A stretch of 64,000 bases of DNA from Mobula hypostoma (lineage: Eukaryota). A program made the translations under genes and the position numbers. Under the pieces are notes generated by a model that had not been told where the DNA came from, did not search any database, and saw nothing but the letters and a program-made list of their open reading frames with translations. The DNA is taken from the NCBI RefSeq assembly GCF_963921235.1, contig NC_086097.1:132434001-132498000 (forward strand), read 5' to 3'. This document shows positions 1 to 64,000 of this stretch, one piece after another; the first letter of the stretch is position 1, and each line of letters begins with the position of its first letter.

Positions 1-305
1 ATCTAAGACCAGAGGACACATCTTAGGAATAGGGGGATATACGTTTAGAATGGAGATGAGGAGGAATTTCTTTAGCCAGAGAGCGGCGAATTTGTGGAAT
101 CCATTACTGCAGGCAGCTGTGGAGGCCAAGTCATTGGGTATATTTCAGGCCGAGGTTGACAGATTCTTGATTAGTCAGGGAATGAAGAGATACAGGGAGA
201 AGGCAGGAAACTGGGGGTGACGGAAATAGATCAGACATGATAAAAAGGTGAAGCAGACTCGATGGGCCAAATGGCCTAATTCTGCTCCTATATCTTATGG
301 TCTTA
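1..305 (+). mobile_element. CR1 LINE 3' end fragment
   Basis: End of ORF2 (TRGH..EMRRNFFSQR-like coding) followed by GATGGGCCAAATGGCCTAATTCTGCTCC and a TCTTATGGTCTTA tail. Confidence 0.85.
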
Positions 306-947
306 CTCTGGTCTTGTATTTCCATACCAGACTGTGAGTGGAATGACTGGGATGGGAAGCAAAATAAAAAAACAATTCAATGAAATCTATGTGCCATTAT
401 AAAGTGGTTATGGATCTAGCAATTCAGCAGATCACGCAGACAACAAATCAGAGGTAAACCAGGAATGTAAATAATGCTTTCTAACTTCCACCACCCTTGC
501 ACTTTGTGATGCCTCCAAACTCCTGAAATTCAAGTCTCATGCAATGCCAGTTACAATGTGTCATCTTCTGGAGACCATATCCCTTCACCCCTCCCCCACC
601 CTCACTACCTAGACTAAGATATTAAATTCCCCCCAAAGTTTCTCCCCTTCTTACTGCTCCTTTAAGACACTTGAACCTCCTTCAACGCGCTTCTGGAAGA
701 CTGCTCCAATATCTCCTTGTGTATTGAATTTTGTTTCATACCTCCTATGAAACACTTTGAGACACTGCACTCTGCTAAAACTGATATGTAAAAGTAAGTC
801 AGTACAAATCCCCTAATATGAAAACTTCTTTGGTTAATAATTCTGAAAAGAGTGAACTTCAGTTGTTCACAGAACTTTTCCTCTGAGTATTGTGAACATG
901 ATCTATTCAAATTTTGAAGAAACTCACTTTGTGATGATAATCTGGAT

Positions 948-1250
948 CCTCGCGTGGCCAAGTGATTAAGGCGTTTGTCTAGTGATTTGAAGGCCACTAG
1001 TTCGAGCCCTGGCTGAGGCAATGTGTGTGTCCTTGAGCACTTAACCACACATTGCTCTGCGACGACACTGGTGCCAAGCTGTATCAGCCCTAGTGCCCTT
1101 CCCTTGGACAACATTGGTGGCGTGGAGAGGGGAGACTTGCAGCATGGGCAACTGCTGGTCTTCCATACAACCTTGCCCAGGCCTGCGCCCTGGAAACCTT
1201 CCAAGGCGCAAATTCATGGTCTCATGAGACTAACGGATGCCTATATATAT
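948..1250 (+). mobile_element. tRNA-derived SINE with CORE-like middle and RTE-like tail (copy 1)
   Basis: A-box-like TGGCCAAGTGA, B-box GTTCGAGCC, GTGTCCTTGAGCA..CTTAACC motif; closely similar to 32261-32562. Confidence 0.85.
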
Positions 1251-1384
1251 AAAATACAGAAAGACATGCAGCCCATTGAGTTGATATTAACTCTTGGATT
1301 GTACATCAATCCTGTTTCCCAAATTTCCTTGCATCCTATTCTCTCTCACATTACTATCAAATCCCCACCTCAATTTTCCTGTCT

Positions 1385-1590
1385 CTCACCCATACTAGGG
1401 ATAATTTGCAGTGACCAGATAACCTACCAAGCCGTCTTTGGGATATGGCAGAAAACCAGAGCAGCCAAGGGAGCCCACATTATCACAGGGAGAGCAAACT
1501 CCATATGTTCTCCTTGTGATCTGAGTTGCACCAGAGGTCAGGACTTCAAGCTGTAAGCTATCAGTGCTACTGCGATGCAATTGTGCCACT
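1385..1590 (-). mobile_element. Decayed V-SINE (HE1-like)
   Basis: Reverse strand resembles the V domain (GGTTTTCTGCCATATCCCAAAGACGGCTTGGTAGG) and a tRNA-like head. Confidence 0.65.
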
Positions 1591-1959
1591 CACCAGTTCT
1601 TGATTCCCTTTGGGTATCTCATTTTCCTGCCATTTCTTTACTCTGCATATACTGTATAGTATCAGGAATATTCTTTTGTGTCCGCCGATGGTCTGACATT
1701 CATTCTTTTGTGTTCTGTTAGCATCACATATGGAACTTCATCACAATATGAATAGATCATATTCACCATACTCAGAGGAAAAGTTCTATGGACAACTTAT
1801 TCTTTTGTTCTGTGATCTGCCTATTTCTTATCAGAAAATTTCCATAGAGTTCCAAAAGTTTTGCTCTATCACAAGGATGTTGCCTGCTTTTATTTTTCTT
1901 AAACAAGAGGACCATGAGCTGGAAATGTGCTCCTTCTATGGCATTCAGTTACCTTGACA

Positions 1960-2700
1960 TTATTATTTAAATAGTAAAAACAAATTGCAGCACGCTGCTG
2001 TGCAGAGGGACCTGGGAGTGATTGTGCGTAAATCACAAAAGGTTGGCTTGCAGGTGCAGCAGGCTACCAAGAAGGCAAATAGAATGTGGCCTTCATTGCT
2101 AGAGGGATTGAATTTAAGAGCAGGGAGGTTATGCTCCAACTCTACAGGGTGTGCAGTACTGGCCTCCCTACTTGAGGAAGGATATACTGGTTTTGGAGGT
2201 GGTGCAGAGGAGGTTCACTAGGTTGATTCCAGAGATGAGGGGGTTAGTGTATGAGAAGAGATTCAGCTGCCTGGGACTGTACTCACTGGAATTCAGAAGA
2301 AAGATAGGAAATCTTATAGCAACACATAAAATTATGAAAGGGATAGATAAAAAAGAGGCAAGAAAGTTGTTTCAATTAGTAGGTGAGACTAGAACTAGGG
2401 GACATAGCCTCAGGATTGGCGGAGTAGATTTAGGACGGAGATGAGGAGGAACTGCGTTTCCCAGAGAGTGGTGAATCTGTGGAGTTCTCTGCCCATTGAA
2501 GCAGTGGAGGCTACCTCAGTAAATATATTTAAGACAAGTTTGGATAGATTTTTGCATAGTCAGGGAATTAAGGGATATGGGGAAAAGGCAGGTAGGTGGA
2601 GATGAATCCCTGGCTAGATCAGGCATGATCTTATTGAATGGTTGAGCAGGCTCAATGGTCCAAATGGCCTACTCTTGCTCCTATTTCTTATGTTCTTATG
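1960..2700 (+). mobile_element. 5'-truncated CR1 LINE
   Basis: VQRDLGV, QYWPPYLRKDILVLEVVQRRFTRLIP, TRTRGHSL peptides; TCTTATGTTCTTATG tail. Confidence 0.9.
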
Positions 2701-4431
2701 TTGACATCAGAAGTGTCATACAAAACACAAACAATAGCTCAAATCAGTCTGGACTACTCTTCCCTTACTTTCCTCTTGTCCTGGCCCCATAACTACACTC
2801 ACCTCCACTTTTGTGTGGCTTCCAGTATCCTGAAAGCTCCATTACGCAGCCCTTCCATGAAGCAGAGTGGTCTTCGAGTGGCAATTAAGCCTCAGGCAGT
2901 GAAAACTGAAGCTTTATTTCCAGAAGCCTTGCTAGCTTCTAGTTGCTCAAAACATTGTTAGTGTATCTGAGTATCTCTGATAACCTATGGAAGCAAGTGA
3001 AGAATATTTAACCAATTACCAAAAAAGATATAACAACTTTTGAAACGCAATTAACTAATATAAAACAATGAAAATATTGGCATTAATTCAAACGAAAACA
3101 CACCACTGAACATTTAACTGAATGTCGGCAACACGATTAAAACAGCTGGGGCTGCACTTGATCCAATATCGTGTAAAACTGAAGGGCCAGGTACAAAACG
3201 TATATAAAACCTTGGTCCAGATAGGCACAGAACATCTCTGGACTCAACCGTGAGTCCAGAGCAGAGCAAGGGATCAGGCGTACTTGTAACAGACCTCTGG
3301 CATGTTCAGTACTGTTGCAGTACCAAATGTAGGCACAGACGTTCAGAACATGGTGACATGTGAACCAAATACTCGGCTGTTCTTTGCTCAGCATGATCCT
3401 TATCTCATGTGCTTAATACATGAACAAATGAATAAGTGTTTGCCACAAAGTTTCTTTGTGAAGCACATCACATAGCAAAAGTTTTTTTCCTGATTTATTA
3501 CTGTTATTACTGTTACATTTCAGAACACTGGACAGAACTCTCTGTTTGGGGGTATTCTGGGGTTATGTGAATATAGCAGATGCTAAATCAGACAAAACCA
3601 ATCTTTCTTATTGTAAATTTCAAGCAGTAAATTGAAGTTAAAAGTACAGCTGGCCCACAGTCTTAAGGTTACGTCCACACTAGACCGGATAAATCCGTAA
3701 CCGAAGCTTTTTCGCTTCGTTTTGACCCTCCGTCCACACTGAAATGGCGTCTTCCTCCCCCGAAAACGGAGCTTTTCTAAAACGCTCGCCGGAGTGTTTA
3801 AATCTGAAAACGCAGGTTGGGTGGTGTGGTGTACGGGGTAACCGGAGCTTTTTAAAAATGCCGTCATGACGTGTCCAAACAGATGGTGGCGGGAGCGCAG
3901 CATCTCATTGTTTTCTTGAATGCAGCCTCCAACACCACAACAACAATACCTGACAATAGATGTGTAACAGCCTAATGTAACATTGTATGGAAATACAAGA
4001 TAACACTGATGCAGACATGTTTTATACATTTAACGAAGTGCTTTATTAATGTATTGCCTGTGCAAACATTCAATAGATGCAATTGTCACTACTTCCAAAT
4101 TGTCATTTTTAAGTGGTAGCTTATATTTGGCATAGACGTGAAAATGTTAAGGCCAAAAAAGGAAAATTGTAAGTTTCATTTTCACTCAGGTAAAAATACA
4201 ACCACTTTTGCCCAGTAACTCATCTTATTGCACATGTAAAAATACAGCAAAATAATACAGAAAGACATGGCAAAAGGAAAGGCAAATAAATGAGGTAACA
4301 GCAAATTTCACTTTTGCCCAGTAACAAGCCTTATTGCATTTAGTTGTAGCTGTCGTCCCTTTCATCGGTGAAGAGACTATGGCTGTAGGAAATGTTTCCA
4401 GGGTGACCCCTCTGTGGGAGTGAGGAAGATG

Positions 4432-4752
4432 TTAATGGGGCCACCCGGGGGTCTGTGTGTCTGCATGTGTAGCTATTGTAGTGGCTGTGAGGCTGGTATT
4501 GTGGTGGTGAATAGTACTGGGGCGGGGGGGAGCCATCATATTCCTCATCGTTGCAAATCCCTCTGCAACAGAGTTAGTCAGTTTTTCAATGTTCATCGTC
4601 AGCCAGGTCATACTGTCCGTGAACTCCCTGCCTGTTGTCTCCATACGCTCCGGTATTTGTTTTTTTAGTTTTAAGTCCTCCTGCGCGAGAGCCATCAGTT
4701 GTCCGTCGTTTGGCAATTTCCTTTTAAGTTTTTCTAGTCTGTAACTGGACAA
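4432..4752 (-). pseudogene. C-terminal remnant of the Harbinger accessory (Myb/SANT-type ORF) protein
   Basis: KRKLPNDGQLMALAQEDLKLKKQ..NIEKLTNSVAEGF coiled-coil segment inside the TIRs resembles C-termini of Harbinger Myb-like proteins; the Myb domain and transposase are absent. Confidence 0.55.
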
Positions 4753-6597
4753 TCAGATTTTTGATTGGAGAAAGGCTAACTTTGAGGAAATGCGAAAGGA
4801 ATTAGAAGGAGTGGATTGGGACAATTTGTTTTATGGGAAGGATGTAATAGAGAAATGGAGAACATTTAAAGGTGAAATTTTGAGGGTACAGAATCTTTAT
4901 GTTCCTGTTAGGTTGAAAGGAAAGGTTAAAAGTTCAAGAGAGCCATGGTTTTCAAGGGATATTGGAAACTTGGTTTGGAAAAAGAGAGAGATCTGCAATA
5001 AATATAGGCAACTTGGAGTAAATGAGGTGCTCAAGGAATATAAAGAATGTAAAAAGAATCTTAAGAAAGAAATTAGAAAAGCTAAAAGAAGATAAGTGTT
5101 TGCTTTGGCAAGTAAGCTTAAAATAAATCCAAAGGGTTTCTACAGTTATATTAATAGCAAAAGGATAATGAGGGATAAAATTAGTCCCTTAGAGAATCAG
5201 AGTGGATGGCTATGTGCAGAGCCAAAAGAGATGGGGGAGATTTTGAACAATTTCTTTTATTTGGTATTCACTAAGGAGAAGGATGTTGAATTGTGTTAAG
5301 TAAGGGAAACAAGTAGGGTAGTTATGGAATCTATGATGATTAAAGAAGAGGAAGTACTGGCACTTTTGAGGAATATAAAAGTGGATAGGTCTCCAGGTTC
5401 TGACAGGATATTCCCTAGGACCTTGAGGGAAGTTAGTGTGGAAATAGCAGGGGCTCTGACAGAAATATTTCAAATGTCATTAGAAACGGGGATTGCACCG
5501 GAGGATTGGTGTATTGCTCGTGTTGTTCCATTGTTTAAAAAGGGTTCTAAGAGTAAACTTAGCAATTATCGGCCTGTGAGTTTGACGTCAGTGGTGGGTA
5601 AATTGATGGAAAGTATTCTTAGAGGTGGTATATATAGTTATCTAGATAGACAATCTGATTAGGAACAGTCAACATGGATTTGTGCGTGGAATGTCACGTT
5701 TGACAAATCTTACTGAATTTTTTGAAGAGGTTACTGGGAAAGTTGACAAGGGTAAAGTGGTGGATGTTGTCTATATGGACTTCAGTAAGGCCTTTGACAA
5801 GGTTCCACACGGAAGGTTAGTTAGGAAGGTTCAATCGTTAGGTATTAATATTAAAGTAGTAAAATGGATTCAGCAGTGGCTGGATGGGAGACATCAGAGA
5901 GTAGTGGTGGATAACTGTTTGTCAGATTGGAGGCTAGTGTCTAGTGATGTGCCTCAGGGATCTGTACTGGGTCCAATGTTGTTTGTCGTAGATATTAATG
6001 ATCTGGATGATGGGGTGGTAAATTGGATTAGTAAGTATGCAGATGATACTAAGATAGGTGGAGTTGTGGATAATAAAGTAGGTTTTCAAAGTTTGCAGAG
6101 AGATTTAGGCCAGTTAGAAGAGAGGGCTGAAAGATGGCAGGTGGAGTTTAATGCTGATAAATGTGAGGTGCTACATTTTGGTAGGACTAATCAAAATAGG
6201 ACATACATGGTAAATGCTAGGGCATTTAAGAATGCAGTAGAACAGAGGGATCTAGGAATAATGGTGCATAGTTCCCTGAAGGTCAAATCTCATGTGGATA
6301 GGGTGGTGAAGAAAGCTTTTGGTATGCTGGCCTTTATAAATCAGAGCATTGAGTATAGGAGTTGGGATGTAATGCTGAAATTGTATAAGACATTGGTAAG
6401 GCCAAATTTAGAGTATTGTGTACAGTTCTGGTCACCGAATTATAGGAAAGATGTCAACAAAATTGAGAGGGTACAGAGAAGATTTACAAGAATGTTACCT
6501 GGGTTTCATCTCCTAAGTTACAGAGAAAGATTGAACAAGTTGGGTCTTTATTCCTTGGAGCATAGAAGGTTGAGGGGGGACTTGATAGAGGTATTTA

Positions 6598-8506
6598 GAA
6601 ACATAGAAACATAGAAAATAGGTGCAGGAGTAGGCCATTCAGCCTTTCGAGCCTGCACCGCCATTTATTATGATCATGGCTGATCATCCAACTCAGAACC
6701 CTGCACCAGCCTTCCCTCCATACCCCCTGATCCCCGTAGCCACAAGGGCCATATCTAACTCCCTCTTAAATATAGCCAATGAACTGGCCTCAACTGTTTC
6801 CTGTGGCAGAGAATTCCACAGATTCACCACTCTCTGTGTGAAGAAGTTTTTCCTAATCTCGGTCCTAAAAGGTTTCCCTTTATCCTCAAACTGTGACCCC
6901 TCATTCTGGACTTCCCCAACATCGGGAACAATCTTCCTGCATCTAGCCTGTCCAATCCCTTTAGGATTTTATATGTTTCAATCAGATCCCCCCTCAATCT
7001 TCTAAATTCCAACGAGTACAAGCCTAGTTCATCCAGTCTTTCTTCATATGAAAGTCCTGCCATCCCAGGAATCAATCTGGTGAACCTTCTTTGTACTCCC
7101 TCTATGGCAAGGATGTCTTTCCTCAGATTAGGGGACCAAAACTGCACACAATATTCCAGGTGTGGTCTCACCAAGGCCTTGTACAACGGCAGTAGTACCT
7201 CCCTGCTCCTGTACTCGAATCCTCTCGCTATAAATGCCAGCATACCATTCGCCTTTTTCACCGCCTGCTGTACCTGCATGCCCACTTTCAATGACTGGTG
7301 TATAATGACACCCAGGTCTCGTTGCACCTCCCCTTTTCCTAATCGGCCACCATTCAGATAATAATCTGTTTTCCTATTTTTGCCACCAAAGTGGATAACT
7401 TCACATTTATCCACATTAAATTGCATCTGCCATGAATTTGCCCACTCACCCAACCTATCCAAGTCACCCTGCATCCTCTTGGCATCCTCCTCACTGCTAA
7501 CACTACCGTCCAGTTTCGTGTCATCCGCAAACTTGGAGATGCTGCATTTAGTTCCCTCATCCAAGTCATTAATATATATTGTAAACAACTGGGGTCCCAG
7601 CACTGAGCCTTGCGGTACCCCACTAATCACTGCCTGCCATTCTGAAAAGGTCCTGTTTATTCCCACTCTTTGCTTCCTGTCTGCTAACCAATTCTCTATC
7701 CACATCAATACCTTACCCCCAATACCGTGTGCTTTAAGTTTGCACACTAATCTCCTGTGTGGGACCTTCTCAAAAGCCTTTTGAAAATCCAAATATATCA
7801 CATCCACTGGTTCTCCCCTATCCACTCTACTAGTTACATCCTCAAAAAATTCTATGAGATTCGTCAGACATGATTTTCCTTTCTCAAATCCATGCTGACT
7901 TTGTCCGATGATTTCACCGCTTTCCAAATGTGCTGTTATCACATCTTTGATAACTGACTCCAGCAGTTTCCCCACCACCGACGTTAGGCTAACCGGTCTA
8001 TAATTCCCCGGTTTCTCTCTCCCTCCTTTTTTAAAAAGTGGGGTTACATTAGCCACCCTCCAATCCTCAGGAACTAGTCCAGAATCTAACGAGTTTTGAA
8101 AAATTATCACTAATGCATCCACTATTTCTTGGGCTACCTCCTTAAGCACTCTGGGATGCAGACCATCTGGCCCTGGGGATTTATCTGCCTTTAATCCCTT
8201 CAATTTACCTAACACCACTTCCCTATTAACATGTATTTCGCTCAGTTCCTCCATCTCACTGGACCCTCTGTCCCCTACTATTTCTGGAAGATTATTTATG
8301 CCCTCCTTAGTGAAGACAGAACCAAAGTAATTATTCAATTGGTCTGCCATGTCCTTGCTCCCCATAATCAATTCACCTGTTTCTGTCTGTAGGGGACCTA
8401 CATTTGTCTTTACCAGTCTTTTCCTTTTTACATATCTATAAAAGCTTTTACAGTCAGTTTTTATGTTCCCTACCAGTTTTCTCTCATAATTTTTTTCCCC
8501 TTCCTA
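6598..8506 (-). mobile_element. Young 5'-truncated CR1 LINE
   Basis: (GAAACATA)n tail at 6598-6616 on the + strand; ATTTA duplicated at 6593-6597 and 8507-8511. Confidence 0.93.
6824..8371 (-). CDS. CR1 ORF2 reverse transcriptase fragment (515 aa open, no endonuclease)
   Basis: KSPGPDGLHPRVLKE, NYRPVSLTS, GVPQGSVLGP, KFADD, RPHLEYCVQFW motifs; frameshift near the C-terminus. Confidence 0.9.
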   Translation of the reverse strand: MIMGSKDMADQLNNYFGSVFTKEGINNLPEIVGDRGSSEMEELSEIHVNREVVLGKLKGLKADKSPGPDGLHPRVLKEVAQEIVDALVIIFQNSLDSGLVPEDWRVANVTPLFKKGGREKPGNYRPVSLTSVVGKLLESVIKDVITAHLESGEIIGQSQHGFEKGKSCLTNLIEFFEDVTSRVDRGEPVDVIYLDFQKAFEKVPHRRLVCKLKAHGIGGKVLMWIENWLADRKQRVGINRTFSEWQAVISGVPQGSVLGPQLFTIYINDLDEGTKCSISKFADDTKLDGSVSSEEDAKRMQGDLDRLGEWANSWQMQFNVDKCEVIHFGGKNRKTDYYLNGGRLGKGEVQRDLGVIIHQSLKVGMQVQQAVKKANGMLAFIARGFEYRSREVLLPLYKALVRPHLEYCVQFWSPNLRKDILAIEGVQRRFTRLIPGMAGLSYEERLDELGLYSLEFRRLRGDLIETYKILKGLDRLDAGRLFPMLGKSRMRGHSLRIKGNLLGPRLGKTSSHREW

Positions 8507-10019
8507 ATTTAAAATTATGAGGGGGATAGACAGAGCTGATATGGATAGGATTTTTCCATTGAGAGTGGGGGAGATTCAAACAAGAGGACATGAGTTGAGA
8601 GTTAAAGGACAAAAGTTTAAGGGTAACATGAGGGGAAACTTCTTTACTCAGAGTGGTGGCTGTGTGGAACGAGCTTCCAGCAGAAGTGGTTGAGGCAAGT
8701 TCGATGTTGTCATTTAAACTTAAATTGGATAGCTATATGGACAGGAAAGGAATGGAGGGTTATGGGCTGAGCGTGGGTTGGTGGGACTAGGTGAGTGTAA
8801 GAGTTCGGCACACACTAGAAGGGCCGAGATGGCCTGTTTCCATGCTGTAATTGATATATGGTTATATGGTTAAATGAGCACCAAGTCTTTCGTTTGGCAA
8901 TTTCCTTTTAAGTTTTTCTAGTCTGTAACTGGACAAACACGCACCAAGTATACCATTTCCTCTTTGCTTGTTTTCTGTAGATGTGTCCTGTGCATGCCCA
9001 GTAGGAGGAGAGTCACCCAAATACCTGTTTTAATGTTGACGGAGATATTTTCAAAAATGCCTGGTGTGGACGCCAGCTTTATGCAAAGCCGGCATTTCCA
9101 AAATTATCCAGTCTAGTGTGGACGTAGCCTAAGAGGTATGTTTTGGAAAATGGTGACCACGAGATGTTTGCATATGCATCAGCCTAACAAGACACTGGGG
9201 ATATGTTAATTGCCCTGGATCATCTATGAGTTTAAGCAATTTGTAACATTGTTACAATGTGAACATTGTGTAAGTTCAAGGAAGTTTGCAATTAGTTTGG
9301 CTCAGGCAAGGCATCTGAACATTCAGATGTGTCTACTGCAGTAGATATGCAATTCAAAGGAAGCATTGCCAACCCAAAGTATTGAAGTGAACGATGTAAT
9401 TGTAACTACTGAAGCTGTATTGAACACCTACTGTTAGCATTGATCTTAAGGGTATAAAAATGTGATGTACTTTGAGATTAGGAGACTTTAACATGAGTGT
9501 CTCCACAAGAATGCCTGTTTGTTGTGATCAATAAAGATGACTATATCACTAGCTTAGTGTCTCTCCGTTGACCTCAATCACAGTCACAACAAAACCAACA
9601 AGGGGTGACATCCATGTTAGAACTTCGGTGGAATAACTTCAAAATACTTTGAAGAAATCGTTGGATTTTGCATAAGAAGCAGAGGCAGGAATGACCACAT
9701 TGGCCATTGATCTTGTTCTGCCATACAGGCCAATCTTTTTCTCGGCATTTATTTACCTCAATCTCCAGGAACTTGTCTATCAGGCCTTGAATCTACTCAG
9801 TGACTCAGCTTTCTCTGGAAAATTCATCTTTATCTCAGTCATAAGTGGCTGACCCATGACCCATCCAAATTTTGGATGCCTTTACAAGGTGGGAATATCT
9901 TTATTGGTCTATCCTGTTGCACCCCAGCTGAATTTAGAATTTCAATGTGATCACATTTCAGTTTTCTAAAATCCTGGCAATATTGGCCTATTCTGTTTAA
10001 GTTATCCTGATAAGACAAA

Positions 10020-10560
10020 CTAGAACATAGAACATAGAACATAGAAATCTACTGCACATTGCAGTCTGCTTGACCGCAATGTTGTGCCAACCATGTAACT
10101 TACTCTAGAAACTGCCTAGAATTTCCCTATCGGAGAACCCTCTATTTTTCTAAGCCCCATTTACATATCTAAAGATCCTATTGTATCTGCCTCCACCACT
10201 ATCGCTGGCAGTGCATTCCATGCACCCACCACTCTCTGTGTGAAGAACATATCCCTGACATCCCCTCTGTACCTACCTCTAAGTACCTTAAAACTATGTC
10301 ACCTCGTGTTAGCCATTTCAATCCTGTGAAAAAAAAACTCTGGCTATCCACACGATCTACGCCTCTCATCATCTTATACACCTCTATCAGGTCACCTCTC
10401 ATCCTCCATCCCTCCAATGAGAAAAAACCAAGTACACTCAACCTATTCTCATAAGGCACACTCTCCAATTCAGGCAACATTCTTGTAAGTCTCCTCTGCA
10501 GTCTTTCTATAGTATCCACATCCTTCCTGTAGTGAGGTGACCAGAACTGAAGCCAAGAAA
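10020..10560 (-). mobile_element. CR1 3' fragment
   Basis: (AGAACAT)n tail; LQFWSPHYRKDV..RMRGDLIEVYKMMRG peptide. Confidence 0.85.
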
Positions 10561-11080
10561 CTACTATTGAAAGTATCCTGACTGCTTGCATCATGGTCTG
10601 GTATGTCAAATTGGATGTGCAGGAATGTAAGAAACTGCAAAGAGAATGGACTTGGCCCAATAAGTCACGGGCATATCCCCCCACAGCATCAGTAGTAACT
10701 ACATGAAGCACTGCCTCAAGAAGGCAGCAACTATCATCTGGACCATGCCATCTTCTTCCATTAGACAGGAGGTACAGAAGCCTGAAGTCCCACACCACCA
10801 GGTTTAAGGACAGTTTCTTCTCTTCAACCATTCGGGTTTTGAACCAACTGGCAAAGCTCTAACCACTACAGTTAGGTGACATGATAACCACTTTGATCAC
10901 TTTGCACAACAATAAGCTTTGCTTCCTTTTGTTCTAATTGTGTATTGTGTTGTTTCCTGTAAATTGTGTATAATTTATGCTTAATTTATGTTTTGTTTGT
11001 GAATGCTGCTTATATGATGCACCTCTGCATACATGAACTTGTGCATATGACAATAAATTCGACTTTCATTTTAACTTTGA
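10560..11080 (+). mobile_element. Rex1/Babar LINE 3' fragment
   Basis: TIESILTACIMVWY-like coding, GRRYRSLKSHTTRFKDSF, and a TGACAATAAA tail. Confidence 0.8.
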
Positions 11081-13489
11081 CTTACTCACCTGAGGATTCA
11101 GTCTAGTGAATCTTCACTGCACAATTTCCATGTCGTTTCCTTCAATAAGGAGACCAGAAGTACAGACAGGTGATGGGTAAACTTGTTATTACCTTCTCAT
11201 GGCCACGAGGGGTCATAGATTGTTGACCTCATGCCACATGAACTTAACCACCGGGTAGAATCTCTGCATTCTATAGTGCAAATTGACTCACAAATAGAGG
11301 GTTGGTGGGGACTCTAAATTGTGTTTTCTGTGGTTCTGAGACAAAGCAGTTGTTTTACTCTCAATCCAGCGCACGTTGAGTTAGTTGTTCTCACTGTAAT
11401 TGAATATATGAGTGTGGCAGTACTGTGGTTTTCACAAGAGAATAATCCAAAGAGCCAGATTATCTAGATATGTGAGTTTAAACTCAAGCTGGTGCTCAAG
11501 AAAATTTGAATTAAATGCGCAGAATTTAAAAAGTAAATGAGGGCTGCAAAACAAAGTTTCCTCTTGTTATTTAGAAAGGGCACACAGCTGTCTTTAAAAG
11601 CATTAAAGTGATAAAAACATAAATTCAAATGGAAGATCTTCTGAAGTGTTGACTGTTTCCTTTTCCACAGATGTTGCTTGACCTGCCGAGTGCTTCTAGA
11701 GATTCTGTTTAATTTCAGCTTTCCAGCATTTGCGGGTTTGTGTTTGATTTCCTATTGTTGGCTGTGTTTAACTGTTTGTATCTGTGTTTAACTGTGTTTA
11801 CCTCTATCTGATAAGATTGTGGCTGACTCCTGATACCCTTTGGAATAGACTGTGGGTTGCTCAAGTTAAAGGCAATTAGGGATGGGCAATAATTGTCTTT
11901 GCTGTATCTTATATATGAATAAAGAATAAATCCCGTTTGACATCATTAAAATGCTTTAGTTGGATGATGTTGGAAAATGAGATGCTTTTGCATAGACTTA
12001 TGATTTTTGGAATTAAATAAACTGCATGTTCCTTTCCATTAAATTTAAATTACTTTTATCTCTTGTGGTGCCTGAAAATTACTCTCACAAGATATTTAAT
12101 TGGATGGAGAGGTATTTGTTGTTTACTGTGTCAGATCCTTTCATCTGGTAGATTTTAAGGCACGGGCTTTATGATTCAAGGCAGTACTTGTGCTAAGAGT
12201 GTCCCATTTTATTGGCAACAACCATCCACTTGATCAGATCTTAGACAGTGGCTTTGTTAACTATTTTTGCGGTTCATCAGACATTCCACAATATGTCTAA
12301 CAAGCACAGAATCCTGGCCAACACACAGCCTAAAACCACTAAAATCTAAAAGGCTGCCCATTCGTCTGATTCTCTGCTCCTACAGCAACTCCAGGTGGGG
12401 CGTGGACAGGTCTTTAGCAGACATGATAACTCGCAGTAAAAATGGGAGTGGTTTATCTCAAAGGTTCCTCCAAAAGAGGCAAACATTTGCTTCAGACAAA
12501 CACTTTTATTCTTTTGTGTTTGGGTGAAATCCAGTTCTCTGTAACAAACGGGAAGCAATTTCCAGGAGCCTTGGCAAACACTGATACTTAATACAATGTT
12601 CGATTGATATCCAGCGTCTGTCATTCAATTACCTTCAGCTGCTGAGGATGAAATTTCACAAGAGACTCATCTGCTGAGATGTTTTACTGGTAGCTATTCA
12701 CCTACTGCAAGAGATTAAATAAATTGGAAGGAGCCTATGACAGTGCAAATTGTACAAGCTTTGTTGCAAGCAGAAGACCAAAGGGGATTTTCCAGGTCTA
12801 TACTTCATGACCTCAATAATAATTTTATGATGTTCAGTCCAGTTTACCTCATAAGTCTCCAAAATACCCATTGGGGCTGAGTGATGGTCAGAGAGAAGGG
12901 GTGCTTAAAGGAGAACAGGCAGCCACAATCATCCAGGATTTGTTTACAGTTTTAACTCTTACACTTCTTGCTGTCAGACAAAAAGACACAAAAGACTGTA
13001 GATGCTGGTATCTGGAGCAACAAACAACCTTCGAGAGGAGCTCACCAGGTCAAGCAGCACCTGAGGGGGGAAAACCAATTGGTGTTTCAGGTTGAAACCA
13101 GGCTGATGGGACTTGATTGTTCTATGGAGGTCATAGAAAATAAAAAGAGGGGAAATTGCTCGGTTTCCTTCTCAATTGTGCATCATCGTGTTCATTCCTG
13201 TTAAAAGGGGCCAAAGCTCATGTCATTGGCTGATCCTGCCCTTGATGCAAAACATGGCTGGCAACAGTGCCTTCATAGTAACTTGAGGTACACAGGCAAG
13301 CATCAGGGTTCTTGCTACGCTGTTGTGATGGTGCTCAAATCGTGCTGATGTTGATCAAATACTTTCTGTTATATGTCAGCCCAATTCCATTTCTTCTATT
13401 TCAGGAACTGGTGCAACAGTGTAAGCAGTATCAAACCATGCATATGGAATAATAGTAACTCAATCCCAAAGAAAACATAGGACTCATTC

Positions 13490-16400
13490 CCAAAGAAAAC
13501 AGAAGGACATAGACAGATTAGGAGAATGGGATAAGTGGCAGATGGAATACAATGTCAGGAAGTGTATGGTCATGCACTTTGGTAGAAGAATAAAAGAGTA
13601 GAGTAGCTCCTAAATTCAAAAATTCAAAAGTCTGAAGTGCAAAGGCACTTGGGAGTCCTTGTGCAGGATTCCTAAAGGTTAATTTGTAGATTGAGTTAGT
13701 GGTTAGGAAGGCAAATGTGATGTTAGTATTCATTTGAAGAGAACAAGACTATAAAAACAAGGATGCAAGGATGTTGAGGCTTTATAAAGGCCTCACTTGG
13801 AGTATTGTGAGCATTTTGGGTCCCTTATCTTAGAAAGGATGTGTTGACACTGGAGAGGGTTCAAATGAGGTTCAGAGAAATTATTCCAGGAGAGAATAGC
13901 TTTTCATATGAATATCATTTGATGGCTCTGGGCCAGTACTGGAATTCAGAACAATGAGGAGTGACCTAATTGAAACCTACCGAATATTGAAAGGGCTTGA
14001 TCACAAGATCACAAGACAAAGGAGCAGAAGTAGGCCATTCGGCCCATCGAGTCTGCTCCGCAGCTCCCCCATGAACTAAACTATTCACCCACTTCCTTCC
14101 AATTTCTGGCTTTTTCCCCACATCCCTTGATACCCTGACTAGATACCTGTCAATCTCCTCCTTAAACACCCTCAATGATCGGGCCTCCACAGCCATATGT
14201 GGCAATGAATTCCACAAATCCACGACCCTCTGGCTAAAAAAATTTCTCCTCATCTCTGTTTTAACTGGGTACCCTCTAATTCTAAGACTCTGGCCTCTTG
14301 TCCTGGACACACCCACCAAAGGAAACAACCTTTCCACATCTACTCTGTCCAACCCTTTCAACATTCGAAACATTTCTATGAGATCCCCTCTCATTCTTCT
14401 ATACTCTAATGGATACAATTCAAGAGCCGACAGACGCTCCTCATATGTTAGCCCCTGCATTCCAGGAATCATCCTCGTGAGTCTTCTCTGAACTCTTTCC
14501 AACATCAGTATATCCTTTCTAAGATAGGGGGCCCAAAACTGCACACAGTATTCCAAATGAGGTCTCAGTAATGCCCCATAGAGCCTCATCAACACCTCCT
14601 TACTCTTAAACACTATTCCTCTTGAAATGAATGCCAACATAGCATTCACTTTCCTTACCGCCAATCCAACTTGGTGGTTAACCTTTAGGGTATCCTGCAC
14701 GAGGACCCCCAAGTCCCTCTGCACTTCCGATTTTTGAATTTTCTCCCCATCTAAATGATAATCTGCTCGATTATTTCTTTTTCCGAAATGTACAACTGTA
14801 CATTTGTCAATGTTGTATGTCATCTGCCATTTCTTTGCCCACTCTCCTAAACTGACTAAGTCTCTCTACAACCTTTCCATTTCTTCAACATTTCCTGCTC
14901 CTCCACCTATCTTGGTGTCATCTGCAAACTTGGCCACAGAACCATTTAATCCATAATCCAAATCATTGATATACATCGTAAAAAGAAGCGGCCCCAACAC
15001 CGACCCCTGCGGAACACCGTGAGTAACCGGCAACCAATCAGAATAGGATCCCTCTATTCTCACCCTTTGCTTTCTGCCTATCAGCCAATGCTCCACCCAT
15101 TTCAATATCTTTCCTATAATTCCATGGGCTCTCATCTTATTAAGCAGCCTCTTATACGGCACCATATCGAAGGCCTTTTGAAAATCCAAATACACAACAT
15201 CCACAGCCTCTCCCTTGTCAATCGTATTCGAGATTACCTCAAAAAATTCCAATAAGTTGGTAAGGCAGGATCTTCCCTTCATGAAACCATACTGGCTTCG
15301 GCCTAGCTTGTCATGCACCTCGAGGTATTTCATAACCTCGTTCTTGAGGATTGACTCCAATATCTTTCCAACCACCGATGTCAGATTAATAGGTCTGTAA
15401 TTTTCATTTTGCTTCCTTCTTCCTTTCTTAACTAGCGGAACTACATTTGCGACCTTCCAGTCCTCCGGAACCATGCCAGAGTCTATTGATTCCTGGAAGA
15501 TCATTTCCAATGCTTCCACAACCTCCAAAGCCACCTCCTTCAGAACACTTGGGTGCACCTTATCTGGAGCGGGAGACTTATCTATTCTTAGTCCACTTAG
15601 CTTCCCAAGCACTTTCTCTCTAGTTATCTTGACTGTACCTAATTCTATTCCCTGATACCTCTGGCTATCAGGTATATTGCTCATGTCTTCTACTGTGAAG
15701 ACTGATGCAAAATACTCATTCAGTTCCTCCGCCATCTCTTTGTTATCCATTATAATTACTCCAGCATCATTTTCAATCGGTCCCATATCTACCCTTGTCA
15801 CTCTTTTACTCTTCATATATTTAAAAAAATTCTTAGTATCCTTTTTTATGTTAATCGCCAACTTCCTTTCATAATTCATCTTTTCTTTCCTCATGACTTT
15901 CTTAGTTTCTTTCTGTAAGTTTTTAAAGGTCTTCCAGTCCTCATTTTTCCCACTAATTTTTGCTTCCTTGTACGCCGTTTCTTTTGCTTTTATTTTTGCC
16001 TTAACCTCTCTCAATAGCCACATTTGTGCCATTTTTCCATTCATTTTCTTTTTTCTTGGAATATATTTTTCCTGCATTTTCCTTATTTCTTGTAGGAATT
16101 TCATCCAATTCTGCTCTGCCGTCCCTCCATTTATTTTACTTTTCCAATTGACTTGGGCCAGTTCCTCTCTCATACCACTGTAATTTCCCCTGTTCCACTG
16201 AAATATCGATACACCTGATACCAGCTTCTCCTTTTCAAATTTGAAACTGAACTCAATCATATTATGATCACTATTTCCAAGAGGTTCCTTTACCTCCAGC
16301 TCCCTAATCGCCTCAGGTTCGTTACACAGCAACCAATCCAAAACAGCCGGTTCCCTGGTGGGCTTCTGGACAAGCTGCTCCAAAAAGCCATCCTGTAGTC

Positions 16401-17295
16401 TTTCTACAAACTCCCTCTCCTGAGATCCATTACCTTCCTGACTTTCCCACTCCACTTTCATATTAAAATCCCCCATAATTATCTTGACATTGTCCTTCTG
16501 ACACGCTTTTTCTATTTCCAGCTGCAACTTGTAGTCCACATCCCGGCTGCTGTTTGGAGGCCTGTATATAACTGCTATTAGTGTCTTTTTACCCTTGCCA
16601 TTTCATAATTCTACCCATAAGGATTTTACCTCTTCTGATCCTATGTCCCTTCTTTCTATTGATTTGATATTGTTACTTACCATCAGGGCCACGCCACCCC
16701 CTTTACCTACCTTCCTATCCTTCCTGTACACTGTGTATCCTGGGATATTCAGCTCCCAATCACATCCATCATTTAGCCATGATTCGGTGATGGCCACAAT
16801 GTCATACCTTTTAACCTGCAGCTGTGCAGCAAGGTCATCCACTTTATTTCTAATGCTGCGTGCATTTAAGTACAGTACATTTAGATCGGTACCTGTTGCC
16901 ACTTGTGCCATATATCTATTTTGCAGCAAATTATCCTGTATATAATTTGATAGAGTGGATGCAGAGAGGATATTTCCTATGGTCGGAGAGTCTAGAATCC
17001 GAGAACACAACCTCAAAATAGAGGGGCGCCCTTTTAGAATGAAGATAAAGAGGAATTTCTTTAACCAGACAGTGGTGAATCTGCGGAATTTGTTACCACA
17101 GCTGGCTGTGGAGGCTAAGACTTTACATATATTTAAGGCAGAAGTTGATAGATTCTGGTCAGGGCATGAAAGGGATATGGGGACAAGGCGGGAGATTGGG
17201 CCATAGAGGGAAAATGGATCAGCCATGATGTAATGGTGGAGAAGACTTGATGGATCAAATGGCCTAATTTTGCTCACATATTTTATGGTCTTATA
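13490..17295 (+). mobile_element. Older decayed CR1 split by the 14002-16946 insertion
   Basis: RLGEW..WQMEYN..LKGLD ending at 14001 resumes as RVDAERIFPMVGESR at 16952; 3' tail near 17290. Confidence 0.85.
14002..16946 (-). mobile_element. CR1 LINE with near-complete ORF2 (APE endonuclease plus RT)
   Basis: LYLNARSIRNK, ITESWL, GDFN, SDHN endonuclease motifs and RT FADD; ORF segments share one frame, broken by stops at about 16603 and 14866; (GATCACAA)n tail; TTGAT at 13997-14001 and 16947-16951. Confidence 0.95.
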
Positions 17296-17849
17296 GCTCT
17301 GCAACAATCTCTGAATGTTTGTATGTTAAGGTAGCATCAACTTTGTCTTCAAAAGGTTGCAGTCCATTTCCATCCACCTTGAGAACGTGATATGTTGCCT
17401 GCAGTTGCATGGAGTTGAATTATAACCACATCATTGTGATGGTGGAGGCAGTGAGTGTTTCCTCCAAAATACCTAGCTGATTCCCTTCACTCACTGTGAC
17501 AATGAGGAGACCATTTTCACTGTACAGTCAATTACCTATACCCGCAAAATGTTGAAGAATGCTAGACTGAGGGATCTTTGTTAATGTCTTGAGTCTTTCA
17601 GACTTAGCGTCAGAATATATATGTTGATAGTAAGGTAAGATGCCACCATTAAGTTTTGAATCTTTGCATGCTGCTCCAATGGGAATCATCAAATATTGTC
17701 ATTTAGGACTACAACCGCAGAAATTCACTGTCACAGCCATGGTACATCACAGAACAGCATTAAAGTAAGACATTTTAAAAATCTATTGGTACTCAAAATC
17801 AGCAAACCTCAGATGGCAATCTTGGGTTGAGAGTGCAGTTCCCCTTTAA

Positions 17850-20045
17850 GAAAATAGATGCAGGAATGTCACACTGGTTTACAGGTAAGTTTGAAATGCA
17901 GAGACCTTAGACTTCCACTCCCAACTATCCTGCTAGCAAATGTAAGATGTCTGGAAAATAAAATTGAAGACCTCAGAGCAAGGTTGCTATATCAGAAGGA
18001 CAGAAGGCACTGCTGTGTACACTGCTCTATGTGGCTTACACTGGCAATTTCAGAAACAGCGCTACAGCCCGAGATCTTCACCATTCTCTTCAAAGACAGA
18101 CAGCTTGGTTGTTTAAAGACAAAGGAAGTGGAGTATGCCTTATGATTAACTCATCGTGATGCATAAATGTAGTGGTTCTGTCTCAGTCCTGCTCAACAGA
18201 CATGGTACATCCATTGGCCAAATGTTGTCCATTTTATCTGCCAAGGGCGTTTTCTGCCTGCATCCTGGTAGCAGTGTACATTCCACCTCAGGACAATGTT
18301 ATACAGGTACTGGAGAAGTTGAGCATTGTAATCAGCAAGCACGAAACTGCGCATCCTGATGACTTCCCTATCATTGTGGGAGATTTCAACCAGACCAACT
18401 TGAAGAAGTCTCTGAGCAACTATCATCAACATATCAGCTGTGGAACCCAAGGAGCTAATACATTTGACCACTGTTATACCACTATCAGGAGCACTTACTG
18501 TGCCATCCCATGTTCATATTTTGGAAAGCCCGATCACCTGGGTGCACTTCTACTCCCTGCATGTGTCAGAGACTAAAGACCGCAGCACCAGTGCTGAGGA
18601 CCATGCAGGCATGGTCAAGGGATGTGGAGGAGTGCTTACAAGATTACTTTGAATCAGTACACTGGATAATCTCCAGGCATTCATCTTTGAGTCCAAATGA
18701 ATGTGCCACAGTTGTCACCGACTTCATCATGACCTGTGTGGATGAGTGTGTGCCTTCGAGAGCATATCGACATACCCAGACCAAAAGCCATGGATGAACC
18801 ATGAGATTTGTAGCATGCTGAGGACTAGATCTGTGGAATTCAAGACAGGTGATCCAGAACCATTCAAGAGGCCCAGATATGACCTATAGAAGGCTATAAT
18901 GCTTGATTGATTAATTAATTTATTTAGAGATACAGCACGGAATAGGCCCTTCCGGCCCTTCAAGCTGCACTGTGCCAGCAACCCCTCACAGCCCCGACTT
19001 AACTCTAACCTAATCACAGGACAATATACAATGGCCAATTTACCTATCCAGTGCGCCTTTGGAGTATGGGAGGAAACCAAAGCACCCAGAGAAAATCCAC
19101 ACGTTCAGCAGGAGGACCTACAGAGACTCCTCACAGCATTTGCAGTCTCGCTGGCCCTCCACGCTGCCTTGAATCACATGAACAATAATAATATCTATGT
19201 CAGGCAGCTGCTTATTGACTACAGCTCAGCATACAAAGCAATGATACCCTCAGTATTAATCAACAAGCTCCATATCCTGAGCCGCTGTAATTGGATCCTT
19301 GATTTCCTCACTGGAGGCCACAGTCAGTGCAGATTGGAAATAATGTCTTCTCCTCGCTGGCAATCGACACTGGTGCAACTCAAGGCTGCATGCTTAGTGC
19401 ACTGCTCTATCTCCACACCAGCAATTGTGTGGCTAGGCACAGCTTAAACATCATCTATAAATTAGCCGACAACACAACTATTGTTGGAAGGATTTCAGAT
19501 GGTGATTAGGATGTGTGCAGGTGTGAGATAGGTCAGCTGGTTCATAGGTTCTTGCAGCAATAACATTGCACTCAACGTTAGTAAGACCAAGGAGTTGATT
19601 GTGGACTTCAGAACGGGGAAGTCAAGGGTACACACACCAGTCCTCATCGAGGGATCGGAAGTGGAAAGGGTGAGCACTTTCAAGTTCCTGGACGTCAGCA
19701 TCTCTGTGGATCTATCCTGGGCCCAACATATTGGTTGTTACAAAGAAGGCAGAACAGGAGCTATACTTCATTAGGAGTTCGAGGGGAGTTGGTATGTCAT
19801 GAAAGACACTCACAAATTTCTACAGAGGTACCATGGAGAGCATTCTAACTGGTTGCATCACCGTCTGGGATGAAGGGACTACCACACAGGATCAGAAACA
19901 GCTGCGGAAAGTTGCAAACTCAGCCAGCTCCACTGTGGGCACTAGCATTGATGAAATCCTGGACACCTTCAAAAGACAATGCCTGAGAAAAGCAGGTTCC
20001 ATCATTAATTGCCCCAATCACCCAGGGCATACCCTCTTCACATTT
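17850..20045 (+). mobile_element. Decayed, internally deleted Rex1/Babar LINE
   Basis: LPTILLANVRCLENK, AVYIPPQ, GDFNQ (endonuclease); DYSSA, TGATQGCMLS, KLADN (RT); MESILTGCITVW. Confidence 0.88.
18905..19135 (-). mobile_element. V-SINE inserted in the Rex1/Babar element
   Basis: TTTATTTAGAGATACAGCACGGAATAGGCCCTTCCGGCCC tail and V domain on the reverse strand. Confidence 0.8.
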
Positions 20046-20213
20046 CTCAGTTTTTCCCTCTCTTTTTGCTCTACGTATTTAATTACCTAAGTACTGGGTA
20101 GGTTGATTGGTCTTTGTAAATTGTCCTGTGATTAGGCTGACATTCAGTCAGGATTCTTTGAGAGTTGCTGGGCAGTGTGGCTCGAAAGGCTGAAAAGGCC
20201 TATTCCACACTGT

Positions 20214-20896
20214 ATTAGATTAGACTATGAGGACACACAGTCCTCTTTTATTGTCATTTAGTAATGCATGCATTAAGAAATGATACAATTTGTTCCTCCA
20301 GAATGATATCGCAGAAACACAAGACAAACCAAGACTCAAAAAAAACTGACAAAAAAAACATAATTATAACATATAGTTACAACAGTGCAAAGCAATACCA
20401 TAATTTGATGAAGAACAGACCATGGGCACGGTAAAAAAAAGTCTCAAAGTCTCTCAAAAGTCCCATCATCTCACGCAGACGATTGAAGGGAGAAACTCTT
20501 CCTGCCATGAGCTTCCAGCACCACAAACTTGCCGATGCAGCATCCCGGAAGCACCCGACCAGAGTCCGACTCTGAGTCCGTCTGAAAACTTCGAGCCCCA
20601 GACCAGCCCTCCGACACTGAGCACCGAGCACCACCTCTGTCGAGCGCTTTGACCCCGGCCCCGGCAACAGGCAATAGGCAAAGCTGAGGATTTGGGGCCT
20701 TCCCCTTCGGAGATTCTCGATCGCACAGTAGCAGCAGCAGCGAAGCAAGCATTTCAGAAGTTTCTCCAAATGTTCCTCCGTGCTTCTCGCATCCGTCTCC
20801 ATCAAATCAAGATTGTGCACGGCCCCTGTTTAACAAATACGATATCAATTCAGAGGGGCCGCGCGTGCTGCATCGCACCGCCATCTTCTCCTCCCC
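20214..20896 (-). mobile_element. Non-coding, non-autonomous retroelement (LINE-like 5' end joined to Rex-like 3' tail)
   Basis: Minus strand starts GGGAGGAGAAGATGGCGG, is CpG-rich, and ends ATGACAATAAAAGAGG..(TCTAA)n; splits a V-SINE tail (TGTAT|CTCTAAAT). Confidence 0.65.
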
Positions 20897-21914
20897 TCTC
20901 TAAATAAGTTGAAATAAAATAAAATAAAGTATACTTCTGCCACAAAAAACACACTTCACACTATATGCCCTTAATATTAAACCTGATTCTGATTCTAAAG
21001 TATTTCTGTCTGTCTCTTCCACAGCCAACTGCATATAAACCTGTGGTTTTTAAATTCATTGAAGAAATTTGGTTCTTTGGAGATGTCAATAGATCCTGGG
21101 ATATTGGCGAGGGATATTGTTCGTGTACTGCCTGAGTGAAAGTTATCATATAAGGTAATCACACCATCTTACTCTTTTATCTGCCTTTGTGTAGTTGCTT
21201 TTGGATTTGTGCATCTAAGTTTCTTTATCCAAGACTCTGCTTCTTTCCAATTTATTAAATTCTTCTTCCACTTAGGTCTTCAAGGAATAAATAACCATCT
21301 CAGGTCTGTATGAGACTTGTTTGACCCTAGGTTTTGTCGATGTATCATGTGTAAGAGTCTGCAAAGAGGAACTTGTTGTATCTATGCTAGCCACAAACAA
21401 ATCCTTCCAGTTATATTTTGCTCTCACAAACTAATCTTTACCCAACAGAATCATTCATCATAACCTACCACAATGTAACTTGATACTTAGGCCATTATAA
21501 CATGCTGTTGGATCCAATTGTTATTTTCTTTGCAGTTTAATAATTAATTGTCAGCTTGTATTTTAAGTAGTTCTTATATACATGTTTATTATGTTTCCTA
21601 GTGGTAATAGTATGTATATGCAGTAGTCCAGCGTATTACATTGGTATACTTCTGGAAAGCTCTGGAAGTCTCCCTTGGTGCTGCATTATTTGCATAAGGG
21701 ATCTTTCATTGGTTGATTTTTATCTGTCAATTTGAATGGAATTTTTCTTTATCTATGATATAAATATAGCTGACTGCAAGGTAGAGTCATGTTAATTATT
21801 AGTCTTTTTGTATATTTGCTTCTATCTCCCCTTGCTTAGCAGACCTCTATCACTGCCTATTTCAATTTTCCTTTGTTTTATCAACAATGCAAACAAAAAA
21901 CGATTGTGAAGCAA

Positions 21915-22512
21915 ACACGAAGAAATCTGCCTATGCTGGAATTTCAAGCAACACACACAAAAAAATGCTGGTGAACGCAACAGGCCAGGCAGCATCTCTA
22001 GGAAGAGGTACAGTCGATGTTTCGGCCCAAGACCCTTTGTCAGGACTAACTGAAAGAAGAGCTAGTAAGAGATTTGAAAGTGGGAGTGGGAGGGGGAGGG
22101 GGAGATCCGAGATGATAGGAGAAGACAGGAGAGGGAGGGATGGAGCTAAGAGCTGGAAAGTTGATTGGCAAAAGGGATATGAGGCTGGAGAAGGCAGAGG
22201 ATCATGGGACGGGAGGCCTAGGGAGAAAGAAAGGAGGAGGGGGAAGCCCAGACGATGGGCAAGGAGTCCCATCCCATGATCCTCTCCCTTCTCCAGCCTC
22301 ATATCCCTTTTGCCAATCAACTTTCGGAATCCCTCCCCCTCCTGCCTTCTCCTATCATTTCGGATATACCCCTTCCCCCTCCCACTTTCAAATCTCTTAC
22401 TATCTCTTCTTTCAGTTAGTCCTGATGAAGGGTCTCAGCCCGAAACATCGACTGTACCTCTTTCTATAGATACTGCCTGGCCTGCTGCATTCACCAGCAT
22501 TTTTTCTGTGTG
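21915..22512. mobile_element. Fold-back Penelope-like element remnant
   Basis: Inverted arms (about 21955-22110 vs 22350-22512); 15-bp TSD ACGATTGTGAAGCAA/ATGATTATGAAGCAA (21900-21914, 22513-22527). Confidence 0.85.
22418..22453 (+). ncRNA. Minimal hammerhead ribozyme motif (Penelope-associated, stem III mutated)
   Basis: AGTC-CTGATGA-A-GGG(TCTCAG)CCC-GAAA-CATC-GACT. Confidence 0.65.
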
Positions 22513-22583
22513 ATGATTATGAAGCAACAGGTTTTGTGCCTCTTCCAAAAGAACCTTGGATTAAAACATCAGAATCTAACAAT

Positions 22584-22601
22584 TGGCATAGTCAGCAGGA
22601 T
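22584..22601 (+). promoter_or_regulatory. Primer-binding site, tRNA-Ser
   Basis: TGGCATAGTCAGCAGGAT matches 16/18 of the complement of the vertebrate tRNA-Ser 3' end (TGGCGTAGTCGGCAGGAT); both mismatches are CpG decay; lies 2 nt after the LTR. Confidence 0.9.
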
Positions 22602-22799
22602 GATTGTGAAGTTTAAGGACTTAAAATAATCACAGAGAAGTGGAAAATTTTCAGCCTCTAAACAAAAGGGGTAAGGACTTCTGTTTCAATTTGGCTGAGA
22701 AAAACTTCATTCTGGCTTCAATACTTCGTCAAAATTAAGAGTGAGGAAACTACTGTGCTGCTATTTAAAAAAAAAACAGATCTGTAAAAATATCAGTTG

Positions 22800-23020
22800 C
22801 AATCCATTTCAGTTTCAGGATAATCAATTTTGATTGCACGGCAATCCATTTCGGTTGCAGGACAATGTATTTTGGTCACATGGCAATCTATTTCGGTTGG
22901 ACAGCAATCCATTTGGTACCTAGTAAAATTATTATGGTTGCGCAATCTACTCACTTACAATCTATTTCGTTTGCAGGACAATCTATTTTGGTTGCAGGAC
23001 AATCTATTCATTTGAAGGAC
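22800..23020 (+). repeat. 21-bp minisatellite in the ERV leader
   Basis: Consensus CAATCTATTTCGGTTGCAGGA; units start at 22800, 22821, 22842, 22863, 22884, 22905, then 22958, 22979, 23000. Confidence 0.85.
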
Positions 23021-23639
23021 AGCTTATTCCTTTGCAATCTATTAATATTTTGTCATGGTCAAAGTAATGAGAAGTACATACAAATTAAGAACAAACCAAA
23101 ACAATGGTTAAATTTGTGAGAGCTACTAAGAGCTCTTACCTGAATAAAACATCTCAGTTTGATTAAATTAACTAAAAGGTCTGTACAAAATATACCAACA
23201 ATGTTAAATTTATTAAGAATACAAAGGAATGTGATAAGAGAATGCCTGAGGGAGAGGAAAAACCTGGAATCTCAGCATTAAAGATAAGGCATAGTCGGTT
23301 TGATTGTACATGTGAATGAACGAAGAAGTTAACAGAGTGAGTAAAAGCTTTTACTAATTGATTGTGAAAGAAACACGAAACTTGCGATAAACTACTAAAA
23401 CAGCAAGATTGAGATAGTAAAAAGTCTAAAGAGCAAATCTCTGCACTAACTGAACAAGCAGAAAAATAACACTAATTGAATTGAAGTGCATTGTACGGAG
23501 CTCAGAAGCAAACTGAAACAATATGGAGAAACTGAACAGGGATGTCAATGGGATGGTCCTGCTAGTGAACTATCTGGTGACACTGCCAGTAACATTACTT
23601 CTGAAGCTCCACATTGGAAAATACCCCTGACATTGAACA

Positions 23640-23795
23640 GACCCCAGAAACAATGGCACCTTCTGAACTCTGAGGAATTACCACCCACGTTAGACGTTCT
23701 CCCAAGACAGCGACACCATCTGAACTCCAAAGAATTACAGCCTATGTTGGACCGTGCACTGAGACAGTAGCACCATTTGAATGCTGAGGAATGGA
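23640..23795 (+). repeat. 57-bp tandem repeat (about 3 units) in the ERV gag region
   Basis: CACC(A/T)T(C/T)TGAA anchor at 23657, 23714 and 23771 (period 57). Confidence 0.75.
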
Positions 23796-23889
23796 CTCTA
23801 CAGCACACCCTAGTGACTCAAGTGAGGACGACAGTGATGAAACAATAAGATTGACAGCTATGTTACAGTTTGCTCCAATGAAGGCCAAG

Positions 23890-26530
23890 GGAGTGTCCAT
23901 TGCCAATAAATGTATTGACAAGTTAATTCCTTTAGTAGCAGATCCATCAACTATTTTCATTGCCTGAAGCAATAACACAAGTGATTGATATGCCTGATAT
24001 ATTTTGGTCAGTACCACTGGTACTTGAATGTCAACCATGGTTGGTTTTCACAGTTGATGGTCAACACTACAAGTGGACAAGGTTCCAACAACGGCTCCAC
24101 TACAGTCCCACTGTCTATCATATGGCTTTGAGAGAACATCTGAGGGACTTATCAGCCATTGGTTCAAGCATCATGCAATATGTGAATAATGTCCTGACTG
24201 CATCTGAAGTTGCAGACCTACATGAATATTATGTGCTCAATTTGTTTGATTACATATCCTCCAAAAGTCATAAAGCAAATCTAGACAAGGCACCATTGCA
24301 ACAAGAAGAAGCAATTTACTTAGGACAGGAAATTTCTCAAGGTAAGTGGGAAATCACTGAGCATCATGCAAAAGTCTATTGCTATTATGCCTATTTATTT
24401 ATATTTGCATTTGCATGGTTCGTTGTCCATTGATCCTGTTTACAGTTACTGTTCTATAGATTTGCTAAGTACGCCTGCAGAAAAAGAATCTCCGGGTTGT
24501 AGGTTGTGACATGTATGTACTCTGATAATAAATTTTACTTTGAACTTTGAACTTTGAACTTTAAAAAGCTGTTAATTTGACAAAACCTCCTACAATAGTT
24601 TACCAGCTGAGTTGTTTCTACCAACTTGTTATTTCTGAGTTTATGCATTTACAACCGAACATGGGTCAATTCATATGCTGAAATTGCTCAACCACTGAAC
24701 AATCTGCAAACATTTAGATAACCCTGTGTTTCTTGATGAAGAACAACAGAAATCTTTTCAAAACTTATAGGTGGCATCGTGCATTGCATCTGAGCTAGGA
24801 ATCACCAAAGCAGGTAAACTATTTACCCTATATGTCAGTGAGAAGCGTGGCTAAATGACGGCGGTCACACCTCAAGAACATGGAGACCTACAGCGTCCTG
24901 CTGGTTACTACTCTGCTAAATTGGATAATGTAGCATTAGGATGAGGTCCATGTTTGTGAGTGGTGCAGGCAACCCATCTGGCAGTCATGGTTGTTTCTAG
25001 CATTGTGCTTAGACAAGTTTTAAATATTCAATGTCCACACTCAGCATACACTTTACTAACTATGAATAGGGACTTCTCAGGTAACAGCTGCTCAGTGGGT
25101 CAACTGGTCTACTGTTCCTGAGGCACCTAATATCATCATTCAATGAGTGAGTCTAGTGAATACAGCTACACTTACCATCAGACATGGAAGACTATGATAA
25201 CCATGACTGTGAAAGAATAATAACATTACATGATGATGCAAATTATTGCAAAGAACCACCTTTATTGAACCCAGATCTGATCCTGTGCACTGATGGCACC
25301 TCAATGATTGAGAGAGAAATTTGACCGGCTGGATGAGCCATTGTTTCTGGATCTGAAGTGCTGGCATCAGAAGACATGGCACCTGGTATCTCTACACAAC
25401 ACATAGAAGTAAGAGCTTTGATTGAAGCCTTTAAGTTGGGGAAGGAAAATCTGCTCATATCTACCTTGATTCTTGATATGCTTTCAGAGATATTCATGAT
25501 TTTGGAAACTTAATGGACACAAGAAGTATTTGTTACAGCTGTAGGAACATCAAACAAGGATGGCCAACTAGTACAAGAACTTAAAGATGTCATACAACTG
25601 ATGTCAGAAGTTTCTGTATTAAAATGTAAAAGCCACTCCAAAGTGACTGCGACAGAAAGCCGTGGAAATGTATTTGTGGATGAAAATGCAGAAAGGAAGG
25701 GGTCAGAGAAATAAAAGAAGTTCCAAGAGCATAAACAATGAACCTGAAAACTGGAATTATGGAAACTATGTTGAACCCTGTACCACAGTTGAATATGCAA
25801 GATATTCGAAAAATGCAAGCTTAGTGCTCTAGTCAGGAAAAGTGGAAAAGTGGTTCTGAATAGCGGGAGGTTAAACAGTGATGGACTATGGAGATATGGC
25901 CACTAGCCATAGACTAGTTACTTCCTTTTCTGGCACAGCATATACACTTCCTATGACACATTGGAGTGCAAAAGATGATCGACAGATTCTCCCAATGGTT
26001 GTGGAATCCAAAGTTCAGAGCACAAGCTCGACTAACTTTTAAAAGATGCATGAAACATTAGTAAACAAATCCTGGCCCAGTGGAAAAGCTGCCACAATTA
26101 AGAGCTCCTGTCTCACCTGGTCCATTTTTACATCTTCAAGTGGACTGCATTTCTTTACCAAAGTGTCAAGGATACTCAGACATACTCGTAACAGTGGACA
26201 ACTTTTCAAGATGGGTGGAAGCTATTCCAACAAAGGAAGTCACTGCCACACACACAGCAAAAGCTCTGATTAAGGACCACATTCCTCGATGGGGATTGCC
26301 AGGTTACCTTGACTCTGACCAAGGAACACATCTCATTGGGAGTGTTTGTGAGGATTTATGTCAACTGATGAACATTGAGTGGTCTTTGCATTGTCCACAA
26401 CACCCAGAATCATCAGAACAAGTCAAATGAATGATTGAAACCATCAAACAATGACTGACTAAGTATCATGAGGAAGGTATACCATGGCCTATGGCTCTTT
26501 CTATAGTGTTATGTAGCATCAGAGCAACCT
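23890..26530 (+). pseudogene. pol: Degenerate retroviral pol (RT, tether, RNase H, integrase)
   Basis: DIFWSVPL..YKWTRFQQRLHYSP..QYVNNVL (YVDD-derived); RPAGYYSAKLDNVALG; LCTDGTS..RGNVFVD; GPFLHLQVD..FSRWVEAIPT..PRWGLP..DSDQGTH. Confidence 0.9.
24375..24562 (+). mobile_element. Short Rex/Babar-type 3' tail insertion in pol
   Basis: Ends GATAATAAATTTTAC(TTTGAAC)n; pol resumes afterwards. Confidence 0.7.
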
Positions 26531-26639
26531 TTTTCATTTGTTCTATCAACACTTAATAAAATGATCCTGAAGGAACAAGTTTTGTGCCTCTTTCCTGACT
26601 TCTGAAAGAACTTTGGATTTAAAACATCAAAATCCAACA
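26530..26639 (+). repeat. ERV 3' LTR remnant (R-U5)
   Basis: AATAAA 26555-26560; homologous to the 5' LTR end; joined directly to truncated integrase. Confidence 0.85.
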
Positions 26640-27454
26640 ATGCCATACACTGAATCAGTCCCAAGACCTTCACATGTCCTCCTGAATAAATCTTGAGACT
26701 GTAAAGGCCCCTTTTCAGTAAAGCCAACTTATCTTCCCAAAATTGTCCTTTTCCCTAATGAGTCTAATAAATTGCCTTCAGTTCACACTGGGAATTTAAA
26801 GTTCAGTTGGCTCAGGTTGATTGTAGTACAAACGTTCTGTGACCCCTGCAGATCTTGTAATGAAGTACAGCCACCTATTTGAGGCTTTATGCAAGGGATC
26901 TATCCTCAATGTTGCTGCTGCACATTCCTACCTGTGTTTAGATTTAAAGACTTGCTATACTTCCTTCTGCTTGAAATCTATTTCTGTTTTATCTGACGAG
27001 TTAATTGGCAACATTTAATTACCTGTGGCATGGACAACAGATTCTAAATCGATAGGCATGGGAAATAGGGAAAACTGTAGGGCTACAGGGGAAAATGAGA
27101 TTGATGGGTATGTTGGAAGCTAGCATAGATCCAAAGGGCTGAATGGCCTTCTGCTGGCATGTGAGCTGCCATTTTATTTTATTTTCCCTAATAAAAGGCT
27201 TGTAATTCTCAAGCTCTCATCATATCTCTCATTTTTGTTTCAGTATGTTGCAGACTAATACTACCAGCCTTGCTTTAATTTTAACTTTACACAGCCACAG
27301 AGCCAGCATGGGCAAGTTGGGCTGAAGGGCCTATTTCCCTGCTCTATGCCTTTAGAGTGACTGCTGTTTTGTAAAGCTACATCCCTCCCCAGCTTCAATC
27401 TTTGAGCTGACTCATGAGAGTGAATCCATTGAACAGTTTTGAATTTTGCTTTCA

Positions 27455-27740
27455 CAACAGACAACAGTTGCTGGAATCTGGAGCAACAAGTGATCTGTTG
27501 GTGGGATTCAATGGGTCAAGAAACATCTGTGGTGGGAGAGGAATTGATGACATTTTGGTTGAAACCTTGCATCTGGACTGAGAATGCAAAATCACCTTTT
27601 GGCCTGTCTCACCCTTCCCTCTCATCTCTTTACAATGGTACTCTCCATTCCGACACAAGGTCTTGATCTACAATTTTGACCCTTTCTTGCCCTCTGAACA
27701 TGCTGTCTGAATGACTGCATTCCTCTAACAATTTGTGTTT
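27455..27740. mobile_element. Old fold-back Penelope remnant
   Basis: Decayed GCTGGAATCTGGAGCAAC arm with inverted partner; similar remnants at about 11610-11740, 12980-13100 and 30450-30720. Confidence 0.55.
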
Positions 27741-28317
27741 TGCTGAATGGAGGTGTTTTCTGCCATTTCTCTTACTTTTACTTTACAACTTCAGGGACTA
27801 TTCAGAATCATTTGACAAATGCAATTTTGGAATCATCTTTTGAAAATGCGACAGTGACCTTTCATTCCACTGCCTTTTCTGTTTGGTACCAATCAACTTC
27901 AGAACTGAAGACACTTCGTTCCACCAATTAAAAAGTATTTTGGGGTGGACTTTAGGATTTGATGGAGGTGCTACTAGATTCTAACCACAATATAATTTAC
28001 AGGATTCCAGGATTATTTGAAGAAGCGTGAGGAGTTAATTAACACCAAGGCATACCAAACTTATCATGTTTATGCTGTATAAGCATTTGTATGTCTCGTC
28101 AATTCTCTCTTCACATGACTTAGTTACATATCATATATAAATGCAGTAAAGTTCTGATAATCCGGCAACCAATTATTTGGAGATCCTAATGTTCTGATGT
28201 GATCTCACTTGCCAGGTCCACTGGAAATTGTATTATTCTGCTGTATAATGTGTTTTAAAAAAAAGCAAATCAAAGAGTGTCTGAGTATTAATCAGAGTAA
28301 CATCCTATAATCTAGAA

Positions 28318-28500
28318 CAGTGGTCCCCAACCTCCGGGCCGCGGACTGATACCGGGCCGTGAAGCATGCAGGGGTGCAGTGGTAGCCGGGATGCACCCAG
28401 CACATCTTTAAGAAAAAAGCCGAAATAAACAAGTGATTTCCTCTGATCTGGGCTGACATTTACGTGCCAGGCGACACCTAATTAATTAGATTGTTTATTT
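28318..28500 (+). mobile_element. hAT-Charlie-type MITE, left part only
   Basis: CAGTGGTCCCCAACC terminus immediately after ATCTAGAA (NTCTAGAN target); right TIR not found. Confidence 0.7.
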
Positions 28501-31500
28501 TGGAAAAAAGGAAACAGAGTGCAGAATATAGTGTTGCAGAGTAGTGCAGTTCAAGTAGACAAATAAAGTGCAAGGGGCCTTGAAGAGGTCGATTGGCAGA
28601 TCAAGAGTTCATCATTCAGAGAATGAGAGGTCTGTTCAAGCGTCCAATAACAGCAGGATAGAAGCTGTCCTTGAGCCAGGTGGAATATGTTGTATCTTCA
28701 TCTGGAGGAAGGAAGAGAGAAAAGAGAATTATTCATGTAGTTATGCTAGCTGCTTTCCTGAAGCAGTGGGAAGTGTAGATGGAGTCAATTTAATACCAGA
28801 GATTAAATTGGAGCTGGAGGACCTCAACTTTGTGTAACCTGGGGTATGATTCCACACCTGCTGCTTTCCCTGTGGACTAGAGTTTTGACAGGAGACACAT
28901 ATTCTTTTGACATTTTCATAAAATCGAATCTAGGATTAGAAGTAACTTAGAGAGTTTCATTTATTTAGCACTATTCAGGATGTCCCAAAATCCTCTATAA
29001 CCAATTTTGTTTTCAGAAAGATTTCTTATGACATGAAAATAATCCATTTGGCCCATCAAGTTAATCCTATCTGTCCTGTTTTCCCACTTATTTCCTTGAC
29101 ATCTATTGTTACTCATGTGTCCATCTCTCACCAGTTACATACGACAAGGGTAATTTACAGTGGCCGATTAACCTACTAACACTTCTACAGGATGTGGGAG
29201 AAAACTGGAGCACCTGACAGACAGCAGCCGAGGACAGGTTTGAACCCAGGTTACTGGAACTGTGCATAAGTCCTGTAATAGGGAGTAAATGTATTTGCAA
29301 TTTAGTGCCAGCAAGCCCACAAATATAGGTAAAATATATAAACTTATCTATTTCAGCAACATAGATTTAAGAAGATTGCAGGGAGTACACTCCCCTTCAT
29401 TAGTGACTTCATGATATTTTATTTTTTAAACATTTATTTTAGAAATGGATAGGCTTCAATGCAAGTTTCCGGTCTTCAATAAGGGTTGAAAGAAAATATA
29501 TACTTTTAGTCAACAAGTACTCTGACAAAGAAACCTACCAGAGTCACAGATTTGTCAAATAAGTCTGAGCACAGAATGAAGTTGGTGAATACATTCATGC
29601 AGAGATTACATTGCTGTGTACATTGCTGTGTGTCAGGCAAGATGAAGGTAAGATGAGCTTTAAAAGAGCATTTAATAACCAATGGGTAATCTAAAAAGGA
29701 AGTTAAAACTTCCTTTTCAGAATACCTATCTGCCATGTTGAGATTTGAACCCTTGTCTGCCATCCCTCCAGATTATTAGTCCTCTGATATTACCATAAAT
29801 CTAACATACCAAGTGTCAATTTCAATTTTGTGCTCTAGACTGGGGAATGGGACTTGAACCCACAATCTTCTGACACAGAAGCTGATGCCATTGAAGCAGA
29901 CCTCTCCTGCAATTCGACTTTCAAGCCATGACATCTCATCTATTTTCAATCACTCCTAATAGTTTTTCTTCTTTAATTTGCTTGGTAGACTTTGCCAAGC
30001 ATTTAGCATTCTTCAAGTAAAAGGAGATTTTTTTTTAACATTTAACCACTTTGATCTACTGTTTAAACTCTGGATTCACCTTACGTATAGCATTTAATAG
30101 TTTCCATGTATAAAAAAGCAGAACTCTTTAAACTTCCAGCTTAATCCTTTTACAAAAATATAAGAAATACTCACACTTAAGTGCATTTCCCGACCTTAGG
30201 ACACTCTAAGCAGTTTGCAACCAGCAATGAGCTTTTGCAGGTAAGTTATCATACATGTCCAACTGAAAGTTTTTTTTCCCTGGCAATCTGACTGTTGTTT
30301 AGACTTTATTAGTACATATGTATTGTATTTGCCCTTTTTTCTCAGTCCTCCCTACAAAATGCAAGCTACCTTCATTGACAGTTTGGATATAAATGAGAAG
30401 AAAACATTACCAAGAAAGAATTTAACAGGGACTCTGAAAAGGGAGAAAAAAATCAGTGCAGATGCAGGAATCTGAAGCAAATATTAAGCTGCTGGAGGAA
30501 CTCAGTGGATCAGACCGCATCTGTACAGGGAAACAGACAGTTGATGCATTGGGTTGAGACCCTTAACTTGAACTGAGAGATAGAGGGGAGATATCCAATA
30601 AAATAGACTTTCTACTGGCTATCTCCCCTGTATTGTATTAGTCCAGATGAAGGGTCTTGAGCCAGATCATCAACTATTTCTCTCTGTAGATGCTACCTGA
30701 CCCAAATTTCACTTGTGTTTTTTTTTCGCATTCCCAAAAGGGAATAGGGTAACTTCTTGAAGAGGCAAACCGGACAAGTCTTGGAGAGTGGAACTAATGG
30801 ATATCTCTTCCAAGGAGATACCACAGGAACAATGGGCCAAATAACCTGTCTGTGTTATGTGTGGTTCTGTAAAGCCTTTGACAAAGGGGAAGATAAAACA
30901 TGCTTAATCTCAAAGAAAGGGCCTCAGGGCATCTTTCATTGACTTAAACAAATATGAAATCTGAGCTAAAGGAGATTAATCAATTTGTGTCAGTCTAATC
31001 AAATTTCATAAGGGGAATATTACTGCATCAATTGCTGTCACATTTGATTTAATTATGTCTGTTAATTCTATTCTTCATTGGGCAACAACCCTGACTCTCT
31101 GAAGAGCAGTAGAGGACTGGGAAACCTCTAACCAGCAAAGAAGAGCGATTCCTGTACAAACACCAGTACTGACATCTCACCCATGCTCTATTAACCTTTT
31201 TGTGTGTTGAAATTTTGGGAGTGTTTTTCCTTACATAGAGCTGTTCTTGGCTCCTGTGAGTAAGCTATATAATTCCAGATTAGTCAGAGAATTCCAATGT
31301 GCTACATTGCAGAATGATTAAAAGAACCGTTTGCAATAAAACATTACATTTTTCACTTTATATAACCATAAGCCAGATGTTCGAGATTTTGTATGCAATT
31401 CCAGTTGTGTGTTAACAGTTCCTTGTTCAGCTTTCACCAAGTGCGGGTTAAAAGGCTTGATTAGTCGCAAAGGTTTTTGGACATCCAGGTTATGTAAAGG

Positions 31501-32099
31501 CTACTATCTTGTAAGGTGTTCATGCCCTCTGGGCATTGGTCACCTTGACAGTTTTTGCTCATGCGTTCAATATGAAAACATCTTTTAATTAGTATTCTAA
31601 ATTCGCCATTGCCAAGATGAAATTTGAACTCATGTAACTGAATCAATGGGCCAGAATTCTGTGTGTTTGTCTAGGAGCTCAACCACCTCACCACTGCCTC
31701 CTACAGAAATAGGATAGTGGAGGTTTAGGTAGGGAATTTTAGTCTTAGGATCTAAGCAGGTATTAATCACAAACTAATCCACATCTTGGAAAATGTTCAT
31801 GTCTTTAGTCTGGTAGAAGGGTGTGGATAGAATTTTAACTTTCTCCAATATGAAAATAAAATATGGAGGTGTATTGAGAGCATCCTGTCTCTGCCATATA
31901 ATCCCCATCCAGCAATAACTCCATGAATTGTCACCAGTTTCATCCGGTGCTCAGATTTAATCATGGAATCCAGTAGGTTTCATTGTCAGAACAACTATAG
32001 TTAAAAATCTCATTTATTTTAACACTTACAGAAGTGTGCAAAAACCGGACGTGTGTACATCTGTGCCAGCTCTATCGTGTCTTATGCGTTTCTGCTTGT

Positions 32100-32850
32100 T
32101 GCATTACAGGAAAGATGTGGAGAGGGTGCAAGAGAGGTTCCGCATGTTATTCTCTGGATTTAACAAGTATTAGCTATAAGGAGAGGTAGGAACAAACATG
32201 GATTGTTTTCTCTGGGAGCTGAGAGGCAACCTGATAGAAAGAACCTGATATAAAATTATGTTGGCGCGTGACCAAGTGGTTAAGGCATCGGTCTAGTGAT
32301 CTGAAGGTCGCTAGTTCGAGCCTCAGCTGAAGCAGCATGTTGTGTCCTTGAGCAAGGTACTTAACCACACATTGCTCTGCGACGACACTGGTGCCAAGCT
32401 GTATTGGCCCTCGTGCCCTTCCCTTGGACAACATCGGTGGCGTGGAGAGGGGAGACTTGCAACATGGGCAACTGCCAGTCTTCCATACAACCTTGCCCAG
32501 GCCTGCACCCTGGAAACCTTCCAAGGCGCAAATCCATGGTCTCACAAGACTAACAGATGCCTATATAAAATTATGAAAGGCACTGATAGTGTAGAATCAA
32601 CAGAGGGAAATGGTTAAAGGAGATTTACAAGGGGTGTTTTTATTACACAGGGAATGTTAGGAGCATGGAGAGCACTGCCAGGGATGGTGGTGAAGGCAGA
32701 TATGATAATTCCATAGAAGAGGTATTTATACAGGCACATGAACAGGTAGGGAATGGAAAAATAAAGACTATGTGCAAACAGTTTGGTTTAGCTTCAACGG
32801 TTGGCACAGACTGGGTGGGTTGAAGGGCACCTGTGCTGTACTGATGGAGC
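32100..32850 (+). mobile_element. Decayed CR1 3' fragment hosting a SINE
   Basis: HYRKDVERVQ..YKERL..RGNLIE..YKIMKG coding remnants and a 3' GAAGGGCACCTGTGCTGTA end. Confidence 0.75.
32261..32562 (+). mobile_element. tRNA-derived SINE with CORE-like middle and RTE-like tail (copy 2, full length)
   Basis: 13-bp TSD ATATAAAATTATG (32248-32260, 32563-32575); A/B boxes; similar to 948-1250. Confidence 0.92.
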
Positions 32851-33869
32851 TCAAAGACATTTGGTAGCATTTCACTCAGTCAGTCGATGCAGAGTTTTGT
32901 GATAGTGCAAGGGATTATGATAATTCAAGCATTTTAATGCAATTCTCATGTGCATATGAAATCAAACAAGATAGAGGATATTCAACTAGGGGGAGCAGTT
33001 TGCAATTTAAAATAATTTCACCTGGAACACCGTCCCGCAATGAAAATAAGTCGACATACAGGACTTTTGTGATTTTTCTAAATTGTTAGAGATCACATAT
33101 GTAAAGCAAATCTTTTCTCAATAGTATATGTCATGGAAAATACCAGAATTTTTGAAAAAATAGCAAAAGAATCTCACTTGTGTTTTCTGCTGCAATTGTA
33201 CATACATTCACATGCTCGTAAATCCCCTTTTTACTAAAACAGCTGTTACTTGATTCATTTACAAGAAAAGGTACTTTTAAATTTGAAGATAACATTAAAA
33301 TCTTTCAACTGAGAAAATCAAGCTTTTACATCTAAGTAGCCGGTAGCAGAGGCGGATAGTTGCAAAATGTCCCTGTTCTCTTTCCTTTGCTGGGTTTACC
33401 TACATGAGGTTAACACAAGAAAAGATTTTCAGAAACAACCGAAGAATTAGTATTCTTGACAGTGCATATTTGTGGTTTCTCAGAGCTCTGTCCACTTATC
33501 ACAGTGGAGATATAATTAGTTGTGAGAGTTAAGGAAAAGAACAATTGACAGCAGTCAGCTTATACCCTCTTTTGATAATTGAGTGTGGATAAAAAAAAAA
33601 TTGAATGTGGTGTACGGGAAAAATATTGAGTGCAATAGATGGGTGATTGCTGACATGTTTGAAGCATTGAACAAATCATTCAAACACTGGACTGTTCGCT
33701 TCAATTGGAGAGAAGTTAAAAAAAACAACATGGGAGCAAGTCCATTTGTTTTGTGGTTCAGCTAAAAGCTGCTGCTATCTTATCCTTCTGCATTGCTTAA
33801 CCCTTCAGGGTTGGTGCTGGGGACAATACTGATTCCTTTCAGCAGTTACCCTGGAAAGATGATGAAATA

Positions 33870-34365
33870 TTAGGCCATAATTTTCTGTGGATGCATTTAA
33901 CCGCATTGCCTGAGACCACAAGAAACTGCACAGTTGTGGATACAGCTCAGCACAACATGGAAATCAGCCTCTCTCCATAGGTTCTGTCTGCTTCAGTAAA
34001 ACAACCAGCATAATCAAAGACCCAGAATACCCCAGACATTCACACTTCTCCTTTTCACATCGGGCAGAATATACAAAAGCCGGAAACCACGTTACCAAGC
34101 CCCAGGACAGCTTCAATCCTATTTTTATAAGACTATTGAACAGTCCCTAGGTAGGATAAGAAACGACTCTTTGCCTTACAGTCTACCTCAGTATATTCTT
34201 CCACCTTACTGTTTGCTTACACTGCTCATACTCTATAACTATGTCATCGTTCTCCCTGTTTTGCCTCAATGCACTGATGAGATTAAATGTTCCGCATGGC
34301 TGGCATGCAAAACAAAGTCTTTCACTGTGCTTCAGTGCATGCGTCAATAACAAACCAATTTATGA
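33870..34365 (+). mobile_element. Rex1/Babar 3' remnant
   Basis: DHKKLHSCG-like start, GRIYKS-like coding, CAATAACAAACCAATT tail; antisense to similar sequence at 36195-36700. Confidence 0.65.
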
Positions 34366-34659
34366 ATTTCAGACTCAGTGGGCCAAATGGCCTAATTCTG
34401 CTCTTATGTCCTTTGCTGTCAGAGGCCAATTGAACCACAATCAGAGGCCATAGTTGGCTGGGCGAGTTGGTTCCCTTCAACAAGTTGCACCTTGAACTAA
34501 CCTGCACGATCCTAATCCCTCTCTCAATTTTGCAATGCAATGACCACATTTGATCTCTTTGATTACAATAGGCTTTTCCAATTGTGCCTTTCTTGTAAAG
34601 ATTGTGTGTGATTCATGCTCATCTGATGGTGATGCTGCTGTAAGGTTTCTTTGCACCTG

Positions 34660-34925
34660 TGCATATGAATTCCTGACGCTGCCTGTAAGGAGTTGCTACA
34701 TTCTCCCTGTTTCCTCTGAGTGCTCCAGTTTCCTCCCTCAGCCCAAAGATGTCCTGGTTGGTAGGTTAATTGGCCATTGTACATTGTCCATTGATTAGGG
34801 TAGGATTAAATCGTGGTTTACTCAGCAGCACAGCTTGAAGGCTTGGAAGGACCTATTCCATCCTGTATCTCAATAAACAAATAAATAGCTGGATAACAAA
34901 CGAATAAACAAACCAACAAATAAAT
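34660..34925 (+). mobile_element. V-SINE
   Basis: GTTTCCTCTGAGTGCTCCAGTTTCCTCCC..CCAAAGATGTCCTGGTTGGTAGGTTAATTGG; (AAAT)n-like tail. Confidence 0.8.
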
Positions 34926-34999
34926 AAATAAAATAAAATTTGACTTTGACTTTGAGTTAGGGTACGGTGAGGCCACACTTAGTTTTGGTGGGGCAATCA

Positions 35000-35590
35000 C
35001 AAACAACAGAAAATCTGCAGATGTTGGAAGTCCAAACCACGCACAGAAAATCCTGGAGAAACTCAGCAGGCCAGGCAGCCTCTATGGAAAAGAGTAAACA
35101 GTCGATGTTTCGGACTGAGACCCTTCATCAGGACTGCAGAAAATAGATGAAAAGTCAGAGTAAGAAGGTGGGGGGATGGGAGGAAGAAGAACAAGGTAGT
35201 AGGTGATAGGTAAAGCTGGGAGGGGCAGTGAAATAAAGAGCTGAGAAGTCGATTGGTGAAAAAGCTGAAGTGCTGGAAAAGGGGGGAATCTAATAGGAGA
35301 TGGCAGAGGGCCATGGAAGATAGGGAAGGCCAGGAGCACCAGAGGAATATGATGGGAAGCTAAGGAGATAATCTGAGAGGGAAATGGGAATAGGGAATGG
35401 TGAAGATGGGCGGGGGGGGGCACTACCAAAACTTCCAGAATTGATGTTCATGCCATCAGGTTGAAGGCTACTCAGACGGAATATAAGGAGTTATTCCTCC
35501 AACCTGAGTGTGGCCTCTTCGTGACAGTTCCTTCAACTACTTGTTTGTTGCTCCAGATTCTGACATCTGCAGTTTCTCTTATGTCTCCAG
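35000..35590 (-). mobile_element. Penelope-like 3' remnant with short inverted arm
   Basis: Reverse of the EATLRLEE..LQPDGMN region; AAATCTGCAGATG arm at the left and CATCTGCAG at the right. Confidence 0.8.
35099..35136 (-). ncRNA. Minimal hammerhead ribozyme motif
   Basis: Minus strand CAGTC-CTGATGA-A-GGG(TCTCAG)TCC-GAAA-CATC-GACTG. Confidence 0.65.
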
Positions 35591-36194
35591 AGAAGACATT
35601 CCACTTGAGGAAGAGTCCCTAACAAGGAGATATAATTACAATGTAAGGGAACTTAAAGCTGATAGAAATTTGCTCTTGCAAAGAATTGTGAATCTAGAAC
35701 TGTCTATCCCAGAGGATTAGGAAGGATGGATCATTTGGTGGTATTTAGAGAAGAACAAGGTACATACATTTTTGAAAGATTGAGGGAAGTTCAAGGGCCA
35801 TAGGGATTTGCTACAGCAGAGGAGTTGAGGTTTGGAGGGGGTCGAACATGATCATACTTAATGCTGGGACAAACAGGAAGGACCCAATGACCAACTCCTG
35901 CTCACATTCTCTTGTAATCCTGTGTTTTTGTGTGCCTCATCAACAGTTTTGTATAAAGTGCGATTTGATATCTATCTTCCAATATCATGACACTGGTAAC
36001 TTTGCTTGTAAACTGCCAGCTAAACCAACTGCTGAAACTTGGGACTGGAAGATAAAAGTCTAAGTAACTTGTCCATATTTTCAGTGGTCTTGCAGATATT
36101 AGTCAGCATCCCCAGCCTAGCCAGGAAACTAGAATCTGGGTGTCTCATTCATACTCTACTACAATGACATTTAGGGTTATTTTTCAGTGCCATC

Positions 36195-37870
36195 TTAGAA
36201 TTGGAATTGGTCTATTATTGCAGGATGTACCATGATACAGTAAAAAAGCTTGTCTTGCATACTGTTCATACAGATCAATCCATACTCCATGCATTGTGGT
36301 AGAACAAGGTAAAACAATAACAATCTGGAATAAAGTGTAACAGCTACAGAAAAAGATGGAAACAATAAGGAGCATGGTTATGTCACGGTAGACAGTGAGG
36401 TCAAGAGTCCACCTTATCATACGAGGAGACTGTTTAATAGTCCTTATAACAGTGAGAAAGAAGCTGCGGATGAACCTTGTTCTACATACTGTACTTTCAG
36501 GCTTCTGTATTTTCTGCCTGATAGAAGAGGGGAGAAGAGAGAATATCTGGAGTGGGTGGGGTTGTTGATTGTATGGGCTGCTTTATTAAGGCAGCGAGAA
36601 ACATAGACAGAGTCAATAGAGAGGGAGGCTGGTTTCCATCATGTGCTAAGCTGTGGCCACAGTCTCTGCAGTTCTTTGTGCTTATGGGCAGAGCTGTTAC
36701 CATGCCAAGCTGTTACACATCCAGATAGGATGCTTTCTGTGATGCATTTATAAAATTCAGTGAGGGTCGATGGGATTTCTGAGGAAGTAGAGGTGTTGGT
36801 GAGTTTTCTTGACTATGGCATTTATTGTGTTGGACCAGGCCAGGTTGAGATCTTCAAGTCTGAAAAACTTGAAGATCTCAACCTGTTAGAGTGGGTTTTT
36901 TTGGGTAGATGATTTGTTTACACTTAAATGATTTTGGCCACCAGACTTCTATTTGACTATTTGACGAAGTAATGCGGATTGAGTCCACAACAATGCGCTT
37001 CCTAAAAAGGTGTGAATACCAGATGCTTCTGGCGCTGTTGTTTGACCAGATGCCGTAGTTTCAAAGACAGTATTATCAATACATTATAAATATTAATTAT
37101 CTTCTATGTTAGCACGTAAAATGCCAAATAAATGTATTGTGGATTTAATTGCATTCCTGAAGGCTGTGGATACCAACCCAGACATGTTGGCGTCGGAAAG
37201 ACAGGATGAAGTTGGGTGGTGTGATATTTTGTATGTAGCCTCAATAAGAAGCATTGTCTATAACTTTTTAAGTAGCGATTGCCTTTGTGTTTAGCATATA
37301 AATATCGAGCCCACATTGGGCTAGCAGACCTTTCTACCGAAAGCGTCTCCGTCTGTATGATGCCTGCTGTACCTTGTTGTGTTGGATAAAGAAGCTGCTT
37401 TGTATCTACCAGTGACTCTGTCTCTCCAGTGATTTCATCCACTCTACGACACAACCCTCTAATGGTCAACACCATTAATGTAGACAGGCACTCCCTTTTC
37501 TGTAGTCAATAACAAGCTCTTTTGTTTTTTTTTACACTGAAGTTGTCATGACACCATGATACTAAGCTCCTTACCTCTTTCCTGTACTCTGACTCATTGT
37601 TATTTGACCCATGTGGTGGTAACGTTGGCAAACCTGTAAATGGAATTAGAGCAGAACCTGGCCACACAGTCATGAGTGTACAGGGAATAGAGTAGAGGGC
37701 TGAGGTCAGAACCTTGTGCTATACCAGTATTTAGAATAATTGTGGCTGCCTGTCCTTACTGATTGCAGTCTGTTGGTCAGGAATTCAAGGATCCAGTTGC
37801 AAAAGGCGAGCATTAACTCCCAGAGTCCAGAATTTTGTGATAAATTTGCTTGGAGTTAAGGTATTTAGGG
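36195..37870 (-). mobile_element. Decayed Rex1/Babar LINE split by a solo LTR
   Basis: 3' tail at about 36200; RT remnants (YTHDCVARF, YKFAN, WILEFL-like) on the minus strand. Confidence 0.75.
36884..37451 (+). mobile_element. Solo LTR (family A, copy 1)
   Basis: TGTTAGA...ACGACA; CAACC TSD (36879-36883, 37452-37456); TATAAA 37297-37302; homologous to 53402-53949. Confidence 0.92.
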
Positions 37871-39299
37871 TACAGCTGTTCTCTTATTCTTGATCCAAAT
37901 CTGTGGGCTTGACAAAAACTACTCCAGTAGCTGCAAAGTACTTTGTGCTATCCTTGAAAGGATGTGAGAGCTGCCATAGGAATGTCATTCTTTAATTTGA
38001 TTGTCTGTAAGATTCCTGAGGGATATGGGCACCAACAGCTGGTCAACAGTTATTACCCATCACTAATTATCCTCTTAAACCACTTTAGAATGCAGTCAAT
38101 TGTCAATAGCTTTCTTACGGGTCTGGAGTTACGTTTATGCCAGATCAGGTATGAATTTTAGTGAACTAGATGGGTTTTGTAAATAACTGTCTGGTCGAAC
38201 TAGAGTACAGATTAAAAGCTGACAATTTTGGATTAGTTAGCCCACTAGTTTAGGTACCAAATCCCAGTAGAGCACTGCCACAGATGGTTCGGATTATTGC
38301 ATAGCCTACAAGATTCAGTCTTAGTATGCATGGCACACCTTTCATGTCTTAGTGTTGCAATTGCTAACTGTGTATGCACATGTGTGTGTACATGTGCGTG
38401 AGAGAGAGAGGGAGAGAATGGGAAGGATAGTAATTTGTGCATTATTTTCTGACTCATCTATGTGCTTTGGGAGACAACAGGCTTATTTGAACAAATGATT
38501 TCACTGGCTTTACCATGAAGTGTCACTCCACCACAATTTAAACTTCTGTTGAACTTCATTAATTGGGCATAATCCCACTGTGATACCAAAGGAGCTGTCA
38601 GGAGGCTGGAACATCAGCTGCTGGGTACATATCCATCCATGAAACATGCTGAACATTTTCTATACATGTCCCAATGCCCACAAATAACACCTGAGCTGGT
38701 GGTGAAAAATTCAAGACACAACCAAACACAGAAGTACCACTGGTCCTGTTAAAAACTATAAGATAATGATATATAGAAACAGAATCAGGGAATTTGGCCC
38801 ATCAAATCTGCTTCACCATTCAGTCATTTTTTTTTTCTCCTGCCTTCTCTCTGTAAAACTTAATCTTTTTACCAATAAAACTCTGCCTTAAGTACATTCA
38901 ATGACTTGGCCTTCACAGCTCTCCATGGCAAAGAATTCCATAGATTCACAAACTCTGGCTGAAGAAATCCTTCTTCTGATAGAAATAAACAAGGACATTT
39001 CACTTATGCCAGACCTATCATGGGTCCCAATGTGTTCTGAAACAAATTGTCATTTTAGAAATATAACACTGGAGTGGTATGCATACACAGAAGTTCTCAT
39101 ACATATATACCGTACACTGTGCTGATGATCTGATCAAATGTTCGGAGGATACATATTAAATATGTTGGAAGAACTCAGTTGCTCCACCAGTATCTCTGTG
39201 GTGAGGAAGGAATTGTGATGTTTATAAGTGTTTGTTAACTGCAATAGTTTCCCTTGTTTCTCCACATTCCCACCAGCCTCTACTGGGTTCTACCACCCT

Positions 39300-39500
39300 G
39301 ACATTAGGGACAACTTTCAGTGGTCAATTAACCTGCAAATCTGCCCCTCTTTAGGATGTAGGAGCAAACCGGAGCACCCAAGGGAAACCCACACTGTCAC
39401 AGGATAAACGTACAAACTGCACATAGGCAGCTCCTAAAGTCGGCATTGAACCTGGGCCTCTGGAGCTCTGAAGCGAATACTTTTCCCGCTGTGTCACGGT
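39300..39500 (-). mobile_element. V-SINE
   Basis: AAACCGGAGCACCCAAGGGAAACCCAC and TTGAACCTGGG; further copies at about 29140-29265(-), 40360-40550(-) and 41110-41215(+). Confidence 0.75.
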
Positions 39501-42500
39501 ATTGTCCTATTTTGCACCATTACCTGCCATATTGACAGCTCCACAGATGGGGCCCTGGATATTAAAAAAAAATTAAAAATATGCAGATATAAACTTTTTG
39601 TGCATATTTGTACCATTTAAAAGTCATCTGGATAAGTACATGGATTGGAGAGAATTAAAGGGCAATAGGCTAAGTATGGGCAAATGGGACCAATATAGGC
39701 TGCATGGACAAGTTGGGTCAGAGGGCCTATTTTCATGCTGCATGATCTCAGAATGATTGGTTGATCTTTGGGAAAGTGCAGCAGTGGGATTTATTTCACT
39801 AGACAGTGTAGCTAGTGCATACATGTCTGCTCTTTCACAGTTCATCAGGCATGCCATAATGGTTTTTAAATGTTGTTTCATTTTCCATGTTCAGTTTTTC
39901 TCATCACCTGGCAGACAGCTGTTCTTTTTTTAAGCCTTTAAATAGGCAACAGTAGTACCAAACATGGGATGTATTGGGTGTCCAAGGAGGGGTAACACCT
40001 CTGGTGAAGGGGTTAGTCTGCTTGCGGTCAAGATGGAGCCAGCGACCAACGATTCCTCATGTGACCTCTTACAGATAGCAAATCTTTCCAATTATTTCAT
40101 TTTTTTCTCCACCTTCTGCTTGTTCTTCTTGTCTTGTTTGTGTTACAGAAACTGTTGGAGCCTGTGACATACTGTTTGGAGCTCGATCAAAGGATCCAGC
40201 GCTCGACCGCATCCGGAGAGAATCTATCGCTGGAAGGATGGATAATTACTCACATTGTTAGCAACATTGAAATGCATCCATGTTTTTGGTTCAATCTCCT
40301 CAATGTGTTCTCCCCATCTTCTCATCAACTCACTCCAGATTCTAACACTTACCTACACACCAAGTAAAATCTACAGTAGTCAATTAACCTACTAACTTGT
40401 ACTCTTTTGGATGTGGAAGACAACTGGAACACTTGAAAGAAACCCATAGAGAGAACATGAAAACTCCACAGCGAGAGTTCCAAGGTTAAGATTTAACCTG
40501 GGTCATTGGAGCTATGAGGCAGCAGCTCTACCTGCTGTGCCACTGTGCTAAATAGAAAATTGGGTGGATATTATTCACTGTGGACATAACGTGAGATGGC
40601 TATGATTCAAATGAATGACAAAACAAGCCCAAGAAGATGAATGAAAACTTGCACAGGCTATTCCAACAGCAACTCCAAAAAGCATAGCCTCTACTACCAT
40701 GAAGGACAAGAGCAGAGGCAACAGAGGAACATCACTACAGGTTTCTCACTGAATTTGCACACTGTCCTGACTTGGGAAGACATCACAGATCCTTCCTTAC
40801 TGCTGCGTCTAAATCCTGGTGATCCTTCTCAACAGCACTGTGGCAGAACTTTCACAAGGAGGACTGTCGTGGGTCAAAAAGGAGGTTGATCATCATCTAC
40901 TCAAGGGAAAATAGGGATGGCCTGTAAGCGCTGGCAAAGCCAATAATAATTCCATCCCAAAAAATGACGGAAAGAAGAACCTCCCTTATTCTAATATTCA
41001 TACAGGGAATTTTGTACCATCATTTCATTAAATGAGTAAGTTAAGTTCAGTTGTTGATTTGGCACCGGTATTCCTGAATCATAGTGTTATAAAGAAATCC
41101 CTAAAGATCTAGTGAGATGGGCTCAATTCTGACTACTGATGCAGTTTGTGTGGAGTCTGTAAGTGAGTGGGTTTCCTGTGCGTGCTCTGGTTTCCTCCCA
41201 GATCCCACTGATGGTAACGGACCATTGGAGTGTTATTGTTGCACGTATGAAGTTATAGTGGAAAGCTGACAGATCATTTCAAATGGTAAGTACATTGAAG
41301 AAGTACAATAGCAGAAGCTATAAGAGGCTGGAGAAGATATTGTTACAGTTACAGAGAAAGTCCACTGCAAACAGACAAATAAGATGTACTGGCTATGATG
41401 AGATTGACTCAGAGATCAAGAATTAATGCATAAAAGATTCATTCAAGAGTCTTATAACAGTGGGTAGAACCCTTCTTTGACCTTGCCAGTGTGGTTACCA
41501 GGTTTTGGGATCTTCACCTCGTTGGAAAGGGGAAAAAGAAGGAATGAATAAGGTGGAATGGCTTTTTATAATGTTGGTTGCTTTCTTGAGGCAGCAAGGA
41601 AGTATTGGAAATTAATTGATAGTGAAATTGAACCACAGTGTAGGTGGGAGGAAGGAAAATAAGAGTAGGGCTGATGGGATTACAAGAGAATAAGTGATCC
41701 GAAATAAGGAAATGGACTGATGAGATTGCTTGGAAAGCTCACATTAGCTCGATGGGATAAATGATCACCTTCAACATCACAAGAACATATAAAAACTATA
41801 AGACCACTCCTGACGAGGTTCATATTTCTTTGACTATCTAAACCTCAAATACCATTTGCCGAAATGTGATTAGATCCAACCAAGTCCCATAGCCTAGACT
41901 TTGTAAAAATTATGTTTAACCCATTATACATCAACCAACCATGAAAGCTGTTCTCACACTTTAGATACCAAGGAAATACAGTTAGCAAATTTGCACAAAG
42001 GTCTTTGAATTGCTTCAGAGAATCTACACTGTGATGCACAAGATATCCAACAAATACAGGATAATTGCATTTCAATTTCCATGCCATTCAACATTTATGC
42101 AAAGTTTGTTGTGGTTGTTTATTTAAGTGTTCTGTGCTTGTATCAGTTTTATTGGCTTGGACTGGAAGAAAATGAGCTACCTGACCTTCCATGTATCTGA
42201 CTGGTGTTAAACATAAAACACCTTTAGATTAACACCTGTTTCTCTGGGAATATGGTAATTCGCACCACAAAGTCTGGGATCTTGACTTTCAATTAATTCA
42301 ACCTCATTGCCTCTCTGTGCACAGATCATATTCACTAATGTTAATCAGCCCCAGGATTTTAGATTTTATCACTGATATTTCATGGCTGCTTTTGGGCTTA
42401 ATGGTCATCTCTTGTCATTAGGTTTCAAACACAACGTCTGATTTGAAAGCAAGTTATCCTGTGAAGACTGCACACAGTAGCTGTAAATTTATTTCCCTGT

Positions 42501-42696
42501 CTCATTCTCAGTCTAAGGAGAAATATTCTCCAAACCGTTTTCTGTTAGTATATGTGGTCTTGCTGATAGGGTAAGGAGATCATCTGTTTCTGGCATGAGG
42601 GAGGCATTTGTGAGGGTGTTTTTTGTTCAATATCCTTTCCTTAACAGTAAATCGATTGTTTGTATTTGAAAGATAAGAGTCTGTAAAGTGCATTAA

Positions 42697-43000
42697 GGTG
42701 GCACGGAAGCTTAGTGGTTAGTACAATCCTTTACAGTACCAATACCGGGGTTCAATTCCCGCAACTGTCTATAAGGAGTTTGTACGTTCTACCCGTGACC
42801 ACATGGGTTTCCTCTGGGTGCTCCGGTTTCCTCCCACAGTCCAAAGATGTACTGGTTAGTAGATTAATTGACCATTGTAAATTATCCCGTGACTAGGCAA
42901 GGATTAAATCAGCGAATTGCCAGGTGGCATGATTGGAAGGGATATACTCAGGGCCTATTCTGCACTGTATCTCAATAAAATAAAAACCAAATTAAAAAAA
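42697..43000 (+). mobile_element. Full-length V-SINE
   Basis: GGTGGCACGG..TAGTGGTTAG A box, GGTTCAATTCCC B box, V domain, A-rich tail. Confidence 0.88.
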
Positions 43001-44137
43001 TAAAGTAGCATGACACAGATGGGTTATGGAGTCATAGAGTCATACAGCACAGAAGTAGGCTGTTAAGCCCACTATACTCATGCTAACCATCAAATACTCA
43101 TCTGCAGTTATACCTTTACCAGCATTTAAACTTCCATATTATGTCATTCAAATAGTGAGTAATGCCTGGTTAAGATTTCTACTGCTGTTCTGTGAGGTAT
43201 TCAGTGGATGTCTGCTAATGTTTCAGCTAAACGTGATGCATCTGTTAGGAAACGTGACCCACCTGTAGGACTTACTAAGAAAGGGACTGCAGCTGAAAAG
43301 GATTAGAGAGGCGACAGGCAGTTTCTGTTACAACTGTGGAGAAGATGAACGTTTCAAACGAGACTATGAGGGACAGGAAAATCTTTGAAAAATAAGTCAG
43401 CAGTTAATCGAACAGAGAAGAAAAGAAGCAAAACTACGGAGAAACCCAGTAAAGGAACAGGTTGTCATCTGAGAGAGAATACGTTCCAATCAGGGTATCA
43501 AGGGAAATACTAAAGTGCAAAACACTATTCCCGAAGGTTTAGTGGGATCAAGCTCTGATGTATCCATACGGATAGAAGGTATTTATGTTAGAACCATACT
43601 TGATGCAGGTTTTCAATTTACTTTGCTTTACAGATATTTTACAACTGGTATTTGACGCAATTAACATTGACCTCACTCAGTGCCTTTAAGATTTGGGATC
43701 TCAGTGCTGATGATTACCCATACGATAGTTACTTGTCATTGGAACTGGAGCTTGCAGAAGCAGAGTTTGGAATCACTGAGATTACCGATACAAAAGTGTC
43801 AGTTTGCCCAGATCCAGTTGAAAAAGGTGAAAAATAACCAGTCATGTTATGTCCTGGAGGAGTAGCTAGACCTTTCTGAGAGAGGTCTTGCCAGTTAGTT
43901 CCAGTGGAGGTTGAAGGTGTTTGGCGGGTCCTGCTTAAAATGAGTCATGGGAAGATACAAGTGATAGAGAGGGGGAGGCATCCCCAAGTAAACAGGAACA
44001 TTCACAAGCTGTGCCTGAAGCTAAAGAAGCAGAAGATGAGATAAGTAGGTGTCAGAGAGTCAGGAAGCCCCTAGAGAGGCTGGCATATGATGCACCTGGG
44101 AAACAGAGAGTGGTATCAATCCTGATAGTGAGATACG

Positions 44138-45279
44138 CAAACACGAGCAAATCTGCAGATGCTGGAATTTCAAGCCCAGTAAAGGAACAGGTTGTCATCT
44201 GAGAGAGAATACGTTCCAATCAGTGTACTAAGGGAAATACTAAAGTGCAAAACACTATTCCCGAAGGTTTAGTGGGATCAAGCTCTGATGTATCCATACG
44301 GATAGAAGGTATTTATGCTAGAACCATATTTGATGCAGGTTTTCAATTTACTTTGCTTTACAGATATTTTACAACTGGTATTTGTCTGCTTTCTGCAGGG
44401 ATCGCTCCCTACGTGACTCCCTTGTCCATTTGTCCCCCCTATCCCTCCCCACCGATCTCCCTCCTGGCACTTATCCTTCTAAGCGGAACAAGTGCTACAC
44501 ATGCCCTTACACTTCCTCCCTCACCACCATTCTGGGCCCCAGACAGTCCTTCCAGGTGAGGCGACACTTCACCTGTGAGTTGGCTGGGGTGATATACTGC
44601 ATCCGGTGTTCCTGATGTGGCCGTTTATATATTGGCGAGACCCGACGCAGACTGGGAGATCATTTCGCTGAACACCTACGCTCTGTCCGCCAGAGAAAGC
44701 CGGATCTCCTAGTGGCCACACATTTTAATTCCACGTCCCATTCCCATTCTGATATGTCTATCCACGGCCTCCTCTACTGTAAAGATGAAGCCACACTCAG
44801 GTTGGAGGAACAACACCTTATATTCCGTCTGGGTAGCCTCCAACCTGATGGCATGAACATTGACTTCTCTAACTTCCGCTAATGCCCCACCTCCCCCTCG
44901 TACCCCATCCGTTAGTTATTTATATACACACATTCTTTTTCTCTCTGTCCTTTTTCTCCCTCTGTCCCTCTCACTATACCCCTTGCCCATCCTCTGGGCT
45001 TTTTCTCCCCCCACCCCTTTTCTTTCTCCCTGGGCCTCCTGTCCCATGATCCTCTCATATCCCTTTTGCCAATTTAGCTGACCAGCTCTTGGCTCCATCC
45101 CTCCCGCTCCTGTCTTCTCCTATTACTTTGGATCTCCCCCTCCCCTTCCCACTTTCAAATATCTTACTAACTCTTCCTTCAGTTAGTCCTGATGAAGGGT
45201 CTCAGCCCGAAACGTTGACTGTACCTCTTCCAATTGATGCTGCCTGGCCTGCTGCATTCACCAACAACTTTTATGTGTG
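44138..45279 (+). mobile_element. Penelope-like element, GIY-YIG end, inserted in the Gypsy element
   Basis: FTCELAGVIYCIRCS*CGRLYIGETRRRLGDHFAEH; imperfect 19-bp TSD (44119-44137, 45280-45298). Confidence 0.92.
45185..45220 (+). ncRNA. Minimal hammerhead ribozyme motif, best-preserved copy
   Basis: AGTC-CTGATGA-A-GGG(TCTCAG)CCC-GAA-ACGT-T-GACT: intact core, palindromic stem III, GUU triplet. Confidence 0.75.
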
Positions 45280-45435
45280 ATGCTGATACTGAGATATGTT
45301 TCTTCCATTTATAAATGGATTAGGGGTCCTGAAATCACGAACTTCATTTGAATATTTTGTTATCAATAATAGATTGATAAGTTCCAAAGGCTTACAAAGT
45401 CATGAGGACATGACTGTTTTTTAATGGGGGGAGAA

Positions 45436-46274
45436 TGTAATGCCTGGTTAAGATTTCTACTGTAAGGTATTTTTATTTTAGCAGCTTTCTGCAAAAACAG
45501 TGTGTCCTGCAGTAAGAGTGTTTTGTTTTCAGCTAAAGATAAGGAGCCATTTTATCCAAATTAGGAATGTTGTGCCAGCCAGTCAGGTCTGTCTTGGCAC
45601 GTGTTGTAACTTTCTGCCCAGTGGGATGCGAGTGAAGATTTCAAGGAGCTGGGTGGGATCAGATTTCTTAAGGACAGCAGTCTGGTTTGGGGTCTTTTTG
45701 GCAGGAGCTGGGCATGGAGCACAAGGGAAGATGGTCAGAGGATCCCACCTGAAGCGGAGACCCTACTGCAAGAAGTGCTTTGTGCAGATGAATGGTTCCA
45801 AGGAGGAAGTGCTAATACTCCAGAGTTAGCTAGTTCATTCAAAATGGTGTTTGAGGGAAGTTCAAACTGTGGCTGGCATCCTTCATGCAGAATGTGGTTT
45901 CAGCACATGAGGAATCAAAGCGAAGCATCCCAACTACTTCAGAAATGAGCACCAACGTTTATGTGCACACTTAGACTGGTTTAACTATAATGGGCACTTT
46001 TACTTTTCTTTTGTTGTTAACTGTTTGTTAAAGTTGAAATATTGGTAAATATATTTCCTTTGTAATTTTATGCCGGTGTACGACTTGTTATTTTTCTGGG
46101 GAACAATAACTTTGCATGGAGCACACAGCATTTCTCCCCAGAATAGTCCCTGTTTGGTTGAACCAAATCATATTGACCCTAGGCATGTGTTGCTTATGGA
46201 AGGTGGTCTTCTCACCACTGACTCACGTGGCTGTTAGCAGAGTTAGCGAACGAGCCAGGTTTGAGAGGGTTGCA
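45436..46274 (+). repeat. Gypsy 3' LTR
   Basis: TGTAATG start after the PPT; ends GGGTTGCA (end less certain). Confidence 0.7.
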
Positions 46275-47029
46275 AGTCCATCCAGATACTTTGACTGGAA
46301 TGGATTGGATTAGGTTGTTTTATTATTGTCATACTGTATGTACCAAGATAAAGTGAAAAGCCTTTGATTACAAGCCATCCCAACAGATCATTCCATATGT
46401 AAGGACATTGAGGTAGGAGAAAGGAAGATTGAATGCAGAATATAATATTAAACTTACAGAGAAAGTGCAGTGAAGTTATTCAAATAAAGTGAATGGGTCT
46501 TGTTGAGGTAGATGGGGAGATCAAGAGATTATCCTTATTTTATAATGGTACAATTAAGTAGTCTTATAACAGTGCAGCAGAAGCTGGCCTTGAGTCTGGC
46601 AGTACATGCTCTCAAGTTTTTATATTATCTGCCTGACAAGAGTACCTATCACCCATCATGTTTTCAGTGCATTTCAGATTCCATCCATCCTCTGAATGAA
46701 AATAATCCTGCTCAGAAATCTCCTGGTATCCTCTAGCCTTAAATGAGGAGCAATTTCCTACTAACCTATCCACATCCCTCACAATTGTGTATAAGTATGT
46801 CTGGTCCCCACTCAGTTTTCTCCACTCCTAGACAAACAAACCCAGCTTATCCAGTCTTTCCTCATACCTCAAATATTCCATCTCTGGCAATATGCTGCTT
46901 TTTCTCTATAGGGTGCCATGTGTGATTGGACAGGTCATGGGCAATCAGAGTGCATGAAGGAGTCCAGGTCTCCTTGCCAGAGCAGAGCTCATAAAAGATC
47001 AAGGGTTATTGGGCACAGGAGGCTAATGA

Positions 47030-48320
47030 GTTATAGTATAGAGTAATACAGAATAGATACAGGGCCTTTGACCTAACTCACCCATGCAAACGTGATGACC
47101 ACCAAGCCAGTTCCATTTCCCCATGTTTGGCCCATATTCCTCTAAGCCCCTCCTATCTATTCACTTATCCAAATGTCTTTAGAATGCTAATTTATTTCCT
47201 CAACTACTTCCACTAGCAGGTCATTATATATAAAGTCTGTCTCTGTGCTTCTTGTCCACTGTTCCCAAAGGAAGCTGCCTGAACTTGAATGGTCTCTCTC
47301 TCTCTTGCTCTCGCTCGATGATGTTGAAGGTTGGTGCCAGAATTCTGGGTCTTGGACAAGGTTTAATTGACATGGTTTGTGGATTAGACTCTGTAGTTCA
47401 TGTTATGATGTGTTTCTGGTTTCTGGTCGCTCCCTTTTTTTGTTTGCTAATTTGTAATATCTTGATCTGGGTGGAGTGGATCTGCAGGCTGAGTTAACAA
47501 ATGACACAGCACTAGATTGAACCGAACTGAACTAAACTGAATACGTCTGGATTTTTTCAATTACTTTATGTGTTGGTGTTTTATATTCTGTGTGTTTTGC
47601 TTTTGTTTGCCATTTGCGTTATTTTATTTTTGTTTTGTGCATTGGAGGTTTGATGTTTTCCTTTGTTTCGTGGCTGTCTGTGGGAAGACGAATCTCAGTA
47701 TACTTTGTATACTGCATACATACTTTGTTAACAAATGTTCTTTGAATCTTTGAATATGCATCATCTTCTGTGTGAATAAATTGCTCCCCAGTCCCTCTTA
47801 AGTCTTTTACATCTCACCTGTCCTCTGATTTTTAGTTCCCCTTCCTTGGGTAAAGGCCTATGCACACTCATCTTATCTCTGTCCCTCGTGATTTTATACA
47901 CCCTGTAAGGATACTCCTCAATCTTCTATGTTCCAAGTATTAAAGTTCTAGCCACTTCAACCACTCTCTGTAGCCCAAACCCCCTAGCCAATGCAGCATC
48001 TCTGCACTCTTTCCAATTTACTGTTGTATTTCATATTACAGAAAGAGCAAAGCTGTAAACAATACCCCAAGGGGATGAGAGTGGGTAGAGAGGAATAGAC
48101 TGGCATCTTAGCTGTTCAATCCTGCAAGAACTTTGTGAGTTTCTATGAGATTCCATTTCAATCTGCTAAACTTCAGTAAGTTTAATTAGCCCAGTTATCA
48201 TTCATACATCATCTGCCATTACAGGAATCAGTCTGGCAAACCTTTACAGCAAGAACATCATTCCTCTAATGAAACGGCCAAAACTACACACAATACTCAA
48301 GGTGCAGTTGCATTAGAAGC
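47030..48320 (-). mobile_element. Decayed CR1 fragments with a non-coding + strand insertion (about 47235-47755)
   Basis: CR1 3' end and ORF2 remnants on the minus strand; the insertion ends in (TTTGAATC)n. Confidence 0.6.
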
Positions 48321-51300
48321 ATTAGTAATATTAGGGATATAAGTCAAGACAAGGTCTGGAGTCTAGAGAGAAACAGGCACTGCAGCAGAATGAACAGTTC
48401 ACTGAGTTCTGATCAGAACTATACAGAACAAAAGGATAATAACAACTCCTAGGCCAACAGAGCTGACAACTACGATTCTCAAACTAGAACCTAATAACAT
48501 CACTGTGGCTCATATGCAGTAACTTAGTACTAAAGTAATGCTGCTAGTTTGCAGCATCAATCTAAATTGTAATTTTCTCTCCCTAATGTGGACAATGGTA
48601 AGCAGGAAGCATTGCCATCGCTATGCTTCAGTCAAGACTGAAATGAAAGGAATAGAGTTAAATATGACCATAAATTAACCCTAATTTGCATACAATTGCT
48701 GATCCCCATTAGCTGCCTGCCTGCGAGGGCACCCAGACACAGTGCAGAGTCTATGGTTGTCACAGGTGCCCCCCCCCCCCGCCCCTTGCTGGGCACAGCT
48801 CTGAGGCACCAGAGACCTGGTTCTGCTGGAAGCCCTGGACGAGAGATTTGCCCTGGATGTCACAAGCTGCAATCCAAGAGCATTTCTCTGGGTTATACCC
48901 CACCCAATCAATGAGGTAGTGGACCTCGCCCTAAACCTGGAGAGATATGAGGAGGCCACAGAGAATAGACCGGTGACCCATCTAATAAGTGGCGAGGAGA
49001 GGGAGAGGGGTGACTGGAACAAGGGGGTTTGAGCTAGGAAACATGGAACACCGGGTGAATCTTCATAGAAGATGGTAGGCACAGTCTATAGGAAGCTCTG
49101 TTGATAGGCTTTTCCACTATGAGTGGCCCCACATAGCATGGGGCTAACACGGCTCTCTACTCTGAAGGGACTGTCTCTAGACGCCGGCCAAACTTTTTCA
49201 CCCTGGCTTGAGCAGCCTCACCTGTCGGCAGAGCCGATCAGCCTGCCAGGAATATTTTTTCTGAGTTGGCAGTAGAGATGCCCTGGCATGACTCACATTC
49301 GTTTGTAGTGTTGGACCAATTCTTCAGCACCATGTCAAAGGGGGACTTGCCAGCGGAGGATAACTGGACATTATCTTGGGCTATCTCTGCCCAAACCAGT
49401 CGGGAACTCCAGGTCGTGTGGTTGGAAGTGACAAGGCAGGGCAGTGTTTTCTCCAGTTCCTGATTCATTCTGTCAGTCTGGCTGTTAGATTAGGAAGCGG
49501 AAACCTGATGAGAAGGTGGCTGTGGCTCCCAAAAGAGAATAGAAAGCCTTCTAAAAATCAGACGTGAACTGTGGTCCTCGATTAGACACTATATCCAACA
49601 CAGGATGGGCTCTGGATTGGCGTTATCCTCAGAGATGTCCAACTGGTTGGAGAGAGCGTTGGCCTCAGTATCCTTACTGCCAGGACAGTAGGTGAGGGTG
49701 AAGTTAAACCAGGTGAAGAAGAGAGCCCAACGGGATTAACAGGAGTTGAGTCTCTTGACTACGTTTGAGTACCAAATATGGGAGAGGTTCTTGTGATCTG
49801 CTCATAACAGAAAGGTGTGCTCTGTCCCCTCTAGAGCCTCCTTGACAGCCAGAAGTTCTTGGTTCCTGATATCATAGTTATGCTTTTCAGGAATCAAGCA
49901 ATGGGAAAGAAGAGCTCAGGTGCAGCCAATTTTCTACAGAGGATCTGCAATGCTGACATCTGATGCATCAACCCCAACAATGAATGGATGGGCTGCTTCA
50001 GTACTGGGGCAGAGGTGAGGTGTCATTTATGCTCTGTGAATGCTTGGTCTGCTTCACGTCCATAGAAATCCTGCAGAGGTCTTCTTGGTGAGTTAATTTA
50101 TGAGAGCTGCAATAGAACTAAAGTTTCTGATGAAGCGGTGATAAAAGTTTGCAAAACCCATGAAACGCCTGACCTGTTTGACCATAGATGGTTTGGGCCA
50201 CTCTGTGAGTATACATTGACCAGAGCCTGAGAAACAGCAGGGGTGTTAGCCAGACCAAAAGGCATCATAGTGGCTAGTGGAAGGGTTGAATGCTGTCTTC
50301 CACTTTTCATCTTCTCAGATGCAAACCAGCTGGTAATCATTGAACAGATTTATCTTGGAAAATATGGAGATGTACGAACACAGAGGCAAGTAGGAGAAGA
50401 GAGTTGTGGTTCTTCGTGGTGACATTGTTGAGGGACAGATAATCATGCAGGGATGGAACTTGCCATCCTTCTTGTTCAGAAAAAAAGAGGCCTGCCCCTG
50501 CTGTCAAGGCTGATGGAGGAATAAATCCTAAAACCAAAGCCACCTTGATCTACATTTCCATAGCCACTATTTCAGAATGAGAGAGGACAAACAGCTGGCC
50601 CCAGGGAGGACTAGAACTGGGTAAAAGATCAATTGCTCAGTTGCATGATCGATGAGGAGGTAGAAATGTGGTTTACTTCTTACTGAAGACCTCAAGGAGA
50701 TCAGCATACTCAGATGGAACACTAGACAGGTCCACACTCGTCATTGGCGCACGAGGGGATACGCAGACAGGGGCTTGAGCTGGACCCAGCCAGGTAGACA
50801 GGCATGTTGGTCCCCACTCCTGGAGCACCTTTAGGGACTGTAGATTGTGTCAAGGTACCCAGGGAAGGCCAAGCAGCAGCAGCAGTTCAAGCAAATCAAC
50901 AAGATAGAAGGAGAGCTGTTCCCTATGGTTGCCCTCTTGCACAAAGTTGGAGGGGTTCTGTGGAAAGGTGGATCTTATCGCTGCCCAGAGGTTGATCTTC
51001 CAGAACCCTGACATCAATATTCTCTTTCAATTGTTGAGTGGGAACTCCCCATCTTTGAGCGAGAGAGATATCCATAAGGTTTCCAGCTGCCCCATAGTCA
51101 ATAAACACCTGAATCTCATGGGTCTGGGACACCAACGGCAAGGAAGTTGGAAGCTTCACTCAGTTAGGGGAAGATGTTTGCAGGGAGAATCAACCTGTCA
51201 GAATTCCCCTTCCAGCTGTCAGGTATCCACTTTTACTGGGCGCTTGGGCATGATGTATGGAAGTTTCCTGGAGCGCCACAGTAAAGTCAGCGACCTCTCC

Positions 51301-51999
51301 TCCTGCACTGATCTTGTTCATCCTGACATAGGTGCAGGCCATCCACCTGCATATAGGCTCCTCTTTGGGTGTACTGGGTGAGGAGTGAGAGGGTGAAGAC
51401 AGACAGTGATCTAAAGTGAAGGAGGCTTGGGGCATTCTCTCTCTGTGCCACTCAGTTGTCCTGTTATCTATTCAACTGGACAGGTTTATCGGGTCTTCAA
51501 GTCTGGCCTGTTCATCACGCACTGTGACCTCATGCTGGACCCCTGCACTCAGCCTACACTGGAAAACCATGATGAAGGTTCTCTTGTCCTACCCCATCTC
51601 TTCGTCTCAACTACATGTGCGCAGAATTTTACTGCATAGCCCTCAGTGTCCCTTCCCTTGGTGCTGGTCCAGAAGTCTGTGGGCAGCCTCCTGACATCGT
51701 CCTGGGGTTCAAACACCCTGTTGAACTCAACTTTAAATTGCTGGAAAGACTGAGCTACAGGGGAACCTTGTTCTTGAAGAACATTAAACAGGCTGAGTGG
51801 GGGTCTGTCTGAGAGATTCACCAGGTAAGCCATTTTATGTGCATTATAACTGAATCAACCTGGCTGGGCTTGGAGAGTTAGCTCATACTAGGTAATAAAA
51901 TTCCTAAAGCCGTTGGGGTCGCTGGTATCAGCCTGGTGGTGGAATGCTCATTCTGATCTGTAAGCAGTGATGAGGCAGTAGTGACTGAGACTGATATAG

Positions 52000-52936
52000 A
52001 CTGAATTCATAATTTATTATTACAATGGGATAAGCGTCCTTTGTCTAAGATTAAACAGGATTGGGAAAAGGAATTTAATTTGACTTTTATGACGGAGGAT
52101 TGGATGTGGATATTGAAGTTGGTTAACTCTTCTTCAATTTGTGCTAGCCACTCATTGATACGATTTAAAATTGTACATCGTTATCATTTGACAAAGGAGA
52201 GACTTTCTAAAATCTTTCCTAATGTTGATAGTCATTGTGATAGATGTAAAACTGAGATAGCTACACTGACACATATGTTTTGGTCTTGTTCTATATTGGA
52301 ACAGTTCTGGAAGTTGGTTTTCTCAACAATTTCTGAAGCACTTAAAATTAATTTACAACCTAATAAATTAACTGTGTTTTTGGAATAGTTCCTCAAAATA
52401 TTCATGGTATTTCTGTGTCTGACCAACATGTTATTGCATTTGTTACATCGACAGCTAGGAGGACCATTTTGTTGAAGTGGAAGGATACATCAGCTCCCAC
52501 TTTGTCACAATGGTTCTCTCAAGTGATGCTATGTCTTGGTTTGGAGAAAATTAGAAGTCAAACCTTTGAACCTTTATTTGATTTTGAGAAAAGATGAGGC
52601 TCATTTGCTTGTTATTATCATTTGAGTTAATTGATATAATTTTTCCACGATCAAATTGTAAATTCTTTTAGTATATTTTCTTTTCTTGCTGGCGGTTTGA
52701 TATTTATTTTTAGAAGCTTTTTGTATGATGCATGGCTCCGGGGTTGTACACCTAATGGGTTCTCTTTTCTTTTCTCACTTTTCTGCTCAGTAGGTTTTTT
52801 TTGTTATCACAAAATTTTGTTTTCAATCTTTAAGATGATGGGTTTTTTTTGAGGCATTGTAAGTGTTGTTACTTCGATGTACTCATGTTATTTTTCCTAT
52901 ATATATATACAATAAAAAAATTTGAAAAGAAAGAAA
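52000..52936 (+). mobile_element. 5'-truncated L1 LINE
   Basis: KIKQDWEKE..FKIVHRYH..CDRCKTEIATLTHMFWSC CCHC knuckle; AATAAA plus A-rich tail; 13-bp TSD GAGACTG(A/G)TATAG (51987-51999, 52937-52949). Confidence 0.92.
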
Positions 52937-53401
52937 GAGACTGGTATAGTGGAGGATGAGGGAAGTGCTGATGCTGGGAGAGGGGCTATCCTGGATGAAT
53001 ACTGTTGAATTGTGGCCACAAGAGCAGTGATGGCTGCCACCTGACTCTGGCTGTCTGTGGTAATTGGCTGAATTGTCGCTGACAGTGCTGACAAATGTTC
53101 TTCCTGCTTGGACTGGGCTTGCCACTGTGAAGGTAATTGTCATACTGCATGAGCTGTTTCTGCCAACCCTGACTCACCTGACTTTAATCCTCATCTGACC
53201 AACAAGTTTCAGTCTGAGCTGGACTTGCCACTCTGCGTATCGTTGTTGCACTGCATGAGACAGTTCTGCCAACCAAGCCTCCACTGACTTTAACTCTTCC
53301 CCTGTCAGGCCAATAAAATTCAGGGCTGAGTTCAGCTGTTCTCTCTCTGCTTGGGTCCATTTTAATAGTCTAGTCTTGGAGACAAGATGTACGGTAATGG
53401 C

Positions 53402-53949
53402 TGTTGTAGCGTAGATGAAATCACCAGAGAGACAGAGTCACTGGTAGATACAGAGCAGCTTCTTTATTCAACACAAGGTACAGCAGGTATCACACGGACG
53501 GAGGCACTTTCGGGAGAAAGGTCTGCTAGCCCAGTGTGGGCTCGATATTTATATGCTAAACACAAAGGCAATCGCTACTTGAAAAGTTATAGACAATGCA
53601 TAGACAATACTTCCTTTTGAAGCTACATACAAACATCATACCTTCAGACTTCATCCTTTTCTTTCCAACGCCAACATGTCTGGAATGCAAGTTAAATCCA
53701 CGATACATTTATTTGGCATGTTATGTGCTAACATAGAAGACAATTAATATTTATGAAGTATAGATAATACTGTCTTCAAAACTACAGCATCTGGTCAAAC
53801 TACAGCGCCAGCAGCTTCTGGTACTCACACCTTTTTAGGAAGTGCATTGTCGTGGAATCAATCCACAGTACTTTGTCAAATAGAAGTCTGGTGGCCAAAG
53901 TCATTTAAGTGTAAACAAATCATCTACCCCCAAAAAACTCACTCTAACA
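53402..53949 (-). mobile_element. Solo LTR (family A, copy 2) inserted in the Gypsy 5' LTR
   Basis: ATGGC TSD (53397-53401, 53950-53954); reverse-complement homologue of 36884-37451. Confidence 0.92.
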
Positions 53950-54599
53950 ATGGCCCATGTGCAGAGGGAGAGACACAACAGCAGAATGAAGAGTTCATTG
54001 AGTTTTAATAAGAAAGGTACAGAACAAAAGGAAAATAATGCTAAGCCAGCTAACTAAAACCCACAGACTAAAATCTAACACTGTTACTGCAAGTCAGAGG
54101 CATTCATTTAATACTAAATAAATACTGCTCCCTTACAGTGTCAATCTAAATAGTAATCTTTTTTTCCCAGAATGTGGACAACAGTAAGCAGGGAGTGTAG
54201 CTTTTGCTATGTTTCGGACTGGACTCAACAAGACTGACACAAAAGGAAAGGAGTTAAATAGAAGCACACAAACTGTAATTGATTGGAATGTGCATTCACA
54301 TGTGTGTGAGATTGCTAATCCCTTTCAGCTGTCCACCTGCGAGTGCACCCAGACTCCACGGCCATGTCCATGGTTGTGACAGAAACCAGAGGTAGGTGTG
54401 CAGTGTAAGAACAATTGCAGCCAGGCACTGTCTCGGAAGGACCCACTCTCTTTTCTTAAGGACTAGTTGTTACATTATGAGCTTTTCAAACCAACATTTC
54501 ACAAAACAAAGCATGACACTTTCAGGAGATTTTTACAAAAGGCATACTAAAGTGCTATAGAGGTGGTAGGAATCTGAAATAAGAGTGGAATATGTATGG

Positions 54600-55200
54600 C
54601 GTATTGTGTCATTGAGTAATACAGCACAAAGATAGGCTCCTTAGCCTAACTGTGTACGTCGGCCAAAATACTTTTCTTAGCTCGCCCATTCACCCATTTT
54701 TGGTGCTTACCCCTCTAAACTTTCCCTATCCAATTATTTGTCCAAATTTTCTTTTGTTATTGTATCTGTATTAATCATTTCTTCTGGCAACTTGTCCCAC
54801 ATACACACGACCTTCAACATGAAGAAGTTCCTCCTCAGGTCCCTTTTAAAGCCATCCCTTCTCATCTTAAACCCACTGAATGCTCTCTGGTTTTTGATTC
54901 TCTTTCACTGGGAAAAAAAGACCATGCACATTCAGCACATCCATCCCTTCGATATTGTTACTCCTTTCAAATGCTGTAGAGGATGATGTCCTAGCTTACC
55001 CAGCATCTCCCTATAACCAGACCTTTTCATCTTACAACATTTCTCTAAATCTTCTTTGCACTCTTTCCAACTTAATGATGTCTTTTCTTTAGCAGCCTCA
55101 CCAACGTCCTGCAGAACTGCAACATAATGTCCCAACTCCTACACTCAATGCCTTGATGAACAAAAGCCAGAGTGCCAGATGCTTTCTGCACAAACCTGAT
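54600..55200 (-). mobile_element. Decayed CR1 3' fragment
   Basis: Minus strand RFKRDLRRNFF-like coding and LQDVGEA remnant. Confidence 0.6.
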
Positions 55201-56349
55201 GCACTACAACCTAGACAGATGCAAAATTAACCGTGGTAGGATAAAAATCGAAAGACAAAGTGTTACTTAAATGAAAATAGGCTGGCAAACGTTGATATAA
55301 AGGACCCTGGGTGTTGTTGTAAACCAGTGACTGAAAGCAAATTTGCTGGTCCTGAAATATAGACGGATGGATGAACAATCAGATAGACAGGATAAAGGAA
55401 GGAAGGGTAGATAGAATAATGAAAAGAAGAAAGTTGTGATGGGAGGAAATAATAAAGAGAGGGCAGGAGAAGGACAGAAGGAGACAATAGAGGATGGATT
55501 CGTGGGTGGGTAGGTAGACAGATGAATGAGGTAAGGGCAAACAGACAGACCAAAGAAAGAGTAAAGAATGGAGAGGCCAAAGAAAAGAAGGAGGGACAAG
55601 CATGTACCATCAGGCTCAAGGACAGCTTTATCTTGCTCTTATAATAGTACCTAATAGACCTCTTATGTGATAGGATGAACTCTTGACCTTACAACCTACT
55701 CCGTTTTGGCCCTTATTGGCTATCTGCAGTACACTATCTCTGTAAATATAACACTATATTCTGTTGTTGCTTATCATTTGTACAACCTCCATCCACTGAT
55801 GTGATGAAATCTGTATGAATGACATAAAAAATGAAGATTCTCAGTACATGACAATAATAAATTAATTTTCTGGTTTAAACATGAAATGGAGGATAATGGA
55901 AGTAAAAGCAGAGAGATAGCAAGAGCTCCATGCATTTATAACTCTCTAAACCTGCTTTATACCCAGCAGCCAACATGAAAACTTTACCCAAAATATGAAG
56001 TCAAATTGAATTGATTGAGACTGTGCCCAGAAGCATTGCAATGTGTTCACATGCAAATCCATCTGGGTTGCAGAACTGCTGGTTTCTGAACTGCTTTGCA
56101 CTCCTTTTGAGCAGGATTAATAATTACCAGTTGGTTATAAACACTAATAGAATAGTTAAATAGTCAGTTTATTTGTAATGGAAATACCACATGATGTTAT
56201 CCAATATAAACCAGATTCTAGCAAATAATGGTTCACATTCCGTGCTGACCAATTTCTATTTCAAAATCATCAAAACCTGTTGTGGAATAATCCAGATAAA
56301 CTCCTTATGCTAAGTTAGTGCCTTTTTCAGAAGAATGAAAAATCCTTTG

Positions 56350-57735
56350 GAATTGACTGAATTGAATTGACTTTATTACTTACATCCTTCACCTACATGA
56401 GGAGTAAAAATCTTTACATTATGTCTCCGTTCAAATGTGCAATGTGCAATTATAGTAATTTATAATAAATATTATATACAACAAGATACTCAATATAACA
56501 TAGAAATACAGTTGTGTCAGCATGAATTAAGCAGTCTGATGACCTGGTGGAAGAAGCTGTCCTGGAGCCTGTTGGTCCTGGCTTTTATGCTGTGGTACCA
56601 TTTCCCAGATGGTAGCAGCTGGAACAGTTTGTGGTTGGGGTGACTCGAGTCTCCAATGACCTTTTAGGCCCTTTTTACACACCTATCTTTGTAAATGTCC
56701 TGAAAAGTGTGAAGTTCACTTCTACAGATGCACTGGGCTGTCCGCACCACTCTCTGCAGAGTCCTGCAATTAAGGAAAGTGCAGTTCCATATCATGCAGT
56801 GAAGCAGTCAGTCAGGATGCTCTCAATCATGCCCCTATAGAAAGTTCTTAGAATTTGGGGGCCCATAACAAACTTCTTCAACTGTTTGAGGTGAAGGAGG
56901 CGCTCTTGTGCCTTTTTCACCACACAGCCAGTATGTACAAACCACGTGAGATCCTCAGTGATGTTTATGCCCAGGAACTTAAAGCTGTTCACCCTCTCAA
57001 CCCCAGATCCATTGATATCAATAGCGGTTATCCTGTCTCCACTCCTGCTGTAGTCCACAACCAGCTCTTTCGTTTCTGCGACGTTGAGGGAGAGGTTGTT
57101 TTCTTGACACCACTGTGTCAGGGTGATGACTTCCTCTTTGTAGACTGCCTCATTATTAGTTGAGATTAGGCCAATCAGTATAGTGTCATCAGCAAATTTA
57201 ATTAGCAGTTTGGAGTTGTGGGTGGTGACACATTCATGGGTATACAAAGATTAAAGGAGGGGGCTTAATACACAGCTCTGAGGCACACTTGTGTTGAGGG
57301 TCAGAGGGGCAGAGGTGAGGGAGCCCACTCTTACCACCTGCCAGCGATCTGACAGGAAGTCCAAGATCCAGCTACACATGGCAGGGTGAAGGCCAATGCC
57401 TCTGAGCTTCTTGTCAAGCCTGCAGGGAGTTATACTGTTGAATGCTGAACTGTAGTCTAAGAAAAGCATTCTCACATAAGCATCTCTTTGCTCCAGATGT
57501 GTGAGGACTGTGCGTAGAGCTGTAGCTATTGCATCATCTGACGATCAGTTGTTTCGGTAAGCGAACTGTAGGGGGTCCATGCTGCAGATGTAGCCCTTGA
57601 CCAGCTTCTCATTATTGAGGTGAGTGCGACAGCACGCCAGTTGTTCAGACATGTTACCTTGGTCTTTTGAGGTACAGGGACAATCGTAGATGTTTTGAAG
57701 CAGGAGGGCACTCTACACTGGGAGAGGGAGAGATC
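56350..57735 (-). mobile_element. 5'-truncated Rex1/Babar LINE (RT region)
   Basis: CFKTSTIVPVP, FLDYSSAFNSI, PQSCVLSPLL, YTHEC..IKFADD, IESILTDC; (AATTG)n tail. Confidence 0.92.
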
Positions 57736-58254
57736 TTAAAGTTTCATGTATTATAAATGTTAGTACTGATTATTGCTTTATTGATAAGCACACTTGAGTG
57801 TCATTGCTGTGTCTTCCCCCTCTCAGAAGTGAAATTACCTTGTACTTTGACTTAAGTTGTATTCACCAGATAACTGTGCAATAGAAGAAAATAAAACATG
57901 ATCTGAAGAAATCAACTTCATTCTCCAGAGTTATCCATGTATGTTTGAGGGAGCTCTTGAGGGGATGGGGCTGACAGATGATATCCATGGAGTATCCCAA
58001 CTATGCATGACCATCCCATAATATTTAGAATCGGGAGACACAGAGTTATAAGGAGATACAGCACAGACTCAGCCAAGTCTATACGAAATATCAACCATCT
58101 ATTTAAGCTAAACCTGCATTTATCCCATTCCTCGATTCACACGGAGTAATTTACAGTAATCAGTTAACAAACCAATCCATATGCCTTTGTGATTGTTACA
58201 ACCAAGATCATAGAGTAATAGAGTAACCTAAAGCAGACACTCTCTTTTGTTCTA

Positions 58255-58354
58255 TCCCTTTCCCTCTTCCCTCTCCCATCGTCCTCTCTCTCTTTCTCTC
58301 CCCCCTCTCTCCCTCACTCTCTCTCTCTCTCCCTCTCCCTCTCCCTCTCTCTCA

Positions 58355-58396
<42 letters not shown>
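58255..58396. repeat. (CT)n-rich microsatellite within a minus-strand V-SINE (about 58135-58495)
   Basis: Directly visible CT/CCCT repeats flanked by V-domain and tRNA-head remnants. Confidence 0.9.
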
Positions 58397-58397
<1 letters not shown>

Positions 58398-58829
58398 TCA
58401 CATGGTCACAGGGAGTCAACACTCGAGTTCAGGATTGAACCTGGGTCTCCTTGATACTGTGAGGTAGCAGCTGTACAGGCTGTACCACTGTGCTGCTTAT
58501 GTGGAGCAGGGATTAATAACTACTTTTTTTTCAAACAAAAACTTTACAGAGCTGCCAGTCAAATCTAGGATGCCTGTGATTTTCCTCCACATAATTTCCT
58601 GTAGATGGAGCAGATTAATCCTTTGGACACGAAACTCCTCATTCATGAAAAGGCTGTAACAACATTCTATTAGCATTTCTCAACTACTTTATAAACCTGG
58701 CCTATTGGCATGCTTTCAACTCTGGACTGCGTTCTGGCTCTCCCCAAAACTAACACCACCCCATCCACCATAAATCTTGGGTCAAAGTTTTGTTAATTCA
58801 AATTCCAACCCGAAGACTTGCACTAAGGG

Positions 58830-61070
58830 AACAGAAGTTCTAGATTGGATGTTATGCAATGACCCAAATTTATTTAGGGAGCTTAAGGTAAATAAATAAA
58901 CTTTAGGAGGCAGTGATCAATATATGAGAGAATTCACCCTGCATTTTGAGAAGAGGAAGCTAAAGTCAAATGAATTAGTATTACATTGTAGTAAAGGAAA
59001 TTACCATGAGAGCTACGAGAGAAGAGCTTGCTAAGGTTGATTGGAAGGGGACGCTAGCAGGGATGATGGCAGACAGCAAAGATTGGTGTTTCTGGGGGAA
59101 ATTCAGAAAACACAGGAAAGATACATTCTAAAGATGAAGAAATATTCTACAGTGAGGATTAGGCAAACATGGCTGACAAGGGAAGTCAAAGACAGCATAA
59201 AAGCTAAGGAGAGGACGGACAATATTACAAAAATCAGTGGGGAGGTAGAGGATTGGGAAGCATTTAAAAACCAAAAGAAGGCAACTAAAAAGCCATTAAG
59301 AGAGAAAATATGAAGGTAAGCTCGCGAATAATATAAAAGAGGATATAAAGTTTTTTTTCAGATATATGAAGTATAAAAGACGAGTATAGAATCATACCAC
59401 TGGAAAATGATGCTGGAGAGGTAGTAATGGAGGATAACTACAAGTTTTCTCAGTGGAAAACACCAGCAGAATGCCAGAAATGTGAGAGTATCAGGGAGCA
59501 GAAGTGAGTGTCATTGCTATTACTAAGGAGAAGCTGCTTCGGAAGCTGAGCAGTCTGAAAGTAGATAAGTCATCTGGACCAGTGGACTATACCCCAGGGT
59601 TCTGAAAGAGGTAGCCGTAGAGATTATGCAGGCATTAGTAATGATCTCTCAAGAATTTCAAATTCTGGAATAGTTCTGGAGGAGTGGAAAATTACAAAGG
59701 TTACTTCACTCTTTAAGAAGGGAGGGAGGCAGACATAAGGAAATAATAGGCTAGTTAGCCTGATTTCAGTGGGAAGAAGTTGGAGTCTATTATTAAGAAT
59801 GAGATTTCAGATTACTTGGAGATACATTAAAAAGCAGATCAAAGTCAGCATGGTTTTCTAAAAGGGAAATCTTGCCTGACAAATCTGCTGAAATTCTTTG
59901 ATAAACTAACAGGCAGAATAGACAAAGGAGAATCAATGGATGTTGTCTCTTGGATTTTCAGAAAGCCTTTGACAAGATGCCACACATGAGGTTGCTTCAC
60001 AAGATGAGAGCCTGTGGTATGACAGAAAATGTACTAGAATGGATGGAAAATTAGTTGACTGGCAGGATGCAATGATTGGAAATAAAGGGGGCCTTTTCTG
60101 GTTGTCTGCTGGTGTGTCACAGGGGTCAAAGATGGGATCACTTCTTTCCATGTTATATATCAATGACTGGTTGTTGGAATTGATGGCTTTGGGCCAAGTT
60201 TGTGGATGAAACGAAGATAGGTGGAGGGCCAGTTCTATTGAAGTAGCAGGGAGTCTGCAGAAGGGCTTAGGCGGATTGGAAGAGTGGGCAAAGAAGTGGC
60301 AGATGGACCATTGTGTAGAAGGAATAAAGGTGTGGACTGTTTAAAAAATGGGGAGAAAATTCAAAGCTCGGAGGTCCAAAGGGACCTGGAAATCCCCATG
60401 CAAGATTTCTTAAACGTTAACTTGCAGGATGAGTCAGTAGTACTGAAAGTAAATGCAATGTTAGCATTCATTTCAAAAGGACTAGAATTCAAAAGCAAGG
60501 ATGTAATGCTGAAGCTTTAAAAGCCATTTGTCACACTGCACTTGGAACATTGTGAGCTGTTTGGGACACTTATCTAAGAAAAGATGTGCTGGCATTGGAG
60601 ATGGTCCAGAGGAGATTCACAAAAATGATCTTAGGAAAGAAAAGGTTAACATCTGAGGAGCATTTTATGCCTCTGAGCCTGTACTCACTGGAGTTTAGAG
60701 GAAAGGAGGGGAGATCTCATTGCAACCTATTAACTAGTGAAAGGCCTAGTTAGAGTCGATGTGTTTCCTATCGTGGCAGTCTAGGATGAGAGGGGGCAGC
60801 CTCAGTATTGAGAGATGTCCATTTAAATCAGAGATGAGGAAAAGATTCTATAGCCAGAGGATTGTAAACCTGTGGTATTCATTGCCAAGACAGTTGTGCA
60901 AGTCATTGGGTATATTTAAAGTGAAGTGGAAGTTGATAGGTTCTAGATTAATTAGGGTGTCAAAGGTAATGGGGAGAAGGCAGGAAAATGGGTTTGAGAA
61001 GAATAAATAAACAGCCATGATGTAGTGGCAGAGCAGATTTGATGGTCCAAATGGCCTGATTCTGCTCCTA
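58830..61070 (+). mobile_element. Heavily decayed CR1 LINE
   Basis: WLTREVKDSIK, QHGFLKGKSCLTNL, DFQKAF, KFVDETK remnants; TCTTATGCTCTTATG tail. Confidence 0.9.
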
Positions 61071-61629
61071 TGTCTTATGCTCTTATGGTCAAATTATCCA
61101 TCTGCATATTTGCAACGTTATTGTCTGATCATTATTGCATATTGCTTACTTCTTATGTAATCTTCCTGTGCACAAATCATGTATCTCCACACCAGATGCA
61201 CATCAGAAATAATTTATTGGCTGCAGAATAGTTGGTACTTGAATGAAAGTAGCACAACAGCAATATTTTGGTCCAATAATCCCAAGGTCAAGATTGACAA
61301 TCAAGGACCTGTGTTCAAATTTCCACACTGAGTTATAATTATTTAGGTGGTTTCTGTGCAATCTGTGGCTTGTTGGGTGTCATCTCTCATGCTGATCACT
61401 CTAAGGTCGCTGTGAAAGAACAGCCTTTTGGTCCACGATATCTGTGCCAATCATGAGGCCAAATGAAAATGCTGCCTTTGACCTGCACTGGACCTCTGTA
61501 CCCTGTTCCACACCTACTCATGTAACCATCCCAAAACCTGTTAAATGTCACTATTTTTATTCCTACCCCTGGCAGTGCGTTCCATATACCTACCCCTCTC
61601 TGTGTAAAAGACTTGTGCCACATACCCCC

Positions 61630-62746
61630 AGCAACAGAAAATCTGCAGATGCTGGAAATCCAAGCAACACATGCAAAATGCTGGAGGAACTCAGCAGGCC
61701 AGGCAGCACCCATGGAAAAAAAGTACAGTCAGTGGGCCAAAACCCTTTGGAAGGACTAGAGGAAAAAAAGCTGAGGAGTAGATTTAAAAGGTGGGAGGAG
61801 GGGAGAGGGAAACACCGGGTGATAGGTGAAACCAGCACAGAATTCTCCGCAACTTCTGCTATCTCCAATGGGATCCCACCACCAATCACATCTTTTCCTC
61901 CCTCCCAGTTTCTACTTTCCACAGGGATCGCTCCCTATGCGACTCCCTTGTTCATTCGCCCCTCCGCACTGATCTCCCTCCTGGTACTTATCCTTGCAAG
62001 CAGAACAAGTGCTATATCTCCCTCTACACCTCCTCCCTCAATACCTTTCAGGGCACTAAACAGTCCTTCCAGGTGAGGCAACACTTCACCTATGAGTCTG
62101 CTGGGGGTCGTTTACTGTGTTCGGTGCTCTCGATGTGGCCTCCTGTATATCGGTGAGACCCGACATAGATCGGGAGGTCGCTTTGCCAAGCATCTATGCT
62201 CTGTCTGCCAGAATAAGTGTGAATCTCCCAGTGGCCACCCATTTTAATTCCACTTTCCATTCTCATTCCGATATGTTCATCCATGGCCTCCTCCACTATC
62301 GTGATGAGCCACATTTAGGTTGGAGGAACAACACCTTATATTCTGTTTGGGTAGCCTCCAAACTGATAGCATGAACATGGGTTTGTCAAACATTTGGTAA
62401 TGCCCTCCACCCCCCACTTCACCATTCCCCACCCCCTTTTCCATCTCTCACCTTATCTCATTGCCTGCCCATCACTTCCCTCTGGTGCTCTTCCCTCCCT
62501 TTTTCTTTTTTCCATGGCCTTCTGTCTCTTTCACCAATCAACTTCCAAGTTTATTCATCCCTCCCCCTCCAGTTTTCCCCTATCAGCTTGTGTATCTCTT
62601 TCCCCTCCCTCCACCTTTTAAATCTACTCCTCAGCTTTTTTTTTCTCCAGTCCTGCCAAAGGTTTTCGGCCCAGAACGTCGACTGTTCTTTTTTCCATAG
62701 ATGCTGTCTGGCCTGCTGAGCTCCTCCAGCATTTTATGCATGTTGC
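61630..62746 (+). mobile_element. Penelope-like element with inverted 5' arm, inserted in a minus-strand CR1 3' end
   Basis: GVVYCVRCSRCGLLYIGETR GIY-YIG motif; inverted arm 61630-61830; TSD CCACATA(C/T)CCCC (61618-61629, 62747-62758). Confidence 0.9.
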
Positions 62747-62914
62747 CCACATATCCCCTTTAAACTTTCTTCTACTCACCTTAAAGCTATGCCCACTAAT
62801 ATTCGTCAATTCTACCCTGGGGGAAAGATTCTGACAGCCAGCATAACCAAAGACCCCTCCTACATTGCACATACTCTCTCTCTCTTTTCTTCCACCTCCA
62901 ATTGGCAAGAAGAG

Positions 62915-63865
62915 TAGGAATCAGAATGCAGGTTTTCATCACTAACATACATTATGAAATTTGTTGTTTTGTGGCAGCTAGACATAAAAATGACCGAAGC
63001 TGCAAGAAAATAAATAAATAGTGCAAAACACAAATAACAAGGCAGTGTTCAACTGCTCACGGACTGTTCAGAAATTTGATGATGGAGGGGAAGAAGTTGT
63101 TCCTAAAATATTGAGTGTGGATCCTTAGGCTCCTGTACCTTCTCACTGAGGTAGTAATGAGATGAGGGCATGCCCAGGATGGTGAAGGTCCTCAACGATG
63201 GACACTGGCTTTTTGAAGCACCACCTTTTAAGATGTCCTCAGTGGTAGGTAGGCTTAACGTCGTGAAGGAGCTGACTGAGACTGTAATGTTCTGCAGCTT
63301 CTTTCAATCCTGCGCATTGGAGTTTCCATACCAGGTGGTGATGCAACTAGTCAGAATACTCTCCACTGTACATCTGTAAAAAATTAATAGTCTTCTGTAG
63401 CAAACCAAATCTCCTCAAACTTGTCATAAGTATAGCCACTGCCGTGTCTGCTTTGTGATTACATCAACATGTTGGGTGCTGTGAGATGCTGACATCCAGG
63501 AACTTGAAGTTGCTCACCCTTTCCACTGGCGACCCGTCTATGAGGACTAGTGTGTTCTCCGCTGATGTCAAAACATACAAAAGCATGAAACCATGAACCA
63601 CTATATCATAGACAGTTCCATAAAACTATTTATCGGGCTTCTTGTATGATAAGATTGACTTTTGACATCACAATCTACCTCATCATAGCCTTGCACTTTA
63701 TGGTCTGCCGGTATTGTACTTTCTCTGTAATTGTATCACTTTATTCTGCATTCTGTTAATACTTTTGCTTTGTACTGCCTCAATATAATGTTGCAATGGA
63801 AAGATCTGCATTGATGGCAGATCATTTTTCATTACTTCTCTGTACAGGTGACAATAATAAATGAA
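62915..63865. mobile_element. Two oppositely oriented Rex1/Babar 3' remnants (62915-63555 minus; 63560-63865 plus)
   Basis: Minus strand YRCTVESILTSCITTWY; plus strand TGACAATAATAAA tail. Confidence 0.7.
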
Positions 63866-64000
63866 TTTACAAACTTACCACCAAATATCTCCCCCGATTG
63901 TGGCCTTACTCACTTCATGGTCTCCATCACTTCACCACTGGTGGCAACATCTTCAGCTACCTTGGACCCAAGCTCAAGAATTCCCTGAAACTTTCCTCCT

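What the first reader, a model, noticed from the sequence alone, without database searches (positions are those of the whole stretch)
21502..26643. Fully delimited endogenous retrovirus with a tRNA-Ser primer site in a probable cartilaginous fish
Seen: ATGC|TGTTGGAT...ATCCAACA|ATGC ends, homologous LTR ends, a 16/18 tRNA-Ser PBS, and RT, tether, RNase H and integrase remnants in retroviral order. Known: a tether plus a second RNase H separates retroviruses from Gypsy elements, and 4-bp TSDs fit class I. Inference: the pol motifs look epsilon-like, but walleye dermal sarcoma virus primes with tRNA-His, so a Ser PBS may mark a separate and possibly undescribed lineage. Best novelty candidate in the window, although this copy is dead.
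Basis: partly seen in the sequence, partly recalled or inferred. Interest (0 to 1): 0.72.

Follow-up and report, generated by a model that had tools for sequence, protein, structure and literature searches.

The report
Ancient dead fish retrovirus family copy
This is one broken, heavily deleted copy of an old, abundant retrovirus family in a cartilaginous-fish genome; the same insertion is present in at least six other sampled organisms, and the family likely spread partly as crippled copies borrowing enzymes from complete ones, which is a known pattern.

Summary
The ERV is real. The 4-bp ATGC duplication, TG…CA ends, the 16/18 match to host tRNA-Ser(AGA) and the RT–tether–RNase H–integrase order all check out. 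Only its ends are complete: capsid, nucleocapsid, protease, the RT start, integrase tail, env, PPT and about three quarters of the 3' LTR are deleted.

It belongs to a large, old family (1,387–1,630 LTR candidates; median LTR-pair divergence 0.19). Sister copies show protease, a PPT and gamma-type env remnants. Many unlinked copies share deletion junctions, so defective templates were likely copied in trans. A junction of this insertion is bridged in 6 of 8 other organisms tested.

Pol trees place it in a strongly supported fish class I clade with anchovy, alewife, cavefish, cod and gar ERVs, sister to gamma + walleye epsilon + a probable SSSV; grouping with walleye viruses is rejected (AU p=0.02). 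The Ser PBS is family-wide but a weak lineage marker. Published surveys already report such epsilon-like clades in cartilaginous fish; I could not test membership in their named clades. The scan's notes showed no earlier report of this family. Verdict: new member of a known kind.

The parts
21502..21505 (+). left 4-bp target-site duplication ATGC
   Evidence: family-wide 4-bp duplications
21506..22581 (+). 5' LTR (about 470 bp in solo copies), interrupted by a later insertion; putative TATA box at 21759-21764 (inferred)
21895..22513 (.). later fold-back (palindromic) repeat inside the 5' LTR; Penelope-like by a recalled hammerhead core motif, not tested; absent at the orthologous site in organisms E, F and J
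   Evidence: inverted repeats; contigs joining ~21900 to 22515; Rfam gave only below-threshold hairpin hits
22584..22601 (+). primer-binding site for tRNA-Ser(AGA), 16/18
22800..23021 (+). leader with 21-bp tandem repeats
   Evidence: partly shared with copies L090 and L082
23130..23895 (+). decayed 5' part of gag (inferred from position and sharing with other copies; no Pfam hit), with a 57-bp triple repeat at 23633-23792
23895..23902 (+). junction of a ~1.5-2 kb deletion removing the rest of gag, protease and the RT start; primary junction shared with 7 other copies, with a further small loss here
23902..24706 (+). RT remnant (P0001 residues 199-402), frameshifted, catalytic motif decayed, split by an insertion
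24377..24625 (+). later insertion of a high-copy repeat ending in (ACTTTGA)n, probably a LINE 3' end (inferred)
   Evidence: very high depth
24711..25179 (+). tether (connection) domain remnant
25196..25711 (+). RNase H remnant
   Evidence: 42% to P0001; no Pfam hit in the one frame sent
25795..26529 (+). integrase remnant (zinc-binding region and core); C-terminal domain deleted
26531..26639 (+). last ~110 bases of the 3' LTR with AATAAA at 26555-26560; joined directly to integrase by a deletion private to this locus
26640..26643 (+). right 4-bp target-site duplication ATGC

Best explanation
It is a dead, multiply deleted provirus of an old, high-copy class I retrovirus family with a tRNA-Ser primer site and 4-bp target duplications, and it was likely copied from an already gag/protease-deleted template using enzymes supplied by a complete relative. 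Shown: the anatomy; fuller sister copies with protease, PPT and gamma-type env remnants; deletion junctions shared by unlinked copies; placement in a fish class I clade outside the walleye epsilonretroviruses; presence of the same insertion in other organisms. Inferred sequence of events: (1) a gag-pro-pol-env retrovirus entered the germ line; (2) deleted genomes that kept LTRs, PBS and PPT were packaged and reverse-transcribed in trans, and recombined, in a burst of copying; (3) one gag/pro-deleted genome integrated here; (4) afterwards a local deletion removed the integrase tail, env, PPT and most of the 3' LTR, and two unrelated repeats inserted. Nothing suggests a present function.
For: Shared gag|RT junction in 8 copies aligned, including this one. 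A tether|RNase H deletion at window 24919-24920 (6 of 7) and 25273-25293 (7 of 7) in other copies. Two env deletions shared by 11 and by 3 copies. These copies were picked by eye from the 32 loci L051-L082, and the deletions occur in mixed combinations. Integrase DNA tree of 34 copies is star-like, with end branches ~0.11 and median pairwise K2P 0.27. Copies with the same LTR, Ser PBS and protease exist (L185, L187, L195). PPT precedes the 3' LTR in 6 of 9 copies shown. The 3' junction is private: of the 40 scored matches (221 candidates), none but the window itself spans it. Trees. Orthologues.
Against: Copies were sampled by similarity to this one, so the share of deleted versus complete copies is unknown. 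The integrase tree does not resolve deletion classes into clades (26 of 31 inner branches open), so shared templates rest on junction identity alone. Env deletion breakpoints agree only to within ~10-25 bases. No Pfam capsid or zinc-knuckle hit was obtained from 3 fuller copies. The window's fragments fill only 14-25% of tree columns and have long end branches.
Confidence: 0.8

Rival explanations
1. All deletions happened after integration: a complete infectious provirus inserted here and decayed, and the family spread only by reinfection.
For: The 3' deletion is private to this locus. Fuller copies with protease and env remnants exist. Chen et al. found that high-copy anamniote ERVs mostly keep env (passage).
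Against: The same gag|RT junction occurs in 8 copies at separate genomic places, and one pol junction is identical to the base in 3 copies. Independent decay would not repeat breakpoints.
Confidence: 0.1
2. It is a proper epsilonretrovirus (walleye group) that merely switched primer tRNA.
For: Class I placement; the literature calls most fish class I ERVs epsilon-like; PBS switches are common.
Against: Fragments score about half as well against walleye viruses as against the teleost clade (integrase 103-112 vs 199-258 bits). The AU test rejects clade + walleye viruses (p=0.0185) and clade + walleye + L167 group (p=0.0087), on a quick tree without the mixture model. The env remnant resembles gamma-type env and gave no hit to the walleye env.
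Confidence: 0.07
3. It is a Gypsy-type LTR retrotransposon or an ERV-S/L class III element, since HERV-S also uses tRNA-Ser (recalled).
For: The decayed fragments alone hit foamy Pol best in the PDB, weakly (E~1e-7). The Ser PBS is shared with HERV-S (recalled).
Against: Tether plus second RNase H; P0001 is far closer to MLV RT; Gypsy, foamy, SnRV and bird class III-like rows fall outside the starred class I clade; the TSD is 4 bp, not 5.
Confidence: 0.02

Closest known systems
Unnamed class I ERVs of bony fish (Coilia grayii KAL2103890.1, Alosa pseudoharengus XP_076118486.1, Astyanax mexicanus KAG9281519.1, a Gadus morhua cluster, Lepisosteus oculatus W5NLS4) and unnamed P0001/P0003
   Same: One starred clade in Pol trees (100/99); 39-60% protein identity to the best-scoring clade members even from decayed fragments; same Pol domain order.
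   Different: Those proteins are intact; this family is fossil. Their PBS, TSD and env were not obtainable; metagenome contig L200 showed no Ser PBS and is itself deleted.
Epsilonretrovirus (WDSV, WEHV-1/2; L163, L158, L162, identified by length, PBS and tree position, names recalled)
   Same: Class I Pol; fish host.
   Different: Not the same clade; L163 has a His-type PBS; gamma-type env here; no accessory genes noticed (not searched systematically).
SSSV/ZFERV group (L167, probably SSSV; identity recalled, not confirmed)
   Same: Gamma-type env TM: 40% over 47 residues, E=3e-8 pairwise; fish class I.
   Different: Separate Pol branch; L167 Pol is ~220 residues longer, while copy L195 runs from protease into RT with no insert relative to P0001.
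Published epsilon-like clades: clade Mu (Xu et al. 2018, PMC6001957), Pol-LE.1/LE.2/LGE.1 (Chen et al., 10.1101/2021.11.23.469661), CmiERV II/III (Han 2015, PMC4422223), 'ancestor-type' class I DrERVs (PMC8672886)
   Same: Class I ERVs of cartilaginous and bony fish with gamma-type env and no accessory genes; the zebrafish paper describes most class I elements as basal to gamma and epsilon, as found here.
   Different: Membership untested: their sequences lie in supplements and figures I could not use. None of the passages read reports a PBS type or shared-deletion subfamilies.
Non-autonomous and env-less ERV derivatives (e.g. VL30, ETn, IAP deletion classes; env-less 'superspreaders'; recalled)
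   Same: Deleted genomes with cis signals amplified in trans; env loss in many copies.
   Different: Several independent deletion classes recombined in one much older fish family.

Membership tests
Retroviridae (ERV) | LTRs with TG…CA ends and a short target duplication | tested here: met
Retroviridae (ERV) | 18-nt PBS complementary to a host tRNA 3' end | tested here: met
   16/18 here; 10 of 13 5'-LTR copies not selected by PBS are within 5 mismatches; host tRNA-Ser(AGA) genes
Retroviridae (ERV) | RT, tether, RNase H, integrase order | tested here: met
Retroviridae (ERV) | env gene | tested here: met
   Absent from this copy; remnants in L055 and L061; no Pfam env hit
Retroviridae (ERV) | capsid and nucleocapsid in gag | tested here: inconclusive
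   Deleted here; no Pfam hit in 3 fuller copies
Class I ERV | Pol groups with gamma/epsilon viruses | tested here: met
   100/98; 97
Class I ERV | 4-bp TSD (recalled as typical) | tested here: met
Class I ERV | gamma-type env (immunosuppressive domain plus CX6CC) | tested here: inconclusive
   Decayed immunosuppressive domain and terminal CC in L055 and L061; L061 keeps CX6CC spacing
Epsilonretrovirus (strict) | Pol clade with WDSV/WEHV | tested here: not met
   AU p=0.0185
Epsilonretrovirus (strict) | accessory genes and non-gamma env | tested here: inconclusive
   env is gamma-like; accessory genes not searched systematically
Clade Mu / Pol-LE / Pol-LGE / CmiERV II-III | grouping with the published reference sequences | not testable with these tools
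   Reference sequences not available as tool sequences; bioRxiv supplements are closed
Curated Dfam/Repbase ERV1 family | high full-length identity to a library entry | not testable with these tools
   No such library is offered
Ty3/Gypsy | RT inside Gypsy; single RNase H | tested here: not met
ERV-S/L or SnRV-like (class III) | Pol groups with class III; 5-bp TSD (recalled) | tested here: not met

The most novel reading that the evidence does not exclude
This family is a fossil of a deep class I lineage, sister to all gamma- and epsilon-like retroviruses, that has not been delimited in print, crossed between cartilaginous and bony fish, and still has intact members in teleosts. Its orthologous insertions, more than twice as old as the ~8% splits between the organisms that share them, would give one of the oldest direct calibration points for class I retroviruses.
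Probability: 0.25. Interest if true: 0.55.

Novelty: new member of a known kind. Interest (0 to 1): 0.3.

Why it matters
Cartilaginous-fish retroviruses are thinly sampled (6 genomes in the DIGS survey; 13 in Wang and Han). This family adds a large, old member of a basal class I clade, with orthologous insertions usable for dating and a clear case of deleted genomes spreading in trans in a fish. None of this changes how retroviruses are understood to work, and this copy has no sign of function.

Tried and rejected
Viral-contig scan with the decayed integrase found nothing. PDB searches with the decayed fragments ranked foamy first at weak E-values and were set aside in favour of the intact relative. 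Pfam did not recognise env, RNase H, capsid or nucleocapsid in decayed frames. The ESM Atlas gave only generic RT/RNase H clusters. The metagenome scan gave 3 loci, none with a Ser PBS or a clear LTR-PBS junction, so the clade-wide primer is unknown. Rfam gave only below-threshold microRNA hairpin hits on the palindrome. No RNA holder was listed, which says nothing on expression. The idea that L070 shares this copy's 3' deletion was dropped: its integrase breakpoint differs by ~55 bases and it is a near-duplicate of L073. Eight paper searches showed no paper on this family or on Ser-primed fish class I ERVs; subscription papers such as Basta 2009 and Hayward 2015 were not seen. Eleven rows were dropped before the tree and more, for run time. 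No ZFERV, Xen1, CmiERV, HERV-S/L or lokiretrovirus reference could be obtained.
Full report
Observation. The element runs from 21506 to 26639 between two ATGC copies. The 5' LTR ends at 22581 and is followed by a PBS at 22584-22601. Host tRNA-Ser(AGA) genes were found (9 pattern matches, 6 of 6 checked called Ser-AGA). The PBS matches their 3' end plus CCA at 16 of 18 bases; across 18 copies the commonest mismatches in the first 12 positions are at the two CpG sites, as expected from methyl-C decay. Of 13 5'-LTR copies not selected by PBS, 10 are within 5 mismatches, two keep only a Ser-like start and one was mislocated by my script. Mapped on the intact relative P0001, the window holds residues 199-217, 229-402, 408-563, 570-741 and 758-1004 in shifting frames. 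Missing are capsid, nucleocapsid, protease, the RT start, the integrase tail, env, PPT and all but ~110 bases of the 3' LTR. Two later repeats interrupt it.

Family. The genome is 3.48 Gb. The LTR had 1,387 and 1,630 first-look candidates, 40 scored each time, at 70-80% and 87-92% identity; these are not copy numbers. TSDs are 4 bp (6 of 20 exact, 14 of 20 within one mismatch, 0 of 20 exact at 5 or 6 bp). Fuller copies with the same LTR and PBS carry protease and full RT (L185, L187, L195). Others carry env remnants with an immunosuppressive domain and CC motif (L055, L061) and a PPT. All family copies examined are decayed. Ten LTR pairs give K2P 0.12-0.23, median 0.19 (local alignments, CpG not masked). 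The integrase tree of 34 copies is star-like with two subfamilies.

Mechanism. Among the 32 loci L051-L082 plus the window, I found four recurring deletions: gag-to-RT in 8 copies including this one; tether-to-RNase H in 7, identical to the base in 3; and two env deletions in 11 and 3 copies. They occur in mixed combinations. The copies lie at separate genomic places, mostly on different contigs, and differ by ~0.27, so shared templates copied in trans, with recombination, is the simplest reading (inference). This copy's own 3' deletion is not spanned by any other of the 40 scored matches. A genome without a PPT and U3 could not yield a provirus with a complete 5' LTR (established retrovirology), so that loss followed integration.

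Age. Public contigs of other organisms hold the same locus. Of 8 runs laid, one per organism, 5 bridge the left junction (B, E, F, G, J) and 4 the right (B, C, G, J) by at least 31 bases per side: 6 of 8 in all, from a truncated table. The private 3' junction is spanned in G and I, so it is old too. The palindromic insert is absent in E, F and J. These orthologues differ from the window by ~1-8%, so the LTR divergence of 0.19 is about 2.3 times the deepest split sampled. With Han's assumed 2.2e-10 per site per year (PMC4422223) this gives ~430 My, which looks too old; with an assumed 1e-9 it gives ~95 My. Only 'very old' is safe.

Placement. The RT fragment found one homologue, P0001 (56%). 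P0001's nearest named relatives are teleost and gar proteins at 59-64%. Reference retroviruses came from IMG/VR and were named by length, PBS and recall: L163 WDSV (His-type PBS), L130 SnRV (Arg-type PBS), L131 MLV, L158/L162 WEHV, L167 probably SSSV. All four window fragments, entered as separate rows, fall in one starred clade with P0001 and the bony-fish ERVs (100/99 for the two fragments kept). That clade is sister to gamma + walleye + L167 groups (100/99; 99 under the mixture model). AU tests reject joining it to the walleye viruses (p=0.0185) or to walleye + L167 group (p=0.0087). Taxon sampling is thin and the root rests on long branches.

Comparison with print. Han 2015 (part 1 of 2 read) found one SnRV-like and two epsilon-like lineages in elephant shark. 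Xu 2018 (passages and section 7) put epsilon-like ERVs of nearly all jawed vertebrates in clade Mu and noted many lineages outside known genera. Chen et al. (part 1 of 6 and passages) found gamma-type-env ERVs in 6 cartilaginous fish and named Pol-LE.1, LE.2 and LGE.1. The zebrafish survey (passages) calls most class I elements ancestor-type to gamma and epsilon. Vargiu 2016 (section 10) shows PBS type is unstable. PMC4977317, PMC10699275, PMC10435555, PMC11089739 and PMC12690878 were read as passages only. Supplements and figures were not seen and may already contain this clade. Other notes of this scan call the host a ray and describe a different ERV with a 2H domain between protease and RT; the host was not tested here, and copy L195 of this family shows no such insert.

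Verdict. A real, well-delimited but gutted ERV from a large ancient class I family. New member of a known kind; interest 0.3.

Noticed in passing
L083-L089 (e.g. L087:4987-6600, L084, L083): A younger ERV family, 42-47% integrase identity to this one with long open frames. In L083, L084 and L087 the match jumps from protease/RT start (P0001 ~183) to ~730, i.e. RT and RNase H appear deleted; L088 has an env remnant near 8390-8900.
   Followed up: partly
L086:~1950-3000 (+): An open frame that reads like a chemokine receptor (recalled resemblance, not tested), about 1.5 kb upstream of a copy of the younger ERV family (translation printed).
   Followed up: no
L070 and L073 (G000:C59, ~67.83 and 67.98 Mb): Two family copies nearly identical over integrase (distance ~0.02), so a local duplication; L070 has its own integrase-to-LTR deletion ending near the same LTR position as the window's.
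   Followed up: partly
G000:C45:46.4-46.8 Mb and C62:54.4-54.55 Mb: Clusters of near-equal hits to this family, suggesting tandem segmental duplications carrying an ERV copy.
   Followed up: no
window:21895-22513: The fold-back repeat carries a CTGATGA…GAAAC hammerhead-like core (recalled as a Penelope hallmark); related copies lie at window ~35000, ~45000 and ~61600-62700. It post-dates the split from organisms E, F and J.
   Followed up: partly
L200 (metagenome contig, 8140 nt): A bony-fish-clade relative with an open gag-to-tether fusion frame lacking protease and most of RT, followed by an env-like frame: a similar deletion architecture in another host.
   Followed up: partly
window:19803-20829: Frames just upstream resemble LINE remnants by eye; not examined.
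   Followed up: no
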